Shown one piece after another: positions 1 through 64,000 of a stretch of 64,000 nt of DNA; the first letter of the stretch is position 1, and every line of letters starts with the position of its first letter. Under the pieces are notes generated by a model. It saw nothing but the letters and a program-made list of their open reading frames with translations. It had not been told where the DNA came from and searched no databases. The stretch spans positions 218-64,217 of the forward strand of contig CAYUQI010000006.1 in the NCBI GenBank assembly GCA_964446935.1. The letters run 5' to 3'. Origin of the DNA: an uncultured Pseudomonadota bacterium (GTDB taxonomy: Bacteria > Babelota > Babeliae > Babelales > RVW-14). Position numbers and translations under genes: made by a program.

Positions 1-1
1 T

Positions 2-238
2 GAGTGGTTTACCAATCATGAAGAAGGTTCTAATCCGAATGATAGCCATAGACGATGTCCAAATTGTCGAAAACGTATCAATAAATTTATACAAATGGCG
101 ATGGAACATGATACTCGTTACGCTCGAATCATTCATGAGAAGCAGCAGGCGAGAAAAGCTGAAGCGGCACAGGAAAATGAAGAATTTGGAATAGATCTAG
201 AAGATGATGTTTTGATACCAGATCCTCTGGATGAATAA
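2..238 (+). CDS. 3' end of a CDS cut by the window edge; C-terminal half of a RING-type zinc finger (eukaryote-like E3 ubiquitin ligase candidate)
   Basis: Frame is open from nt 2 to TAA at 236-238. It is absent from the ORF track because there is no start in the window. Translation is ...EWFTNHEEGSNPNDSHRRCPNCRKRINKF...; W-x(n)-C-P-x-C-R is the typical last Cys pair of RING fingers. An acidic tail follows. Confidence 0.45.
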   Translation, partial: EWFTNHEEGSNPNDSHRRCPNCRKRINKFIQMAMEHDTRYARIIHEKQQARKAEAAQENEEFGIDLEDDVLIPDPLDE

Positions 239-346
239 GTATCTGTTTCCTCTGTCATTTCCAAAATTTTTTTGCGATAATTCTTCCAATGTTCTATAAA
301 ATCCCCCCCCAACAAATCTTTTCAAAAAACGAAAGGACCCTTTGCC

Positions 347-1147
347 ATGAATTCAAAAAAAGTTTTATCATGTGCTTTAATCTGCGCATCTATAAATATC
401 TTAAACATCCTTGCTATGGAAACTAAGCAACTTATAGATGTTAAGCAAAATCCACAACCCAGCCTTCCTTTAAATACCGAAACAGACCATTTTAAACTAT
501 ATTGTATGTTCAATGATAAAGAGGCGGCTAAAAAAGTATTGGACGTTGCTGAACAAAATCTCAAAAAGCTTTCTGAAGATTTTAAGCATCCCTACAGCAC
601 GAAAATAAATCTTTATGTGTTCCCATCATTGCAAGAGCATCATAATGCTATTGGATGGTCGTCAGCAGAAGATTGGCTTGTTAATGCGATGTTTGATGAG
701 ACGCATTCATTTTTTACCGTTTCTCCTGCCAACCCAGGACCGCAGCATTCTGCCGAGAGTATTCTTAAATTGAATATTGTTGGACTTACAGAATTATTTA
801 TTAAAGATGCCTACAAGAACGTTCCAACTTGGTTTGGTTTTGGAATTGGTCTTTTGAATGCTGATTGGAAGAGTACAAAAACGCTTAAAGAATTAGCACA
901 AGATCATACAAAAATCCCTACGTTTGAGCAATTAAACAGTTCCTCCCAAACATCTGATGCACAAATGATTCGCCAGAACGCTTCGTATTCAGTTATTGAA
1001 TACCTTAATAAAACAAAGGGCTGGGATATTATCCGAGCATTGCTTGCGGATTTTTCTTCATTTGAAAAAATACTTGGGGTTTCGCAAGAGGTATTTAGAA
1101 ATCAATGGATTGAATATTTAGATTCTACGTATTTAGATAAAAAATAA
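347..1147 (+). CDS. hypothetical secreted protein
   Basis: 266-aa ORF with an N-terminal hydrophobic signal-like segment (VLSCALICASINILNILA). AAAGGA lies upstream of the ATG and a strong hairpin terminator follows. I can name no reliable family motif. Confidence 0.6.
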   Translation: MNSKKVLSCALICASINILNILAMETKQLIDVKQNPQPSLPLNTETDHFKLYCMFNDKEAAKKVLDVAEQNLKKLSEDFKHPYSTKINLYVFPSLQEHHNAIGWSSAEDWLVNAMFDETHSFFTVSPANPGPQHSAESILKLNIVGLTELFIKDAYKNVPTWFGFGIGLLNADWKSTKTLKELAQDHTKIPTFEQLNSSSQTSDAQMIRQNASYSVIEYLNKTKGWDIIRALLADFSSFEKILGVSQEVFRNQWIEYLDSTYLDKK

Positions 1148-1162
1148 ATAGACTTAGATCCA

Positions 1163-1208
1163 AAAACAAGAGGCCGGCGACTTTTTAAAATCGCCGGCCT
1201 CTTGTTTT
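1163..1208. terminator. bidirectional intrinsic terminator between convergent genes
   Basis: Perfect 18-bp inverted repeat AAAACAAGAGGCCGGCGA / TCGCCGGCCTCTTGTTTT with a 10-nt loop. It is flanked by A-runs on the left and T-runs on the right. Confidence 0.85.
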
Positions 1209-1216
1209 GTTTTAAT

Positions 1217-2011
1217 TTACGACTCCGCTTCTAATTGGGTCAATCCCGTACGGCGCTTCCAGGCAAGAGCATATACGGTAAGAGCAATTCCCAAGCCAAT
1301 ATAAATAATGTTCAAAGCATTAGCCAGAATAAGCGGACCAGCTTGAATTGTTCCTGTTCTGACGAATACTTCAATTGCCTGAAAAATATGGAGTAAAGGA
1401 ATGCCTTGTGCGAATGTTTGTACAATCTGCGGCATAAATGAAATAGGATAAAAAACCCCGCTGATTGGAACAAAGAACCATGCCATGGCGTAGATGTTGA
1501 CGGTTGCACGTTTGCCATATAACACCAAGGTAATCAGTGCTATGAGTCCAATCCACCATCCTGCAATGAGCAGTGAGAAGATAAAAATGAAAACTCCATA
1601 TCCATGAGTAAAAATGTTATAACCAAAGAAAAGTTTGACATAAAAAAAGCTCAATCCTGTGCTCCAGAGCGATTGAAGAGCCCCGAAGAGCATTTGAGAT
1701 GCCAACCATTCGGAGATGGTGATTGGTGATGCTAAAAGGCTCACAAAACAAGAATCAGTCAGGTCCCTTCCCATAGTTGCCGAAAGGCCAACAATACATC
1801 GTACAACGGTATACCACAGTGCTACCTTCGTTAGCAAAACCTGTGTGTTGATTGAAAACCCTTCTTCTGGCCTCATGGCTTGGGTTAAAAAACCGAAAAC
1901 GAGAATATCAATAAAGATCCAATAGAGTTGGTTAAAAATCTCAAATGGTCGCTTGAGAATTAATAAGTGGCGAATAACAACAGCGAACATTCGTTTGAAT
2001 GAAAATTTCAT
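1217..2011 (-). CDS. ABC-2 type exporter permease
   Basis: 264-aa polytopic membrane protein lying 2 nt downstream of the ABC ATPase gene. The size and six-TM pattern fit the ABC-2 family. Confidence 0.6.
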   Translation of the reverse strand: MKFSFKRMFAVVIRHLLILKRPFEIFNQLYWIFIDILVFGFLTQAMRPEEGFSINTQVLLTKVALWYTVVRCIVGLSATMGRDLTDSCFVSLLASPITISEWLASQMLFGALQSLWSTGLSFFYVKLFFGYNIFTHGYGVFIFIFSLLIAGWWIGLIALITLVLYGKRATVNIYAMAWFFVPISGVFYPISFMPQIVQTFAQGIPLLHIFQAIEVFVRTGTIQAGPLILANALNIIYIGLGIALTVYALAWKRRTGLTQLEAES

Positions 2012-2013
2012 GA

Positions 2014-2976
2014 TTATTTCCTTGAAACAATAGAAAGAAAGTAATCTTCAAGTGTTGGTTTTTCAACAGTTATTTGTGTGTATACAATCCCTTGGCGTGC
2101 AAGTTCTGACAGAAATGCTGCAATGTTCTGTTCAGCAATTTTTAATTCAATATGACGGCCCTCAACCTTGAACTCGATATTATTTTCCTGTGCATAGGCG
2201 ATGGTTCGCTTAAGTCCATCACCAACCATCAATTGTATACGTGAAACAGAAATCGTTGTTGTTAAGGATTCAGGGGTGTCATCAGCAATGATTGAACCAT
2301 TTTGGAGTACCAAGATACGGTCGCACATATCGGCGACTTCCGCCATGTTGTGTGAAGTAAAGAGGATCGAAACCCCATATTTTTTGTTTTGATCAATGAT
2401 GATATCGCGAATTCGGTTGGCGCTTTGGGGGTCAAGTGTGGCTGTTGGTTCATCTAATAATACAATTTTTGGGTACACCAAGCATGTTTGGGCTAATAAC
2501 ACGGCGGTGGTTTGTCCTGCAGAAAGCGTTGATACGTTCTTGTTGGCAAGATGTTCAATCTGATACAGCTTTAAAAAGGTATCTATCCTTTTGTGTAGGT
2601 CTTTGCTTGATATGTTGTAGAGCCTGCCTTGCATCATAAAACTTTGGCGTACAGTGAGTGAGCTGGGGAGCTTCATGTAACCACTTGCATAAGCAATATC
2701 TTGCATTACTGAACGATGTCGATGGAGATTTTTTCCAAAGTAGGAAATCGTTCCGCTTGTTGGCGTAAGTAAGTTGAGCAACATTTGAATGGTGGTGGTT
2801 TTGCCAGCGCCATTGGGGCCCAAAAAGCCAAGGATTTCTCCTTGCTTGAGTTCGAACGATATGTTATTAACAGCGGTAAATGATGGTTCGCGTTTCCACC
2901 ATGCCAACGTTGATGAATGAAAGACCTTGCTGAGGTGGCTTACGATAAGTGGTTGTGTGTTCATATAATTACCCAT
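2014..2976 (-). CDS. ABC transporter ATP-binding protein
   Basis: Walker A GPNGAGKTT, signature LSAGQ, Walker B VLLDEPT, and an H-loop region TSHNM. Confidence 0.9.
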   Translation of the reverse strand: MGNYMNTQPLIVSHLSKVFHSSTLAWWKREPSFTAVNNISFELKQGEILGFLGPNGAGKTTTIQMLLNLLTPTSGTISYFGKNLHRHRSVMQDIAYASGYMKLPSSLTVRQSFMMQGRLYNISSKDLHKRIDTFLKLYQIEHLANKNVSTLSAGQTTAVLLAQTCLVYPKIVLLDEPTATLDPQSANRIRDIIIDQNKKYGVSILFTSHNMAEVADMCDRILVLQNGSIIADDTPESLTTTISVSRIQLMVGDGLKRTIAYAQENNIEFKVEGRHIELKIAEQNIAAFLSELARQGIVYTQITVEKPTLEDYFLSIVSRK

Positions 2977-3391
2977 CTATTTCTTCTTGGGTTTGATCAT
3001 TTATTTCTATTTCGATTTGTTCTATTTCTTTGCAAAGATTTTGTTTGAGTGGGCCCTCAGGTTGCTGTTGAAAAAAGTTTATAATGAGATTGAAAGATTG
3101 TTCGATCTCAAGTAAGTTGTGAGCCCATTTTTGTGCTGCTTCGTTCATGATAGTTTGTATTGATTCCTGAAAACATTTTATTCGTACATCAAAAGCATCC
3201 TTGGTGGAATCAAACGTCTGCTTTTTGACTTTTTCTAATGATTCGTCAAGCATTTTATTTGTTAAGTCAATCAAGTTAATGCGAATAATTAAATTTTTAT
3301 GGTTTTCTGATGATTTCATGCCTAATGCTATTGTTGTTGACAACGTAATACATACGATAAAAAAGGTAAATTTATTAATCTTCTTGGGCAT
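2969..3391 (-). CDS. hypothetical small secreted/coiled-coil protein
   Basis: 140-aa ORF with a signal-like N-terminus (FTFFIVCITLSTTIALG). Its stop overlaps the ABC ATPase start by 8 nt, which suggests one operon. Confidence 0.5.
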   Translation of the reverse strand: MPKKINKFTFFIVCITLSTTIALGMKSSENHKNLIIRINLIDLTNKMLDESLEKVKKQTFDSTKDAFDVRIKCFQESIQTIMNEAAQKWAHNLLEIEQSFNLIINFFQQQPEGPLKQNLCKEIEQIEIEINDQTQEEIDG

Positions 3392-3487
3392 CTCACTCTC
3401 CCCAACTGTTTATTTTATGATCAATAACCGTTTGTCATCACAGGGATTTTAGAATAAAGAATGTTTTTTTAGCAATACATTCTATGG

Positions 3488-4291
3488 TTATCGTGATACA
3501 AGTGTTATCCCAAGGCTCTTCGCCTTGGTTATAAACTCATCTTTTTGAGCGATGAGGGTGCTTGATGATTGCCAGACAATTGCTTTGACATCACCGGATC
3601 CAAATGCTGCCAGCGATCCAGGACCGAGTGTTGGCAAGTCGAATGTTCGATTTTGATCAAACCGTGCTGCCTTGCAAATGACAACCCCGCCATGACCAAG
3701 TTGGATGCCGCGCTTAATGCAAGCATCTGTGCCTTCAATGGCTTCGACGGCGACAATCATCCCATCCTTTACCACCACCGTTTGCCCAATATTGGCATGA
3801 GCAATGGCAATGGCCGCCTCAAGCCCCATGGTGCTATCACGTTCAATTTCTGATGTAACAGTGCCGGTTAGAATTCCAGGAGGTACTAATAACCCTCCAA
3901 GGACTGCGTCTTGTTTGATAACCGTGATGTTATTTCGTGCAAGCTCTGCAAGTAATGCCTCCATAACGTCTTTGTCACTTTTATAGATAAGCGACCCCAT
4001 CAACTTGATTGCAAGGAGGTCGAATTTGAGGTGCTTGAGTAAATTTGATTTATCAACTTTGCCAATAAAAAGAACTTTAGAGGTTCCTTTGCTTTTAAGT
4101 AGCTCAAGAATAGTCCCTGCCTTGTAGCATTCTTGGGCAATAAGTTCTGCATGATTTTTTATGATGCTTTGTAAGTGAACAGCATTATCTTCTGGAAATA
4201 GCGTAATAACAAAAAATTTTTCATTGGCGGCAATGAGATTTTTACAGGCTTCTGTTGGAAGGGTTCCTGTGCCAGCAATGACAGCGATCAT
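3488..4291 (-). CDS. lpxI: UDP-2,3-diacylglucosamine pyrophosphatase LpxI (DUF1009 family)
   Basis: N-terminal MIAVIAGTGTLP and C-terminal FDLPTLGP motifs are typical of LpxI. The gene overlaps the upstream lipid A cluster gene by 4 nt. Confidence 0.65.
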   Translation of the reverse strand: MIAVIAGTGTLPTEACKNLIAANEKFFVITLFPEDNAVHLQSIIKNHAELIAQECYKAGTILELLKSKGTSKVLFIGKVDKSNLLKHLKFDLLAIKLMGSLIYKSDKDVMEALLAELARNNITVIKQDAVLGGLLVPPGILTGTVTSEIERDSTMGLEAAIAIAHANIGQTVVVKDGMIVAVEAIEGTDACIKRGIQLGHGGVVICKAARFDQNRTFDLPTLGPGSLAAFGSGDVKAIVWQSSSTLIAQKDEFITKAKSLGITLVSR

Positions 4292-5232
4292 CTAACTCCA
4301 AGCATTTGTTCGATTTGAAAGGTGAGATTAAGTGCGGAAAGGTCTTGCTGAGGATTGCTGAGTTTTTCACCTGTTTTGATTGCAGTAATAAAATGTTCAA
4401 TTTCTAGCTTGAGCGGATTGTCTTTATACACAAAAACACGTTCAATGAGTGATTCTTGCTTATATTTAAGTTGATCGGCACCGACCTGGACACTTGAACT
4501 CATTTGACGATGAATAGAAAGATCCTGTGTTGTAAAATCAAGATGAAGATATTCATTTTTTTGATGCACAGCCATAGTACGTTTTTTGATTTGTGATGCA
4601 CGACTTGAAACAATGTTTGCAACTGTCCCATTATCAAATGTTATGCTTACCGCAGCAACGTCACAGGAATCTGAATATACTTTAGTGCCTTGTGCGGAAA
4701 ATGATGCAACTGGAGCATTAACGATCCCCAATACCAAATCTAAATCATGAATCATAAGATCAAGAACAACGCTATCTTTTTGCACACGAGGAGAAAATGG
4801 TCCCATGCGGTGACATTCGATGAGCGTTGGTTGGTTGATAATTTTTTTCAATTCTTGGATTGCTCCATTGAAACGTTCGACGTGTCCAACGTGCAAGGCG
4901 CAGTTATTTTGTTGTGCAAGTGCAACAAGTTCTTCCGCTTGTGTTAAATCATTGGTAAGTGGTTTTTCTAAGAGCACGTGCTTGCCACGTCTCAAGCATT
5001 CCTTGGCAACCTCATAGTGAGCTATGGTTGGTACGGCAACAATAACCCCATCAACCAAATCAATCCATTCAAGAAAATTTGCAGATTTAATAACTGTGGC
5101 GGCTTTGACTTTATTCCAGTTTGATTCAGTAGGATCGGCGATTGCTGTTAACTGTGCGCCTTGAATGAGTGCTGTATTTGATGCGTGATAGCCCCCCATG
5201 TGGCCTAATCCTATAACGCCTAATTTTACCAT
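4288..5232 (-). CDS. Gfo/Idh/MocA-family NAD(P)-dependent oxidoreductase (possible UDP-GlcNAc 3-dehydrogenase, GnnA-like)
   Basis: N-terminal Rossmann motif VIGLGHMGGYH and the EKP motif (LLEKPL). It sits between lpxA and lpxI with overlapping start and stop codons. Confidence 0.7.
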   Translation of the reverse strand: MVKLGVIGLGHMGGYHASNTALIQGAQLTAIADPTESNWNKVKAATVIKSANFLEWIDLVDGVIVAVPTIAHYEVAKECLRRGKHVLLEKPLTNDLTQAEELVALAQQNNCALHVGHVERFNGAIQELKKIINQPTLIECHRMGPFSPRVQKDSVVLDLMIHDLDLVLGIVNAPVASFSAQGTKVYSDSCDVAAVSITFDNGTVANIVSSRASQIKKRTMAVHQKNEYLHLDFTTQDLSIHRQMSSSVQVGADQLKYKQESLIERVFVYKDNPLKLEIEHFITAIKTGEKLSNPQQDLSALNLTFQIEQMLGVR

Positions 5233-6071
5233 GGTTGATCTTCTTGCTTTTGAGGTTGAACATCTAATCCAGATTTATGTGAGATTCCGCGGGTGCTTTG
5301 TTGTATAAAGGTAATGAATGATTGAACGTAGGCATCAGAGCCCCATGCTTCTTGTGTTGCTTGGGCGACGATTGTTGTAATGTTCTGCTTATCTTGGAAA
5401 AAAAGCTTGCTAACATGCTTGAGTGCATTGATGCTGTCGCGTGAAAAACCGGCTCGTTTGAGACCAATAAGATTGAGGCCATAAAAGTGCGCAGGTTGCC
5501 CACTGAATAAACAAAATGGTGGAAGATCTTGTCGAATACCACTGTAAGGTGCCAATGCCGTGAATTGTCCAATGCGGCAGAATTGGTGGGTGGCGCTACC
5601 GGCCATAACAATGACATTTTTTTCAAGATGTGTATGACCACCAAGATTGACATTGTTAATGAGGGTAACATTGTCTTCAAGCGTTGCATCGTGAGACACA
5701 TGGGCAAAGTTCATGAGGTAGCAGTTATTGCCGATAGATGTTTTGCCATCGTTGTACCGTGAAGCATGGACCGTGACAAATTCACGTAATTCACAATTGT
5801 TGCCAATATGGATAGAACCAAGGCTTTCTTTTAAGTTTGTAACCTGTCCTGGAAACCCTACCATAACATGTGAATGGAGACGTGTGTTATCTCCAATGGT
5901 AACATTACCTGTCACAACACAAAATGGGCCTATTTTTACATTGGAACCAAGACGAACATTATCACCAATGATAGCGGTGGGGTGAATAAATGTTTGATCT
6001 GAATGAAAGAAAGCTTCCTCGAAGGAGGAAGCTTTCTGCTGCGTACTTTTTTTAATCGTTGAGACATTCAC
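5226..6071 (-). CDS. lpxA: acyl-ACP--UDP-N-acetylglucosamine O-acyltransferase LpxA
   Basis: Left-handed beta-helix hexapeptide repeats (IHPTAIIGDNVRLGSNVKIGPFCVVTGNVTIGDNTRLHSHV) followed by an LpxA-like C-terminal helical domain. Confidence 0.8.
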   Translation of the reverse strand: MNVSTIKKSTQQKASSFEEAFFHSDQTFIHPTAIIGDNVRLGSNVKIGPFCVVTGNVTIGDNTRLHSHVMVGFPGQVTNLKESLGSIHIGNNCELREFVTVHASRYNDGKTSIGNNCYLMNFAHVSHDATLEDNVTLINNVNLGGHTHLEKNVIVMAGSATHQFCRIGQFTALAPYSGIRQDLPPFCLFSGQPAHFYGLNLIGLKRAGFSRDSINALKHVSKLFFQDKQNITTIVAQATQEAWGSDAYVQSFITFIQQSTRGISHKSGLDVQPQKQEDQPW

Positions 6072-6090
6072 GATGCGTCCTTCATTTGAA

Positions 6091-6165
6091 TGGTTGGGGC
6101 GGAAGGATTCGAACCTCCGAATGGCGGAACCAAAATCCGCTGCCTTACCACTTGGCTACGCCCCA
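6091..6165 (-). tRNA. tRNA-Gln (anticodon UUG), CCA encoded
   Basis: Reverse complement is TGGGGCGTAGCCAAGTGGTAAGGCAGCGGATTTTGGTTCCGCCATTCGGAGGTTCGAATCCTTCCGCCCCAACCA. It has a 7-bp acceptor stem, anticodon stem GCGGA/TCCGC with loop TT-TTG-GT, and T-loop GGTTCGAATCC. Confidence 0.9.
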
Positions 6166-6201
6166 AAAAAAAATGACATGGACACAAGTATAATGGTTTA
6201 T

Positions 6202-6468
6202 TTATTCTTCGCCAACGACTTTTTTGTATTCTTCAATAATACGATCTTCAATAAGCTTTCTTGTATCTGCATTAAGCGGATGGACAATATCTTTGAAAGA
6301 GCCATCTTTTTTACGACGGGAAGGCATGGAAACAAAATACCCATTGTCACTTTTGATGATTTTCATGTCACGGACAATGAAGCATTCGTCAAAAACCATA
6401 GTTGCATAACCCTTAAGGCGGCCTTCATTGGCGGGAAAAACTTTTACTTCTGTAATATTCATGAGCAT
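6202..6468 (-). CDS. spoVG: SpoVG family protein
   Basis: MNITEVKVFPANEGRLKGYATMVFDECFIVRDMKIIKSDNGYFVSMPSRR is a classic SpoVG N-terminal domain. The ORF-track start at 6519 is probably too far upstream; likely starts are 6468 or 6462. Confidence 0.85.
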   Translation of the reverse strand: MLMNITEVKVFPANEGRLKGYATMVFDECFIVRDMKIIKSDNGYFVSMPSRRKKDGSFKDIVHPLNADTRKLIEDRIIEEYKKVVGEE

Positions 6469-6561
6469 ATCCCCGGTTCGACAGGTAGCGAGCGACGTGT
6501 CGTATACTGTGCTGCGCACCGTTTTGTGATACTTCTAAAAACTTATGACAAATATAGCTTA

Positions 6562-6590
6562 AATCTAGGATTAAGCACCTACTTTGTCAA
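6562..6590 (-). promoter_or_regulatory. sigma70-type promoter candidate for spoVG
   Basis: The minus strand reads TTGACA-17 nt-TAGATT, about 85-95 nt upstream of the spoVG start. Confidence 0.4.
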
Positions 6591-6676
6591 CCTTTTGTAA
6601 AATTTTAGGGCTGTTTTTATCTCATTTAGTGTATAAAAAGCTACGATTTGTTGCTTTTTATGATTTTTTTTAATGT

Positions 6677-7576
6677 TTATTTTTTCTCAACAGCTCTGAG
6701 TTTGGCTGAGCGGGCAGAAGGATTAATGGCGACTTCTTCTGCGCTTGCAGTAATCGGTTTTGGGGTTAAATTTGTCAATTCATTCTCGTGTTCTTTGGCA
6801 AAGGTTTTGACAAGGCGGTCTTCAAGTGAATGGAAGCTGATGCATACCAGTCTGCCCCCAGGATTGATAAATCGAATTGCCGAACTTAAGAAGGATTGAA
6901 TGTTATCAAGTTCATTGTTAACCGCAATACGAAGCGCTTGGAAGATACGTGTTGCTGGGTGTATTCCATGTTGGGCTTTAAATGGCTTGAGTGGGATTAC
7001 GTATTCAACCAATGCTACCAAATCACCGGTGGTTTTAAAGGGGTGCCGCTTACGCGATTCTACAATTGCTCGTGCAAGGGTGCGTGATTTTGGCTCTTGC
7101 CCATATTCTTGAAAAATATGTACGATTTTTTGTTCTGGCCATTCATTGAGGATTGTTGCTGCTGTTAGATGTTGATGGGCCGGTGACATGCGCATGTCAA
7201 GAGGAGTATCGTATTGAAATGAAAATCCCGCACGTTGGAAAATCTGAAATTGTGAGGTGCCAAAGTCTGCTAATATGCCATCAACGGTATTTATTTTTTC
7301 TTTTTTTAAAATCTTATAAAGAAGTGCAAAATTACCCCAGATGACCTGCAATCGATCGCCAAATGCTTCTTGAAGCGGTGGTGCATTGTGTTCAATGGCT
7401 TGCATGTCCCAATCCAGTGCAATGACCGAGCACGTTGGTTCTGCTTCAAGGATTGCACGGGTGTGTCCGCCGCCACCAAAGGTTACATCAAGATAACGTT
7501 TATGAGGTTGTGGCGCTAAGTAATGAAGAACCTCGTTGACGAGTACTGGTTTGTGGTAGGTGTTGGTTGTTGCCAT
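6677..7576 (-). CDS. rsmH: 16S rRNA (cytosine1402-N4)-methyltransferase RsmH/MraW
   Basis: HKPVLVNEVL...DVTFGGGGHT...SFHSLEDRLVK motifs. Confidence 0.9.
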   Translation of the reverse strand: MATTNTYHKPVLVNEVLHYLAPQPHKRYLDVTFGGGGHTRAILEAEPTCSVIALDWDMQAIEHNAPPLQEAFGDRLQVIWGNFALLYKILKKEKINTVDGILADFGTSQFQIFQRAGFSFQYDTPLDMRMSPAHQHLTAATILNEWPEQKIVHIFQEYGQEPKSRTLARAIVESRKRHPFKTTGDLVALVEYVIPLKPFKAQHGIHPATRIFQALRIAVNNELDNIQSFLSSAIRFINPGGRLVCISFHSLEDRLVKTFAKEHENELTNLTPKPITASAEEVAINPSARSAKLRAVEKK

Positions 7577-7582
7577 GATTTG

Positions 7583-8800
7583 CTACTTTTTCTCTGCCAT
7601 GCGATGTTTAACTCCCTTGCTTTCATGCGTATAGATCTTAGTAAAATCAATGTCACTTGCTTCTTTTGGTACAAAATCTAAGAAGTCTTGCATGATACCA
7701 TATTTTTCAACATCAACAATGATCTTGGTATTTTTGAGCCTAAAAAGCTCACCCAGATTGAGTTTGTATCGAGTGTCTAATGTCTCGTAGGTACAATTAA
7801 TTGCCAAATCTTCTTCGTCTTCATCAAACACTGCTAAATATCCTCGTACATATTCGCGGTCACGCTTGGTAACAATAGGATCAATATCAACGATCCCTAT
7901 TTCACCTGGTTCTAATCTGATAAGTGGAGTTTTATCATATCGCCACACGGTCATGTCGTCTTTGCTTTCAGTTGCGGCTACCCAATCACCCTTAGCCTTT
8001 TTTTGATAGACAAAGCAGGTAACGATGATTGGCTTTCCTGTTGTATTCTCTACTGCAAAATCAAGTTCATAAGGAGCTTCAGCTTCGACTTCTTTTTTGG
8101 GAACAAAATCATATTCAAAGAATTCACCCTTGAACCCATAATGTTCAATTTCAAGGGTTACTTTTTTCCCTTTTAATTTTATGAGTTGGTCAAGATCAAG
8201 AAGATTTCGATCGTCGGAGAGTTCATATGTAGCATCTTCTGCTGATTTTTTATCTTTAAATATTCCTAAGTAACCAAAAACGTAATTGCGATCTTGTTCA
8301 TCGGGAATGGTATCAACGTCCATTGTGACGGTTTGATTATCTTCAATTATGTAAACAGGTGATTTGTCCCAACGCCAGTTGCCAAAGTAGCGTTTGCGTT
8401 GGTATGCAAAACAGGTTACGTACACTGTTTGTCCCGTTTTGTTTTCGACATCGAAATCGAGTTCTTTGGGATTATCTGAATCATAGGTTTCTGTTTTAAC
8501 ATGCCGTTTAGTTATTTTATAGGTGGGAGCTGTTGTATTTTCATCTTCTTGCTCTTTTTGGGTAGATGATGTTTCAAGTTCTGATGGTGGTTGTGATGTT
8601 GGCATGGTTGGCAAAACTGTTTCTTGTGCTTGGGTTTGGATAGGTTCTTCAGGAGAAGGCAACGACGGTATGAAACTTGTTTCTTGTTGCTGAGAATGTT
8701 TTGGCGTGACGGAATGTTGTTTGCATTGAGGAAATAAAAACAATAACAGTATTCCAAGAGCGTAGATTATTGGCATATGATGTGACATTTTTGACTTCAT
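7583..8800 (-). CDS. hypothetical secreted protein with two tandem copies of an unknown ~130-aa domain
   Basis: Signal-like N-terminus and a P/Q/T/E-rich linker. Two homologous modules follow (ELDFDVENKTGQTVYVTCFAYQRK... and ELDFAVENTTGKPIIVTCFVYQKK...), each ending in ...DFVPKK/E. Confidence 0.6.
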   Translation of the reverse strand: MKSKMSHHMPIIYALGILLLFLFPQCKQHSVTPKHSQQQETSFIPSLPSPEEPIQTQAQETVLPTMPTSQPPSELETSSTQKEQEDENTTAPTYKITKRHVKTETYDSDNPKELDFDVENKTGQTVYVTCFAYQRKRYFGNWRWDKSPVYIIEDNQTVTMDVDTIPDEQDRNYVFGYLGIFKDKKSAEDATYELSDDRNLLDLDQLIKLKGKKVTLEIEHYGFKGEFFEYDFVPKKEVEAEAPYELDFAVENTTGKPIIVTCFVYQKKAKGDWVAATESKDDMTVWRYDKTPLIRLEPGEIGIVDIDPIVTKRDREYVRGYLAVFDEDEEDLAINCTYETLDTRYKLNLGELFRLKNTKIIVDVEKYGIMQDFLDFVPKEASDIDFTKIYTHESKGVKHRMAEKK

Positions 8801-8896
8801 AACACGGACTCCCGAACAAATCTTTTAGTAAGTGAGCTACATTACCTCATCCTAGCAAGAGAATCATAGAGAAAAAAGAATTTTGGCAATATGGGG

Positions 8897-10354
8897 TTAA
8901 GACGTTAAAATTTCTTGTTCGATAATAGTTAACTTTTGAGCAAGGGCAGGGTCTGTCTCGATCAATTGTTCTACTTTGCTGATGGCATGGATTACGGTCG
9001 AATGATTTCGACCTCCAATGTAGCTACCGATTGCTTGCAGAGAGCAATAACTCATTTTTTTCATCATATAAAAGGCAACTTGCCGTACGATGGCAATATC
9101 CTGATGACGACTTTTTGATTTTATATCATTAGCCGCGATATCGTAATGTTTTGCGACGATTTTAAGTATAGTGTCGAGCATAGCTCCTTCCCGTTTGGGT
9201 TGTGTATTGAGATTGAGAAGCACGCGTTTGGCCATTTCTAAGGTTATTTTTTGATTGGTTAATGCTGCAAAGGCACTTACTCTGACCAGCGCCCCTTCTA
9301 ATTCTCTGATATTGGATATAACACGAGAAGCGATAAAATCGGCAACCTCATCTGGCAACAGTAATGCATGCATTTCTGCTTTTTTCTTTAAAATTGCGAT
9401 TTTTGTCTCAGTGTCTGGTGTTTGAATGTCAGCAACGAGTCCCCATTCCATACGTGATTTGAGTCTGCTTTGCAAACCATGAATCTCTTTTGGGAATGTG
9501 TCGCTGGAAAGAATAATTTGCTTTTGTTGTTCATACAAGATGTTAAAAATATGAAAAAAAATTTCTTGTGTTTGTTCTTTGTTTGAAAGGAATTGAATAT
9601 CATCAAAGAGCATAACATCGATTTTTTGATATTTCATTCGGAACATTGCGGAACGATTAAAACGAATTGAATTGATGAATTCATTAATAAAATTATCTGT
9701 TGTTTCATAACGAATGCACAGTTCTGGGGATCGACTTGTTATCTCATTACCAATAGCATGCAGAAGATGAGTTTTTCCGAGTCCTGTTCCACCATAAATA
9801 AACAAGGGATTGTAGATTTTACCAACATTCTCGCAAATGGCCCATGAAGCTGTATGTGCTAATGAATTGTTGGGACCAACAACAAAATTTTCAAAACGGT
9901 AGTTTCGATTAATACAGGCGCCTGTTTTTTCTTTGGCGCGTTTAGGATCAATTGCTGGTAGTGACTGCCCTATATTAACCGGTGTTGGATAGTCCTGCAT
10001 TGGTGATGCAGAGTCCGGAGTGCTTGCCACGTGTATGTGTAATTCCTGCTCGATTTCGTGGTCTACGGATGCTGGAATAATGTTTCGTGGTGATGATGTT
10101 GTAGATGGGGTATTTGGAATAAAGGAAAGTTTGAAAATTGGTGCATGCAAAAGGCGTGCAAGGTGCGTTTTCAAAAGGTCTGTGTAATGATCTTGTATCC
10201 ATCGGCTAACAAATTGATTAGGAACTTTGAGAGTAATGGTATTGGTTGCGGGGTCCCAGGTATCCAAACTAACCGCCTTAAACCATGTTTCAACCACTTG
10301 GCTTCCTGCCTCTTCTTTAATAATTTTTAGGAAATCCTCCCAAATAAGTTGCAC
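8897..10354 (-). CDS. dnaA: chromosomal replication initiator DnaA
   Basis: AAA+ Walker A GGTGLGKTHLL, sensor motifs, and a C-terminal DNA-binding domain (HSTVIHA). GTG start is preceded by AAAGAGG. Confidence 0.95.
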   Translation of the reverse strand: MQLIWEDFLKIIKEEAGSQVVETWFKAVSLDTWDPATNTITLKVPNQFVSRWIQDHYTDLLKTHLARLLHAPIFKLSFIPNTPSTTSSPRNIIPASVDHEIEQELHIHVASTPDSASPMQDYPTPVNIGQSLPAIDPKRAKEKTGACINRNYRFENFVVGPNNSLAHTASWAICENVGKIYNPLFIYGGTGLGKTHLLHAIGNEITSRSPELCIRYETTDNFINEFINSIRFNRSAMFRMKYQKIDVMLFDDIQFLSNKEQTQEIFFHIFNILYEQQKQIILSSDTFPKEIHGLQSRLKSRMEWGLVADIQTPDTETKIAILKKKAEMHALLLPDEVADFIASRVISNIRELEGALVRVSAFAALTNQKITLEMAKRVLLNLNTQPKREGAMLDTILKIVAKHYDIAANDIKSKSRHQDIAIVRQVAFYMMKKMSYCSLQAIGSYIGGRNHSTVIHAISKVEQLIETDPALAQKLTIIEQEILTS

Positions 10355-10450
10355 AACGACCTCTTTATATGTTTAAGATTGCATTATAGAAGATAAGCAA
10401 AAAACCACAGACACCTAATAATTTTCAAAGTATATCAAAGGAGCTTGGTG

Positions 10451-11176
10451 ATGAGTATGAATTTTTATAAAAGATTGTTTTATCGTTTAAATGTAAATCT
10501 TTTTACTATGGCTCTTTTTGGCATTTTTTTTATGCCAGGATGTTCTAAACAAAATAAACAAACAAATACGGCGCAATCATATTTTAAAATGGCGTATACA
10601 GAGCTTTCAGAACAGGAAGAGGGGGCTGCAAATTATCTTCGTGCGCTCAATTATATAGAGTTGGCTCTTAATGAGGAAGAAAAACCTGAATATTACGCAT
10701 TAAAAGCGACATTGTTATTTAAGGTTGGGCAGTTGGATGAGGCAGCTGTTGCGTATAAGAAGGCTTTATGTGCTCAGCCGAATCCGCATCTGAGGGATGA
10801 AATTACCAATAATTATGCGTGCCTTTTGGCTCACCAGGGGCAGGTTGCGCAGGCTCAGGCCATGTGGCGACAACTGCTTGGTCAGACCTCCTATCAAACA
10901 CCAGAGGTTGCTTTGGTTAATTTAGGCAAATCATATCTTTCTGAACAAAAATTAGCACCGGCGAAAGAGGTTTTGGAAAAGGCGGTACGTGTAAGCCCAA
11001 GCTATCTTGATGCACATTTTTATTTGGCGTGCATTGCTCGTCAGCTTAATGATATTGTTTGTGCCAAACGTGAAATCGATGTCGTTCTCAGTCAGGAGCC
11101 AGGACATGCTGGGGCTCTGCAGGTGGCATCGCAGCTTGGTCTTCCGCATGCAGCCGATGAGCTGCAAATTGCCTAA
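10451..11176 (+). CDS. TPR-repeat lipoprotein (PilF/PilW-like fold)
   Basis: Lipobox-like FFMPGC after a hydrophobic segment, with several TPR-like repeats (ALNYIELAL, EAAVAYKKAL, YLDAHFYLA). AAGGAG lies 8 nt upstream of the ATG at 10451. Confidence 0.55.
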   Translation: MSMNFYKRLFYRLNVNLFTMALFGIFFMPGCSKQNKQTNTAQSYFKMAYTELSEQEEGAANYLRALNYIELALNEEEKPEYYALKATLLFKVGQLDEAAVAYKKALCAQPNPHLRDEITNNYACLLAHQGQVAQAQAMWRQLLGQTSYQTPEVALVNLGKSYLSEQKLAPAKEVLEKAVRVSPSYLDAHFYLACIARQLNDIVCAKREIDVVLSQEPGHAGALQVASQLGLPHAADELQIA

Positions 11177-11255
11177 AAAACGTTTTGTTGATCCGGAATT
11201 ACGTCTTTATTTATACTAATATTAAGTAAGGGGTCTTTAAGGGCGGGGGAATGGG

Positions 11256-11939
11256 ATGAAATCATTACAAGCAATACTTTTTATAATGTATGTTCTTTTT
11301 ATGTTTGGTTATGCATATCCACCAGAAGAACGAGGATTGCTAACTGTTCTTGCTACAAATAAATCTCATTATTTAAAGTCTCAGTCACAAACGAGGAACT
11401 TAAAGCATGAAGATGGTTCAGAAAGCTCGGTATTTGTGATCGATAATATTGAGTCATTTAAACAAACTGTTATAGATGCCTCAGTAAAAAAACCTATGAT
11501 TGTTATGGTGCATCATTCGGTTGTTAAGGTGAGTGCTGATGAAAAAAAATTTTTCTTAGCGACTGCTGATGAAGGTAAATCGGTAGCAGGTTTTGCAACG
11601 ATAGACCTTGTGAATGGGAAAAAGGAACTAAAAGAGATTTTTCAATTTATTGTTGCTCTTATGCGTGAACAAAATATTGTGAGCATAACATTGCCATTTT
11701 TTTTATTATTTAAAAACAGGGCGCTTGTTCTTCCTGTCGGACAGGGTCTTGATTCACTTGCAAAACTTATGAGTATTGCCAGAGAACAACAACCTGAACA
11801 GTGTCAGCAATGTGGGCAGGTGCCTGCTTATGATATAACACCTACCTTTCCAGGAGCAGCGGCCACAAAGACATCAGAACCTAAGAATAAACAATCGTGG
11901 TGGGAATGCGTGCGAAATTTTTTTAAACCAAACAAGTGA
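11256..11939 (+). CDS. hypothetical secreted protein
   Basis: 227-aa ORF with a signal-like N-terminus. No family recognised. Confidence 0.5.
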   Translation: MKSLQAILFIMYVLFMFGYAYPPEERGLLTVLATNKSHYLKSQSQTRNLKHEDGSESSVFVIDNIESFKQTVIDASVKKPMIVMVHHSVVKVSADEKKFFLATADEGKSVAGFATIDLVNGKKELKEIFQFIVALMREQNIVSITLPFFLLFKNRALVLPVGQGLDSLAKLMSIAREQQPEQCQQCGQVPAYDITPTFPGAAATKTSEPKNKQSWWECVRNFFKPNK

Positions 11940-11999
11940 CAGAGTGATTTGCTCTCAGGATAATAAAAAGGGGCTGTTCTCGTTAAATTTATTTAGAAA

Positions 12000-12755
12000 T
12001 TACGTACTCCAAACGCCTTTTATACGCATAAACAAAGAACTAAAAAAATCCTTTATCGATACGAAAAGTCCTTGCTTCTGAGTCGCTTCTTCGTGAAGTT
12101 TTGTTTCTATAAAACGATAAAAATCATTTGGGTATTTGTTCAATGTTTGATCCTGTGTATATCGTGTAATTGCATTGTCAGCGATATATGTAATCGATCC
12201 ATTAGCAATGATGGTACTCATGGCATTACCGGAATTGTTTGTTCGATTGCTAATTGAAAAAAGGGCAGCAATGGTTTTTCCTGATGGTTTTTGAGAACAG
12301 AAGTCGGCGATAAGGTTATACCAGATATGCATGTTTTTGGGAGTAACAGGAAAGTTTATTTCATCTGATGATAACGATGGTTCTTGTAAGGTTGTGCATA
12401 TGGTGTTCCATGTGGTTGCTCGTTCATACAGTGCATAGTCAACATAACATTTAAAAAGTGTGCTTTCATATGTTGATGAAGAATCTTTGGGACAAACCTT
12501 GTGCGATTCCATAAAGTGATTGTATGCATCGTCGATATAAGAATGGAATAATATTCCTGCTTGAAATGACGAAGCTGTTTGTTGTATTTGTTGAAGAGAA
12601 ACATTTTTGTGATGAGTTTTTTCTCGTTCAATAACACCAAGGTAGCGAATGTCGGGGATTGCGGTACCACGAATAAAATCTTTTTCGTTCCAATGATGTG
12701 AATATGAACATAAGAACAGAGATGCACAAAGAATATGGGTGATGGGGCCAGGCAT
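12000..12755 (-). CDS. hypothetical protein (weak resemblance to zinc-dependent phospholipase C-like N-terminus)
   Basis: 251-aa ORF starting MPGPITH with later His/Asp-rich positions. The family assignment is tentative. Confidence 0.4.
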   Translation of the reverse strand: MPGPITHILCASLFLCSYSHHWNEKDFIRGTAIPDIRYLGVIEREKTHHKNVSLQQIQQTASSFQAGILFHSYIDDAYNHFMESHKVCPKDSSSTYESTLFKCYVDYALYERATTWNTICTTLQEPSLSSDEINFPVTPKNMHIWYNLIADFCSQKPSGKTIAALFSISNRTNNSGNAMSTIIANGSITYIADNAITRYTQDQTLNKYPNDFYRFIETKLHEEATQKQGLFVSIKDFFSSLFMRIKGVWST

Positions 12756-12766
12756 GAATACTCCTT

Positions 12767-13342
12767 TTAATGGTTGGTATTCATTGATTCATCAATAGCC
12801 TCACAATGTGCATCGAGAGCTTCTTTGATTGGTTGATATGCAGTTTCAAGATCTTTACCTAGTTTTTTACTGTTATTGTCAAACGCTAATGCTTTGGCCG
12901 TATCTTCGACGTTTTTTTCAGCGGTTTTTATGGTTTTTTCGCAATGATTCTTTTTGTCTGCGCCAAGGATTTTTTCTATTTTGTGGTCAAGGTGTTCAGC
13001 GTGGTGTTTGATAAATATCTCAAGATTTTTGCCAAGTTGTTTTCCCTCTTTTTCGATTGCTTTTCCTAACTTTTTTTGTTCATCCTTTGAGAGGTCCCTT
13101 TCTAATGTTTTTTCTACATCTTTTATCTCTTGCATTGTTTTTTCGATAAGAATATCAGCCTTGGCAAGTGTTTCTGGATTTTGCTTCAGAACATTGAGTG
13201 AATTTTCAATTGATAGAATAGCATTTTGTGTAAGGGAAGGTTTGGCTTCTAGCTGTGGTTGTGCAGCATAGATAAGTGAAAAACCGATAAAAAATGTGGA
13301 AAAAACAATGGTTTGAAGCGAATATTTAACAGTGTTTTTCAT
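12767..13342 (-). CDS. hypothetical secreted Lys/Glu-rich helical protein
   Basis: Start moved to the ATG at 13342, which is preceded by AAGGAG. The signal peptide is MKNTVKYSLQTIVFSTFFIGFSLIYA. This start removes the overlap with the divergent peptidase gene. Confidence 0.55.
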   Translation of the reverse strand: MKNTVKYSLQTIVFSTFFIGFSLIYAAQPQLEAKPSLTQNAILSIENSLNVLKQNPETLAKADILIEKTMQEIKDVEKTLERDLSKDEQKKLGKAIEKEGKQLGKNLEIFIKHHAEHLDHKIEKILGADKKNHCEKTIKTAEKNVEDTAKALAFDNNSKKLGKDLETAYQPIKEALDAHCEAIDESMNTNH

Positions 13343-13420
13343 AACAATCTCCTTATGATAAACTATGGTATAAAATTTGATGAAAGATATCATAGTCAAA
13401 CTATTTCTTCAAGGAATACC

Positions 13421-15553
13421 ATGGCGAAATATTTTAAAAATATAATATTTATAACAAGTGTCATGATTGTCTTGGTTGGTTGCAGTTTTTATGGCTATCA
13501 CCACGATAACAGTAAAACACACAAGGAGTTTGATAGCATGCTTGATAAAAAAATTCAAAGTGAACAAGATGCTTGTAATCTTTTTCCTAAGACCGCTCAA
13601 CAAGTGCATGAATATGCTACGTATGCAATCGGACGGGCTCAACGAGAATTAGATGCAATGATTTCACTTGATGCTACCAAGCGCGCTTTTGATAATACTG
13701 CCAAAGCATATGATATGATCACTGGCAAGTTTAATACAATTGTTGGCGCTTTGAGCGTTTTAGAAAATGTAAGTCCTGAAGAAGATATACGCAATGCGAG
13801 CCATGAAGAAATTATACGTCTGGTCAATTTTGCAATTGATACCTTTACCAGCAAATCGATTTATATGGCATTTAAAGTATATGTTGATAAAAATGCCAAA
13901 AAAGAAAAATTGAATGAGGAGCAGCGCTATTTTCTTGATGAATCAATGAGAGACTTTAAACGCATAGGTCTTGATTTACCTGATGAACGGTATCAAGAGG
14001 TTCAAGCATTGCGGAAAGAAATTGAAAAAATGGCGTTAGCGTTTGAAGAGAATATTAATCATGACAAGAGCGCTCTTAGTGTTAAGAAAGCTGATCTTGC
14101 TGGTTGTGACGAGTATTTTATTAAAAATCTTGAATGTGATGCTAATGATAATTACATATTGCACAGTGATTATCCAACATATAAAGAGGTCTCTGAACAA
14201 TGCACCATTGAGTCAACACGTAAACAGTTCTATCGGGTATTTTCAAATCGTGCGTATCCACAAAATGTTCAGTTGCTTGAGGACATTATTGCTAAAAAGG
14301 ATGAGTTAGCACATAAGCTTGGTTTTGATAGCTATGCGGCACTTGATATTGATGACCAAATGGCAAAGACGCCTGATCGTGCCCAACGGTTTATTAATGA
14401 GTTAACAGCCATTGCGTCACATAAAATGGATTTGGAACTGGCAGAATTAAAAAAAGAATTACCTCAAGGGGTAGCCCTTGATGAGCAAGGGCGCTTCAAG
14501 CCATGGGATTTGGCATTTATTAAAAATTGTTACAAAAAGAAACATTTTAAATTAAATGAAAATGAAGTAGCTCAGTACTTTCCTGTTGATAAAACGGTGC
14601 AAGGTATTTTTGACATCTATCAACATTTTCTTGGACTAGAATTCATCTTAAAAAAACCTTCGTGGGCTTGGCATGAGGATGTGCGTGTTATCGAGGTCAA
14701 AGAACGAGATACCAAGATGTTACGTGGGTACATCTTTATTGATTTGTATCCTCGTCCTAACAAATATAGTCATGCTGCCCATTTTGGGGTTTCGCATGCC
14801 TTTAAGATCTATAATCCAGATGGTTCGGTTGAAAAATCTCCACTAGTGGCGATGGTGGTTGCTAATTTTCCTCGAGCAACTGCAGATCGTCCGGCATTGC
14901 TTAAGCATGGTGATGTTGAAACGTTCTTTCATGAGTTTGGCCATGCTATGCATGATGTTCTTGGCGTAACAGAGTTACAATCGTTTGCCGGTACGGCAGT
15001 AAAACGAGATTTTGTTGAAGTTCCATCGCAAATGTTTGAAGAATGGGTATTTGACAAGCAACTTCTTAAAGGACTCAGTTGTCATTATCAAACCGGCAAA
15101 CCATTGCCTGATTTACTGGTTGATGCACTTGTGAGCCTTAAACGATTTGATTCTGGGTACTTCATTGTTCGTCAGTGTATGTTTTCTTCAATTGCTCTTG
15201 ATATCTACAAATCAGGTGCTTCCAAGGATACGAGTGCTATTGTTCAGCGCTGTGCACAAGCTGCATCTCCTCAAGTGTATTTTGACCCGGAAACACATAT
15301 GCAAGCAGCGTTTGGTCATTTGACTGGCTATGGTGCAAAGTATTATGGCTACATGTGGGCAAAAGTATATGCGCTTGATTTATTCTATACCATTAAGGAA
15401 CGCGGCCTTGATAAGCCAGAAACCGGCAAGGTTTTTGTAGAAAAAATACTGGCAAAAGGTGGTAGCGTTGATCCCAATATTCTGTTGAAAGATTATCTTG
15501 GACGAGAGCCTGGTCAGGATGCTCTGCTGAATGATTTAGGATTAAGGGCGTAA
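13421..15553 (+). CDS. M3-family zinc metallopeptidase (oligopeptidase A/thimet-like), probable lipoprotein
   Basis: HEFGH zinc motif (TFFHEFGHAMH) with a downstream E in FVEVPSQ. The likely start MAKYF... at 13421 gives a lipobox-like VLVGC. Confidence 0.85.
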   Translation: MAKYFKNIIFITSVMIVLVGCSFYGYHHDNSKTHKEFDSMLDKKIQSEQDACNLFPKTAQQVHEYATYAIGRAQRELDAMISLDATKRAFDNTAKAYDMITGKFNTIVGALSVLENVSPEEDIRNASHEEIIRLVNFAIDTFTSKSIYMAFKVYVDKNAKKEKLNEEQRYFLDESMRDFKRIGLDLPDERYQEVQALRKEIEKMALAFEENINHDKSALSVKKADLAGCDEYFIKNLECDANDNYILHSDYPTYKEVSEQCTIESTRKQFYRVFSNRAYPQNVQLLEDIIAKKDELAHKLGFDSYAALDIDDQMAKTPDRAQRFINELTAIASHKMDLELAELKKELPQGVALDEQGRFKPWDLAFIKNCYKKKHFKLNENEVAQYFPVDKTVQGIFDIYQHFLGLEFILKKPSWAWHEDVRVIEVKERDTKMLRGYIFIDLYPRPNKYSHAAHFGVSHAFKIYNPDGSVEKSPLVAMVVANFPRATADRPALLKHGDVETFFHEFGHAMHDVLGVTELQSFAGTAVKRDFVEVPSQMFEEWVFDKQLLKGLSCHYQTGKPLPDLLVDALVSLKRFDSGYFIVRQCMFSSIALDIYKSGASKDTSAIVQRCAQAASPQVYFDPETHMQAAFGHLTGYGAKYYGYMWAKVYALDLFYTIKERGLDKPETGKVFVEKILAKGGSVDPNILLKDYLGREPGQDALLNDLGLRA

Positions 15554-15554
15554 T

Positions 15555-16166
15555 TTATTCGGTGCCAAAGTATCGATCGCCAAAATCACCGAGCCCAGGA
15601 ACGATAAATTTTGTTGCATTAAGTTCTTTATCAATGCCAGCCACGATAATTTTTATTTTTGGAAATGCTTTTTGAACAGCATCAAGACCTTCTTGGGCTG
15701 CTATGACAGCAACAAACAGAATCTGTTCTTGTTGCATACCCATGGTTAGAAGAATGTTAAGTGTTGCTGTGGCGCTTCCTCCTGTGGCAATCATGGGATC
15801 AAGCATAATAATCTGTTCTTTGCCGGTGAGTTTGGGAATATTGCTGTAATATAATTTTGCAATGGCTGTTTTTTCATCACGGCGTAATCCGACAAATCCT
15901 ACCGCGGCGCCAGGAAAGTAAGTCATAAATGGGCCCAGGAGAGCTTCTCCTGATCGTAGAATAGGCACAAGAACGATTTGTTTCTGAAAGCTTAGTCCGC
16001 TTGCGGTTCCAAAAGGAGTTGTTATTGTTGTTTTTTGAGTTGCTATAAAATCTGCTGCCTGTTGGGCCAAACAGTGGGCAAGTTGGTTTGCATATTCTCT
16101 AAACATTGATCGAGACAACTCTTTGTTGCGTAAATTACTCAAAAGGATGGTACTTAGTGTATTCAT
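15555..16166 (-). CDS. upp: uracil phosphoribosyltransferase
   Basis: PRPP-binding loop IMLDPMIATGGS and C-terminal PGLGDFGDRYFGT. Confidence 0.9.
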   Translation of the reverse strand: MNTLSTILLSNLRNKELSRSMFREYANQLAHCLAQQAADFIATQKTTITTPFGTASGLSFQKQIVLVPILRSGEALLGPFMTYFPGAAVGFVGLRRDEKTAIAKLYYSNIPKLTGKEQIIMLDPMIATGGSATATLNILLTMGMQQEQILFVAVIAAQEGLDAVQKAFPKIKIIVAGIDKELNATKFIVPGLGDFGDRYFGTE

Positions 16167-16324
16167 ATAACCTCTTAATAAAAAGCTAGAATTTCTTATT
16201 GAACTGACAGTAGAATAAACAAGCTTGTCATGTCTAGAACTTTGCCAAAGTTTAGAAAAACGTTTTCAAAATGAGATAATACTTGTTTTGAAATGTACTA
16301 AAAATTACCTGGAGGATTGTCGTT

Positions 16325-16963
16325 ATGATTCGATTTAAAAATCGTGTTGATGCGGCGCGTAGGCTTGCTCAAGTGTTGACACGATATACCAATTCACCTA
16401 ATACAGTTGTAGTTGGTTTGGCTCGTGGCGGTGTGGTGACAGCATCTGAGATAGCGAGAATATTAGCATTACCACTTGATGTCCTTGTGGTGCGAAAGAT
16501 AGGGGCCCCCTATGAAGACGAACTTGCACTTGGTGCTGTTTCGGAACATGGCCTGATTGCTTATAACAAGCAGCTTGCTAAACAATTGAATGTTTCTGAA
16601 GATTTTATTAAATCATCGGCAACCAAGGAACAAGATGAGTGTAAAAAACGTGTTCAGTTATATCGATCACATTATCCTGCACATGCATTAAAAGATAAAA
16701 TTGTTCTGCTTGTTGATGATGGTATTGCTACCGGATCGACCATGGAGGCTGCTATTAAAGATTTACGACAACAGGGTGCTAAAAAGGTCATTGCTGCTGT
16801 TCCGGTTATTCCTGCAGATACCGTTGCATTGCTTAAGAAATTGAGTGATGAAATTGTCTATTTAGCAGCTCCAGAGACGTTTTTAGCGGTGGGGGCGTTT
16901 TATGAGGATTTTACTCAGGTGAATCACGACGAGGTTATTGCACTGTTGCAACAACAACACTAA
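16325..16963 (+). CDS. phosphoribosyltransferase-family protein
   Basis: PRTase PRPP loop VLLVDDGIATGSTM and N-terminal GLARGGV. Confidence 0.75.
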   Translation: MIRFKNRVDAARRLAQVLTRYTNSPNTVVVGLARGGVVTASEIARILALPLDVLVVRKIGAPYEDELALGAVSEHGLIAYNKQLAKQLNVSEDFIKSSATKEQDECKKRVQLYRSHYPAHALKDKIVLLVDDGIATGSTMEAAIKDLRQQGAKKVIAAVPVIPADTVALLKKLSDEIVYLAAPETFLAVGAFYEDFTQVNHDEVIALLQQQH

Positions 16964-16980
16964 AAAGTGAAGTCAAAGAA

Positions 16981-17011
16981 AAAGGGGAGGGCTTAAAAAG
17001 CTCTCCCCTTT
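16981..17011. terminator. bidirectional intrinsic terminator
   Basis: ~12-bp stem AAAGGGGAGGGC / GCTCTCCCCTTT (one G-U) with loop TTAAAAA. An A-rich left flank gives a U-tail for the minus-strand transcript. Confidence 0.75.
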
Positions 17012-17020
17012 AAAATCTAT

Positions 17021-17155
17021 TTAGCACTTACAACCTTTTTCATCACAAGGGCATTTTTTAGTGCATTTGCAACAGCCATCCTTTTTGCATTTGCAGTTGG
17101 GACAATTGCAGTGGCATTTGGATTGGCAGCAACATGAGCCGCATTTTTTTTCCAT
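17021..17155 (-). CDS. 44-aa Cys-rich metallothionein-like peptide (not in ORF track)
   Basis: Translation is MEKKCGSCCCQSKCHCNCPNCKCKKDGCCKCTKKCPCDEKGCKC: 16 Cys of 44, CxC/CC motifs, no aromatic residues. AAAGGAGA lies 5 nt upstream of the ATG and the terminator at 16981-17011 is immediately downstream. Confidence 0.65.
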   Translation of the reverse strand: MEKKCGSCCCQSKCHCNCPNCKCKKDGCCKCTKKCPCDEKGCKC

Positions 17156-17180
17156 GTACGTCTCCTTTGTTTAATGATTA

Positions 17181-17345
17181 TTATTTTTTCCATGCTATGT
17201 CATCGCGTGAATCGTAACGCATTATAGTATAAGGCTTTTCTTTTTTATAGCGTGGATACTTTGGTTTTTCCTTCCCACACGAGCTTATACACAATGTTAT
17301 AATGAATAGTAATCCAATCATGTACGCATATTTCAAGAATTTCAT
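17181..17345 (-). CDS. small lipoprotein (54 aa)
   Basis: The internal ATG at 17345 is preceded by AAGGGGGG. The signal plus lipobox is MKFLKYAYMIGLLFIITLCISSC. It lies 25 nt upstream of the Cys-rich ORF on the same strand. Confidence 0.5.
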   Translation of the reverse strand: MKFLKYAYMIGLLFIITLCISSCGKEKPKYPRYKKEKPYTIMRYDSRDDIAWKK

Positions 17346-17452
17346 AACATTCCCCCCTTTGCCCCTTGCCAACGTTATGATACTGCGGCACTTTGCTTTT
17401 GCAAGTACCATTAAAAATCTAGTTATTGAAAGAATATCTTGTTAAAGTTCTG

Positions 17453-18205
17453 TTATAAATTTGTTATCATCGTTTGAATTGCAACGTCATTTATTTTCTT
17501 TTCTTCCGTCGAAATTGGTTCAAAAAAACGTCGAATATCAAGATTCTGAAGTAAATTATCTTCGTTGCCTAGTCGTCCGGTTACATACACGTCTGGAAGG
17601 TTAAGATGTGGTTTATCAATAGCTAGAAATTCTCCCTGTGGTATGTAGATATTCTTTGGATTTGTAAGGATGACGAGGGTCAAAGGATTGACCTTTCTGT
17701 CAGTTGGAATAGGACTTTCCTTTACTTCCCAGTAATCAAGCTTCTTTTTATCTTTTTTAAGTTCGCATACATAAAGAGTAACTGGTTCGTCAGATTTGTA
17801 TTCGCGGTGAGAAAATGTATTCCCCTTTATGTTGACGAGATTGATGTGAGCGGTTACCGCAATGTATATTTTGGGTGAAGCATGTCGCAGAGGAAAAGAT
17901 ATGAGCCCATCGATGTCTGAAATGTCTATATAACCGCCATAAATAGCAAAAAACCCGCTCAATGCTGGTAGCACGTTTGTGCGAAGTGAATTTTTAACTA
18001 TTTTTTTGCTGATCGAAGCTGGTGTTTTTTCATCCATTTTAGCTATTTTAGTTGCCAGGCTTTGGCTTTTTGCTTCTTGTTCAACATCTGATACAACATT
18101 TGATGGGACATGTTTAAGGAACAAAATGATTCGATTATCTGCACCTAAATATAGGAAAAACAGGGAAAAAAATACACATTGTGCAATATAAACCCTAGCT
18201 TTCAT
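17453..18205 (-). CDS. hypothetical secreted protein
   Basis: 250-aa ORF with a hydrophobic N-terminus. No family recognised. Confidence 0.5.
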   Translation of the reverse strand: MKARVYIAQCVFFSLFFLYLGADNRIILFLKHVPSNVVSDVEQEAKSQSLATKIAKMDEKTPASISKKIVKNSLRTNVLPALSGFFAIYGGYIDISDIDGLISFPLRHASPKIYIAVTAHINLVNIKGNTFSHREYKSDEPVTLYVCELKKDKKKLDYWEVKESPIPTDRKVNPLTLVILTNPKNIYIPQGEFLAIDKPHLNLPDVYVTGRLGNEDNLLQNLDIRRFFEPISTEEKKINDVAIQTMITNL

Positions 18206-18281
18206 AACCCATCCCCCTCATTTATAAAAAGAAAACTGCATTTCCTTTCAAAAATCTCTATACTTAGCTTATCAGAGCTTT

Positions 18282-18968
18282 GTGATTAAAATCTATTACT
18301 TGAAAATTGTTCAGGATGGGGTTGTTATGAAAATACGTCAAAAGCCACCGGAAAAGGTATGGGCTGAATTCCAAGAAGAGGTTCATCCTAGCAAAGAGCA
18401 GCTTGCGCAGTTTAAACGATATGCAGCATATCTGCTTGAATGTAATGAATTCTTTAATATAACAGCCATAACTGAGCTATCAGGTGTTGTTCGTCAGCAT
18501 TTTCATGATTCACTGATGATGGCTTCGTTTATGGATATGTCATCTATCACAACAATTGCTGACATTGGGACCGGTGGGGGCTTTCCAGGTATTCCACTTA
18601 AAATTATGTATCCACATCTGAATGTTGTTTTGCTTGAGGTCAATAAAAAGAAACAGGCTTTTTTGGCTGATGTTATAAAAATTCTTGGTATGAACAATAT
18701 TGAGATATGTGATCTTGATTGGCGTACTTTTTTGCGTACGACGACACATAAGATTGATGTTTTTGTAACACGTGCAGCACTAGATGATTTAGAGTTGATT
18801 CGAATGTTTAAACCTGCTTGTCCTTACAACAACGCAACATTAGTGTATTGGGCATCAAAAGAATGGGAACCGCATCAAAAAACAAAACCGTTTATTTCAC
18901 GAATAGAAGGTTATAAACTAGGTCACAAAGATAGGCGTCTGGTGTTTATGCATATGCCCAAAACGTAA
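18282..18968 (+). CDS. rsmG: 16S rRNA (guanine527-N7)-methyltransferase RsmG/GidB
   Basis: SAM-binding motif DIGTGGGFPGIPLKI. The true start may be the ATG at 18327 (MKIRQK...). Confidence 0.85.
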   Translation: MIKIYYLKIVQDGVVMKIRQKPPEKVWAEFQEEVHPSKEQLAQFKRYAAYLLECNEFFNITAITELSGVVRQHFHDSLMMASFMDMSSITTIADIGTGGGFPGIPLKIMYPHLNVVLLEVNKKKQAFLADVIKILGMNNIEICDLDWRTFLRTTTHKIDVFVTRAALDDLELIRMFKPACPYNNATLVYWASKEWEPHQKTKPFISRIEGYKLGHKDRRLVFMHMPKT

Positions 18969-19038
18969 TTTTTCTTTCTCAATATATAATGGCTTGATGG
19001 TATGGGCGGGGGAAATTTTTTGTGGGAGAGGAGGCGTC

Positions 19039-19635
19039 ATGGTGATGAAGCGGGTTGTTGCTGTTATGGTAACAACCCTTTTTTCTTGCTCGTTGTTTGC
19101 TACAAGTGCTAACGAATGTAAATTACGGAGTCAATGCAAAAGGCTTGGTTTTGAGGCTGCTCAAGCAAAAATGTTGTGTAAAAAAATTAAGAAATATTTA
19201 CAGGATGTGTTTGCTGGTAACAATGTTACCTTTCAATATGCTGTTAACTCAATAGTTCGGGTAATGGAAATAGAGTCTATTGGTTTACTATCCAATAAGG
19301 GTAAAAAAATAGTACGGCGGGAGGCGAGAAGGTTCTTTAACTCGTTGTGCTATGAGTATCGCTGTTCGTTATCATTGTTATTAGAAAAACAGTGGTCTGC
19401 GTGTTTACGAGAGATTGTTAATTTTGTATTTGGACTGTTGGCTCAGAAATTGGAAGAATGTGACCGGTTTAGTTTCGATTATGTAAATACATTCTTGCAG
19501 GAAGCGTTTCTTGAGCAATTGGCGACGACTAAAGGTTCTTTTTTTAAGTATGAAATAGCGCCAGATGAGGAAAACGATTCAAAAAGTGATCTTGAGCGGG
19601 AGGTTAATTATTTTTCAGCATTATCAATTAAATAA
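19039..19635 (+). CDS. hypothetical secreted protein
   Basis: The ATG at 19039 is preceded by GGAGAGGAGG. The signal peptide is MVMKRVVAVMVTTLFSCSLFA. Confidence 0.5.
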   Translation: MVMKRVVAVMVTTLFSCSLFATSANECKLRSQCKRLGFEAAQAKMLCKKIKKYLQDVFAGNNVTFQYAVNSIVRVMEIESIGLLSNKGKKIVRREARRFFNSLCYEYRCSLSLLLEKQWSACLREIVNFVFGLLAQKLEECDRFSFDYVNTFLQEAFLEQLATTKGSFFKYEIAPDEENDSKSDLEREVNYFSALSIK

Positions 19636-19803
19636 AACTGTAAAACGATGTTTTTGGTGGTTTTTTTAAAAAATGTATTAAAAAGATCTTTGTATTATGG
19701 GAGCTAAATTCTTTAATTCTTTATTTTGAAGCATTAAAGATGCTATATTACTAATAGGAATTTATAGCCTGGGGTAGTTGGTATGTATAAAGAAGGAGAA
19801 GTT

Positions 19804-21372
19804 ATGAAGCTTTCATGGAAACTATTAGCCTTGCTCAGTGGACTTTGTGTGTTTTCATCGGTGATGGCCCAAGATGCGTATCAGTTATCAGCATGGCAGA
19901 AATTTAAGGCAGCATTAAAGATAGGAACGCACGGCATGGGTGCTGAAGAATATGCCGAATATGAACGAAGAAAAGAAGCGGCAAAGGCAACAATGACTGC
20001 AGAACAGTATGCTGCACAAAAGAAAGACCTTAAAGGTGGATTAATAGAACAAACGCATGGTTGGTATTCAGAAATCAAACAACAAAGAGAAGTTGAAAAA
20101 GCTAAAGTAAAGCAAGAAAAAGAAGCTGCAAAGGTTAAGGAGAAACAAGAAAAGGAAGCAGCTAAGGTTCGTGAAAAAACAGCAAAAGAACTAGAAAAGA
20201 AGTCTGAGAGTTTAGATAAGAAGATTAATGACTTGCAAAAGAAGTCCAAGACAGGACAATTAACCGCTGCAGAAAAGGCTACACTTTCTACTTCAATGCA
20301 AGAGCGTGCTCGAATACAAGATGCTCGCATTGAGGCTAATCCAGAAGAATTTAAAAAGATGCGAAATGTATTAACAGAAAAAATAGAAGCACTAAAAGCT
20401 GGAATTGCAACAATGGAAGAAAAAGGATTGAATGCTTCTCCAATGCTGGCAGAAAAACGAAAGAAACTTGAAGACCTAAAAGACCAAATAAATCAAACGA
20501 TGACACTGCAACAAAAGAGAGAGGAAGCTTATAAAAATGCAGAAATGAGTACGCAAGATCGTATTAAAAATGAGATTGCTGCCGCTCAAAAACATGGAGA
20601 ATCTCCTGCGCAAATTGCAAAAAGGAAAGAAGAACTTGCTGCGTATGAACAATTTCTGAAGAATCAGGCGGATAGTGTTTTTAAACAAAAATATGGAATA
20701 ACGCAACTTCCCCCTACTCAGCAAGAGCAAGCGGCAGCCTTTATAAAAGAAAAACAAGCAACAGCTGGAGCGGGTACGGCTCGCCCTTCGTTAGAGGATA
20801 TTGGACACAGGCCTGCTGAAGAGTATGTTACATTGCCCGCTGCACAGTCTTCTGCGCAAACAGAAACGCAACGGCCCACCTTAGCTGATATCGGACATAA
20901 GACCGCCGACGATTACATTCATTTGCCTACGAAGCAAGAATTGGAACAAAAGCAACAAACTGCTGAACAACCTTCTACGTGGAAGGCTTCTCAAAAACCG
21001 AGTGGCAAGCAAACAGATACTTTTATTGGGCAACAAAGAACAACCACTCCATCTACATGGAAGCCTGCCGAAAAACCGAGCAGCAAACCAGCGGGTACTT
21101 TTGTTGGGCAGCAAAGAGTAACGACGCCATATAAATCATTTGATGATCCTGGTGCTCGAGAAGCTGTTATAGCGGCACAGGAACGTGTTTCTAGAGGGGT
21201 TCAAGAGCAGGCAAAGTTTCAACGACCTGTTGCGGAGCCAGCAGCTCAACCGGCTGCACCTGTTGAACAAAGACCAGCCCAGTCGTTGGTTCCACCACCA
21301 CAAATGGATGACCCGGGAGCTAGAGATATCCAATATCAGGAAAAATTACGTGAAATCCTGAGATCTAAATAA
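19804..21372 (+). CDS. secreted repeat-rich coiled-coil protein
   Basis: The ATG at 19804 follows AAGGAGAAG, and a signal peptide is present. There are several internal repeats: KQEKEAAKV x2-3, RP(S/T)L(E/A)DIGH(R/K)xA(E/D)(E/D)Y x2, PSTWK...GTF(I/V)GQQR(T/V)TTP x2, and DDPGAR x2. Confidence 0.6.
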   Translation: MKLSWKLLALLSGLCVFSSVMAQDAYQLSAWQKFKAALKIGTHGMGAEEYAEYERRKEAAKATMTAEQYAAQKKDLKGGLIEQTHGWYSEIKQQREVEKAKVKQEKEAAKVKEKQEKEAAKVREKTAKELEKKSESLDKKINDLQKKSKTGQLTAAEKATLSTSMQERARIQDARIEANPEEFKKMRNVLTEKIEALKAGIATMEEKGLNASPMLAEKRKKLEDLKDQINQTMTLQQKREEAYKNAEMSTQDRIKNEIAAAQKHGESPAQIAKRKEELAAYEQFLKNQADSVFKQKYGITQLPPTQQEQAAAFIKEKQATAGAGTARPSLEDIGHRPAEEYVTLPAAQSSAQTETQRPTLADIGHKTADDYIHLPTKQELEQKQQTAEQPSTWKASQKPSGKQTDTFIGQQRTTTPSTWKPAEKPSSKPAGTFVGQQRVTTPYKSFDDPGAREAVIAAQERVSRGVQEQAKFQRPVAEPAAQPAAPVEQRPAQSLVPPPQMDDPGARDIQYQEKLREILRSK

Positions 21373-21394
21373 ACACTTAAGAATTTAGTTTGAT

Positions 21395-21429
21395 GGGGCA
21401 AGGATAACAATAATCCTTGCCCCCTTTTT
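21395..21429. terminator. intrinsic terminator between convergent genes
   Basis: 11-bp stem GGGGCAAGGAT / ATCCTTGCCCC with loop AACAATA, followed by TTTTT. Confidence 0.8.
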
Positions 21430-21443
21430 AGTTGTGTTAAACA

Positions 21444-22655
21444 TTATTGTTCAATTAATGCTTCGACAGGATTAAGCATTGATGCTTTTCGTGCCGGATA
21501 GTAACCAAAAAAGAGTCCAATCATGATTGATGAAGTCAATGAGATGACTATTGCTTTTTGAGAAATGAAAATTGGCCACCCAAGAATTAAGCCAACGATC
21601 TCTGATGTGCTTACTCCTAGTGCAACACCAACCAATCCACCAATGAGGCAGATAGTAATGGCTTCAAGAATAAATTGCGTCAAAATACTTTGTGTTGTAG
21701 CGCCCAATGCCATACGAATACCAATTTCTTTTGTGCGCTCGGTGACAGTGACAAGCATGATGTTCATAATGCCAATACCGCCAACAACCAGTGAGATTGA
21801 TGCAATAATCAGCAAAAGAATGTTAAGAATTGCTGATGCGGCATCAGAAGCCTTTAAAGCATCATCTTGAGTAAAGATGGTAAAATCATCATCGTCGTCT
21901 TCAGCCAAACGATGTTTTTGTCGCAGAAGTGCTTTGATATGACGAGCTGTTGTAGCCATTTGATCACTTTGATACGTTGATATAACGAAAGCATTGTAAT
22001 TGTTTTTGCCAATCAATTTGCGTTGTACGGTAGTGACAGGAAGAAAAATAATATCGTCCATATCACGACCATCGGGTGATTGCCCTTTTTCTTCAAGAAC
22101 CCCAACGACCTTGAATGGTATTTTTTTTATACGGATGATGGCATCAACGGGATCCTTATCTCCAAATAGTTCTTTGACCACCTTTGGGCCCAGCAATGCT
22201 ACTTTGTTTCCTGTGCGTATATCTTGTGCTGTGAAATTTTCACCTTTTGTTACTTTGATTTGTCGAATTTCTAAATAATCCTCGTTTACTCCAAACACGG
22301 TCGTGTGCCAGTTGGCTCCTTCTGTGACTGCCTTGCCTTGATATTGAATACCTGGTGAAAACAGATGAACTCCCTCACATTCATCCAAAATAGCTTGAGC
22401 ATCAGCCGGTTTGAGGGTAAAAAAAGTTCCGCCTCTTTGGGTGACGGTTTTGGGGGATGCTGCAAGAACAACTACGAAATTAGTTCCGATTTTTTCGATT
22501 TCTTTGCGAACTTTGTATTTGGCTCCCTCACCAATCGACAAGACAGCAATAATAGCAATAACACCAATGATGATGCCCAATGTGGTTAACAAAGATCGCA
22601 TTTTGTGATGCCGTAATGAACGAAGGGCGGAGCGCAATAATAATGTAAATGTCAT
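21444..22655 (-). CDS. MacB/FtsX-type ABC transporter permease (locus 1)
   Basis: An N-terminal TM segment, a large periplasmic domain, then a C-terminal FtsX 3-TM bundle (TERTKEIGIRMALGA motif). It overlaps the ATPase gene by 4 nt. Confidence 0.85.
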   Translation of the reverse strand: MTFTLLLRSALRSLRHHKMRSLLTTLGIIIGVIAIIAVLSIGEGAKYKVRKEIEKIGTNFVVVLAASPKTVTQRGGTFFTLKPADAQAILDECEGVHLFSPGIQYQGKAVTEGANWHTTVFGVNEDYLEIRQIKVTKGENFTAQDIRTGNKVALLGPKVVKELFGDKDPVDAIIRIKKIPFKVVGVLEEKGQSPDGRDMDDIIFLPVTTVQRKLIGKNNYNAFVISTYQSDQMATTARHIKALLRQKHRLAEDDDDDFTIFTQDDALKASDAASAILNILLLIIASISLVVGGIGIMNIMLVTVTERTKEIGIRMALGATTQSILTQFILEAITICLIGGLVGVALGVSTSEIVGLILGWPIFISQKAIVISLTSSIMIGLFFGYYPARKASMLNPVEALIEQ

Positions 22656-23338
22656 TGTTGTACTCGATCCTTAGTAATTTTACCATCTATCAATTCAATA
22701 ACACGTTTTGTTTTGGCAGCAACATCAGGTTCGTGAGTAACGATAATGATGGTAACCTTTTGTTGGTCATTAAGTTGTTTGAACAAATCAAGGATGACGT
22801 TACCTGTTTCAGTATCTAAATTACCGGTAGGCTCGTCAGCAAGAATGATGCGCGGATTGTTGACTAATGATCGAGCAATTGCCACGCGTTGCTGTTGTCC
22901 CCCAGAAAGTTGATAAGGGTAATGGTTTTTACGTTCACCAAGTTTAACAATATCCAAGAAGTGTGCTGCTTTCTCTCGTGCATCTGCTTCTTTTGCCCCA
23001 GCATAGAGCAAAGGTAATGCAACGTTATCAATAGCTTTCAGGTCGGCGAGCAGATGAAATTTTTGAAAGACAAAACCGATTTTTTGATTTCTGATACGAG
23101 CTAATTCATCTCTGCTTGCTTGTGCAGCATCGGTTCCATCCAAAAAATATGTTCCTGATGTTGGGGTATCCAGACAACCGAGCAGATGCATGAGTGTTGA
23201 TTTACCTGAACCAGAAGATCCTGTAATTGCTACAAATTCTCCGGTGTCGATTTCGACGTTAACGCCTTTAAGAGCGGTAACTTCAGTTTCGCCCATTGTA
23301 TAAATTTTAACTAAATTTTTTGCTTCTAGGAGCTTCAT
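22652..23338 (-). CDS. MacB/LolD-type ABC ATP-binding protein (locus 1)
   Basis: Walker [10 protein letters not shown], signature [15 protein letters not shown], Walker [12 protein letters not shown]. Confidence 0.9.
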
Positions 23339-23347
23339 GAACAGCCT

Positions 23348-24565
23348 TTATTTACTGCCAATGCCACCAGGACGGCCAAAGGCACCTGTCAGCAATATAT
23401 TTTCTTGTGCGTCGACATCAAGATCAACAATGATATTTGTTTGTGGGGAAATTCCGTTGCTTATTTGCGTATATTTACCATCGTTGATACCAAGTTTTAC
23501 TTCGATTTGTTTGATTGTCTTTGGATCTTCCAAGACCCACAAATAATCTTTTGTCTTGAGTGCTTTTGATGATGAAGCTCCCGCTTTAGGGCCTGCCTGA
23601 AGTTTATAAACCCTTAACCCATACTTTTTAGCTGCTTCATCAATTTGGAAAGCACTGATACGGAAAGCTTTGTTTGATACACTTAGTGCTTGGTCAGCAC
23701 TGGCGACTTTGATATCAACATTCGTTGTCATGCCGGGACGTAAGCGTAGCTCTGGGTTGGCAACATTAAGAACTGCCGCATAGGTGACGACATTATCAAC
23801 AATTTTTGCTTGATATTGAATGCGTTTAACGGTGGCCGTAAATCGTTCTTTGGGAAATGCATCAACGGCAAAACTAGCTTCTTGTCCTTCTTTGACCATG
23901 CCAATGTCAGCTTCATCAACGTCGATGTGTGCTTCCATACAATGCAAGTCTTTTGCTATTTCAAATAATATGGTGGCATCGAACTGAGAGGTGACCATTT
24001 GGCCCAAGTTAACTTTTTTTGCGATAACAATACCGTCATCAGGCGATTTGATAAAAAGGTTGTTGTAGGTTTGAGTTTCTAGTTCTAAGTCTGCTTTGGT
24101 TTGAGCGACTTTTGATACAGCTACCTCATAGTCTTGTGTGTACTGTTCAAAAAGATTTTTAGAGAGTTGCCCCGATTTGTATAGTGCTGTTTGTCGTTTG
24201 TAAAATTGTTTTTGATATTTAAGCCTTTCGATATTTTCTGTCAAAAGAGCTTTTTGTTTTTTGATAGCTGTGTCACCTATCCCATTATCAATGATGGTTA
24301 AAATCTGATCCTTTTTTACAATATCATTATCTTCGGCAAGTATTTGTACTATTCTTCCAACAACGAGTGAGCCCACCGAGATTTGATCAAGAGCTTTGAG
24401 GTTGCCTGTTGCGGTGACAAATTGTACGAGCGGACGCGGTTGTGGGTTTTCTGTTTTGAAAGGACGTTGATGTTGACGTTTGCATGTTTGGTAATAGAAA
24501 TAAAAAAGGGTTGAAGCACCTGCAAGGGCAAGCACAAGCCCCATGGCAAATTTGGAGTTTTTCAT
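23348..24565 (-). CDS. HlyD/MacA-family periplasmic adaptor (locus 1)
   Basis: An N-terminal TM anchor, coiled-coil hairpin region and barrel-sandwich motifs. It is the first gene of an adaptor-ATPase-permease operon. Confidence 0.8.
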   Translation of the reverse strand: MKNSKFAMGLVLALAGASTLFYFYYQTCKRQHQRPFKTENPQPRPLVQFVTATGNLKALDQISVGSLVVGRIVQILAEDNDIVKKDQILTIIDNGIGDTAIKKQKALLTENIERLKYQKQFYKRQTALYKSGQLSKNLFEQYTQDYEVAVSKVAQTKADLELETQTYNNLFIKSPDDGIVIAKKVNLGQMVTSQFDATILFEIAKDLHCMEAHIDVDEADIGMVKEGQEASFAVDAFPKERFTATVKRIQYQAKIVDNVVTYAAVLNVANPELRLRPGMTTNVDIKVASADQALSVSNKAFRISAFQIDEAAKKYGLRVYKLQAGPKAGASSSKALKTKDYLWVLEDPKTIKQIEVKLGINDGKYTQISNGISPQTNIIVDLDVDAQENILLTGAFGRPGGIGSK

Positions 24566-24768
24566 GATTATTTAAGATCCCCTCGACAACGTTTGATCAT
24601 AAATATACGTCATAATATTCTAAAGTACCATTTTGATTTATCAAAAGCAATGCGTTGCGCAAACTTGCCAAGTATCTAATTTTTATAAATGATCGGTGAG
24701 AAAATAATTTTATGGTAAACTGGCCCACAAAAGAATATATGAGTAGTAACCAATGAAAGGAGATTCTT

Positions 24769-25461
24769 ATGTATAATGGGCTTTGGATTGTCTTATTGGT
24801 GCTTCTTGGTGTAGGCGTTGGTGGGTTCCTGATGTCCCGTGCTTTTAGGGCTGTTGTGAATGCCGAGATAATAACATTGCCTGGGGTAAGGGAAGATGGG
24901 GCGATATCATTAGAAAAAGCAATAAAAATGAGGCGGTCGATACGTGACTATCAAATAGCCCCTTTGTCTTTGGCTGAGATTTCCCAGTTGTTATGGGCTG
25001 CTCAGGGGGTGACTGAAGATCATGATGGGTTGCGTACAGCACCATCGGCTGGAGCCTTATATCCTATTGAATTGTATGTTGTTGCTGGCAGTGTTGATGG
25101 ACTTGATACGGGAGTTTACAAATATAAGAATACCCAGAAGGGGTTGTCAAAAATCGTTGGGGGTGATAAACGTCGCGAATTAAGTGATGCTTCGTTAGCA
25201 CAATCATGGGTATTGCGAGCACCGGCAAACATTGTGATCTGTGGTGTGCATGAACGTGTTGAACGGAAATATGGCGAACGGGCACATCGTTTTGTGAGTA
25301 TTGAGGCTGGTGCAGTTGCTCAAAACATATATTTGCAAGCAGCAGTATTAAAGTTGGGAACGGTACTAGTAGGAACGTTTGATGATGCCAAAGTTGCGAC
25401 AATTATTGGTGCTGCTAAAGGTGAGGTTCCGTTGGCTATTTTGCCAGTAGGAAAAGTGTAG
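24769..25461 (+). CDS. SagB/ThcOx-type nitroreductase-family protein with N-terminal TM anchor
   Basis: RRSIRDY motif, PSAGALYPIELY and IEAGAVAQNIYLQA motifs of the nitroreductase/SagB-type dehydrogenase fold. The N-terminus is hydrophobic (LWIVLLVLLGVGVGGFLM). Confidence 0.7.
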   Translation: MYNGLWIVLLVLLGVGVGGFLMSRAFRAVVNAEIITLPGVREDGAISLEKAIKMRRSIRDYQIAPLSLAEISQLLWAAQGVTEDHDGLRTAPSAGALYPIELYVVAGSVDGLDTGVYKYKNTQKGLSKIVGGDKRRELSDASLAQSWVLRAPANIVICGVHERVERKYGERAHRFVSIEAGAVAQNIYLQAAVLKLGTVLVGTFDDAKVATIIGAAKGEVPLAILPVGKV

Positions 25462-25480
25462 CTCTATACACATCCAACAT

Positions 25481-27328
25481 TTATTCTTCCAGCGTTGTTA
25501 CATCACCAATTGGGGTGCCTTCATACTGAGCTTTGATGACGCGACGCATAATTTTCCCCGATCGTGTCTTAGGCAGTGACGAGGCAAAAACAAGATCTTT
25601 TGGCGTAGCCAATGAGCCAGCATGTGAACGTATTGCATTGATAATTTCTTGTTTGAGCTTATCAGATTGATCAAATTCTTTTTTTAGCGTAACAAATACG
25701 ATAATTGCTTGTCCTTTAATTTCATCCTTTGTTCCAAAGCAAGCAGCTTCGGCAACCGCATGATGCATTAAAGCAGCATGTTCAATCTCTGCTGTGCCAA
25801 TTCGGTGTCCTGCTACATTCAGCGTGTCATCACTTCTTCCAAGAAATGTATAGTTACCATGTGCGTCTTTGATTGCAAAGTCCCCAGCGCAATAATATCC
25901 GGGAAACTTTGACCAATATTCGCGTTTTAGCTCCTTATCGGTATCGTTGTGAATGCCAATGAGCATACCTGGCCATGGATGTTTGATAACAATATATCCT
26001 TTTACCCCATGGCTGACTGAGCTTGATTGTTGATCGACGATATCGATGACAACTCCTGGCAGAGGTTTCATTGTATATGTATCTGTTATTTGAGACTGCT
26101 TGGCTTGGGGAGCAACCATGAATCCTCCTGTTTCTGTCTGCCACCACGTGTCAATAATTGGACAGTGCGAGTTCCCAATGACCTGGCTGTACCACTGTCG
26201 AACAGTGGGGGTTAATGGTTCTCCAACAGATCCAAGAACCTCAAGGCTTGTGAGGTTATTTTGTTTAATGAATGAATCACTCTGTTTCATGAAGAGGCGT
26301 ATTGCTGTTGGTGCCGTATAAAGAATTGAAACTTTATATTTTTCGATAATATTTAACCATTGCGCCGTTGTTGGATAATCCGGGGCGCCTTCATACAATA
26401 CGATACTCAATCCATGCATGAGGGGTGCATAGACACCGTAGGAATGTCCAGTAATCCACCCGATATCAGCGGTGCAAAAGTAGACCTGACTTTCTTTAGG
26501 GTTAAAAGCCCATTTCATGGTCCAATAGACATAGGTTAAATAACCACCAGTACTGTGAACGATTCCCTTGGGCTTTCCTGTCGTTCCCGATGTATACAGA
26601 ATGAACAATGGGTGGTTAGATTCGACTGGTACCGGTGAAACTTTGCTTGTCGTAACGTTTTTTTTCAATGTCTTAAATGAAAGATCTCGATGTTCTTGCA
26701 TAAAACATTGCGTGTCATCACGTTCAATAACGATTACTTTGTGTACCGATGGTGTATGTAATAATGCTTGATCAAGCACTTTTTTAAGTTCAATTTTTTT
26801 ACCGCGCCTCAGCCCTATGTCTGCGGTTATAACGATGGAAGCATTAAGATCATTAATGCGATCTTGTAGCGCAGCGTCCCCTAGTCCAGAAAAAATGGCA
26901 GCATGCGTTGCCCCCAGTCGGGCCGTTGCCAACATGGCAAAAATTGCTTCAGGAATCATGGGAAGATAGATAGCAACGATGTGTCCCTTGCCTACCCCTA
27001 ATGATTGCAGGATGGCTGCCATGGTAGTTACTTCATCGTACAGTTGTTGATAGGTGAAGGTTTTTTTGTTTCCCTGTTCATCAGTCCAATAAATGGCGAC
27101 TTTGTTTTTTTTGTTACTTTGAAGATGTACATCCAAACATGCATGTGATGCGTTAATCGTTCCCCCAACAAACCAATGAGCGTATGGTTCCTGCCAATCC
27201 AATGTGCATTTCCACTGCGAGAACCATGGGAGTGTTTGTGCTTGTTGATCCCAGAATGCGGTTAGTTGTTCAAGCTCCTTATTTGGAGCGAAGTTTGGAT
27301 GGCCCTGGGTGTTGTTGACTTTTGACAT
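25481..27328 (-). CDS. acs: acetyl-CoA synthetase (AMP-forming)
   Basis: AMP-binding motif YTSGTTGKPKG, WWQTETGG, and C-terminal PKTRSGKIMRR. The start at 27328 (MSKVNN...) is preceded by AAGGAAC and avoids overlap with the upstream gene. Confidence 0.9.
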   Translation of the reverse strand: MSKVNNTQGHPNFAPNKELEQLTAFWDQQAQTLPWFSQWKCTLDWQEPYAHWFVGGTINASHACLDVHLQSNKKNKVAIYWTDEQGNKKTFTYQQLYDEVTTMAAILQSLGVGKGHIVAIYLPMIPEAIFAMLATARLGATHAAIFSGLGDAALQDRINDLNASIVITADIGLRRGKKIELKKVLDQALLHTPSVHKVIVIERDDTQCFMQEHRDLSFKTLKKNVTTSKVSPVPVESNHPLFILYTSGTTGKPKGIVHSTGGYLTYVYWTMKWAFNPKESQVYFCTADIGWITGHSYGVYAPLMHGLSIVLYEGAPDYPTTAQWLNIIEKYKVSILYTAPTAIRLFMKQSDSFIKQNNLTSLEVLGSVGEPLTPTVRQWYSQVIGNSHCPIIDTWWQTETGGFMVAPQAKQSQITDTYTMKPLPGVVIDIVDQQSSSVSHGVKGYIVIKHPWPGMLIGIHNDTDKELKREYWSKFPGYYCAGDFAIKDAHGNYTFLGRSDDTLNVAGHRIGTAEIEHAALMHHAVAEAACFGTKDEIKGQAIIVFVTLKKEFDQSDKLKQEIINAIRSHAGSLATPKDLVFASSLPKTRSGKIMRRVIKAQYEGTPIGDVTTLEE

Positions 27329-27429
27329 AGTTTGTTCCTTGTCATGAAAGACGGGGTGTATTTTTTTCGAAAGCTTAAGTTTGAGGGGATATTTTTGAAA
27401 ATGCAAAGGGGTAGGGGATGGTTTGTTAG

Positions 27430-28263
27430 TTACCGCCACGATTGTGGCGGAGATGTTCTTGCGCCACCCTTGGTAAAACGATGATCAGGTTCAAGATCTA
27501 CCAGCGCCTTGAGAGACGTTCTTGTTGGGATGGGGATATTGAATTTTTCTGCTACAGCTACAAGTACGTGCCGAGCTTCTGTATTGTTATTTTTTCGTGC
27601 AAGTTTCAATAATCTGTTAAGATTTTGAGAGAATGTTTCTAGTATGTCTTGAATGTTGATGCGGTGTTTAGATGTTATTAGCTCATGTAAAAATGTTAGC
27701 TTACATAAACGTATAAACGTATCGAGATTTATATTCGTTGTTACATTTCTAATGATGAGGCATAAGCATTGATGACCAACTGGGTTGTTTAATAAAAATG
27801 TATTGAATATCAATTTTTTCACTTCTTGTGCCATTAAAAGATTTTGACCCGTCCAAATATTGTTATTTCGTGCGGATTGATATTCTGCATAGTATAATGT
27901 TAATGCAATAACATCTTCAATATCTCTAGAATCCTTAAATTCTTTTCTCAATGTTGTAGTGACATAATCATCAATTGTTTTTTTACCATTTTCTTTCTTT
28001 GCTAATTCATACAACGGGGGGATTTTATCACTTATGCATATGTCAATGAACCTGCCTGCCCCAGTATTTAGCAAAAATTGCTCACATTCATATTTGGTTT
28101 TTAGGTTTCCAGTTTCTTTTTCTTTAAGCGAAAGTTTTTCTAATTGTTTTTTTAATGACTCTTGAAGCTTTTGCCCTAGGTTTTCATCGTCTTTCATGGC
28201 AAATAGTGTGGTTGAACTCAAGAGAATGGCAAACAGGATCCCTATGCGTATGATCTTCATCAA
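27430..28263 (-). CDS. hypothetical secreted helical protein
   Basis: 277-aa ORF with a signal peptide (MMKIIRIGILFAILLSSTTLFA). No family recognised. Confidence 0.5.
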   Translation of the reverse strand: MMKIIRIGILFAILLSSTTLFAMKDDENLGQKLQESLKKQLEKLSLKEKETGNLKTKYECEQFLLNTGAGRFIDICISDKIPPLYELAKKENGKKTIDDYVTTTLRKEFKDSRDIEDVIALTLYYAEYQSARNNNIWTGQNLLMAQEVKKLIFNTFLLNNPVGHQCLCLIIRNVTTNINLDTFIRLCKLTFLHELITSKHRINIQDILETFSQNLNRLLKLARKNNNTEARHVLVAVAEKFNIPIPTRTSLKALVDLEPDHRFTKGGARTSPPQSWR

Positions 28264-28339
28264 ATCTTTCGGTATATAGAATGTTTGGTATTCAAAGGAC
28301 CCCTGTTGTATATCATTCTACGAGAGGAGTCAAGTCTGA

Positions 28340-29569
28340 TTATTGTTCAGTGAGCGCAATGACCGGATCAAGGCGAGATGCCTTGCGTGCTGGGTAGTAG
28401 CCAAAAATCAGACCAACGATGACGATAGCAACGGTTGCAATGAGCATTGATATGGGAGTGATGATGACAATCCATCCGGTCGCAAGACTTACGACGAAAG
28501 GAATACCACACCCAAGTATGACGCCAATTATTCCTCCCAGACTGCACAGAATGATTGATTCTAATAAAAATTGACGCATGATTGCTTTGTCTGGGGCTCC
28601 CAAGGCCATCCGAATGCCAATTTCCTGCGTTCGTTCTCCGACTGAGACTAACATGATGTTCATAACACCAATGCCGCCGACAAGAAGTGATATGGCAGCA
28701 ATAATAAATAAAAGAAGGCTGAGGATGGTGGCTGATGCTTGTGCTGCCTTGAGCATAGATGCTTGATCCCACAGCGTAAAGTCGTCTGGCTGGCCAATCT
28801 CAATTCTTCGACGAGCGCGTAGAATCTTTTTGATTCCTCGTGTCGCCTGTGGAATAACGTTATTTGATTTGATTGACAATGCGATGCCATGAATTTGATT
28901 GCCAGGAGGTGCGAGTCTACATTTTTTGGCTGTTGTGATTGGAATAAACACATCGAGATTTGGATCAGAGAAGGTCTGTTGTGTTTCTAGCTTTTTAAGT
29001 ATTCCAATGACCGTAAAGTTTATTTTTTTTAATTGAACAGATTTTCCTAACGGATCGGCGTTTTTAAAGAGGTTGAGCGCTGCTTGTGAGCCTAAAACGA
29101 TGACGCGTGATCCTTTGTAAACATGTTCTGGGCTGAACAGTTGTCCTTTGGCGAGCCGACGACTTAAAACAGCAAACAAGTCTGCAGATCCCGATTTAAT
29201 TTGGGTACTTATTGTTGAGCCATATGCAGTAATTTTATCGCTGCTATAACCCATTGGGCTTGCATTTTTAATAAATGAAACATTATTTCGTAGTAATTCA
29301 ACGTCAGCGTAAACAAATGGAAGAATTCTTTTTTTTGATATGTTTTTTCCTTGTGTTACCGCAACGGTGTTGCCGGGATCTATATAAACAAAATTGTCGC
29401 CATATGCCATAATTTCTTGTTTAATTCGTTCTTCCGCCCCCCGCCCAATTGCCATTATGGCAATAATTGAGCCAATACCAATGATGATGCCGAGCATGGT
29501 TAGCAACGAACGGCCTTTGTGGTGCTTGAGTGATCGTAATGCGGTAAGTAATAAAGTTTTTGTATTCAT
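28340..29569 (-). CDS. MacB/FtsX-type ABC transporter permease (locus 2, no adjacent ATPase)
   Basis: Clear paralog of 21444-22655 with the same architecture and the same GERTQEIGIRMALGA motif. Confidence 0.85.
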   Translation of the reverse strand: MNTKTLLLTALRSLKHHKGRSLLTMLGIIIGIGSIIAIMAIGRGAEERIKQEIMAYGDNFVYIDPGNTVAVTQGKNISKKRILPFVYADVELLRNNVSFIKNASPMGYSSDKITAYGSTISTQIKSGSADLFAVLSRRLAKGQLFSPEHVYKGSRVIVLGSQAALNLFKNADPLGKSVQLKKINFTVIGILKKLETQQTFSDPNLDVFIPITTAKKCRLAPPGNQIHGIALSIKSNNVIPQATRGIKKILRARRRIEIGQPDDFTLWDQASMLKAAQASATILSLLLFIIAAISLLVGGIGVMNIMLVSVGERTQEIGIRMALGAPDKAIMRQFLLESIILCSLGGIIGVILGCGIPFVVSLATGWIVIITPISMLIATVAIVIVGLIFGYYPARKASRLDPVIALTEQ

Positions 29570-29572
29570 GGT

Positions 29573-30790
29573 TTATAATGAACCTCTAAACCATTTCTTA
29601 TAAATTTCGTCCATTTCGTTTGGTTCTTCAACATCAGAAATAATTTCTTGATTTTCTGCCAGCCCTTCTTTAATTTCGCTATACATATTATCAGTTAGAC
29701 CAAGAGTTACTGCTTTTTGTATAAAAGCATTACCTTCTTTAATCCAGACAAACTTTACTATTTTGCTTACATCAGCTTTACGCAATTTTTTTTGTTCTTG
29801 TTCAGCGAGCGGTTTGTATTCAAAATTCATTATCTGAGCAGCCATTTGAATAAATGTTGGATTAATATAAAACGTTGGGTTGCTTATACTGATAACGTTT
29901 TTTGCTTTAGCAATACTGATGGTGGCATTGGCAATCATTCCTGGTCTGAATAGTCGGTTACTGTTATCAATGTCCACAATAGCTTTATATGATGGCGTTG
30001 TGTCTTGCGCTTGCGTAGTGAGTGTTGTGCTTAACTTAGGAACAAAACTGACTTCATTGATGTTGCTTTTGATTCGCATGTCAGGGAAGCTGTTTGGGAC
30101 TAAGACTGTTTTTTGCTGTTGTTTAATATGCCCAATCTCGCTTTCATCAATGTCGAGCGTTGCTTTCATTTTTGTTATGTCCTGTGCAATTTCAAACAGA
30201 ACGCTGTTGCTGACATCGCTGACCACTGCGCCTTTGGTTGCATGTACCGCAATGACAAGTCCGTCTTCTGGCGCTTTTATTTTTATAGATTCATAGAGAA
30301 GAATGTTTTTATCGAGTGTTGCCCGTTTTGTTTTAACATCTTCCAATGCTTTGCTGTAATCCCTGTATACTTTTTGATAGGTATCTTTGGCCAGTTGTCC
30401 ACTTTGGTATAAAACTTTTTGTCGAGCGAAATACTTTTCTTGATACTCAAATTCTTTTTGAGCTTGCGCGAGGGTATGCCGCGCTTCTTTAACTTCAGTG
30501 TTGTTTTTACCGATATCAATGAATGCTAGGATCTGATTCCTTTTGACGGTCTGATTTTCTTTAACATAAATTTCTTTGACCGTACCAACTTGAAAGCTAC
30601 CCACTTTCATAACGTCTTTGATTTCCAGTACCCCTGAAGTTGCAATAGTATGCTTAATGGTACGTCGCTGTACTTTTTCGATGGTAAAGAGTTGCTTGGT
30701 TGGTGTTTTTGTTTTTTGGTATAAAAAGTAGCCGCCTGTGGCCAGTACGCTTATCACGATGAGAATAACAATTGGTTTTTTCATGTTCAT
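29573..30790 (-). CDS. HlyD/MacA-family periplasmic adaptor (locus 2)
   Basis: Paralog of 23348-24565. The probable start is MNMKKPIVILIV... at 30790. It ends 3 nt before the permease gene. Confidence 0.8.
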   Translation of the reverse strand: MNMKKPIVILIVISVLATGGYFLYQKTKTPTKQLFTIEKVQRRTIKHTIATSGVLEIKDVMKVGSFQVGTVKEIYVKENQTVKRNQILAFIDIGKNNTEVKEARHTLAQAQKEFEYQEKYFARQKVLYQSGQLAKDTYQKVYRDYSKALEDVKTKRATLDKNILLYESIKIKAPEDGLVIAVHATKGAVVSDVSNSVLFEIAQDITKMKATLDIDESEIGHIKQQQKTVLVPNSFPDMRIKSNINEVSFVPKLSTTLTTQAQDTTPSYKAIVDIDNSNRLFRPGMIANATISIAKAKNVISISNPTFYINPTFIQMAAQIMNFEYKPLAEQEQKKLRKADVSKIVKFVWIKEGNAFIQKAVTLGLTDNMYSEIKEGLAENQEIISDVEEPNEMDEIYKKWFRGSL

Positions 30791-31037
30791 ATGATTTTTT
30801 CCCTGAGGGATTTGCCGTTCGTATTCTCCCATTCAGCCCTTGGCAGAGCTTCCATCGGGACAAACGGTTTTTTGTTGTTCAAATGAATATTTTCCGCTTT
30901 TTGTCATGCTAGACTCATTTCAGCATCCATATTTATAAATGCAGCGAGTTCTGTGGATCCTGAAATAAACTCAGGATGGCAAAATGAGGAAATACATACG
31001 TTATTCTAGCGAAAAGATAGTTGTATGGAAAGAATAT

Positions 31038-31067
31038 AAGAAAAAAGGCCCCTTATTCAAGGGGCCT
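31038..31067 (-). terminator. intrinsic terminator of dnaK
   Basis: 9-bp stem AGGCCCCTT / AAGGGGCCT just after the dnaK stop. On the minus strand it is followed by TTTTTTCT. Confidence 0.8.
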
Positions 31068-31072
31068 ACTGA

Positions 31073-32989
31073 TTACTTTTCTTCTTTGAAGTCGGCATCG
31101 ATAGGTCCGTTGCCACCTTTGTTGTCATCATCCTTGTCCTTGTGTTGCTGATCTTGGTTGTCAGATGATGGTTGTTTGCCCTGTTGATCTTTGTATAGAA
31201 TTTCTGCGATTTTGTAAGAAGCTTGAATCAAATCATCGTGTGCTTTTTGGAGTGCATCCCCGTCATTTTCTTTTTCTTTGAGTGTTTTCTTTGCTTCCTC
31301 TATAGCTTTTTCGACAGTATTGACTTCGGCTATAGGAAGTTTTTCTTTGTTTTCAGTGATTGTTTTTTCGATTTGATTAATGGTGTTATCTAATGTGTTG
31401 CGCTTGTCGATGACTTCTCGGTGCTTTTTATCTTCTGATTCATGCAACTGTGCCTCTTTAACCATGCGATCAACTTCATCTTTAGATAATCCGGATGAAT
31501 TGGTAATAGAGATGCGTTGCTCCTTGCCAGTTCCAAGGTCCTTGGCTGACACGTGAACAATACCATTGGCATCGATATCAAAGGCGACTTCAATTTGTGG
31601 AACACCACGTGGTGCTGCTGGGATTCCTTCGAGACGAAATTTGCCTAATGTTTTATTGTCATGAGCAAATTCACGTTCACCTTGGACGACGTGGATGTCA
31701 ACGGCTGTCTGATTGTTTTCAGCTGTTGAAAATACTTGTGATTTTCGCGTTGGAATGGTTGTGTTGCGATCAATGATCTTGGCAACGACACTGCCCAATG
31801 TTTCAATACCCAATGACAATGGTGTCACGTCGAGTAAGAGAACGTTGGTTACCTCTCCTGCGAGCACACCACCTTGTATGGCGGCGCCTACAGAGACCAC
31901 TTCGTCAGGGTTGACTGACCTATTTGGCTCTTTGCCAAAGAAATCTTTGACCATATTTTGTACTTTAGGAATACGGGTTGAGCCACCGACCAGAATGACT
32001 TCGTCAATTTTTGATACATCGACTCCGGCATCGGCAATTGCTTTTTTGCATGGTTCGAAGAGTCTTTTGAAGATATCTGCGCATAAATTTTCGAATTTTG
32101 ATCGCGAAATTTTTGTAACTAAATGTTTAGGTCCGCTGGCATCGGCAGTGATGTATGGTAAATTGATTTCGGTCTCGGACATGGATGAAAGTTCAATTTT
32201 GGCTTTTTCTGCGGCTTCTTTTAAACGTTGAAGTGCCATTTTATCATTACGAAGGTCCATGCCATTTTCTTTTTTGAATTCATCGACTAAATATTGAATC
32301 AAATGTTCATCGATATTGTCACCACCCAGCATGGTATCCCCATTGGTGGATTTAACCTCGGTTACTCCATCACCAACTTCTAGTACGGAAATATCAAATG
32401 TACCACCACCGAAGTCAAATACCGCTATCGTTTCATTTTTCTTTTTATCAAGTCCATAGGCTAACGCTGCGGCAGTTGGCTCGTTAATGATTCGTTTGAC
32501 ATCCAGGCCGGCTATGCGGCCCGCATCCTTGGTTGCTTGACGTTGTGCATCATTGAAGTAAGCAGGTACGGTGATGACCGCTTCTGTTATTTTTTCGCCC
32601 AGGTAATCTTCGGCTGCTTGTTTTAATTTTTGTAAGACGGCTGCGGAGATTTCTTGTGGAGAAAGTTCCTTACCATTGATGTCAACGGCAGCGTCTCCAT
32701 TTTTGCCGGCGATAACTTTGTAAGGTGCAAGCTTAAGCTCTTCAGCCTTGAGTTCTGCGTACTTTTTACCAATGAATCGTTTAATGGAAAATATGGTATT
32801 TGTTGGATTGGTAATTGCCTGACGTTTGGCTATGGAGCCGACCAAGCGTTGCCCGTCTTTAGTAAAGGCGACGACTGATGGGGTTGTATTTGCCCCTTCT
32901 TGGTTTGGAATCACCTTGGCGGTGCCTCCCTCCATGAATGACACAACTGAGTTGGTCGTACCTAAGTCTATTCCTATAATCTTTCCCAT
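31073..32989 (-). CDS. dnaK: molecular chaperone DnaK (Hsp70)
   Basis: [17 protein letters not shown] and [13 protein letters not shown] signatures. 638 aa. Confidence 0.97.
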
Positions 32990-33076
32990 TGTATTTTCCC
33001 CTATGATTTTTGTCGTTTTTATCGATATTTCTTTAATTAAATCTACATTATTGCACTCAACTTTTATACTAATGAT

Positions 33077-33105
33077 ATTTTAGTGTTTTACCCCATATCT
33101 GTCAA
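33077..33105 (-). promoter_or_regulatory. sigma70-type promoter candidate for dnaK
   Basis: The minus strand reads TTGACA-17 nt-TAAAAT, about 85 nt upstream of the dnaK ATG. Confidence 0.5.
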
Positions 33106-33129
33106 GCCCTCTTTTTAAAGAATCTGAGT

Positions 33130-33345
33130 GTAGGCCGCTCAACTCCGTCTCAGCCCCCCAGCCTTTGCCTTGGGCTTGATTGCTCGGGGGTTTTTTCGGT
33201 GGGTTTTAGAGCAGGGTGCTCGGGGGTATGGCACGGGGGTGTTTGGGAATGGGGCTGGGGGGCCTCGACTCCGTTGGCTTAGGGGATAAGGAAGATACCT
33301 GATGTGAAAGAACCAATCGTACGGCTTGAGGGTTTTACCAGATGC
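33130..33345. other. non-coding GC-rich, G-tract-rich island (function unknown)
   Basis: No ORF of 60 aa or more in any frame. My hand count gives 88 G+C in 140 nt (33131-33270), about 63%, against an AT-rich background. There are about 11 G-tracts of 3 or more on the plus strand. The 11-nt tract GCCCCCCAGCC (33163-33173) is perfectly complementary to GGCTGGGGGGC (33253-33263). Confidence 0.5.
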
Positions 33346-33393
33346 TTGGTGCTAGTAGGTTGCTTAATGATTTAAGAGTTAAATGATTGATAA

Positions 33394-34776
33394 TTAATAG
33401 ATTGAATGATTGATGATTAATGCAATGACTAAGGAAATGATAATCCAGATTAAGAGGTACCAATAATTAGTTTTGAAGTTTAGTTTTACTTTCCATAGAT
33501 AGAAGGCGTTAGTAGCAATGATGAAGAAGCTAATGATGCGGATAATAATCAGACCAATGAGTGTTGCAATGGGAGAGGTTATGGTGGAAGAAGTGATAAG
33601 TCCGTAGAAAATAACGAATTCGAGGAGTTTGAAAAAACAAAGTTTTTGAGCAGATTCTTCGATGATATAAAACTGTTCATAGAGAATAAAGAAGAACTCA
33701 CTGAATGAGATAAGGAGATAGAGGAGTGCAAGTGATAACCCATACATAGTGATATTGTACTGCATGCCAAGATGCGCAATAGTTGTGATATTACCAACGA
33801 CAAGAATGATGACTGGAGCTATGACAATAATAAGTTTTTGTGAAAGAACGGAGAAAGCTTCCTTTTTGGCGAGCTGCCCGCTTTCCTTGATGTTGGCAAG
33901 GAGAGCGTTTCCTGAATAATTGATGGAAGCTTTGACGATTGCCTGGATAGCACTGATACCCATACTTACCAGATAGAAGATACCGGCAGAACCAAGGTCG
34001 AATTTGAGGGCGAAGAGGGGGGTAAGGAAGTTACTGGTAAAGATATTCCTCCCTATGCGTAGGAGGTAATTAAAGAGTCTTGTAGAAATGAGTCTTTTAG
34101 CAAATGAAGGTGGAAAATGGGACATTGTATCACGGGGAAGTGTTTTGTAATAACGCCGAATGAAGATAATAAAGATGGTTACGCAGGCGATTGAGTCAAT
34201 GACATGGGGAATAAAAATATGATTAGGGCTTAGATGTGGATGGAACGTAAAGTAAGGGATCCATATACTCGCTAAATATATTATGAATAATGACAGCTCG
34301 GTGATGACAATGCGCTTGGCATGAAATGTTGTGTATAAAAGCAAGCGCAGGAAACTACGTGTTGCCTCAAATAGTATTAATAAAAAAATAATCCACCAAA
34401 AAGGGGTTTGGGAAAAGCGCTGGGTGGCAAACAATGCAGTTGTTAATGCGCCTATAATAATAAATGGAAGGTGTGGAAGCAGCGAATATGTGATGAGAAA
34501 CTGTTTGAAATTTTGTTTACTCTGCATGGCGAGGTGCAAAAAAGGTGGAATAGAGTTGGTAGCTCCCAGGTCGACTAGATACGTAGTGAGATACGAGAGA
34601 GAAAAAATACTACCAATGATACCATAGGTAGCGGTGGGAAGCAGTTTGAAAAGAAGTATGCAGTGAATGAACTTGAGAAGCTCGTAAAAAATACTCCCGG
34701 TGAGCGCCCACCGTAAGTTTCTGTGAAATTGTTTTTGTATGTGTGGATCAATGGCGGTTTGGATAATCGTTGTCAT
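33394..34776 (-). CDS. polytopic membrane protein, MOP/Wzx-like flippase candidate
   Basis: 460 aa with about 12-14 predicted TM helices. The size and topology resemble polysaccharide/lipid-linked oligosaccharide flippases, but I saw no diagnostic motif. Confidence 0.4.
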   Translation of the reverse strand: MTTIIQTAIDPHIQKQFHRNLRWALTGSIFYELLKFIHCILLFKLLPTATYGIIGSIFSLSYLTTYLVDLGATNSIPPFLHLAMQSKQNFKQFLITYSLLPHLPFIIIGALTTALFATQRFSQTPFWWIIFLLILFEATRSFLRLLLYTTFHAKRIVITELSLFIIYLASIWIPYFTFHPHLSPNHIFIPHVIDSIACVTIFIIFIRRYYKTLPRDTMSHFPPSFAKRLISTRLFNYLLRIGRNIFTSNFLTPLFALKFDLGSAGIFYLVSMGISAIQAIVKASINYSGNALLANIKESGQLAKKEAFSVLSQKLIIVIAPVIILVVGNITTIAHLGMQYNITMYGLSLALLYLLISFSEFFFILYEQFYIIEESAQKLCFFKLLEFVIFYGLITSSTITSPIATLIGLIIIRIISFFIIATNAFYLWKVKLNFKTNYWYLLIWIIISLVIALIINHSIY

Positions 34777-34993
34777 AATTGTGAAAGAACCTACATAAGG
34801 ATTAGTCTTTTATCTTCAGTATACTATTCTTTCTGTAAAATTAAAGAAACGTAGGAGCAACTTTATTACTATAATGTAATAGAATTCGTCGTTTTACTAA
34901 AAAATACCACAAACACTTCCGAATCGCATTAATCATTGAGTACAATAAATACAGAAATTGACTACGTGGAAATGGGTTGAGGGGGAAAGGGAT

Positions 34994-35054
34994 AGGCTTG
35001 CAGGCTATCAAGGGAAGACCCGAGGAGCATAGCTTGCAGGCCTGTTTCTTTTCT
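34994..35054 (+). terminator. orphan long hairpin with U-tail (terminator-like)
   Basis: AGGCTTGCAGGCTAT (34994-35008) pairs with ATAGCTTGCAGGCCT (35029-35043): 15 bp including 2 G-U pairs. The 20-nt loop contains a GGG-AAGA-CCC mini-hairpin. GTTTCTTTTCT follows. No plus-strand gene lies upstream. Confidence 0.45.
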
Positions 35055-35197
35055 ATCAAAAATATCCTTGTACAAAAGTGCTCCATAATGAGTGTTTTTT
35101 GCGATTGGTTGAGGTAGGGATCTATTTTTTGTAATATGGATGTACCTTGTGGTGTTATACTAGACGTAATTACATTTACGGGTGGGTTTTAAAGTAG

Positions 35198-36346
35198 GTG
35201 GTGCTCATGAACATTCGTGCACACATTCTTTTGTGCATGTTGGTGTTGGGGAATGATAGGGTGTGGTCACGCACGTCTGATTTTTTTCCGCCATATTCCA
35301 ATTCTGATTATTCGTGTCGGTGTCTACCGAATTTTGACGGTGCTTTGTATCGAAGCATCTCATCAACGAATGAAGGGTTCGTTGTTCATCGACATATCTG
35401 TGAGCTTCAAACGTATCTTCGTTCTTTACAGCCACATATAACCTTTATAGCAGAACTTTTGGATGGCAATACTACTGATGTTGCTGATTGGTTCAATCGT
35501 CAAGCTAAGAGCATTCGCGATTCTGAGGAATCACGTGGTTTGATCGCCTGGCTTCGAGAAACTGCTGCTGTTTTATTGGGACAACAAGCGTCCCTTACTC
35601 ATGATCTTCATGCTGAAATTTCAGCATTCCCCTTTGATGAAATGATCGAATGTGTTCACTCTAATGCTGTTAAACAAGCACTGGGGCTCTACAAGACTAA
35701 TGGCACCTGCGAACCATTGAGAGTACAATGGCGATCCTTAATTGATTTTGCGTCGAATAATGATGCAACAGGATTAGATCAAAACTTTGCTGAAGATATA
35801 CAAGCAGCCATTGCTACAGGTTTGAGCGAGATTGATGCTAAAGTACACAGCGCCTTTGTGGCAGCAAAAGATTATGCCAACCTATGTTATGTATTACATG
35901 TCTTCTTAGCACAACGGGGCATGGGGTATTGCGTGGGAGAATCAAAGGATGCCGCTTCATGGATTGCGAATACCCTTGGCATATCTCAACCTAATGCTGT
36001 TTTTAATCTTTATACAATCTACGACAAGGTAAGCTCATTACCACTTGAAAAAACACTTGCTTCAATCGCAAACTTTATTAAAAGTTTTAAAACTGCGCTC
36101 GAAAAGTTGCAAAAGGAGGCTGCAACGGGCTTTGTGGGGTGGCTTCAAAATAAATGGGTACTCATGCCAATTGCTATTGGCATAATTATGGTGAAGACCG
36201 TACAATTTTTCTTGAGTGATTCCAGTGGTAGTGTTCTATCATCAAATACATCATTGAATAGTACTTCTTCGGGTAATACGTCTTTACCGTTGTATGGGTC
36301 GGGTCGTTTATTAGATTACTCCCAGGCAGAGGATGGTTATGTTTAA
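35198..36346 (+). CDS. hypothetical protein with signal-like N-terminus, C-terminal TM helix and Ser/Thr-rich tail
   Basis: 382-aa ORF whose 3' end overlaps the carD start, so it is likely co-transcribed with carD-miaA. No family recognised. Confidence 0.5.
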   Translation: MVLMNIRAHILLCMLVLGNDRVWSRTSDFFPPYSNSDYSCRCLPNFDGALYRSISSTNEGFVVHRHICELQTYLRSLQPHITFIAELLDGNTTDVADWFNRQAKSIRDSEESRGLIAWLRETAAVLLGQQASLTHDLHAEISAFPFDEMIECVHSNAVKQALGLYKTNGTCEPLRVQWRSLIDFASNNDATGLDQNFAEDIQAAIATGLSEIDAKVHSAFVAAKDYANLCYVLHVFLAQRGMGYCVGESKDAASWIANTLGISQPNAVFNLYTIYDKVSSLPLEKTLASIANFIKSFKTALEKLQKEAATGFVGWLQNKWVLMPIAIGIIMVKTVQFFLSDSSGSVLSSNTSLNSTSSGNTSLPLYGSGRLLDYSQAEDGYV

Positions 36347-36893
36347 AATAAAAGACCGTGTTATTTATCCTGGGCATGGGGTTGCCTTAGTTGAAAATGT
36401 AATCGAAAGGGCGGTATCGGGAACATCTATATCATTTCTTAAATTAACATTTGTATTTAAGGATATGACTATTTTGGTTCCACTGTACAATGTGGAGACT
36501 ATAGGGATTCGTTATCCATGCAAGGAGGAGGAGGTTGAAAAAGTTTTTGGCGAGCTTGCAAAAAGACCAGAAAGGAAGCTGGAAAGCATTGATTTCACAC
36601 CAAGCGGTTGGAATCGTCGGCATAAGGATTATCAAGCAAAGATTTTGAGCGGGAATATTGTTGAGATTGCCAAAATTTATCGTGACCTCATGCATATTGC
36701 ACAACAAAAAGATCTTTCATTTGGTGAACGTGGGGTTCTTGCGACGACAGAAGAGTTAATTGCACAAGAAATTCAGATTGTTCAAAACAAAGAACGAGAG
36801 TTTGTTACCCAGATGCTCCGTAAGCCCTTCAAGCAATTTATCTTTCACGATCGATCATTTTTACAACCAGAAACACCTCCCTCAACATTATGA
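36339..36893 (+). CDS. carD: CarD/CdnL-family RNA polymerase-binding transcription regulator
   Basis: MFKIKDRVIYPGHGVALVENV... is a typical CarD_CdnL_TRCF N-terminal Tudor-like domain. Confidence 0.85.
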   Translation: MFKIKDRVIYPGHGVALVENVIERAVSGTSISFLKLTFVFKDMTILVPLYNVETIGIRYPCKEEEVEKVFGELAKRPERKLESIDFTPSGWNRRHKDYQAKILSGNIVEIAKIYRDLMHIAQQKDLSFGERGVLATTEELIAQEIQIVQNKEREFVTQMLRKPFKQFIFHDRSFLQPETPPSTL

Positions 36894-37831
36894 TGCCACG
36901 TGCCATTATCATTACAGGACCAACAGCATCGGGTAAGACACACGTTGCCGAGATGCTTGCTATGCGTATTGGCGGTGAGATTATTAACGCTGATATGGGA
37001 CAGATGTACACTCCTCTGACCATTGGTACCGCCAAACCTAATTGGCGTCAAGCGCCCGTTGCCTGTCATCTTTTTGATATTCTTCATGAACCGATTGAAT
37101 TCAATGTGCAGCAGTATCGAGCTCGTATTCTTGAGCTTGTCAGCGAAATAATTACGCGCAAGCATGTGCCTATTATTGTTGGAGGCTCTCTGTTTTATCT
37201 TTCATCGCTCTTTTTTCCACCGAAAGAACAGACTATAACTACTACACATAAGGCAGTTGCTCACATTGATATGGATCAAGATACAGCTATATTATGGCAA
37301 GAACTTAAAACAATAGATCCAGAACGTGCCGCAGTACTTCACCCTAATGATCGGTATCGCATTGTAAGGGCGCTGACATTGTGGCAACAGACAGGGCACA
37401 AGCCATCAACCCTGCGGCCAGTTTTTCATGAGCCATTCAAGGCATTGGTTGTGGTTCTCGATCCGTTACGTAACGTTTTGTATGAACGTATTAACAAGCG
37501 AACAAATGACATGGTTTTGCAGGGATGGATTGATGAGGCACATGGGCTTCTTAATACGTCCTGGGAGCCCTTTGTTGCCAAAAAGGGGATTATTGGTTAC
37601 GAGCAGCTCTTTGCGTGGATATGCGCTGGACGATTGCAAGATACTCGTGATGCAGTATTTGCGGATATTGCGCAAAGAACGCGGAATTATGCGCAGCGGC
37701 AGATAATATTTCTGAGGAAGTTTATAAGAGAATTAGGAGCGCATGGAGTATCGACATATGCCGTTTCTGATATGACCAATGATGGGGTGTTGTTGATGAA
37801 GAGAATTAATGAATTTTTGATGAGCTCGTGA
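36890..37831 (+). CDS. miaA: tRNA dimethylallyltransferase MiaA
   Basis: P-loop ITGPTASGKT and INADMGQMY. ATGA overlap with carD. Confidence 0.9.
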   Translation: MMPRAIIITGPTASGKTHVAEMLAMRIGGEIINADMGQMYTPLTIGTAKPNWRQAPVACHLFDILHEPIEFNVQQYRARILELVSEIITRKHVPIIVGGSLFYLSSLFFPPKEQTITTTHKAVAHIDMDQDTAILWQELKTIDPERAAVLHPNDRYRIVRALTLWQQTGHKPSTLRPVFHEPFKALVVVLDPLRNVLYERINKRTNDMVLQGWIDEAHGLLNTSWEPFVAKKGIIGYEQLFAWICAGRLQDTRDAVFADIAQRTRNYAQRQIIFLRKFIRELGAHGVSTYAVSDMTNDGVLLMKRINEFLMSS

Positions 37832-37841
37832 TTAAGAAAAG

Positions 37842-37869
37842 AGGCCAGGGTTCAGAAGAACCATGGCCT
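37842..37869. terminator. bidirectional intrinsic terminator
   Basis: 12-bp stem AGGCCAGGGTTC / GAACCATGGCCT (one mismatch) with loop AGAA. It lies between the convergent miaA and the LRR gene and is flanked by A-runs. Confidence 0.7.
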
Positions 37870-37897
37870 AGAAAAACTTAATAAATCGCCTTTTAGA

Positions 37898-38701
37898 TTA
37901 AACGTATATAAACTTAATTGGCAATCCACCACGTCCATCTATCAGCATATTTTCGAAATTGAATCCTTTGTCCGTCCCTTTAAGTTTTAATGACATGATT
38001 ACTTCTGTTATATAATTGAACCAACATTTAAGGGTTTGAAGATTTTGCGGGATTTTAAGTATTTTCAGATCGTCACAGCATTCGCAATTAAGGTCCTGAA
38101 GTGAATCTGGAAGCTTTTCTAATATAGTCAATTTCTTGCAGTTAAAGCAATCAAGGGCTACGATTTGGTGTCTTATAGAACATAAGATTGTTTGTAGTTG
38201 TCTGGTTGATATGGTGGTGTTGCTTACAGCTAAACGTATCCTGATTGGTTGTGAGCTAGGTGCAAAAAGCTTTTCTAATTTAAGAATTGTGGTTTTAAGA
38301 GCAAGGAAACTCTCTAGATTGTCTTCAGTTATATGCACGGTGTAATAAAACTCAACAATATCGATGCTTCTTTCGGTAAATAACGCTAACAATTGTTGTA
38401 GTTGCTCAACAGACATGTCCATAACGTCTATATCGAGTTTAACGTGTGCTATGAACGTATGATTTGTGAAATATTGTCTTTCTTCTGCCATTTTTTTCTG
38501 AAAAGTATTGTTATTAATGAGGTTTTGCTGTGTTACATAAACAGTGTGTATAAACTTCGGTTTCTTGGTGGGATCATCAATAAGATTGGCTTCTGTCGCG
38601 TTACGCTTTCCTTTTCTTGGTTGTTCGATGGCATTAAGTGAACAACAGGCAATAAGCGCTAATGCCGATATACTTGCTTTTAAAAGAGTAGTGAGCTTCA
38701 T
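37898..38701 (-). CDS. secreted leucine-rich-repeat (Cys-containing LRR) protein
   Basis: Signal peptide. The C-terminal repeats LDCFNCKKLTILEKLPDSLQDLNCECCDDLKILKIPQNLQTLKCWFN resemble the LRR units of the adjacent gene. Confidence 0.6.
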   Translation of the reverse strand: MKLTTLLKASISALALIACCSLNAIEQPRKGKRNATEANLIDDPTKKPKFIHTVYVTQQNLINNNTFQKKMAEERQYFTNHTFIAHVKLDIDVMDMSVEQLQQLLALFTERSIDIVEFYYTVHITEDNLESFLALKTTILKLEKLFAPSSQPIRIRLAVSNTTISTRQLQTILCSIRHQIVALDCFNCKKLTILEKLPDSLQDLNCECCDDLKILKIPQNLQTLKCWFNYITEVIMSLKLKGTDKGFNFENMLIDGRGGLPIKFIYV

Positions 38702-38746
38702 ATAACCTCGTCTGAGTTTGGGACCAAGTAAAGCTGGCCCTGATTG

Positions 38747-40273
38747 TCATTGAACATATGTTATGTGATCTTTAAGGTGTGGACAATTTTTTAAGAGTTC
38801 TGCTTCAAGCTTCTTCTGTCCAAAATGTAATGTTGCTGTTGTTAACCCTGTACAACCATTACAGGAGAGCCATTTAAGGCTATTTGGAAGTTGCAGAGCT
38901 GTTAATCCAGTACAACCACTACAAAAGAGTTCGGTAAGCCTATCTGGAAGTTGTAGCGCTGTAAACCCAGTACACCCATTACAGGAGAACTGTGTAAGAC
39001 TATTTGGAAGTTGTAGAGCTGTTAATCCAGTACAATCATTACATGAGAGTGTTGCAAGGCCATTTGGAAGTTGTAGTGATGTTAACCCTGTACAACCATT
39101 ACATGAGAGTGTTGCAAGGCCATTTGGAAGTTGTAGTGATGTTAACCATGTACAACCACTACAAAGGAGTTCGGTAAGGCTATTTGGAAGTTGTAGAGCT
39201 GTTAATCCAGTACAACTATTACAGTAGAGTGTTGTAAGGCCATTTGGGAGGTGTAGTGATGTTAATCCAGTGCAACCATTACAGGAGAACATTGTAAGGC
39301 TATTTGGAAGTTGTAGTGATGTTAATCCTGTACAACCATCACAGGAGAGCCATGTGAGGCTATTTGGAAGGTGTAGAGCTGTTATTTTTGTAACATTATT
39401 ACAACTAAGGGAGGTGATATTGTTACAACCGGTAGCGTTGAGAGATTTCATTGAGTTTTGTATTTGTGGTAACGCCAATAACCTTGCTAGCTGATTGTTA
39501 GTTATGTTCGTATTGCTGACATCGACATGTAGAGTTTTAATTTGGGGATTTTTTGCCAAGAAATTGGACAAGTCAATTAAAAATTTATCAAAAGACGTTA
39601 ACGTTTTATTTGTTATTCTTATCGTTATTTTATTAACTGTTTGCCCAATTGTTTGTAAATATTTACATGCTCGTTTCATAGAAAGTAAATCGTAAATAGG
39701 GCTGTTGTTTATTTGTGTGGCTTTTATTGATGAAGACGATGATGTATTTGAAGATGAATCATTATTTTCATGAGTCTCTGTAGTAGATGACGTTTGGGCA
39801 ACAAAATTGGCTATGAGCACTAAAATTTCTGGTGGCAATACATCGAGATCTCCGGCAGATAAGCAGTTTTTAATGTTTTGTTCCTGAGGGGGGTTGCATT
39901 GTATAGTAAAAGTTTCAATATCACTATTGCTTTGTTTGATGTTGTTTGTTTGCACGACTGTTGTTGATGAAGATGATGATGAACTTGAAGCTGGATGATT
40001 GTTTATATGAAGATTTGTAGCTTCCTGAAGTATTTCAATATCAGCAAATTCACCTCCCCGTGTTCTTTCAATTGTTAGAATTTGTTTGCAGAGGCTGTTA
40101 ATATTGCTGCCTTCGTACTTATTCTTATTCATGGTTAAAAGATTTTTAATGTGTAGTGCTCGTTCATCGAGGTCTCTTATTTGCTCGTTCATATTCATTG
40201 CCCCTGCTTGCGGAATGCAGGCAGCAAGTATTATTACTGCTGTACCGATTTTTAAAATATGAGTGAGTTTCAT
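38747..40273 (-). CDS. F-box-like / 20-residue Cys-containing LRR protein (eukaryote-like SCF substrate-receptor mimic candidate)
   Basis: The start at 40273 (MKLTHILK...) is preceded by GGAGG. It contains LDVLPPEILVLIANFV (F-box helix-1-like), poly-Ser/Thr tracts, and then nine repeats of LQLPNxLTxLSCNGCTGLTS. Confidence 0.65.
   Translation of the reverse strand: MKLTHILKIGTAVIILAACIPQAGAMNMNEQIRDLDERALHIKNLLTMNKNKYEGSNINSLCKQILTIERTRGGEFADIEILQEATNLHINNHPASSSSSSSSTTVVQTNNIKQSNSDIETFTIQCNPPQEQNIKNCLSAGDLDVLPPEILVLIANFVAQTSSTTETHENNDSSSNTSSSSSIKATQINNSPIYDLLSMKRACKYLQTIGQTVNKITIRITNKTLTSFDKFLIDLSNFLAKNPQIKTLHVDVSNTNITNNQLARLLALPQIQNSMKSLNATGCNNITSLSCNNVTKITALHLPNSLTWLSCDGCTGLTSLQLPNSLTMFSCNGCTGLTSLHLPNGLTTLYCNSCTGLTALQLPNSLTELLCSGCTWLTSLQLPNGLATLSCNGCTGLTSLQLPNGLATLSCNDCTGLTALQLPNSLTQFSCNGCTGFTALQLPDRLTELFCSGCTGLTALQLPNSLKWLSCNGCTGLTTATLHFGQKKLEAELLKNCPHLKDHITYVQ
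38837..39440 (-). repeat. in-frame 60-bp tandem repeat array (about 9 clean units plus degenerate units) encoding the LRR domain
   Basis: Successive 60-nt lines of the sequence align almost column for column (for example 39061-39120 against 39121-39180). Confidence 0.85.
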
Positions 40274-40804
40274 AACTAAAAACCTCCGAATATGATCTAA
40301 TTTACAATTTTTGCTGATTTGTAATGAAATTGAGTAATGGAATATTAAAATCCTATCACACTTCCCCTGATAAGTAAAATTATACATCTGTAAATAAACG
40401 ACCCCGGTATTGATGTTTTCAGCTTGAAACAAATTGGCTAATATCGCGCAACGGCTTTATTCAGTATGAAACCATAAGTTTTGTTTTATTGGCAGCGTTA
40501 TTTTCAAATAATCTCTCTCTATTTATTCCCAGATTGAAAATTTTATGATTTTTGACCGCCAGCGACTACTTTGAGCTCCCTAGTTCAAGCATTAACCCTG
40601 TGAAAAACATTCAATAAAATTGATTTTCGTTGGTGTCTTTTGTTTTGTCGATTAGGTCGATGTATTGACGATATTTTTCATTTTGAGACAGGTAATGGGA
40701 ATAAATCTTAATGGAAAAAAAACATGTTATACGGTACAATGCATTGGTAATGAAATTTATTAAAAAGAGAGAAATCTCAAAACCTCCTGTAGAAAGGACT
40801 TTTC

Positions 40805-42763
40805 GTGATTTATATTTTTAGAAAAGAAATGAAAAAATGGCATACAGTGTTGTGGATTGTTTTTGCATCACTAGGCCTGAGCGGCGTTTCGTTCTTTATG
40901 TTCCGACAAAAACACTGGTCAGAAATGACCGTTGCAAAGGTCAATGGGTACCCCGTGTACTTCGATGAATATCGGCGTGTGTTGGTTGAAGTGCAAGAAC
41001 GTGTTAATCAATTGCGCCCATTGGCACGTATGTATGGCATGTCAGAAGAAATGTTTTTGAGTGCATTTTTGGGTGTAACAAATCCAGAAGAACTTGCGCT
41101 TGAAACATGTATCAAAGATAAATTGTTTGATTATATTGAACACCCTTTTAATATAACACTCGATAAAAAGTGGTTCCAAAATGAATTAATCAAAGCAATG
41201 CCACAGCTGACTGATGAGAACGGTCGCATTAATATGGATATGTATCAGCATTATCTTGAGCGACTTTCTATGACGCCAGCAGAATATGAGAGACGTCGTA
41301 AAGCAGAATTTCAACGTGGTGTGATTAATCAATTTATCCAAGGATCAACCTATATTCCTGGGTTTATTACCAGGGAAGCATTCAATGAAGCACATGTGGC
41401 AAAAAGCTTTGCTGTTATTGAATTTCCATACCAACATTTTCTCAATCAGGTCAAAAAAGAAGCGGTTGATGATAAAACACTTGATGCATTCTATATCGGT
41501 CATAATGATGAATATAAAATACCAGAGCAACGCAAAGCTCGTTATTGGGAAATGACCCCAGAAATGTTTGGACAAAAAATTGATGTTGACGAAGCAACCA
41601 TTAAAAATTTTTATGACAAGCATAAAACTAATCTCTACCGCATATCTCCTAAGATTAAAGTTCGTCATATCTTCATAAAGGCTTCAACACCCCAGGCGCG
41701 TGAAAAAATTCATACGTTGTATGATCAAGCTGTAAAAGCACCTAACAAATTTGCAGAGTTGGCCAAACAGCATTCCGAAGATACTGCGACAGCTAAATCT
41801 GGTGGAGTGATTGATTTTTTTAGTAAAGGAACCAAGGATACTGATTTTGAACGAGCAGCATTCAGACTTCATACCGAAAATGCTATTTCTCCTATCATCA
41901 AAACCAAACAGGGTTACGAGATTATTCAACTTGTGAGTCGTATTGCAGCCTCTGCTAAACCATTTGATTCGGTTAAAGATGATATTGCCAAAACGATTCG
42001 CGCCAAGCGTTCACTTACGGCCGTGCGCAGTGAGTTGGAAACCTTGACGCGATCAATGCGTGAAGATGCTAAGGCATTAGATCGTTTTGTAGAACGTTAT
42101 CATGCCAAGACAAAGGAAACTGATTTAATGACAGAGCAAGATAGCAATCGTTCGGGAATTGAGGCGCAGTTGGCAAGACATCTGTTCTCTCCCCATAAAC
42201 GACAAAGCACCTTTGGCTATTTTGTTGAAAAAGATGTCTATGTATTGTATCAATTGGCAGAAGTGAAAAAAAGTTACATCCCCGCCTTTAAAGATATCAA
42301 GGGCAAGGTGATGGATGATTTTTATGCTGCAAAGACTGAAGCATTGGCAAAGAACAGTTTGAAAGATGCTCGGGCTGCAATTCTTGCAAAAAAAATGACC
42401 TTGGAGCAATTTGCTGAACAGCAAGGACGTAAAGTCATCAAAACAACCAACGTCAGAAAAAATGATACAATTCCAGAACTTAAGATTAATCCTGCCATCA
42501 AAGAAAAAATGTTTATGCTTTCCGACCCTTCCCAAGTGCTTGAGTTCAAAGACAAAGATACCTTTTATTTGGCTCAGGTCCGCGATATGCAAGCCCCTAA
42601 GGATGCTATCTCTGATCAGGAACGTTCCAAAATAATTAAACAAGAGAAATATAAAGCGAATATGCAGCATTTATCAGCGTTTATTGCTTCTTTGTATAGA
42701 AATGCTACAATAGAAACCGATAAAGCAATACTTGAAAAACAACGTCAATCCATGAAAGATTAA
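40805..42763 (+). CDS. ppiD: periplasmic chaperone PpiD-like (SurA-N domain plus parvulin PPIase domain)
   Basis: N-terminal TM anchor and a parvulin domain (KVRHIFIKAS...AKQHSEDTATAKSGGVIDFFSKG...GYEIIQL). GTG start after GAAAGGA; an alternative ATG lies at 40829. Confidence 0.75.
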   Translation: MIYIFRKEMKKWHTVLWIVFASLGLSGVSFFMFRQKHWSEMTVAKVNGYPVYFDEYRRVLVEVQERVNQLRPLARMYGMSEEMFLSAFLGVTNPEELALETCIKDKLFDYIEHPFNITLDKKWFQNELIKAMPQLTDENGRINMDMYQHYLERLSMTPAEYERRRKAEFQRGVINQFIQGSTYIPGFITREAFNEAHVAKSFAVIEFPYQHFLNQVKKEAVDDKTLDAFYIGHNDEYKIPEQRKARYWEMTPEMFGQKIDVDEATIKNFYDKHKTNLYRISPKIKVRHIFIKASTPQAREKIHTLYDQAVKAPNKFAELAKQHSEDTATAKSGGVIDFFSKGTKDTDFERAAFRLHTENAISPIIKTKQGYEIIQLVSRIAASAKPFDSVKDDIAKTIRAKRSLTAVRSELETLTRSMREDAKALDRFVERYHAKTKETDLMTEQDSNRSGIEAQLARHLFSPHKRQSTFGYFVEKDVYVLYQLAEVKKSYIPAFKDIKGKVMDDFYAAKTEALAKNSLKDARAAILAKKMTLEQFAEQQGRKVIKTTNVRKNDTIPELKINPAIKEKMFMLSDPSQVLEFKDKDTFYLAQVRDMQAPKDAISDQERSKIIKQEKYKANMQHLSAFIASLYRNATIETDKAILEKQRQSMKD

Positions 42764-42767
42764 ATAG

Positions 42768-43805
42768 ATGGAAGAACATAAAGTTAAGACATCATCTGAG
42801 CGAAGCAAAGCTCTTGAGGTTGCTTTAGCTCAAATTGACAAACAGTTTGGTAAAGGCTCTGTCATGCTCTTGGGGCAGAAGGCCGATTTGAAATATGAAA
42901 GTATATCAACTGGTTCGATTTTAATCGATCAAGCACTTGGTGTTGGTGGTTTTCCTCGAGGAAGAATAATCGAGGTTTATGGTCCAGAAGCTTCTGGCAA
43001 AACAACCGTAACACTTCATGTTATTGCTCAGGCACAAAAGACAGGCGGCATTTGTGCCTTTATAGATGCCGAACATGCTCTTGATCCAACCTATGCTTCA
43101 AGCATAGGAATTAATACTAATGATTTGATTATTTCTCAACCTGATTACGGTGAACAAGCTCTTGATATTGTTGAAATGCTTGTTCGTTCTGGTGCTGTTG
43201 ATGTCATTGTCATCGATTCAGTCGCTGCACTTGTTCCCAAGGCTGAGCTTGAAGGGGATATGGGTGACGTGCACGTTGGATTGCAAGCGCGTCTTATGTC
43301 ACAAGCGTTGCGTAAATTGACACCTGTTGTTCACAAATCAAAGACGGTCTTGATCTTTATTAATCAAGTTCGTAGCAAAATTAATGCAATGCCATTTGGC
43401 GATCACGAAACCACAACTGGTGGTAATGCTTTGAAATTTTATGCATCCATGCGTTTGGAAATCAGACGTATTGCGACATTGAAAAAGAATGACAAACCAA
43501 TAGGAAACCGTGTTTTGGTAAAAGTTGCCAAGAACAAGGTTGCTCCACCATTCAAACGAGTAGAAATTGACTTGTTGTTTGGTGAAGGATTTAGCAAAGA
43601 GTTAGATTTGCTTGATGCAGCTAGTGCCTATGGAGTCATTCAACAAAGCGGAGCTTGGTTTACGTTCAATAATGATAAAGTTGCCCAAGGCCGTGATAAT
43701 TGTTTGAAGAAATTAAAAGAGGACGAGAAGTTTTATAATAAAATATACGAGGCTGTGCAAAAGTCTTTGGATAAGCCTCTGAACCAGGGAATTGAGGGTG
43801 AATAA
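42768..43805 (+). CDS. recA: recombinase RecA
   Basis: GPEASGKTT Walker [10 protein letters not shown] and IFINQVR motifs. Confidence 0.97.
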
Positions 43806-44364
43806 TAATAATAATAAAAAGTTTAAAGAAAAAAATACTGACGCGTTGAAATATTTTGTTAACGAACAAATTCGTGCAGACCGTATCATGGTTGTTGATC
43901 AACATGGACAAAGCTTGGGTTTAATCCCGCGCTTTCAAGCTCTTATGAAAGCCGAAGAGGCGGGGCTTGATTTGGTCCAGGTTGGTGAAAAAGATGGTGC
44001 ACCGGTTACTAAGCTCATGGACTTTGGCAAGTTTTTGTATGCCAAGAAAAAACAACTTGCCGATGCCAAAAAGAATCAAAAAGTTGTTGTTATTAAAGAG
44101 CTTAAGATGCGGCCTCAAATTGGTGAACAAGATTACATTACCAAGCTTAATCAGGCTGTACAATTCTTTAAAGATGGCAACAAGGTTAAGTTTACATTGC
44201 AATTTCGCGGTCGCGAAGCAACCATGATTGAAGATATTGGACCTAAACTTTTTGCTCGAATTATGAGGGACCTGGCTGCTAAAGAGGTTGGTTCTTTAGT
44301 TGAAGAAAAAGACGCTCGTAGCGGCTCATTTTGGTCTAAAATATTTTATGTTAAGGGCAAGTAG
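43792..44364 (+). CDS. infC: translation initiation factor IF-3
   Basis: [21 protein letters not shown] and the C-terminal domain [14 protein letters not shown]. The start codon is uncertain (TTG at 43792 or GTG at 43798) and overlaps the recA stop. Confidence 0.85.
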
Positions 44365-44422
44365 TTTTTAATACTTGCTTGTTTGTATTTTTAATAATTA
44401 ATTGAATTGTGTGAGGAATAAA

Positions 44423-44617
44423 ATGCCTAAAGTTAAAACACATTCTGCGTGCAAGAAACGATTCAAGAAGACGGCGCAAGGACACATTAAGCGTTCCGCT
44501 GCCTATAGGCGTCATCACGGATGGGGGAAGACCACCAAACAGATACGTCAATTGCGTAAAGGTAGATACATCAACGTTACACAAGAAAAGAAAATTGAAT
44601 CGTTAATGCCTTATTAA
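44423..44617 (+). CDS. rpmI: 50S ribosomal protein L35
   Basis: MPKVKTHSACKKRFKKT... The GAGG SD lies 8 nt upstream of the ATG at 44423. Confidence 0.9.
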   Translation: MPKVKTHSACKKRFKKTAQGHIKRSAAYRRHHGWGKTTKQIRQLRKGRYINVTQEKKIESLMPY

Positions 44618-44658
44618 ACTTTATTATGTATTTGAATCAATCGATGTAAGGAATCATC

Positions 44659-45009
44659 ATGAGTAGAATTAAACGTGGCGTTATTACTAAACATCGTCAT
44701 AAACGCCTTTTAAAACGAACCAAAGGTTTTTGGGGACAACGTGGTAATGTTTTTAAGAGAGCAAAAGAAACATTGATGCGTGCAATGCGCTTTGCTTACA
44801 TTGGTCGTCGTTTGAAAAAACGCGATTATCGTGCATTGTTTATCGCTCGCGTTAATGCTGGTTGCAGACTTAACGGTCTGAGCTATTCCAGCTTTATGCA
44901 TGGCTTGAAAACATTAAACGTGACGTTGAATAGAAAAATGTTGAGTCAGCTTGCTATTTATGAGCCTGAAGCTTTTGCTCAATTAGCAAAAATGGCCGCA
45001 AAAAAATAG
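44659..45009 (+). CDS. rplT: 50S ribosomal protein L20
   Basis: MSRIKRGVITKHRHKRLLKRTKGFWG... is a canonical L20 N-terminus. Confidence 0.95.
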   Translation: MSRIKRGVITKHRHKRLLKRTKGFWGQRGNVFKRAKETLMRAMRFAYIGRRLKKRDYRALFIARVNAGCRLNGLSYSSFMHGLKTLNVTLNRKMLSQLAIYEPEAFAQLAKMAAKK

Positions 45010-45094
45010 AACTATTGATTTTTATTCATCTCAATTGGTAACCTGCATGGTAGTGTAGGTTAATGGTTAAGATGATTGGGGAAAAGGAAAGAGA

Positions 45095-45343
45095 ATGAGG
45101 TATTTGGAAGAGCTTGAACAGAAGGTTCTTCGCCTGATTGAAAAAGTTCAGGAACTGCAAAAAAAGCTGAGTACTGTAACGGCGGAAAACGAGACATTAC
45201 GACAACAAATAAAACAGTACGAGGCGAGTCTGCTCAAAGAGGCACACGTTTCGCAGTCTCTTGAGCAAGAAAAGACAGCGATTGTTAATAGTATAGAAGA
45301 GTTGTTACAAAGTATTAATGCTCTCGAAAACAAAGCTGGCTGA
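45095..45343 (+). CDS. ZapB-like coiled-coil cell-division protein
   Basis: 82-aa all-coiled-coil protein (LEELEQKVLRLIEKVQELQKK...) immediately upstream of zapA. Confidence 0.45.
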   Translation: MRYLEELEQKVLRLIEKVQELQKKLSTVTAENETLRQQIKQYEASLLKEAHVSQSLEQEKTAIVNSIEELLQSINALENKAG

Positions 45344-45353
45344 TGTAAGGAAC

Positions 45354-45620
45354 ATGCAAAAACATATAAAAATAACAATATTAGGCAAGCAGTATTCGGT
45401 TGCTACTGATGAACATGATGAAGACTTGCAAGCCGCGGCTCATATGGTCGACTCGCTCCTCCAAAAGGAATCGGAAAAAGTTGTACCAAGTGATATCGGC
45501 AAAGCAGCTCTCGCAGTAGCGCTTCAACTTGCAACTGATCTTGCTAAAAATAAGCGTATGCTCCAATCCTACGAACAACACGTAGAACATCTTTTGGGTT
45601 TACTGAACCACGAGGCATGA
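45354..45620 (+). CDS. zapA: cell division protein ZapA
   Basis: KITILGKQYSVATDEHDEDLQAAAHMVDSLL is a typical ZapA N-terminal domain. The ATG at 45354 follows TAAGGAAC. Confidence 0.7.
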   Translation: MQKHIKITILGKQYSVATDEHDEDLQAAAHMVDSLLQKESEKVVPSDIGKAALAVALQLATDLAKNKRMLQSYEQHVEHLLGLLNHEA

Positions 45621-45791
45621 AGTTTGCAGACTTTCTGCTCGGGCATCGTTCGCATACCTCGTTTAGAAAAACACCATAACCTTGGATCGTTTTTCATTCT
45701 TTCTTTTTATAATCCCTATAAATTTTTTTGTTTTTAATGCGTCATAATCCAATGACGCTTTGTTGTATGTAATAAATGCGAAAGATCAACA

Positions 45792-47348
45792 ATGTTTGAT
45801 GTTATTTTAATAAGCATACTCATAGGACTGTGCCTTGGCGCCGGTCTTGTGTTTATGTTTTTTTATCTCCAAAAACGTCAGCTGCTATGGGCAAAAACTG
45901 AAGCGGTTCGCCAGTTGCGTATTACGCGTGAGGAAATTGAACGGGAACGACGCGAGGCAACCATTGAGCTTAAAAATGAACTTGGCAGGAGACGTAATGA
46001 GTTTGATATAGAGACCAAACGTATCAAAATTGAAATGCAACAGCTGCAAAATAAGTTCCAGAAAAAGCAGGATACGCTTGATCAAAGAGAAGTTTTATTA
46101 GATGACCTACGTAAGGAGCTGCAACAGAAAGAGCGCGATTTAGCCAAGAGATTGGATCAAGTCAATAATGATGAGGTTAAGCTCAAAAAGATTTACGAAG
46201 ATTTTGTTATTAAATTAGAGCGTTTGAGCAATATGAAACAGGATGAAGCAAAGCGAATTTTGCTTGAATCGCTTGAAAAAGAAGTCCGCATGACTAATCA
46301 AAAGTGGATTTCCAAAGTAGAAGAAGAATCACGAGATACCGCCAAAGAAAAATCGATGGATATTTTATGTTCTGCGATGCAGCGGTATTTATCTGAAACC
46401 GTGACACTTCATTCATCCAGTATTGTCCATTTACCTAATGAGGAGATGAAGGGTCGTATCATTGGTAAAGAGGGTCGCAATATCAAGGCTCTTGAAATGG
46501 CTACCGGTATGGAATTTGTTATTGGGGATACGCCTGAAGTTATTACCATTTCTGGATTTAATCCTATTCGTCGCGAGGTTGCCAAGCGAGCCCTTGATAA
46601 ATTGATTCAGGATGGTCGCATTAACCCTACCAGAATTGAGGAAATCGTTGCTAAATGCGAAACAGAGCTTGATCAAAGTATCCTTGAGATTGGCCAGCAA
46701 ACGGTACTTGAATTCGGTTTTAGAGGTATGCATCCTGAAATTGTCAAAACATTGGGTAAACTTCATTTCCGCACCAGTTATACACAAAACAATCTTATTC
46801 ACAGCAAAGAAGTTGCTTATTTTTCACGTATGATAGCGCAAGAACTTGGTCTTGATGGAATGATTGCAGCTCGCGCAGGCCTATTGCATGATATTGGTAA
46901 AGCAATTTCGGCTGATGTTGAAGGACCTCACGCCAAGATTGGTGCTGACTTTGCTAAGGAATATGGCGAAGATCCAATTGTTATTAATGCCATTGCAAGT
47001 CACCACGAGGAAGTAGCTCCTAACAGCGTGTACGGGTTTATTATTCACCTTGCTGATGCTCTTTCAGCGTCTCGTCCTGGTGCTCGTAAAGAAACTCTTT
47101 CAACGTATATTAAACGGCTTGAACAACTTGAAGAACTGGCCAATAGCTTTGATGGTGTTAAAAAAGCGTATGCTTTACAAGCTGGCCGTGAAATACGGGT
47201 TATTGTTGATGAAGATCGGCTTGATGATCAAAAAGCAGAGGCTCTTGCTCATGATTTGGCAAAACGTGTTGAAGAAGAGCTTGCGTTCCCTGGTGAAATT
47301 AAGGTCAATGTTATTCGCGAAAAGCGATTTATACAAGCGGCTCGTTAA
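45792..47348 (+). CDS. rny: ribonuclease Y
   Basis: N-terminal TM helix, coiled coil, KH domain (GRIIGKEGRNIKALE) and HD domain (LLHDIGKA). Confidence 0.95.
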   Translation: MFDVILISILIGLCLGAGLVFMFFYLQKRQLLWAKTEAVRQLRITREEIERERREATIELKNELGRRRNEFDIETKRIKIEMQQLQNKFQKKQDTLDQREVLLDDLRKELQQKERDLAKRLDQVNNDEVKLKKIYEDFVIKLERLSNMKQDEAKRILLESLEKEVRMTNQKWISKVEEESRDTAKEKSMDILCSAMQRYLSETVTLHSSSIVHLPNEEMKGRIIGKEGRNIKALEMATGMEFVIGDTPEVITISGFNPIRREVAKRALDKLIQDGRINPTRIEEIVAKCETELDQSILEIGQQTVLEFGFRGMHPEIVKTLGKLHFRTSYTQNNLIHSKEVAYFSRMIAQELGLDGMIAARAGLLHDIGKAISADVEGPHAKIGADFAKEYGEDPIVINAIASHHEEVAPNSVYGFIIHLADALSASRPGARKETLSTYIKRLEQLEELANSFDGVKKAYALQAGREIRVIVDEDRLDDQKAEALAHDLAKRVEEELAFPGEIKVNVIREKRFIQAAR

Positions 47349-47363
47349 CCGGTGGAGTGAAGT

Positions 47364-48197
47364 ATGAGCCAAACACTGCGGTTTCTTTTTATTGGTGATG
47401 TGATGGGCGCCCCTGGCATGACAATGTTTCAGCGATGGGTTCCTAAATTAAAAGAACAATACAAAATTGATGCTGTTATTGTTAATGGCGAGAATGCTAA
47501 TAAAAATGGCAAGGGAATCTCTCTGAAAAATATTGAATTTTTCAAGCATAATGGAGCATCAATTATTACGACAGGCAATCATGTTTGGGAGCAGAGCGAA
47601 GTATATACGGCTCTTGATGAACGAACTGATATTGTTCGTCCTGCTAACTACCCCCCGGGTTGCCCTGGTAAAGGGTATGCTCTTTTTGAGGTTAATGGGT
47701 ATACGGTTGCGGTCATTAACTTAATAGGAAGAGTGTTTTCCAGAGACTTGCTTGATTGTCCCTTCAGAACCATTGAATCATTGCTTACCTTTATCCAGAC
47801 GAGAACTAATATTATTTTTGTTGATTTTCATGCTGATGCAACGTCAGAAAAAAGCGTTCTGGCCTATTTTGTTGATGGTAAAGTCTCAGGAGTTTTTGGG
47901 ACTCATACACATGTGCAAACGGCTGATGAACAAATTTTGCCCGGTGGGACTAGTTTTATTACTGATATAGGTAGCTGCGGAGCTTTGTATTCGGGGATAG
48001 GCATGAAACATGACCAGCTGTTGCGACGTTTTTTATATCATCAACGAAGTGGTAAGTTGATTGTCGAAACCAAGGGTCCACTTGTACTTTCTGGTGTTTT
48101 GATTGAGGTTGATGCTCAAACGGGAAGATCATTGCATATAGAACGTATTCGCGTTATTGACGAAGAATTGCAAACAACAGGCGCTTTGGCTGAATAA
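47364..48197 (+). CDS. ymdB: YmdB-family metallophosphoesterase (2',3'-cyclic-nucleotide phosphodiesterase)
   Basis: LFIGDVMGAPG, VNGENA and TGNHVW motifs. It sits in the conserved position downstream of rny. Confidence 0.85.
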   Translation: MSQTLRFLFIGDVMGAPGMTMFQRWVPKLKEQYKIDAVIVNGENANKNGKGISLKNIEFFKHNGASIITTGNHVWEQSEVYTALDERTDIVRPANYPPGCPGKGYALFEVNGYTVAVINLIGRVFSRDLLDCPFRTIESLLTFIQTRTNIIFVDFHADATSEKSVLAYFVDGKVSGVFGTHTHVQTADEQILPGGTSFITDIGSCGALYSGIGMKHDQLLRRFLYHQRSGKLIVETKGPLVLSGVLIEVDAQTGRSLHIERIRVIDEELQTTGALAE

Positions 48198-48210
48198 CGA
48201 TATTAATTTT

Positions 48211-49257
48211 ATGTTAATTTCCTATTTTCTAAGGTCTTTTATTTATTATGGGTGCTTGTTATTGGTGCTTCTTACTGGAATTTTTGCATCCTGTAATATC
48301 TTCATTCGCCTTCCGTTCATTCATGATGCAACAACGGTTCCTCTGCTTATGCTTACGATGGTTCCTCTTATGTTGCTCTTTGCGTTACCTCTTGCATCAA
48401 GTTTGGCTGTTGCTATTACCATGGTTCAGCACAAAGCTCACGATCAATTATTGTTTTTTTCATTTTTAAAAAATGCTCGAATGGCATTATCTAAAGCTGT
48501 TGTCCTTTTTTCATTAATAAGCTGTTGCTTATATGTCATTATTGTTTTTCAGTTAGCACCACAGAGTTATCACAAGGGTAAATCACTTTTGCTCAAAGCT
48601 GCGCAAGAACATTTACTTACATTGGAGCCCAATAAATTTCATACCCCTTTTTCATCGTTTACATTCTTTTTTAAGCAAAAAGAGGCACAACGAAAGAAAA
48701 GGGGGACATTGTTTACATCACTATTTCTTGTGTATGTTCCTAAAAAAAATAACGCTGAGCGGTATTTTTTTACCGCACAAAAAGGATTTTTTGATAACAA
48801 CAAGCTCAGTTTGATCAATGGCTCAATTTATACAGTCAAAGATAGGCATTTTCATACCGCTACGTTCCGCCAAACCGATATTGATCTTAATACCTTTATG
48901 GATACAGAACATGAGGGTAAGCAATTGTCAGGTCTTAAGTTCTTTACGTGGAAGCGGCTTATTAGGTTGATACGTAAGGAACCTGATGCTTACATTGAAC
49001 TTCATAAACGTATTGCTCAGACCGGATGGCAGTTTGCAATGCCGCTGTTGGCATATTGGTGGGTTACTATGCTTAATTATAAATCTTTACTTGCTGCTAC
49101 GATGATATGTGGGTGGTGGTATTTAGCTTCTTATGTTCTTGTTGCTTTGGCTCAAGCATACTTTTCTCAAAGCATGATTGCTTTGGCTTTGTTTTATATT
49201 CCAATTATTGTATCATTGTTATTGAGCTTGTGTTTGTTTCGACGAAGACAATTATAA
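48211..49257 (+). CDS. LptF/LptG-family LPS export permease
   Basis: YjgP/YjgQ-like topology (3 TM, a periplasmic beta-jellyroll region, 3 TM). The N-terminus MLISYFLRSFI is typical. The start at 48211 avoids overlap with ymdB. Confidence 0.65.
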   Translation: MLISYFLRSFIYYGCLLLVLLTGIFASCNIFIRLPFIHDATTVPLLMLTMVPLMLLFALPLASSLAVAITMVQHKAHDQLLFFSFLKNARMALSKAVVLFSLISCCLYVIIVFQLAPQSYHKGKSLLLKAAQEHLLTLEPNKFHTPFSSFTFFFKQKEAQRKKRGTLFTSLFLVYVPKKNNAERYFFTAQKGFFDNNKLSLINGSIYTVKDRHFHTATFRQTDIDLNTFMDTEHEGKQLSGLKFFTWKRLIRLIRKEPDAYIELHKRIAQTGWQFAMPLLAYWWVTMLNYKSLLAATMICGWWYLASYVLVALAQAYFSQSMIALALFYIPIIVSLLLSLCLFRRRQL

Positions 49258-49267
49258 AAGGAAGAAA

Positions 49268-50146
49268 ATGGTTTTGGTTGTTTTCTTGTATGCCTTGTTA
49301 GCATCAACCTTTATTTTTGCAAAAAAAGTTGTTGGATGCGCCAATCCTTGTTTCATCATTGGTTTTCGTATGATTTTGGCAGGAAGTATGCTCCTTGCTA
49401 TGCAAATGTTTAGAAATTCTAAGAGGTTGAACATCCCGCGTAAGGATTGGTGGTTGTTCCTTAAAGTCGCCTTATTTCATATCTATATTGCATTTATTTT
49501 TGAATTTTGGGCATTGCAGTATGTTTCTGCACTCAAGACAACGCTGATTTATTCCTCGACCCCATTTATTGCGGCGTTGTTGTCGTATTTTTTACTTCAT
49601 GAACGTTTATCAACGAAAAAATTCATAGGAATAGGAATAGGACTGTGTGGCCTTGTTCCTGTTATTTTAGCTGCTACACGGGGTCCTGAGGCTGCAATGG
49701 AATTCGGTCGAATTTCATTGCCAGAAATTGTTTTACTTTGTTCTGTTACTTCTGCTTCATATGCATGGTTTATTATTAAAGATCTTATGCAGCGAGGACA
49801 TTCATTAATCGTTATTAATGGAACCGCCATGCTGGTTGGCGGGGTATTGAGTATGATAACATCGATACTTTTCGAAGGTTTGCAGCATCCCGTAAACAAT
49901 TGGCCATACTTTTTGCTATGGGTTTTCTTGCTGATTTTCGTTTCCAATATTGTTTTTTATAACTTATATGGATGGTTGTTGAAGCGTTATTCAATTACGT
50001 TTTTGACCTTTTCCGGCTTTTTGTGTCCAGGTTTTGGTACCATTTATGAATGGTTGTTTATGGGTGGAGGGATTACGTGGCACTATCCAGCAAGTCTTCT
50101 GCTTGTGACCTTGGGATTATATGTGTTTTATCGTGGCGAAATATAA
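49268..50146 (+). CDS. EamA/DMT-family transporter
   Basis: 10-TM protein with a duplicated EamA-like pattern. Confidence 0.7.
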   Translation: MVLVVFLYALLASTFIFAKKVVGCANPCFIIGFRMILAGSMLLAMQMFRNSKRLNIPRKDWWLFLKVALFHIYIAFIFEFWALQYVSALKTTLIYSSTPFIAALLSYFLLHERLSTKKFIGIGIGLCGLVPVILAATRGPEAAMEFGRISLPEIVLLCSVTSASYAWFIIKDLMQRGHSLIVINGTAMLVGGVLSMITSILFEGLQHPVNNWPYFLLWVFLLIFVSNIVFYNLYGWLLKRYSITFLTFSGFLCPGFGTIYEWLFMGGGITWHYPASLLLVTLGLYVFYRGEI

Positions 50147-50715
50147 GATTTTTTGATTATGCTTGCTACATCAGCCACCGCCTTTTCCAGCGTTTCATTC
50201 ATAACATGGTGATCAAAGAGTTTTTCATGCCGTTCTTCTTCCATTTCAGCTGATGCAATGGTAATCCTCCGTTGCAGGGTGGCCGATGCTTGTGTCTCTC
50301 GGTTACCCAATCGTTGGGCTACGGTGGCAGCATCTGGTACATCAATCCAAATAAGCACGGCCGAAGGTATAATCTTTTTTAATGTGCGTGCTCCGTTGCG
50401 GTCGGTGACAATAAGTAAAGATTTTCCTTGGGGTAGGTCGGTTACAATAGAAGCTGGTGAACCATACCAATGCCCATCATACAAATTTGTTTCAAGAAAA
50501 AATCCCTTGTTCTTTTTTGCTAAAAATTCGTCTTTTGATAAAAAATTGTAATCAATGCCGTCGCGTTCACCAGGGCGGGTAGGACGAGTGGTAGTGGTGA
50601 CGATTCTGGTAATCGGGTGTTGTGCACCTATTCTATCCAGAACCATGCGTGCAACGGTTGTCTTACCAGCGCCAGAAGGGGCAGAAATCACAAATAGAAT
50701 ACCTGTCGTGGCCAT
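50128..50715 (-). CDS. gmk: guanylate kinase
   Basis: P-loop SAPSGAGKTT and TTRPTRPGERDGIDYNF. Confidence 0.92.
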   Translation of the reverse strand: MATTGILFVISAPSGAGKTTVARMVLDRIGAQHPITRIVTTTTRPTRPGERDGIDYNFLSKDEFLAKKNKGFFLETNLYDGHWYGSPASIVTDLPQGKSLLIVTDRNGARTLKKIIPSAVLIWIDVPDAATVAQRLGNRETQASATLQRRITIASAEMEEERHEKLFDHHVMNETLEKAVADVASIIKKSYISPR

Positions 50716-50823
50716 TGAGCATCCTTTGGTAACTTTTTATAGTAAATTTCATTTTTGGGTTATTTTGTTGTATGTTTTCCTGCTATTATACCCATTATTG
50801 ATCATTATAGGAGTTTTAGTCTC

Positions 50824-52287
50824 ATGAATCGAATAGTAACATCATTTTTCACGATTTTTGCGTCTGCGCTTTGTTTGATGACGACGTCTTTAGATGCTAA
50901 ACGCCAGCAGCTAAAAAAAGCAGAGCAACAGGTTGATGGTTTAATAAAAACAATTAAACACAGCCATAATCAAAAAGCAGAACAAAAATCGACGGAGTTA
51001 ACAGCTCGTGCTGTTCCACGACATGCTATCGTTGTTTCCGAGCTTAATCTGTATAAACTTTTGTACGCAGCAAGTAAAAATATTGATGAGGTTGTTAAAG
51101 ATTCTTTGGTTAAACAAGATGATTCGGGTGATCAATCGAAAGCTTTTTTGATTGCCCTTGATTTGGTCAATGAAGCAATGCAACTAATGGAGCAGGTTGT
51201 TGCTGCAATAAATAAACAGGCTTTTAGCTTTAATCCCGATATTGAATACCATTTCCTTAAGGTTTGCAATTATCCAAAAGATGTCGACATGGAGGATCTC
51301 GCTCCTCGTCACATACGTGATGTTCGCCAACGTGTTAAGAAGTTTAATCAATATGTAACCTTGTATTGCATTAATCATAAAAATTTTTTAGGAGAAGAGG
51401 ATCTTGCGTTATTTAATAAAATTCTACGATTTAATCATATTTTATTGTTGTGTATATTGCGTGAGGATTACTTTGATATAAGCATACTAAGCCTGTTGAT
51501 GGATACCATTGTTTTTCAACCGTGGGAATTTATTTGTAAACATCCATATCTTGTTATGACAGTTGTTGCAATTATTATTGCTGCTGTGATTTATTTTTAT
51601 GTGTATCCACGATGGTTTAGCTTACGAAATCTTAATAAAGAATATGATGTGATGCAAGTGGAGGGGGCTCGCCAGAATGATGGCAGCAGTTGCGGTTATT
51701 ATGGTCTTCTGCATGCTCTCATTAATCGCAATGCCAAAAACGAGGAAGAACGACAACAATTGTTAGAACGGATCAAAAATAATCCCGATGTTATAAAGCC
51801 ATGGCGCGATCATATGGATGCCATACGAGCAGAGTTTATGGAAGTGGGGATTCCTAGCGATCGTAAAGATCCTTTTGAATCAATCAATTTATTGGATTCT
51901 TATCAGATAGCTGCAATTCGGGATGATCATGCTCTTGTTAATAAAGTTATGCAACCATTATTAGGTAGACCAGCTGATGTCTCAAATGTTGTTGTTGTTG
52001 ATACATTTGCAGGTGATGAAGTGTACAATAAGAAAACAGAAAAGATGATGAATGTGCACAATAATCAAAAAGAACAAATAATACGTGATAGTGTACAAAA
52101 TTTACAAGAGGAAAGCATTCCGCAACACGTTGTTCTTCGGATTCCTGGTCATTGGATAGCGGTGAGCGTCGAATCCGATGACAACAAAAAACATGGTATT
52201 CAGGCACGGATTATCAATTCCACACGAGGAAATGTAACAAATAATTCTAAGGTATCGCGTCTTTTGCAAGAGTATCAGCCTAAATAA
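50824..52287 (+). CDS. membrane-associated papain-fold cysteine protease with UCH-like active-site motif (deubiquitinase-like candidate)
   Basis: Signal-like N-terminus, a helical region and an internal TM helix (LVMTVVAIIIAAVIYFYVY). Then QNDGSSCGYYGLLHAL, with Gln six residues before Cys as in papain/UCH (Cys codon 51691-51693). The downstream motif is IPGHWIAVSV (His codon 52150-52152). Confidence 0.5.
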   Translation: MNRIVTSFFTIFASALCLMTTSLDAKRQQLKKAEQQVDGLIKTIKHSHNQKAEQKSTELTARAVPRHAIVVSELNLYKLLYAASKNIDEVVKDSLVKQDDSGDQSKAFLIALDLVNEAMQLMEQVVAAINKQAFSFNPDIEYHFLKVCNYPKDVDMEDLAPRHIRDVRQRVKKFNQYVTLYCINHKNFLGEEDLALFNKILRFNHILLLCILREDYFDISILSLLMDTIVFQPWEFICKHPYLVMTVVAIIIAAVIYFYVYPRWFSLRNLNKEYDVMQVEGARQNDGSSCGYYGLLHALINRNAKNEEERQQLLERIKNNPDVIKPWRDHMDAIRAEFMEVGIPSDRKDPFESINLLDSYQIAAIRDDHALVNKVMQPLLGRPADVSNVVVVDTFAGDEVYNKKTEKMMNVHNNQKEQIIRDSVQNLQEESIPQHVVLRIPGHWIAVSVESDDNKKHGIQARIINSTRGNVTNNSKVSRLLQEYQPK

Positions 52288-52386
52288 GGATGAGCTTTTA
52301 AAATTCTCGCCTAAGAATTGTGAATGCGATATAGTAATGGCACTCCTGTAGGAATGGTTGAATTATTGAGTAACGAAAGAAAAAAT

Positions 52387-53820
52387 ATGAGTAAGCTCCC
52401 TGATATTAAAACTAATTTTGCCGAATGGTATCAAGAGGTTTTGGTTCAAGCAGAAATCGTTGATGCCAGTCCCACTCGTGGTTGTTTTGTTATACGGCCG
52501 TATGGTTATGCCATTTGGGAAAATATTCAACGGGAGCTTGATAAAAAAATAAAAGATCTTGGTGTTTCTAATGCATATTTTCCTCTTTTGATACCTGAAT
52601 CATTTCTAAAAAAAGAGGCTAAACATGTTGAAGGATTTTCACCGGAGTTAGCGGTTGTGACTCATGGTGGTGGCAGCAAGCTTGAAGAACCATTGGTTGT
52701 ACGACCAACGTCAGAAACTATTATTTATTACATGTTTTCCAAATGGATTACCTCGTGGCGTGATTTGCCTCTGAAAGTTAATCAATGGGCCAACGTCGTT
52801 CGTTGGGAGATGCGTACGCGTCCTTTCGTCCGAAGTTTAGAGTTTTTGTGGCAAGAGGGGCACACTGCGCACAAAACACATGAAGAAGCCGTAGCAATGG
52901 CACTTGATGCCTTGGCTATGTACAAAGATATTTATGAAAATTATTTAGCAATTCCTGCGCTTACCGGTATTAAAACAGAAAGTGAGCGGTTTGCGGGGGC
53001 AGAGCGTACCTATACTATTGAAGGGTTAATGCAAGACGGCAAGGCGCTCCAAATGTGTACAAGCCACGTTTTAGCGCACAGTTTTCCAGCATCATTTGAT
53101 GTTCGTTATCAAGATGTTGATGGGAATGTACAGGTTCCTTATTGCTCAAGTTGGGGTTTATCAACCCGTGCTGTTGGAGCATTGCTTATGACACATGGTG
53201 ATAATAATGGTCTTATTATGCCTCCCCGTATTGCTCCTATTCAAGTTGTTTTGATACCAATTTTTAAATCTGAAACAGAAAAAGCGCCTATTCTTGAAGC
53301 GCTCAGTGCTATTAAACAATCATTGGACAAACAGGGCATTCGCAGTGTCATTGATGCAAGCGAGACCTCAACGCCAGGAGCAAAATTTTTCTACTGGGAG
53401 CTTAAGGGCGTTCCAGTTCGTCTTGAAATAGGTCCTAAGGACATGGTGAACAAGCAGGTTGTGTTGGTTAATCGTTGTGAAAACGATAAAAACAAACGAA
53501 AAACATTTGCTTCATTCGATACAATCCCTCAAACATTGTCGACATTGCTTGATTCTATTCAAGCAAATCTTTTACAACAAACAACCAAGCGTGTGCAAGA
53601 ACAATGGTATCAAGCGGACAAACTGGTTGAATTTGGTCCAAAGCTTGATGCAACCAATGGTTTGTACCAAACTGGGTGGTGTGGAGATGCACAATGCGAA
53701 GCAAAGGCGAAAGAATACAAGGGAACTATTCGATGTATTCGAGAAACACGTGAGCATAAACAATGTTTTGCTTGTGGAAAGTCCAGTGAGCATGAGGTCT
53801 TGGTAGCAAAGGCGTATTAA
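52387..53820 (+). CDS. proS: proline--tRNA ligase (archaeal/eukaryotic-like type with C-terminal Cys-rich domain)
   Basis: Class II aaRS motifs (FRDEMRTRPF-like RWEMRTRPFVR), no INS editing insertion at about 477 aa, and a C-terminal GWCGDAQCE...CFACGK motif. Confidence 0.9.
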   Translation: MSKLPDIKTNFAEWYQEVLVQAEIVDASPTRGCFVIRPYGYAIWENIQRELDKKIKDLGVSNAYFPLLIPESFLKKEAKHVEGFSPELAVVTHGGGSKLEEPLVVRPTSETIIYYMFSKWITSWRDLPLKVNQWANVVRWEMRTRPFVRSLEFLWQEGHTAHKTHEEAVAMALDALAMYKDIYENYLAIPALTGIKTESERFAGAERTYTIEGLMQDGKALQMCTSHVLAHSFPASFDVRYQDVDGNVQVPYCSSWGLSTRAVGALLMTHGDNNGLIMPPRIAPIQVVLIPIFKSETEKAPILEALSAIKQSLDKQGIRSVIDASETSTPGAKFFYWELKGVPVRLEIGPKDMVNKQVVLVNRCENDKNKRKTFASFDTIPQTLSTLLDSIQANLLQQTTKRVQEQWYQADKLVEFGPKLDATNGLYQTGWCGDAQCEAKAKEYKGTIRCIRETREHKQCFACGKSSEHEVLVAKAY

Positions 53821-53824
53821 GCAG

Positions 53825-54568
53825 ATGAATCTAACCAAAGTACTCATTATTTTCTTATTCGTGTGTCATGGTTCGCGGCTGTTGCCTGCTTCAGCATTCG
53901 AGGCTGTAGGTGTTCGGCAGGATGAACCTTCTACTCAACAGATAGGTTCTGTTGTAGCTGATATAGCAATTGTACTCGGATCATTGGTATTTCATGAATT
54001 TTCTCATGCGAGTGTAGCAACCTTGCTTGGGGATGATACACCACGGCGACAAGGTCGCTTGACACTTAATCCTTTGGTGCATTTGGATGTGATAGGAACG
54101 GCATGTATTCTTTTGACGGGAAGTGGATGGGCCAAACCTGTTGAATTTAATTCAAGAAATTTTAGTCATCAACACGTTGGAACGATATTAACAGCTCTGG
54201 CTGGTCCCTTGTCGAATGTTTTTCTTGCATATCTTGCAAGCGTAATAGCACAGGGGGTTAGCCCGTCATCTGCAGTGGCTACGATCCTTAAAAAAATAAA
54301 ACAATTCAATCTTAGGTTTGCAGCATTCAATTTATTACCGATACCTCCACTTGATGGGAGTCATTTGTATGGTACATTTCTTCAAGAAAAGTACCCTGAA
54401 GTATACCGGTTCTTGTATAAATATGGCATCTATATATTGTTTGCCTTGTTAATGTTCCCTGAAACAAAAGAACACGTGGGAAAATTGCTTACAAAAATGG
54501 AAACATTATTGAGCAAGACAACTTTGACAATGCCTGAAGATACAGGTAAGAAGGAGCATGGTGCATGA
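53825..54568 (+). CDS. M50/site-2-protease-family membrane metalloprotease
   Basis: HEFSH zinc motif within a TM helix, followed by NLLPIPPLDG. Confidence 0.75.
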   Translation: MNLTKVLIIFLFVCHGSRLLPASAFEAVGVRQDEPSTQQIGSVVADIAIVLGSLVFHEFSHASVATLLGDDTPRRQGRLTLNPLVHLDVIGTACILLTGSGWAKPVEFNSRNFSHQHVGTILTALAGPLSNVFLAYLASVIAQGVSPSSAVATILKKIKQFNLRFAAFNLLPIPPLDGSHLYGTFLQEKYPEVYRFLYKYGIYILFALLMFPETKEHVGKLLTKMETLLSKTTLTMPEDTGKKEHGA

Positions 54569-55482
54569 AAGACATGGGGGAGGTAGTAACATATTTTCAG
54601 TCGTATCTGGTGACTGAAAAGCGGGTATCTAATAATACATTCTTGGCCTATAAGCGTGATATTGATCAATTGGAATCATTTTTGCAACGCGAAAAGCTTA
54701 AACTTGATTTTGTAACACGCAAAAATCTAACTAGTTTCCTTAAAAGCATGAAAGACCAAGGGGTTACAGCAAAAACGCTCTCGCGCAAGATTTCTTCGCT
54801 TAAGCTATTTTTTCGTTTTGCAGCAGAGCATTGTGGTATTCGTGATGCTGCGCAATCGTTGGTATTTCCTAAAATTGAAAAAACATTGCCCAACTATCTT
54901 TCAGAACCAGAAATAGAAAAGTTGTTGGCCGCTGCCAATCGTGATACTTCATACAAGGGTATTCGCAACAAAGTCATGTTGTATGTGATGTATGCCACGG
55001 GTATTCGGGTGTCGGAATTGGTTCATTTACGGATTGATCAAATCCACTTTGACACCGGATTTATTCGTATCATTGGCAAGGGAAACAAAGAACGGATGAT
55101 TCCTGTGCCCAAAAATGTTTTGGAACTTCTGCATTATTACTTGGATCATATTTATCACAAATTGTTGCCTAAGAATATTGAAATAGGTTCCAAGGAGCGA
55201 TATCTATTTGCAACGACCTATGATAATCAAATCAAACCGATCTCCCGCCAATCATTTTGGATTTCACTCAAAAAAATATTGAGCAAAGCTGCAATTTTTA
55301 AAAATGTCTCACCGCATAGCTTGCGGCATTCCTTGGCAACGCATTTGTTGCAGAAGGGTGCTGATTTGCGTTCTCTGCAAATGTTACTTGGCCACCAGAA
55401 TCTTTCGACTGTACAGGTGTATACTCATATCGGTAATACGCAGTTACGTAAGATTTATGACGAAAAGCATCCACGGGCTTAG
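54565..55482 (+). CDS. XerC/XerD-family tyrosine site-specific recombinase
   Basis: N-terminal SAM-like domain. Catalytic residues are in ATGIRVSEL, HSLRHSLATHLL and LLGHQNLSTVQVYTH. ATGA overlap with the upstream gene. Confidence 0.85.
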   Translation: MKDMGEVVTYFQSYLVTEKRVSNNTFLAYKRDIDQLESFLQREKLKLDFVTRKNLTSFLKSMKDQGVTAKTLSRKISSLKLFFRFAAEHCGIRDAAQSLVFPKIEKTLPNYLSEPEIEKLLAAANRDTSYKGIRNKVMLYVMYATGIRVSELVHLRIDQIHFDTGFIRIIGKGNKERMIPVPKNVLELLHYYLDHIYHKLLPKNIEIGSKERYLFATTYDNQIKPISRQSFWISLKKILSKAAIFKNVSPHSLRHSLATHLLQKGADLRSLQMLLGHQNLSTVQVYTHIGNTQLRKIYDEKHPRA

Positions 55483-55500
55483 GGCTTTCTGCGTCATTTT

Positions 55501-56349
55501 CTATTTTTTCTTCCTCTCTGCGCTTTTTGCACGTTGTTTAAACTGTTTTTGTAATGTAGTGAGTGTGTTGAGCGTGGCTACCACTTTTTCTGATTTTAAT
55601 GTTATCAATTGCATTGCTCTTGTTAGGCTATCTATTGATAACTGTTCGTGTGAAAAGTTGTTACTTTCCATAAGAAGCTTGAGCATCTCTTGGCTTTTTT
55701 CACAATCAATAGCACATGATAGTACCATATCTATTGCGCCATTTAATTTTAAACAATCTGAAAACGCTTTCTGTTTGAGCATGAATGCAACAAGGGGTGT
55801 ATGACTACATTTAATGGCAAAACAAAGAAGCGAAAGACGAGACTTTGGGGCTATGGTTGAATCCAAGTCAGGATATTGCTCCAAAAGACATTCTATAATA
55901 GTGAGATGCCCAAGAATACAGGCTGCTGAGAGTGCTTGATAAAGATCATTGTCGGTGATCAACTTTTTTCGTTCTGGGTTATGCAAAAGAGCCGTAAGTT
56001 CATCTTCGGCACCAATCATGGCATTTGCTATAAAGGTTTTTCGTAATGCATCACTATCTAATGCTTGCGTCCCGTTGTCATTATCAACAAAGCTTAAAAC
56101 CACTTGTTTGGGGAGGAAGTCTTCACTGAGACGTTTTATAAGATCTGAACAACCAACCCCTTTTGCTGCAAAAAGGCATTCGATAACTGATTCTATTGAA
56201 ATTTTTGAAAACATCATTGATTGTTGTCGTGGGGTTGATGGTTTTGAGCTCATTAGTGGGGCTCTCGTACTACCATAGATAGAAGCATGAATAAGTATGA
56301 TGGTTATGCACAAAAGATAACTTTTTTTGAATAGAGGCATTCGTAACAT
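55501..56349 (-). CDS. secreted ankyrin-repeat-like protein
   Basis: Signal peptide and ANK-like units (ALSAACILGHLTIIECLLEQYPDLD; LLCFAIKCSHTPLVAFMLKQ). Confidence 0.5.
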   Translation of the reverse strand: MLRMPLFKKSYLLCITIILIHASIYGSTRAPLMSSKPSTPRQQSMMFSKISIESVIECLFAAKGVGCSDLIKRLSEDFLPKQVVLSFVDNDNGTQALDSDALRKTFIANAMIGAEDELTALLHNPERKKLITDNDLYQALSAACILGHLTIIECLLEQYPDLDSTIAPKSRLSLLCFAIKCSHTPLVAFMLKQKAFSDCLKLNGAIDMVLSCAIDCEKSQEMLKLLMESNNFSHEQLSIDSLTRAMQLITLKSEKVVATLNTLTTLQKQFKQRAKSAERKKK

Positions 56350-56385
56350 CCTTGTATTGAATGGTTGAAGTAAGATTGTTCATAT

Positions 56386-56868
56386 TCATTTCGTTAGTTT
56401 TTTAATGATGCTAGGCAAAGAAGTCTTAATTTTTTTGCTTGGGGTTTGCTGAGCTATGAAACCGAGATTTGCGAGGAATACAATACCGCGATCATTGGCT
56501 TTTGCTTTGTCATATGCACTTTTAAAATGTTCAAATGTTAAAAGATCAAAGAATTGTTCATTATTAAGGAGGACATTGAGGACGGCAACCATATTTTCTT
56601 CATTAGAGATGGCAGAGATCAATGCCTTCTCTGCGCTTTCTTTAGTCATTTTATCAACGTTTTCTTTAAGTAACTGAGCAATTGTTTTGGCCGGGATGTT
56701 TTTGCAGTCAAGTATAAACACCGTAGTTATTGGGTCTCTCTGATTTGCTAACAAGATAGTACTGCTACGTGGTGAGGTCGGTGTATGACGCAGAGCTGCC
56801 ATGGTAATGCCAATGGTTATAATCATTGAGGCCAAGAAAACACTAATTGTTTTGAAGATCATATTCAT
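56386..56868 (-). CDS. hypothetical membrane-anchored protein
   Basis: 160-aa ORF with an N-terminal TM helix. No family recognised. Confidence 0.5.
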   Translation of the reverse strand: MNMIFKTISVFLASMIITIGITMAALRHTPTSPRSSTILLANQRDPITTVFILDCKNIPAKTIAQLLKENVDKMTKESAEKALISAISNEENMVAVLNVLLNNEQFFDLLTFEHFKSAYDKAKANDRGIVFLANLGFIAQQTPSKKIKTSLPSIIKKLTK

Positions 56869-57045
56869 ATTCCATACCGGGGTTGAACTGATGTATGTAC
56901 CATGTCATTTGTTTTTATAATGCTCAATCGTATAAAATCAAAATTTTTACCCAGAAATATCATTGAACAAGCCTGCTTCTGTGGTATGCTAGAATAGTCT
57001 TTAAAAAAATAATGACAATATCTTACTTTGTAACGGTGTGTTATC

Positions 57046-64000: not shown

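Follow-up and report, generated by a model that had tools for sequence, protein, structure and literature searches.

On the minus strand of the window (the whole 64,000-nucleotide stretch of DNA analyzed here), an ORF of 44 codons plus a TAA stop at 17021..17155 is almost certainly a genuine protein-coding gene, as judged from the way in which it varies among its relatives. The product is a cysteine-rich peptide, and the group to which it belongs is a new sequence family, absent from protein databases, of a known kind of protein. From its composition, its conservation pattern, and its deduced cellular location, we propose that this new bacterial family probably consists of metal-thiolate peptides of the metallothionein type that work in the cytoplasm. 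The case for the gene, which we class as type A, combines its sequence, its syntenic homologs, its pN/pS ratio, and its invariant cysteine and histidine residues.

The peptide gene and its neighborhood

Read from 17155 to 17021, the ORF runs from an ATG to a TAA codon and specifies MEKKCGSCCCQSKCHCNCPNCKCKKDGCCKCTKKCPCDEKGCKC. Sixteen of the 44 residues are cysteine (36.4%), 11 are lysine, and one is histidine; there is no phenylalanine, tryptophan, or tyrosine and no leucine, isoleucine, valine, or alanine, so that nothing aliphatic follows Met1. The N terminus, MEKKCGS, is polar and lacks a hydrophobic region. We counted six CxC, three CC, and two CxxC motifs, and a CPNC motif is also present. 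The recount agrees with the original prediction, which had described 16 cysteines (36%) arranged as CxC, CC, and CxxC, together with one histidine, many lysines, and no aromatic residues. Base composition alone would yield about 1.4 cysteine codons per 43 sense codons, as against the 16 observed. The probability of finding at least 16 is 1.3e-13, or about 1.6e-8 once multiplied by all 128,000 start positions, and 99.9% of the 44-residue segments in a six-frame translation of the whole window contain seven cysteines or fewer. A chance origin of the cysteine richness is excluded.

The signals around the ORF were found where they had been predicted. A Shine-Dalgarno sequence, AAAGGAGA, lies at 17161..17168 on the minus strand, with the expected spacer of 5 nt before the ATG. 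Past the stop codon, an intrinsic terminator-like hairpin with a T-rich tail occupies 16974..17011 on the same strand. The hairpin proper spans 31 nt (17011..16981), starts 9 nt after the stop (at most 10 nt had been claimed), is followed by the T-rich run, and is built of 9 + 4 base pairs with one A·C mismatch; in a 71-nt context it folds with a ΔG of −21.6 kcal/mol (z = −3.4). A simple terminator scan did not flag the hairpin at this position. It separates the peptide gene from a convergent phosphoribosyltransferase gene and probably works in both directions.

Upstream, on the same strand and at the predicted distance of 25 nt, the ORF 17345..17181 ends. This gene (17181..17345) encodes a small lipoprotein of 54 residues with a lipobox (ISS-C) and an R-x-D-x-R motif. 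In an alignment of nine orthologs, the lipobox cysteine, R43, D45, and R47 are invariant, and the gene is also found in many relatives without the cysteine-rich peptide. The lipoprotein and peptide genes are probably cotranscribed. A promoter-like site (TTGCAA-16-TATCAT, 17377..17404, minus strand) upstream of the lipoprotein gene may be taken as a weak candidate for the start of their transcript, three such sites having been found in the region against 2.5 expected by chance. Next comes the gene of a conserved, Dependentiae-specific protein of 250 residues (17453..18205, minus strand), which served as the synteny anchor for all homologs. The protein has an N-terminal signal or transmembrane helix and, in an AF2 model (pLDDT 77), a beta-rich domain; it has no match in Pfam or NCBIfam and no fold match in the PDB.

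With dnaA at 8897..10354 and rsmG/gidB at 18282..18968, the window is placed near the replication origin. The genes within about 10 kb of the peptide gene encode peptidase M3, UPRTase, PRTase, the rsmG and dnaA products, a TPR protein, a MacB/HlyD-type ABC exporter, and a nitroreductase, the rest being unknown. Neither a metal transporter nor a metal sensor is encoded within the same distance, and no Rfam RNA family was found in the region. This housekeeping company, with no gene of metal homeostasis within about 10 kb, is an observation that counts against a metallothionein.

The same surroundings bear on whether the peptide could be a RiPP precursor, which we consider highly improbable. Like some precursors modified by radical-SAM enzymes, it is small and rich in cysteine. 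However, no RiPP maturase, protease, or dedicated exporter is encoded among the window neighbors checked (13.3–19.6, 7.6–13.4, and 21.4–25.5 kb), and no radical-SAM enzyme among those at about 7.6–25.5 kb; in relatives, the flanking genes are those for PRTase, UPRTase, and peptidase M3. Moreover, no NCBIfam precursor family, such as the SCIFF/ranthipeptide type, was matched, and the peptide is conserved as a whole, without a split into leader and core.

Relatives and evidence for coding

The ORF is of a kind that routine annotation would miss, as the original prediction had anticipated. The Logan assemblies of SRR12489246 and SRR12489245 share the locus, and there the gene caller chose an overlapping ORF of 58 residues in another frame (17017..17193, minus strand), skipping the cysteine ORF; this longer frame is the one annotated in the public assemblies. 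One base on, TGY codons are read as GCN or GTN, and the neighboring frame therefore stays open and is longer. Ten peptides of the family, that of the window included, had no exact match in about 15 billion public proteins. A word-index protein search with the window peptide gave no candidates, phmmer, run exhaustively against 1.84 billion representatives, returned nothing but two long, repetitive, and obviously spurious proteins, and the family profile found nothing at E ≤ 1 in 5.8 billion proteins. These direct protein searches came back empty because the family peptides were never called as genes. When viral contigs were scanned with a degenerate DNA pattern of the CHCxCxxCxC core, 13 matches came up, all of them in off-target low-complexity frames.

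Relatives were found by synteny. Homologs of the 250-residue protein occur at about 45 loci with 35 to 59% identity, and the DNA downstream of each was scanned for small ORFs. The homolog records that name an organism are mostly MAGs of candidate division TM6, Dependentiae, or Babeliales, several bearing no more than the label "uncultured Pseudomonadota bacterium" or "bacterium," and the window itself is accordingly very likely part of a Dependentiae genome. A cysteine-rich ORF of 30 to 52 residues occupies the equivalent position at about 20 loci of Dependentiae (TM6/Babeliales), drawn from MAGs and metagenomes. Type A comprises the window, L021 (identical DNA), L050 (52 residues), L024 (49), L018, which equals L038 (51), L003 (38), and L047 (43), and its gene usually sits behind an ortholog of the small lipoprotein gene. 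Type B peptides (L004, L006, L008, L009, L026, L029–L031, L039, and L044) have 30 to 35 residues with 11 or 12 cysteines and two CPKCG motifs; their genes directly follow the gene of the 250-residue protein, and the lipoprotein gene is absent from the locus. L032 holds a third variant of 49 residues. A comparison of the two types by hhalign gave a probability of 29% over a single aligned column.

The distribution of the gene is patchy. In L048/L049 the start codon of the type A ORF is ATA instead of ATG and tyrosine replaces the first core cysteine, and in L022 and L046 the peptide gene is absent altogether, from which we conclude that it is accessory rather than essential. In a tree of the 250-residue protein, the type B loci are monophyletic, whereas those of type A are scattered through a clade that includes lineages without the gene, a pattern that suggests old vertical inheritance with losses. 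A TTAACCC motif is conserved upstream of these genes in relatives and, on the module reading given below, could serve as an operator for a regulator common to them; the window shows no enrichment of the motif and has no copy of it upstream of its peptide gene.

The ORF had been predicted to be intact in close relatives and to keep its cysteine positions, and both expectations are borne out. The type A core reads CHCxCxxCxC-x(3-5)-CxC-x(2-4)-CxC-x(3-4)-CKC, and 11 cysteines, one histidine, and three lysines are invariant over six type A lineages in which the neighboring 250-residue protein is 41 to 59% identical. In type B, 10 cysteines are invariant, and two more cysteine positions are each altered in one of five sequences. 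For the type A core, the Nei-Gojobori method gave a pS of 0.83 and a pN of 0.23 in the cysteine frame (ratio 0.28), the other two frames having ratios of 0.92 and 0.93; over comparisons, the ratio lies between 0.25 and 0.28 in the cysteine frame versus 0.72 to 0.95 in the others. Between the window and L050, pS is 0.68 and pN is 0.095. For type B, the cysteine frame has a ratio of 0.08 and the other frames 2.07 and 6.25. At the invariant cysteine columns of type A, TGT and TGC alternate freely. These substitution patterns, mainly synonymous in the cysteine frame alone, indicate that purifying selection acts on the positions and the spacing of the cysteines. Every family member also keeps a Shine-Dalgarno sequence (AGGAG or GGAG) 5 to 8 nt before the start, and a hairpin with a T-run stands behind most homologs; in L021 the stem-loop is exactly reverse-complemented, and the structure is thereby preserved.

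The same comparisons weigh on the possibility that the cysteine frame is a mere by-product and that the 58-residue ORF, or nothing functional, is what the locus encodes. It is true that automatic callers picked the 58-residue frame and that the cysteine peptide is missing from all the protein databases searched. In L024 and L003, however, stop codons break that frame near its 5′ end, and in L018 the ATG with which it starts in the window is missing; its pN/pS is 0.92 (about 0.9 to 2 across comparisons), and these features mark it as an overlapping ORF that is not a conserved gene. The cysteine frame, by contrast, has ratios of 0.08 to 0.28, invariant cysteines, and its own conserved Shine-Dalgarno sequence. 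The by-product explanation is thus effectively refuted by the frame-specific substitution pattern, and we give it next to no credence.

Selection on the peptide also speaks to a regulatory use, in which the ORF would be a cysteine-sensing leader, attenuating downstream genes according to the supply of Cys-tRNA, or else a reserve of cysteine or sulfur. Polycysteine short ORFs of mycobacteria carry out cysteine-responsive attenuation (bioRxiv 10.1101/834739), which provides a precedent, and the ORF of the window resembles those leader ORFs in being short, unannotated, and rich in cysteine. In addition, the gene that follows on the same strand in L003, L032, L047, and L048 encodes a cysteine-rich signal-peptide protein or lipoprotein. 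In the window, in L018, L024, and L050, and at the type B loci, however, no gene comes after the peptide gene in its unit: a terminator and then a convergent gene lie behind it, which leaves nothing to attenuate. The histidine, the lysines, and the exact spacing of the cysteines, for which a leader would have no need, are moreover under purifying selection at the protein level. Both the terminal position and this selection on residues other than cysteine and on spacing separate the window ORF from the mycobacterial leaders, and we regard such a use as very unlikely.

Metallothionein likeness, proposed role, and rival readings

Across the family, the peptides contain 26 to 40% cysteine, no phenylalanine, tryptophan, or tyrosine, zero to three aliphatic residues (leucine, isoleucine, valine, or methionine after Met1), and three to six CxC motifs. 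Their net charge (lysine and arginine minus aspartate and glutamate) is +7 to +11, and signal peptides and lipoboxes are absent from all type A and type B members. Metallothioneins are defined by a low mass (<10 kDa), by a high content of conserved cysteines in CxC, CC, and CxxC arrangements, by the absence of aromatic and scarcity of hydrophobic residues, and by much metal bound in thiolate clusters; the window peptide, at 44 residues, and its family, at 30 to 52, share the first three of these properties, and the fourth is proposed for them. The traits of the SmtA/BmtA type, namely several histidine ligands and an aromatic or hydrophobic core, are lacking in the window peptide, which has one histidine and no aromatic or aliphatic residues.

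Profile searches gave no family assignment. No family member scanned matched Pfam or NCBIfam at E ≤ 10; PF02069 (SmtA/BmtA) was not matched at E ≤ 10 by the window peptide or five signal-less relatives, and the eukaryotic metallothionein families in Pfam (PF00131, PF11403, PF02067, and others) gave no matches. As controls, human MT2A, SmtA (4.5e-21 to PF02069), yeast Cup1, and Drosophila MtnA matched their own Pfam families at 1e-13 to 1e-25. Two further control metallothioneins, from Neurospora and lobster, had no Pfam match, and the coverage of true metallothioneins by Pfam is therefore incomplete. In a phmmer search of the PDB, the window peptide gave only weak matches, to PqqB. The type A profile found just two PDB sequences at E < 10, both beta domains of animal metallothioneins (1QJL, E = 5; 1DFT, E = 6.1); these matches are not significant but are suggestive, hinting at a similarity of pattern. 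An AF2 model of the single peptide, itself of low value (pLDDT 70, pTM 0.42), showed no zinc finger-like fold, and a Foldseek comparison of this model with the PDB returned only meaningless matches (E > 5).

The predicted likeness to metallothioneins thus stands for composition and cysteine pattern but does not extend to membership in any Pfam, NCBIfam, or PDB family. Because no known metallothionein family matches, the name metallothionein-like, as we use it for the peptides, refers to composition and pattern and implies no family membership. As for the further claim that they are closer to eukaryotic metallothioneins than to SmtA/BmtA, the composition of the family does fit the animal type, and PF02069 is unmatched.

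How such a peptide might work can be outlined by analogy. Having no signal peptide, it would stay in the reducing cytoplasm and, having no hydrophobic core either, would fold there only around metal ions. The invariant cysteines are odd in number (11), and complete disulfide pairing is therefore unlikely. The alpha domain of vertebrate metallothionein is an M4Cys11 cluster, with as many cysteine ligands as there are cysteines in the type A core, and the cluster of SmtA, Zn4Cys9His2, also has 11 ligands. By analogy with both, the 11 invariant thiolates and the invariant histidine of the core may wrap a single polynuclear metal-thiolate cluster that would hold about four Zn(II) or Cd(II) ions, or more of Cu(I). 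The five extra N-terminal cysteines of the window peptide would add capacity, and its 11 lysines would neutralize the negative charge of the thiolate cluster.

The peptide would accordingly buffer or sequester zinc or copper (or cadmium), and possibly oxidants, in a bacterium that its protist host is able to attack with zinc and copper. The Dependentiae live inside protists as obligate parasites (PMC6561590, PMC4776705), and amoebae use zinc intoxication against intracellular bacteria, phagocytes in general using copper (bioRxiv 10.1101/356949, PMC7858047, PMC3841717). For a small metallothionein in a pathogen that lives inside cells, MymT is a precedent (PMC3944814, PMC10612145). A cytoplasmic thiolate sponge may be useful in this niche and dispensable with other hosts, which would fit the patchy distribution of the gene. 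Its dispensability, seen in its absence from L022 and L046 and in the ATA and tyrosine changes of L048, fits an accessory metallothionein but is no proof of one.

The positive charge of the peptides could also be read as that of a zinc-knuckle microprotein or a protamine-like basic peptide, one that binds one or two structural zinc ions and, instead of buffering metal, acts on nucleic acids or a partner protein to regulate them or to condense the nucleoid. Haloarchaeal CPxCG microproteins are a precedent, the two CPKCG motifs of type B follow the classical zinc-knuckle pattern, and the window peptide has its CPNC. Yet 11 to 16 cysteines in 30 to 52 residues far exceed the needs of one or two Zn(Cys)4 sites, and the hydrophobic and aromatic residues that would form a finger core or contact bases are absent. 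The lysine count, for its part, would match the neutralization of a thiolate cluster. On balance we find such a role improbable.

The most serious rival is a role in the cell envelope, although it too is unlikely. Here the peptide would work with the adjacent small lipoprotein and, in relatives, with the cysteine-rich lipoproteins in an envelope that is cross-linked by disulfides or bridged by metal, in the manner of chlamydial OmcA/OmcB. The peptide gene stands 25 nt behind a conserved lipoprotein gene, and the 250-residue protein upstream has a signal or transmembrane helix. Furthermore, the L015/L036, L019, L032, L046, L047, and L048 loci encode small lipoproteins in which the lipobox is followed by CC and which have 7 to 14 cysteines; in these relatives, the genes of the cysteine-rich lipoproteins adjoin the peptide gene, sometimes directly behind it, or replace it. 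Against this, no type A or type B peptide has a signal peptide or lipobox of its own, the locus lacks a lipoprotein gene in the type B genomes, the window encodes no cysteine-rich lipoprotein, and the number of invariant cysteines is odd. The OmcA family of Pfam is likewise unmatched by the cysteine-rich lipoproteins of the relatives.

A broader reading has a slim chance of being right, namely that the peptide, the small lipoprotein, the OmcA-like lipoproteins, and the secreted 250-residue protein together make up an undescribed module specific to Dependentiae. It would be a relay or store of metal between cytoplasm and envelope or, alternatively, a chlamydia-like cross-linked envelope system tied to the transition to an infectious stage, and in either case the peptide would not be acting simply as a metallothionein on its own. 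That a likeness in composition does not amount to homology, and that cysteine-rich lipoproteins occur at the relatives' loci, are observations that count against the metallothionein reading.

To our knowledge, SmtA/BmtA and MymT are the only established families of bacterial metallothioneins. Should the metal-thiolate proposal hold, the Dependentiae peptides would be a third kind, with the cysteine density of animal metallothioneins, and a clear case of convergent evolution. They would also give initial access to how Dependentiae handle metals; a few isolates aside, this phylum is known mostly from metagenomes. Surveys have found candidate metallothioneins from bacteria and the environment to be rich in histidine and far poorer in cysteine than those of animals (PMC11705764, PMC10612145). 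The locus is, in addition, a concrete case of a conserved gene that is systematically misannotated, its TGY-rich sequence leading to a preference for a longer overlapping frame.

Comparison with known systems

With OmcA, the window peptide shares small size, richness in cysteine, and an obligate intracellular bacterial origin. The OmcA design of a lipobox, a CC, and a cysteine-rich tail is found in the cysteine-rich lipoproteins of the relatives, whereas the window peptide has neither signal peptide nor lipobox, and no match to the OmcA family of Pfam was obtained even with the lipoprotein versions.

MymT is likewise a small metallothionein of an intracellular bacterium, in this case of mycobacterial pathogens, and binds Cu(I). 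Its cysteine fraction is much lower than that of the Dependentiae peptides. MymT is copper-regulated by RicR, and we know of no regulator for the Dependentiae family. The sequence motif of MymT is unlike those of other bacterial metallothioneins (PMC10612145), and in M. tuberculosis its gene belongs to a copper regulon that includes a small lipoprotein gene, lpqS (PMC3944814).

Like the Dependentiae peptides, the SmtA/BmtA proteins (PF02069) are small, bacterial, and devoid of an export signal, and a zinc-thiolate(-imidazole) cluster is similarly proposed for the peptides; the 11 ligands of SmtA are close to the 11 cysteines plus one histidine of the type A core. In composition the two differ, SmtA having 16% cysteine, three histidines, two aromatic residues, and hydrophobic residues. 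The known bacterial metallothioneins are described as well folded, with a GATA-type zinc-finger fold, and histidine and hydrophobic residues are common in them (PMC10612145). One metagenome survey reported that bacterial metallothioneins are richer in histidine than others and that environmental candidate prokaryotic metallothioneins contain on average 10.6% cysteine and 13.3% histidine (PMC11705764), means that set the Dependentiae family apart as a different kind.

The animal metallothioneins (the vertebrate alpha and beta domains of PF00131 and those of echinoderms, insects, and crustaceans) resemble the family in more respects. About one third of their residues are cysteines in CxC, CC, and CxxC arrangements, with lysine beside cysteine; aromatic residues are absent, aliphatic ones almost so, and the domains are small. 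Human MT2A, with 32.8% cysteine and no aromatics, is comparable to the Dependentiae peptides. The two sides differ in that no sequence or profile match between them is significant and in that the Dependentiae peptide is bacterial and a single domain of 30 to 52 residues, with an invariant histidine in type A. The likeness to animal metallothioneins is one of composition and very probably arose by convergence.

Genes around the peptide and the genomic setting

Two genes accompany the 44-codon, Cys-rich, metallothionein-like ORF (hereafter, the peptide gene) on the minus strand of the window. The first, at 17181-17345, encodes a 54-aa lipoprotein belonging to a conserved family in which the lipobox Cys is invariant and an R-x-D-x-R motif is shared. 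Members of this family were found at many Dependentiae loci, some of which are without the Cys-rich peptide, and at three of the relatives' loci (L005, L007, and L010) its position is occupied instead by Lys/Arg-rich lipoproteins of 66-82 aa. The second gene, at 17453-18205, encodes a Dependentiae-specific protein of 250 aa with a signal or transmembrane helix at its N-terminus and a beta-rich domain, whose invariant residues include R107, H108, and H133. Its AF2 model has a pLDDT of 77, and neither Pfam and NCBIfam searches nor a fold comparison against the PDB returned a match.

Because dnaA (8897-10354, minus strand) and rsmG (gidB; 18282-18968, plus strand) are no more than 10 kb apart, we place the window near the chromosomal replication origin. 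The GC skew is positive over almost the entire window, with two 2-kb bins being marginally negative. Further along, a 529-aa protein (19783-21372, plus strand) combines a signal peptide with long repeats rich in Lys/Glu (EKEAAKVKEKQEKEAAKVREK...) and a C-terminal half rich in Pro/Gln/Thr; it is possibly secreted or displayed on the surface, and the precomputed Pfam annotation of public assemblies assigns it no family. This gene is followed by a MacB-type ABC exporter operon (21444-24565, minus strand) comprising an FtsX/MacB_PCD permease, an ABC ATPase, and an HlyD-family adaptor.

Sequence elements flanking the peptide gene

The terminator stem-loop 3' of the peptide gene (window 16981-17011) is replaced by its exact reverse complement in L021 (about 980-1010), a relative's locus that is approximately 98% identical elsewhere: GGGGAGAGCTTTTTAAGCCCTCCCC in the window versus GGGGAGGGCTTAAAAAGCTCTCCCC in L021. 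This difference is a hairpin inversion in which the structure is kept.

On the 5' side, the sequence (A)TTAACCC(W)T(W)A is conserved 4-10 nt upstream of the Shine-Dalgarno sequence of the relatives' peptide genes (L004, L006, L008, L009, L026, L031, L039, L044, L050, L018, L003, and L024). L039 and L044 retain it despite an insertion between the gene and the upstream CDS, and in L048 it is found at about 2665-2685, ahead of a Cys-rich lipoprotein gene. This motif may serve as an operator or as part of a promoter. The window's own peptide gene has no copy of it upstream, and the motif is not enriched across the window (11 hits versus 6.7 expected).

Cys-rich products at the relatives' loci

L048 (identical to L049) holds an altered orthologue of the window's peptide subfamily, type A, at 2498-2629, in which ATA replaces the ATG start and Tyr replaces the first core Cys. 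The rest of the frame is intact, with 10 Cys, indicative of either early decay or a non-canonical start.

A second group of small Cys-rich proteins, each with a signal peptide, is encoded at the peptide-gene locus in relatives: L046:2548-2766, L047:2694-2894, L048:2688-2903, L032:3847-4020, L015:4708-4866 (the same sequence as L036:2975-3133), L019:3583-3732, and L003:4821-5135. They measure 49-104 aa and contain 7-14 Cys, and most of them have a lipobox with CC directly after it (for example, ...SLGACCKKSCETPC...). Pfam gave zero matches for these proteins, and the window is without a gene of this kind. In design, the second-group proteins of the relatives are similar to chlamydial OmcA.

Follow-up and report, generated by a model that had tools for sequence, protein, structure and literature searches.

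Does the minus-strand gene at 38747-40273 of the window, the whole 64,000-nucleotide stretch of DNA analyzed here, encode a bacterial imitation of the F-box/LRR receptors by which eukaryotes select proteins for ubiquitination? An earlier note on this DNA had described an F-box-like motif joined to nine 20-residue Cys-containing LRRs, and both were confirmed on a minus-strand open reading frame of 508 amino acids (P0001). Judged from its sequence, we consider it an even call that P0001 is a Sec-exported, host-directed mimic of a eukaryotic F-box/LRR substrate receptor in a Babeliales parasite of protists. The gene and its immediate surroundings, in window coordinates, are as follows.

40283..40287, minus strand: Shine-Dalgarno sequence GGAGG, 9 nt upstream of the ATG at 40273, read directly from the sequence
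38747..40273, minus strand: whole gene of P0001, 508 aa, the open reading frame including its stop codon at 38747-38749
37898..38701, minus strand: downstream paralogue P0002, 267 aa, with an LIAC signal peptide/lipobox and the same C-terminal cap

The ATG at 40273 is likely the start codon, since GGAGG precedes it at the distance given above, the relatives of the protein begin with MKLT, and a 2-bp deletion found just upstream of this ATG in a related strain would break a longer, TTG-started frame. That longer frame of 561 aa was rejected as the gene on the basis of the same deletion and the placement of the GGAGG. The source genome was assigned to a Babeliales (Dependentiae/TM6) bacterium, its RecA being 76% identical to that of a Candidatus Babeliales MAG with synteny in agreement, and eukaryotic contamination was rejected in view of the bacterial synteny and the ribosome site. 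Within the conserved Babeliales block carD-miaA-[slot]-ppiD-recA, P0001 occupies the variable slot, the content of which differs among Babeliales genomes. The same window also encodes a strong eukaryote-type USP (PF00443, 117.6 bits).

P0002 begins 45 nt past the stop codon of P0001, and from this spacing we infer that the two genes are probably co-transcribed. It comprises two copies of the module that precedes the regular LRRs in P0001 and three short Cys-LRRs, and is devoid of the F-box-like helices.

An exhaustive HMMER search against 1.84 billion representatives identified P0035 and P0037 as the only relatives of P0001; both possess a signal peptide, LPPE[IM]xxxIAx[FY], a short loop and DLLxxEQxCxYLxxIG, followed by LRRs. 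With three known members, the family yields thin profiles. Full-length homology matches from phage-like and other unrelated proteins were rejected as family members, as they covered the LRRs only. A word-index homology search with residues 1-300 of P0001 returned only P0001 itself, the search having probably been swamped by poly-Ser words, and one with residues 85-215 of P0035 returned only the query. Metagenome contigs scanned with the family alignment gave no match, genome contigs searched with P0001 gave neither a related locus nor P0001 itself, and no contig record encoding P0001 was found.

The variable slot, the tiny size of the family and the low-complexity tracts would all suit a repeat gene in decay or devoid of function, the motif matches of which arose by chance. 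We regard this as very improbable, as the reading frame is intact over all 508 codons behind a good ribosome site, a ~95% identical strain keeps both the frame and the conserved helices, and the architecture recurs in two distant homologues.

The N-terminal part of the protein was delineated as follows.

40199..40273, minus strand: signal peptide, residues 1-25, MKLTHILKIGTAVIILAACIPQAGA followed by M, with an AxA signal-peptidase I site; judged by eye
39869..40198, minus strand: N-terminal variable region, residues 26-135, with an S8TT tract; absent from the relatives, AlphaFold2 pLDDT below 50

In the related strain, a 9-base in-frame deletion falls near residues 118-121 of this variable region. 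The signal peptide, called by eye from the sequence, is followed directly by Met after the cleavage site in all three family members. It also contains a lipobox-like LAAC (C19), which could keep P0001 attached to the bacterial cell. According to this alternative, signal peptidase II cuts before C19, P0001 is a bacterial lipoprotein anchored in the envelope, and contact with the host takes place at the bacterial surface only. The residues L16-A17-A18-C19 do fit the lipobox [LVI][ASTVI][GAS]C, and P0002 carries LIAC at the same place; P0035 and P0037, however, lack a lipobox and have a signal-peptidase I site (xDA|M or AGA|M) at the aligned position, and we consider lipid anchoring improbable. 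Dependentiae have no known injection system, and access of P0001 to the host cytosol is in that light an assumption. By its genome, its by-eye signal peptide and its LRRs above Pfam thresholds, P0001 belongs with the Sec-exported eukaryote-like repeat proteins of Dependentiae, in which Sec plus a type II secretion system (T2SS) and signal-peptide-bearing eukaryote-like proteins are on record (PMC6561590, PMC4776705).

The region described as F-box-like was resolved into two helices and an intervening loop.

39794..39847, minus strand: F-box-like helix 1, L143-Q160, LDVLPPEILVLIANFVAQ, from Pfam F-box-like and hhalign matches
39692..39793, minus strand: loop between helices 1 and 2 (H1-H2), T161-Y194, 34 residues rich in Ser/Thr/Asn, from alignments
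39698-39775, minus strand: the extra 26 aa of the loop, T167-P192, surplus relative to both homologues
39638..39691, minus strand: F-box-like helix 2, D195-T212, DLLSMKRACKYLQTIGQT, from hhalign and from Pfam profile positions 2-34 with the insertion removed

The second helix has the core DLLSMKRACKYL, and D195-G210 reads DLLSMKRACKYLQTIG. At the start of helix 1, LPPE was invariant in P0001, P0035 and P0037, as was IA, and LPPE was unchanged in the strain variant. That a Ser/Thr/Asn-rich insertion of ~34 aa splits the two helices had already been noticed, and the relatives bore this out: in P0035 and P0037 the same helices are joined by a loop of ~10 residues, so that the insertion in P0001 is real and lineage-specific. 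The ~95% identical strain displayed seven nonsynonymous changes and one synonymous change in loop residues 162-189; in residues 143-160 and 193-212 the only amino-acid changes were I150V and I193V, the former being the sole change in helix 1 and helix 2 (D195-T212) having none.

Searched at full length and in its native form, P0001 gave no F-box match in Pfam. When segments were isolated from the three proteins, Pfam F-box-like (PF12937) was the top or only match for each, over profile positions 1/2-34/37, with native scores of 14.5-18.3 bits (P0035, 17.6; P0037, 18.3). Removal of the insertion, as the earlier note had proposed, brought the P0001 segment from 14.6 bits to 19-23.8 bits, which still did not reach the gathering threshold of 24.3. 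PF00646 and F-box_4 also matched the insertion-removed sequence, the former at 16.5 bits against a cut-off of 20.5. The score was nevertheless distinguishable from that of shuffled sequence, the comparison that the note had singled out, in that 0 of 100 residue shuffles matched any F-box model, while the actual sequence without the insertion did so at E = 3.9e-5. Weak matches to DUF4476 (17.6 bits) and Csx12 were dismissed as noise.

Profile-profile comparison was carried out with hhalign. Against a reference F-box alignment of six sequences, three of which were entered by hand, the family profile reached 92% probability with a score of 33.0 (column-shuffle null 8.1 ± 1.8, maximum 16.5), and against the PDB-derived Skp2 and Fbw7 sequences only, it reached 68.8% with a score of 25.3 (null maximum 12.5). 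Helix 1 scored 23.2 against helix 1 of the F-box (null maximum 12.4) and helix 2 scored 18.8 against F-box helices 2/3 (null maximum 11.6), while the comparisons with the non-cognate halves gave 7.0 and 4.7, the null level. The similarity to F-box profiles thus exceeded chance for both helices, and in the correct order. Several results pointed the other way. The two-helix family profile retrieved no F-box chain from the PDB at E ≤ 10, just noise (Aurora kinase, eIF3b). A six-sequence F-box HMM failed to discriminate between the family and 8562 control ORFs, a result which we put down to the small size of the HMM and yet count against the F-box. The conserved F-box Trp (V-C-K-x-W) is absent, P0001 (L206) and P0035 having Leu at this position and P0037 having Phe; the helix-3 Trp is absent as well, the chain entering a beta strand (ITIRIT) ~8 residues past the position of L206. 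AlphaFold2, run with a single sequence and with a 4-row alignment, placed helices of P0001 at residues 148-161 and 192-208, and those of P0035 at residues 94-104 and 110-131. Confidence in the F-box region was low in both runs: averaged over blocks of 10 residues, the pLDDT of these helices did not exceed ~52 in either model. Taken together, these data constitute moderate evidence, drawn from sequence, for an F-box in P0001, and support the view of its two helices as a split F-box-like module.

Behind the helices lies an LRR solenoid with its cap.

39377..39637, minus strand: irregular N-terminal LRR units with helical backs, residues 213-299, from AlphaFold2 secondary structure
39470-39541, minus strand: FBXL10/11-like unit I245-L268, IKTLHVDVSNTNITNNQLARLLAL, with PDB matches only to KDM2A/KDM2B
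38837..39376, minus strand: nine 20-residue repeats, residues 300-479, consensus LQLPNSLTxLSCNGCTGLTS
38750..38836, minus strand: C-terminal cap, residues 480-508, ..EAELLKNCPHLKDHITYVQ, conserved in P0035 and P0002; two helices and a final strand in AlphaFold2

Conservation within the family is highest over residues 213-299, and the same module is present in P0002. Of the LRR units behind the helices, the first (LHVDVSNTNITNNQLARLL) matched the first LRR of KDM2A/KDM2B (FBXL11/10), weakly, at E values of 0.0089-0.13. These proteins were the sole PDB matches of an LRR-only profile, and with a family profile that included the F-box part, KDM2B, KDM2A and FBXL5 accounted for four of the six top PDB sequences. 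Solely the unit I245-L268 fits xLxVxx[SC]xTxIT[NE]xQLxxLL. The main repeats follow LxLPxxLxxLxCxxCTGLTx in nine in-register units of 20 aa, detected by Tandem Repeats Finder as a 60-bp period of 9.1 copies at 38840-39384; compared in pairs, the units are on average 81% identical in nucleotide sequence. Their variable positions (6, 8, 9, 11 and 13) are mostly the x positions of LxxLxCxxC, on the concave face. With their 20-residue period, they do not conform to the 26-residue Cys-LRR of FBXL type (LxxLxLxxCxxITDxxLxxL). Pfam LRR_4 and LRR_EndoS exceeded their thresholds in P0001, and the FNIP match reached only E = 0.43. The Foldseek neighbours of the solenoid were IpaH/SspH/YopM/SlrP and giant-virus FNIP repeats. 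Among the 50 Foldseek matches listed there was no Skp2 or FBXL chain, and the only F-box/LRR receptor among them was rice D3 with ASK1 (rank 45, E = 0.04, P0001 model). The same Cys-LRR type was seen in P0024, fused there to a HECT domain. The proposal of an FBXL-type receptor mimic thus held in part: the helices match the F-box halves and the first LRR resembles that of KDM2A/KDM2B, but no Pfam gathering score was attained and the 20-residue repeats are not of FBXL type.

These data can also be read without any link to the SCF ligase. P0001 would then be a secreted or surface LRR binder, its solenoid taking hold of a ligand from the host or the environment as an adhesin, an internalin or a scaffold does, and its two helices, too degenerate to recruit Skp1, would serve as an LRR N-cap or linker. 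Such a binder accounts for the sub-threshold value of every F-box score, the PDB profile search without an F-box match, the low AlphaFold2 confidence of the helices and the retention of the LRR module without them in P0002; the neighbours of the solenoid are moreover of IpaH/SspH/YopM type, YopM being a scaffold without a ligase part. It leaves unexplained why LPPE and the hydrophobic pattern of helix 2 are the best conserved N-terminal features, kept while the loop diverges, why each of the two helices matches the corresponding half of the F-box, in the proper order, and why the next LRR unit resembles FBXL10/11 specifically. We rate it as possible, if on the unlikely side.

Under the preferred reading, that of an exported F-box/LRR receptor mimic, the signal peptide would be removed and P0001 would leave the bacterial cell, probably by Sec plus a type II route; its export into the host, its binding to Skp1 and the fate of its target are what we infer from its features. 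The helices LPPEILxxIAxF and DLLxxxxxCxYL would constitute a degenerate F-box docking on host Skp1, the H1-H2 loop of which would have taken up the fast-evolving 26-residue Ser/Thr/Asn insertion. The solenoid, arranged as irregular units including the well-conserved FBXL10/11-like one, nine Cys units of IpaH/YopM/FNIP geometry and the conserved cap, would grip a protein of the host with its variable concave face, and the SCF ligase of the host would then ubiquitinate this protein, unless it is sequestered instead. As to origin, the tiny family founded by P0001 might be specific to Dependentiae and descend from a eukaryotic gene of FBXL10/11 type. The F-box and the first CC-type LRR of that gene would have been placed behind a Sec signal peptide and joined to a solenoid of short, IpaH/FNIP-like Cys-LRRs, with Skp1 binding preserved despite the hypervariable low-complexity loop insertion. 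We regard this derivation as doubtful.

The Dependentiae literature offers only domain counts, and the P0001 locus provides a concrete, tractable case, in which the family members differ naturally in a 26-residue insertion inside the putative F-box. The protein combines a chimeric solenoid, FBXL-like in its first unit and IpaH/FNIP-like thereafter, with a Sec signal peptide and no injection signal. If it does bind Skp1, it would support the notion that widespread protist parasites manipulate host ubiquitination through Sec-exported proteins, and would map the degree of F-box degeneration compatible with function; if it does not, it would serve as a warning against F-box calls from LPxE motifs. 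Were the derivation from FBXL10/11 correct, an F-box would be seen to tolerate large H1-H2 loop insertions, and a working SCF receptor to be deliverable through Sec/T2SS without an injection system.

Among known systems, AnkB of Legionella pneumophila is a bacterial F-box protein that exploits the host SCF. AnkB unites its F-box with ankyrin repeats, a C-terminal CaaX and Dot/Icm delivery, whereas P0001 has LRRs, gave no Pfam match to ankyrin repeats and ends in ..ITYVQ, without a CaaX; the earlier note had cited AnkB-type effectors as mimics of the F-box plus LRR architecture, and Ralstonia GALA and Neochlamydia NEX1a are nearer analogues. The eukaryotic FBXL proteins (KDM2A/KDM2B, FBXL5) share with P0001 the order of F-box and LRR, and FBXL5 (ITHLPPEVMLSIFSYL) agrees with the LPPE[VI] of helix 1. 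In the first LRR unit, LDLSWTNISKKQL is similar to LDVSKTNISNEQL and VDVSNTNITNNQL of the P0001 family. The E values of the matches are only 0.009-1.6. Unlike P0001, these proteins possess 26-residue CC-LRRs, keep the F-box Trp residues, and have neither a signal peptide nor a low-complexity loop insertion. IpaH/SspH/SlrP/YopM, the best Foldseek matches, share with P0001 a solenoid of 20-22-residue LPxxLxxLxxxxNxL units, and the LRR of IpaH/SspH is the part by which a ubiquitin ligase recognizes its substrate. P0001 differs from the IpaH type in having no NEL domain, in its Cys in place of Asn and of the preceding Leu/Val (LxCxxC), and in Sec rather than type III export. Membership of the IpaH/SspH NEL family was rejected, since P0001 ends 29 residues past the last repeat and NCBIfam SspH2 gave 11.5 bits against a cut-off of 1243. 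The F-box and FNIP proteins of Mimiviridae and Dictyostelium (PMC9525666) resemble P0001 in their short LP-containing LRR-like repeats and in the connection with protist parasites, the FNIP consensus LxxLxFGxxFNQxI spanning ~22-23 residues versus the 20 of P0001. An 'F-box and FNIP repeat-containing' protein of Acanthamoeba polyphaga mimivirus and CroV 7zal were among the structural matches.

The GALA proteins of Ralstonia solanacearum bind the Skp1-like ASK proteins of their host. These effectors were reportedly treated by Angot and colleagues in 2006. Like P0001 in the preferred reading, GALA proteins are bacterial F-box and LRR proteins, and they imitate the FBXL-type receptors of plants (PMC2244805); their LRRs are all of the 24-residue CC type, their F-box is canonical and their delivery is by type III secretion, whereas in P0001 only the first units are CC/FBXL-like and the nine main repeats have 20 residues. 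NEX1a of Neochlamydia, an obligate intracellular bacterium of amoebae, is thought to be a family of SCF-hijacking effectors (Domman et al., 2014; PMC4209131). It combines F-box and LRR, by its description, as P0001 probably does, and differs in belonging to the Chlamydiae, in being a type III secretion substrate where P0001 has a Sec signal peptide, and in having 138 members against the three known for the P0001 family. F-box/LRR mimicry is thus already known in other intracellular bacteria, and P0001 probably represents a new small family within it.

The gene under study proved to be an intact frame of 508 codons on the minus strand (38747-40273), with GGAGG located 9 nt upstream of its start codon, ATG 40273. 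A longer, TTG-started frame (to 40432) was considered unlikely to be the gene, since the downstream paralogue P0002 and one homologue likewise start with MKLT, and since 2 bp are deleted directly upstream of the ATG in a related strain (window 40276). The parts of its product, P0001, are listed below.

Features of P0001
Residues L143-Q160, minus strand: helix 1, LDVLPPEILVLIANFVAQ
Residues T161-Y194, minus strand: Ser/Thr/Asn-rich loop
Residues D195-G210, minus strand: helix 2, DLLSMKRACKYLQTIG
Residues 300-479 (38837-39376), minus strand: nine in-register 20-residue units, consensus LQLPNSLTxLSCNGCTGLTS

The F-box helix-1-like motif, the Ser/Thr/Asn-rich insertion and the distal-helix-like motif of the earlier note were thus all present as described. 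Its nine Cys-containing leucine-rich repeats (LRRs) were also borne out, both by a tandem period of 60 bp (38840-39384, 9.1 copies, Tandem Repeats Finder) and by LRR_4 and LRR_EndoS scores above the Pfam thresholds. Mean pairwise nucleotide identity of the repeats was 81%, with 92% between units 5 and 6.

RecA, encoded 2.5 kb from P0001, shared 76% identity with its counterpart in a Candidatus Babeliales MAG, and the gene order carD-miaA-slot-ppiD-recA was common to the seven best loci. P0001 and the 267-aa P0002 (37898-38701, minus strand; starting 45 nt past the P0001 stop codon) occupy the miaA-ppiD slot on the opposite strand. In the closest relative, this slot holds an unrelated 196-aa signal-peptide ORF (L001 5042-5632, minus strand) with no Pfam match, and in another relative a different gene. 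Because slot content differs among relatives, the P0001 gene is lineage-specific cargo, carried on the chromosome of a bacterium from the phylum Dependentiae (TM6). A 207-aa ORF lies in the slot of L003 on the other strand (5389-6012, plus strand), and L002 contains about 4 kb of additional DNA between ppiD and recA (3761-8001); the carD-miaA-ppiD-recA block seems to be a recurrent cargo-gene insertion site in Babeliales. The P0001 sequence was found in activated-sludge and bioreactor metagenomes. Dependentiae are obligate protist parasites with Sec and type II secretion, and encode many signal-peptide-bearing eukaryote-like proteins with ankyrin, LRR, F-box or WD40 domains (PMC6561590, PMC4776705). 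The window itself contains a ubiquitin-related set, namely a clear eukaryote-type USP deubiquitinase (62136-63110, minus strand; PF00443, 117.6 bits) and weak matches to the UCH family (59631-61442, minus strand; 19.8 bits) and Peptidase_C12 (50755-52287, plus strand; 18.6 bits).

Word-index searches returned no relatives for the N-terminal 300 residues of P0001. When 1.84 billion representatives were scanned exhaustively with HMMER, two true relatives emerged: P0035 (343 aa), encoded on an 8.2-kb bacterial contig from a metagenome, with tRNA-synthetase and Mur-ligase genes as neighbours, and P0037 (231 aa). In both, the signal peptide is followed by LPPE[IM]xxxIAx[FY], then by a loop of some 10 residues, DLLxxEQxCxYLxxIG, the conserved pre-LRR region and short LRRs, and P0035 also has the P0001-type C-terminal cap ending in ITYV. 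Compared with these two, P0001 carries 26 additional residues between the helices (T167-P192), and the family comparison thus shows the insertion to be real. In sequencing run X3, where coverage of the window's own strain is about 5x, a second strain of about 95% identity (about 26x) showed seven nonsynonymous changes and one synonymous change within loop residues 162-189, and only I150V and I193V across both helices (residues 143-160 and 193-212); these counts are small, but their distribution fits a free loop flanked by constrained helices. A decaying gene was judged highly improbable for this intact frame. Besides the 2-bp deletion upstream of the ATG, the second strain lacks 9 bases, in frame, near residues 118-121 (window 39912-39923), and shows a +1/-1 pair of indels spaced by 9 nt in the conserved QLARLL segment (39479-39488).

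Judged by eye, residues 1-25 of P0001 (MKLTHILKIGTAVIILAACIPQAGA) are arranged in n, h and c regions like a Sec signal peptide, M26 is preceded by an AxA site, and xDA followed by Met was found at the aligned position in both homologues. Since LAAC (C19) in P0001 and LIAC in P0002 fit a lipobox, an envelope-anchored lipoprotein remains a rival reading to an exported protein, albeit a rather improbable one. Met directly follows the predicted signal-peptidase site in all three proteins (AGA before M26 in P0001, VDA before M46 in P0035, ADA before M26 in P0037), which looks as if a signal peptide had been grafted ahead of an older start codon.

When the helical segments were isolated, the Pfam F-box-like family PF12937 was the top or sole family for each, aligned every time from profile position 1 or 2 to 34 or 37, with 14.6 bits for native P0001, 17.6 for P0035 and 18.3 for P0037. 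Removal of the extra loop residues, a check proposed in the earlier note, raised the P0001 score to 19-23.8 bits (three junctions) and additionally brought matches to PF00646 and F-box_4, yet no F-box score reached the Pfam gathering score of 24.3 (PF12937). The likeness also stood out from shuffled sequence: none of 100 residue shuffles matched any F-box family, and their best E-value to any Pfam family was 0.0015 versus 3.9e-5 for the real insertion-removed sequence. The latter also matched the uncharacterised family DUF5902 (PF19255; residues 146-178 joined to 193 onward, 15.8 bits over profile positions 2-34 of 104), and this family may itself be F-box-like at its N-terminus.

In hhalign, the family profile, built from three members only, matched a small F-box alignment (six sequences, three of them entered by hand) at 92% probability and score 33.0, against 8.1 ± 1.8 (maximum 16.5) in 300 column shuffles; with PDB-derived Skp2 and Fbw7 only, the values were 68.8% and 25.3 (null maximum 12.5). 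With split profiles, helix 1 matched F-box helix 1 (23.2, null maximum 12.4) and helix 2 matched F-box helix 2/3 (18.8, null maximum 11.6), while the cross-comparisons remained at null level (7.0 and 4.7). The two-helix profile retrieved no F-box chain from the PDB at E<=10, and with a six-sequence F-box HMM the family did not stand out from 8562 control ORFs. At most a truncated helix 3 is present in the family, and AlphaFold2 predicted two helices at a pLDDT of about 52 or lower (10-residue block means). Of the F-box likeness suggested earlier, the above-chance likeness of both helices to their cognate F-box halves thus holds, whereas the gathering threshold is not attained and the Trp of the CKxW signature is replaced by Leu or Phe. 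We consider that the helix pair is probably a true F-box derivative, and that its binding to Skp1 has an even chance or slightly less.

A profile of the F-box-like and pre-LRR regions gave six matches among all PDB sequences, four of them FBXL proteins: KDM2B twice (E=0.0089 and 0.014), KDM2A (0.038) and FBXL5 (1.6), the last aligning over both its LPPEV helix and one LRR unit. The pre-LRR profile alone matched only KDM2A and KDM2B, at the first LRR behind their F-box (KDM2A/B LDLSWTNISKKQL, P0001 VDVSNTNITNNQL, P0035 LDVSKTNISNEQL). Although the E-values are weak, the specificity of these matches for KDM2/FBXL proteins supports the view that the front of P0001 is FBXL-like in origin. In P0002, which has LIAC and three short Cys-LRRs and lacks the F-box-like helices, the pre-LRR module appears to occur twice in tandem (P0001 217-273 aligns to P0002 53-108 and 121-174).

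The LRR part is a chimera, the nine main repeats differing in kind from the front unit. Foldseek ranked the LRR domains of IpaH, SspH1/2, SlrP and YopM and a CroV FNIP protein at the top for both models; no Skp2/FBXL chain appeared among the 50 matches listed per model, where the sole F-box/LRR receptor was rice D3 with ASK1 (P0001 model, rank 45, E=0.04). Of the FBXL-type architecture proposed earlier, the front unit shows an FBXL likeness, and the main repeats lie nearer to IpaH/SspH/YopM/FNIP. An LRR binder without any SCF link is the chief rival reading, though a less likely one. In a viral structure library, the best matches were giant-virus FNIP and LRR proteins, including an Acanthamoeba polyphaga mimivirus protein annotated as F-box and FNIP repeat-containing; F-boxes with short LRR-like repeats are common in giant viruses of protists too. 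Within the repeat unit, the core LxxLxCxxCxxL comprises L7, L10, C12, C15 and L18, and positions 6, 8, 9, 11 and 13 vary. The x positions of the LRR beta-strand motif point to the concave binding surface in known structures, and on this basis positions 8, 9, 11 and 13 are assigned to the concave face. The CxxC pair (C12, C15) that every repeat contributes to the solenoid core (38837-39376, minus strand) accounts for 18 of the 26 Cys residues of P0001. An unrelated metagenomic protein, P0024 (819 aa), has about nine 20-residue Cys-LRR units of this type (LxCxxCTSL; LPELPNCxxLxCxxCTSLRA) fused to a ubiquitin-ligase domain of the HECT class at its C-terminus (PF00632, 30.3 bits).

In the mechanism we propose, P0001 would be exported via Sec and then probably the type II system, and would enter the host cell housing the bacterium; there the LPPE-bearing helix pair would dock onto host Skp1, and the solenoid would either sequester a host protein or present it to the SCF ligase. 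The analysis establishes the gene, its signal peptide, the anatomy of the repeats, the family and the likeness to F-box and FBXL profiles; delivery into the host cytosol, docking on Skp1 and the target are inferred. Taken as a whole, this scheme stands at roughly even chances.

P0001 is not an IpaH-family ligase, since it has no NEL domain, and the suggested likeness to Legionella AnkB-type effectors was not sustained because it has neither ankyrin repeats nor a CaaX box. An F-box-like domain, a conserved linker and LRRs, in this order, also make up Neochlamydia NEX1a, a family of 138 members that are type III substrates (PMC4209131), and the Ralstonia GALA effectors (PMC2244805). The F-box plus LRR architecture is thus already known; P0001 departs from it in four respects, namely the phylum, a Sec signal peptide instead of an injection signal, a sub-threshold F-box that carries an inserted loop, and a mixed solenoid in which 20-residue Cys units with IpaH-like geometry come after an FBXL-like first unit.
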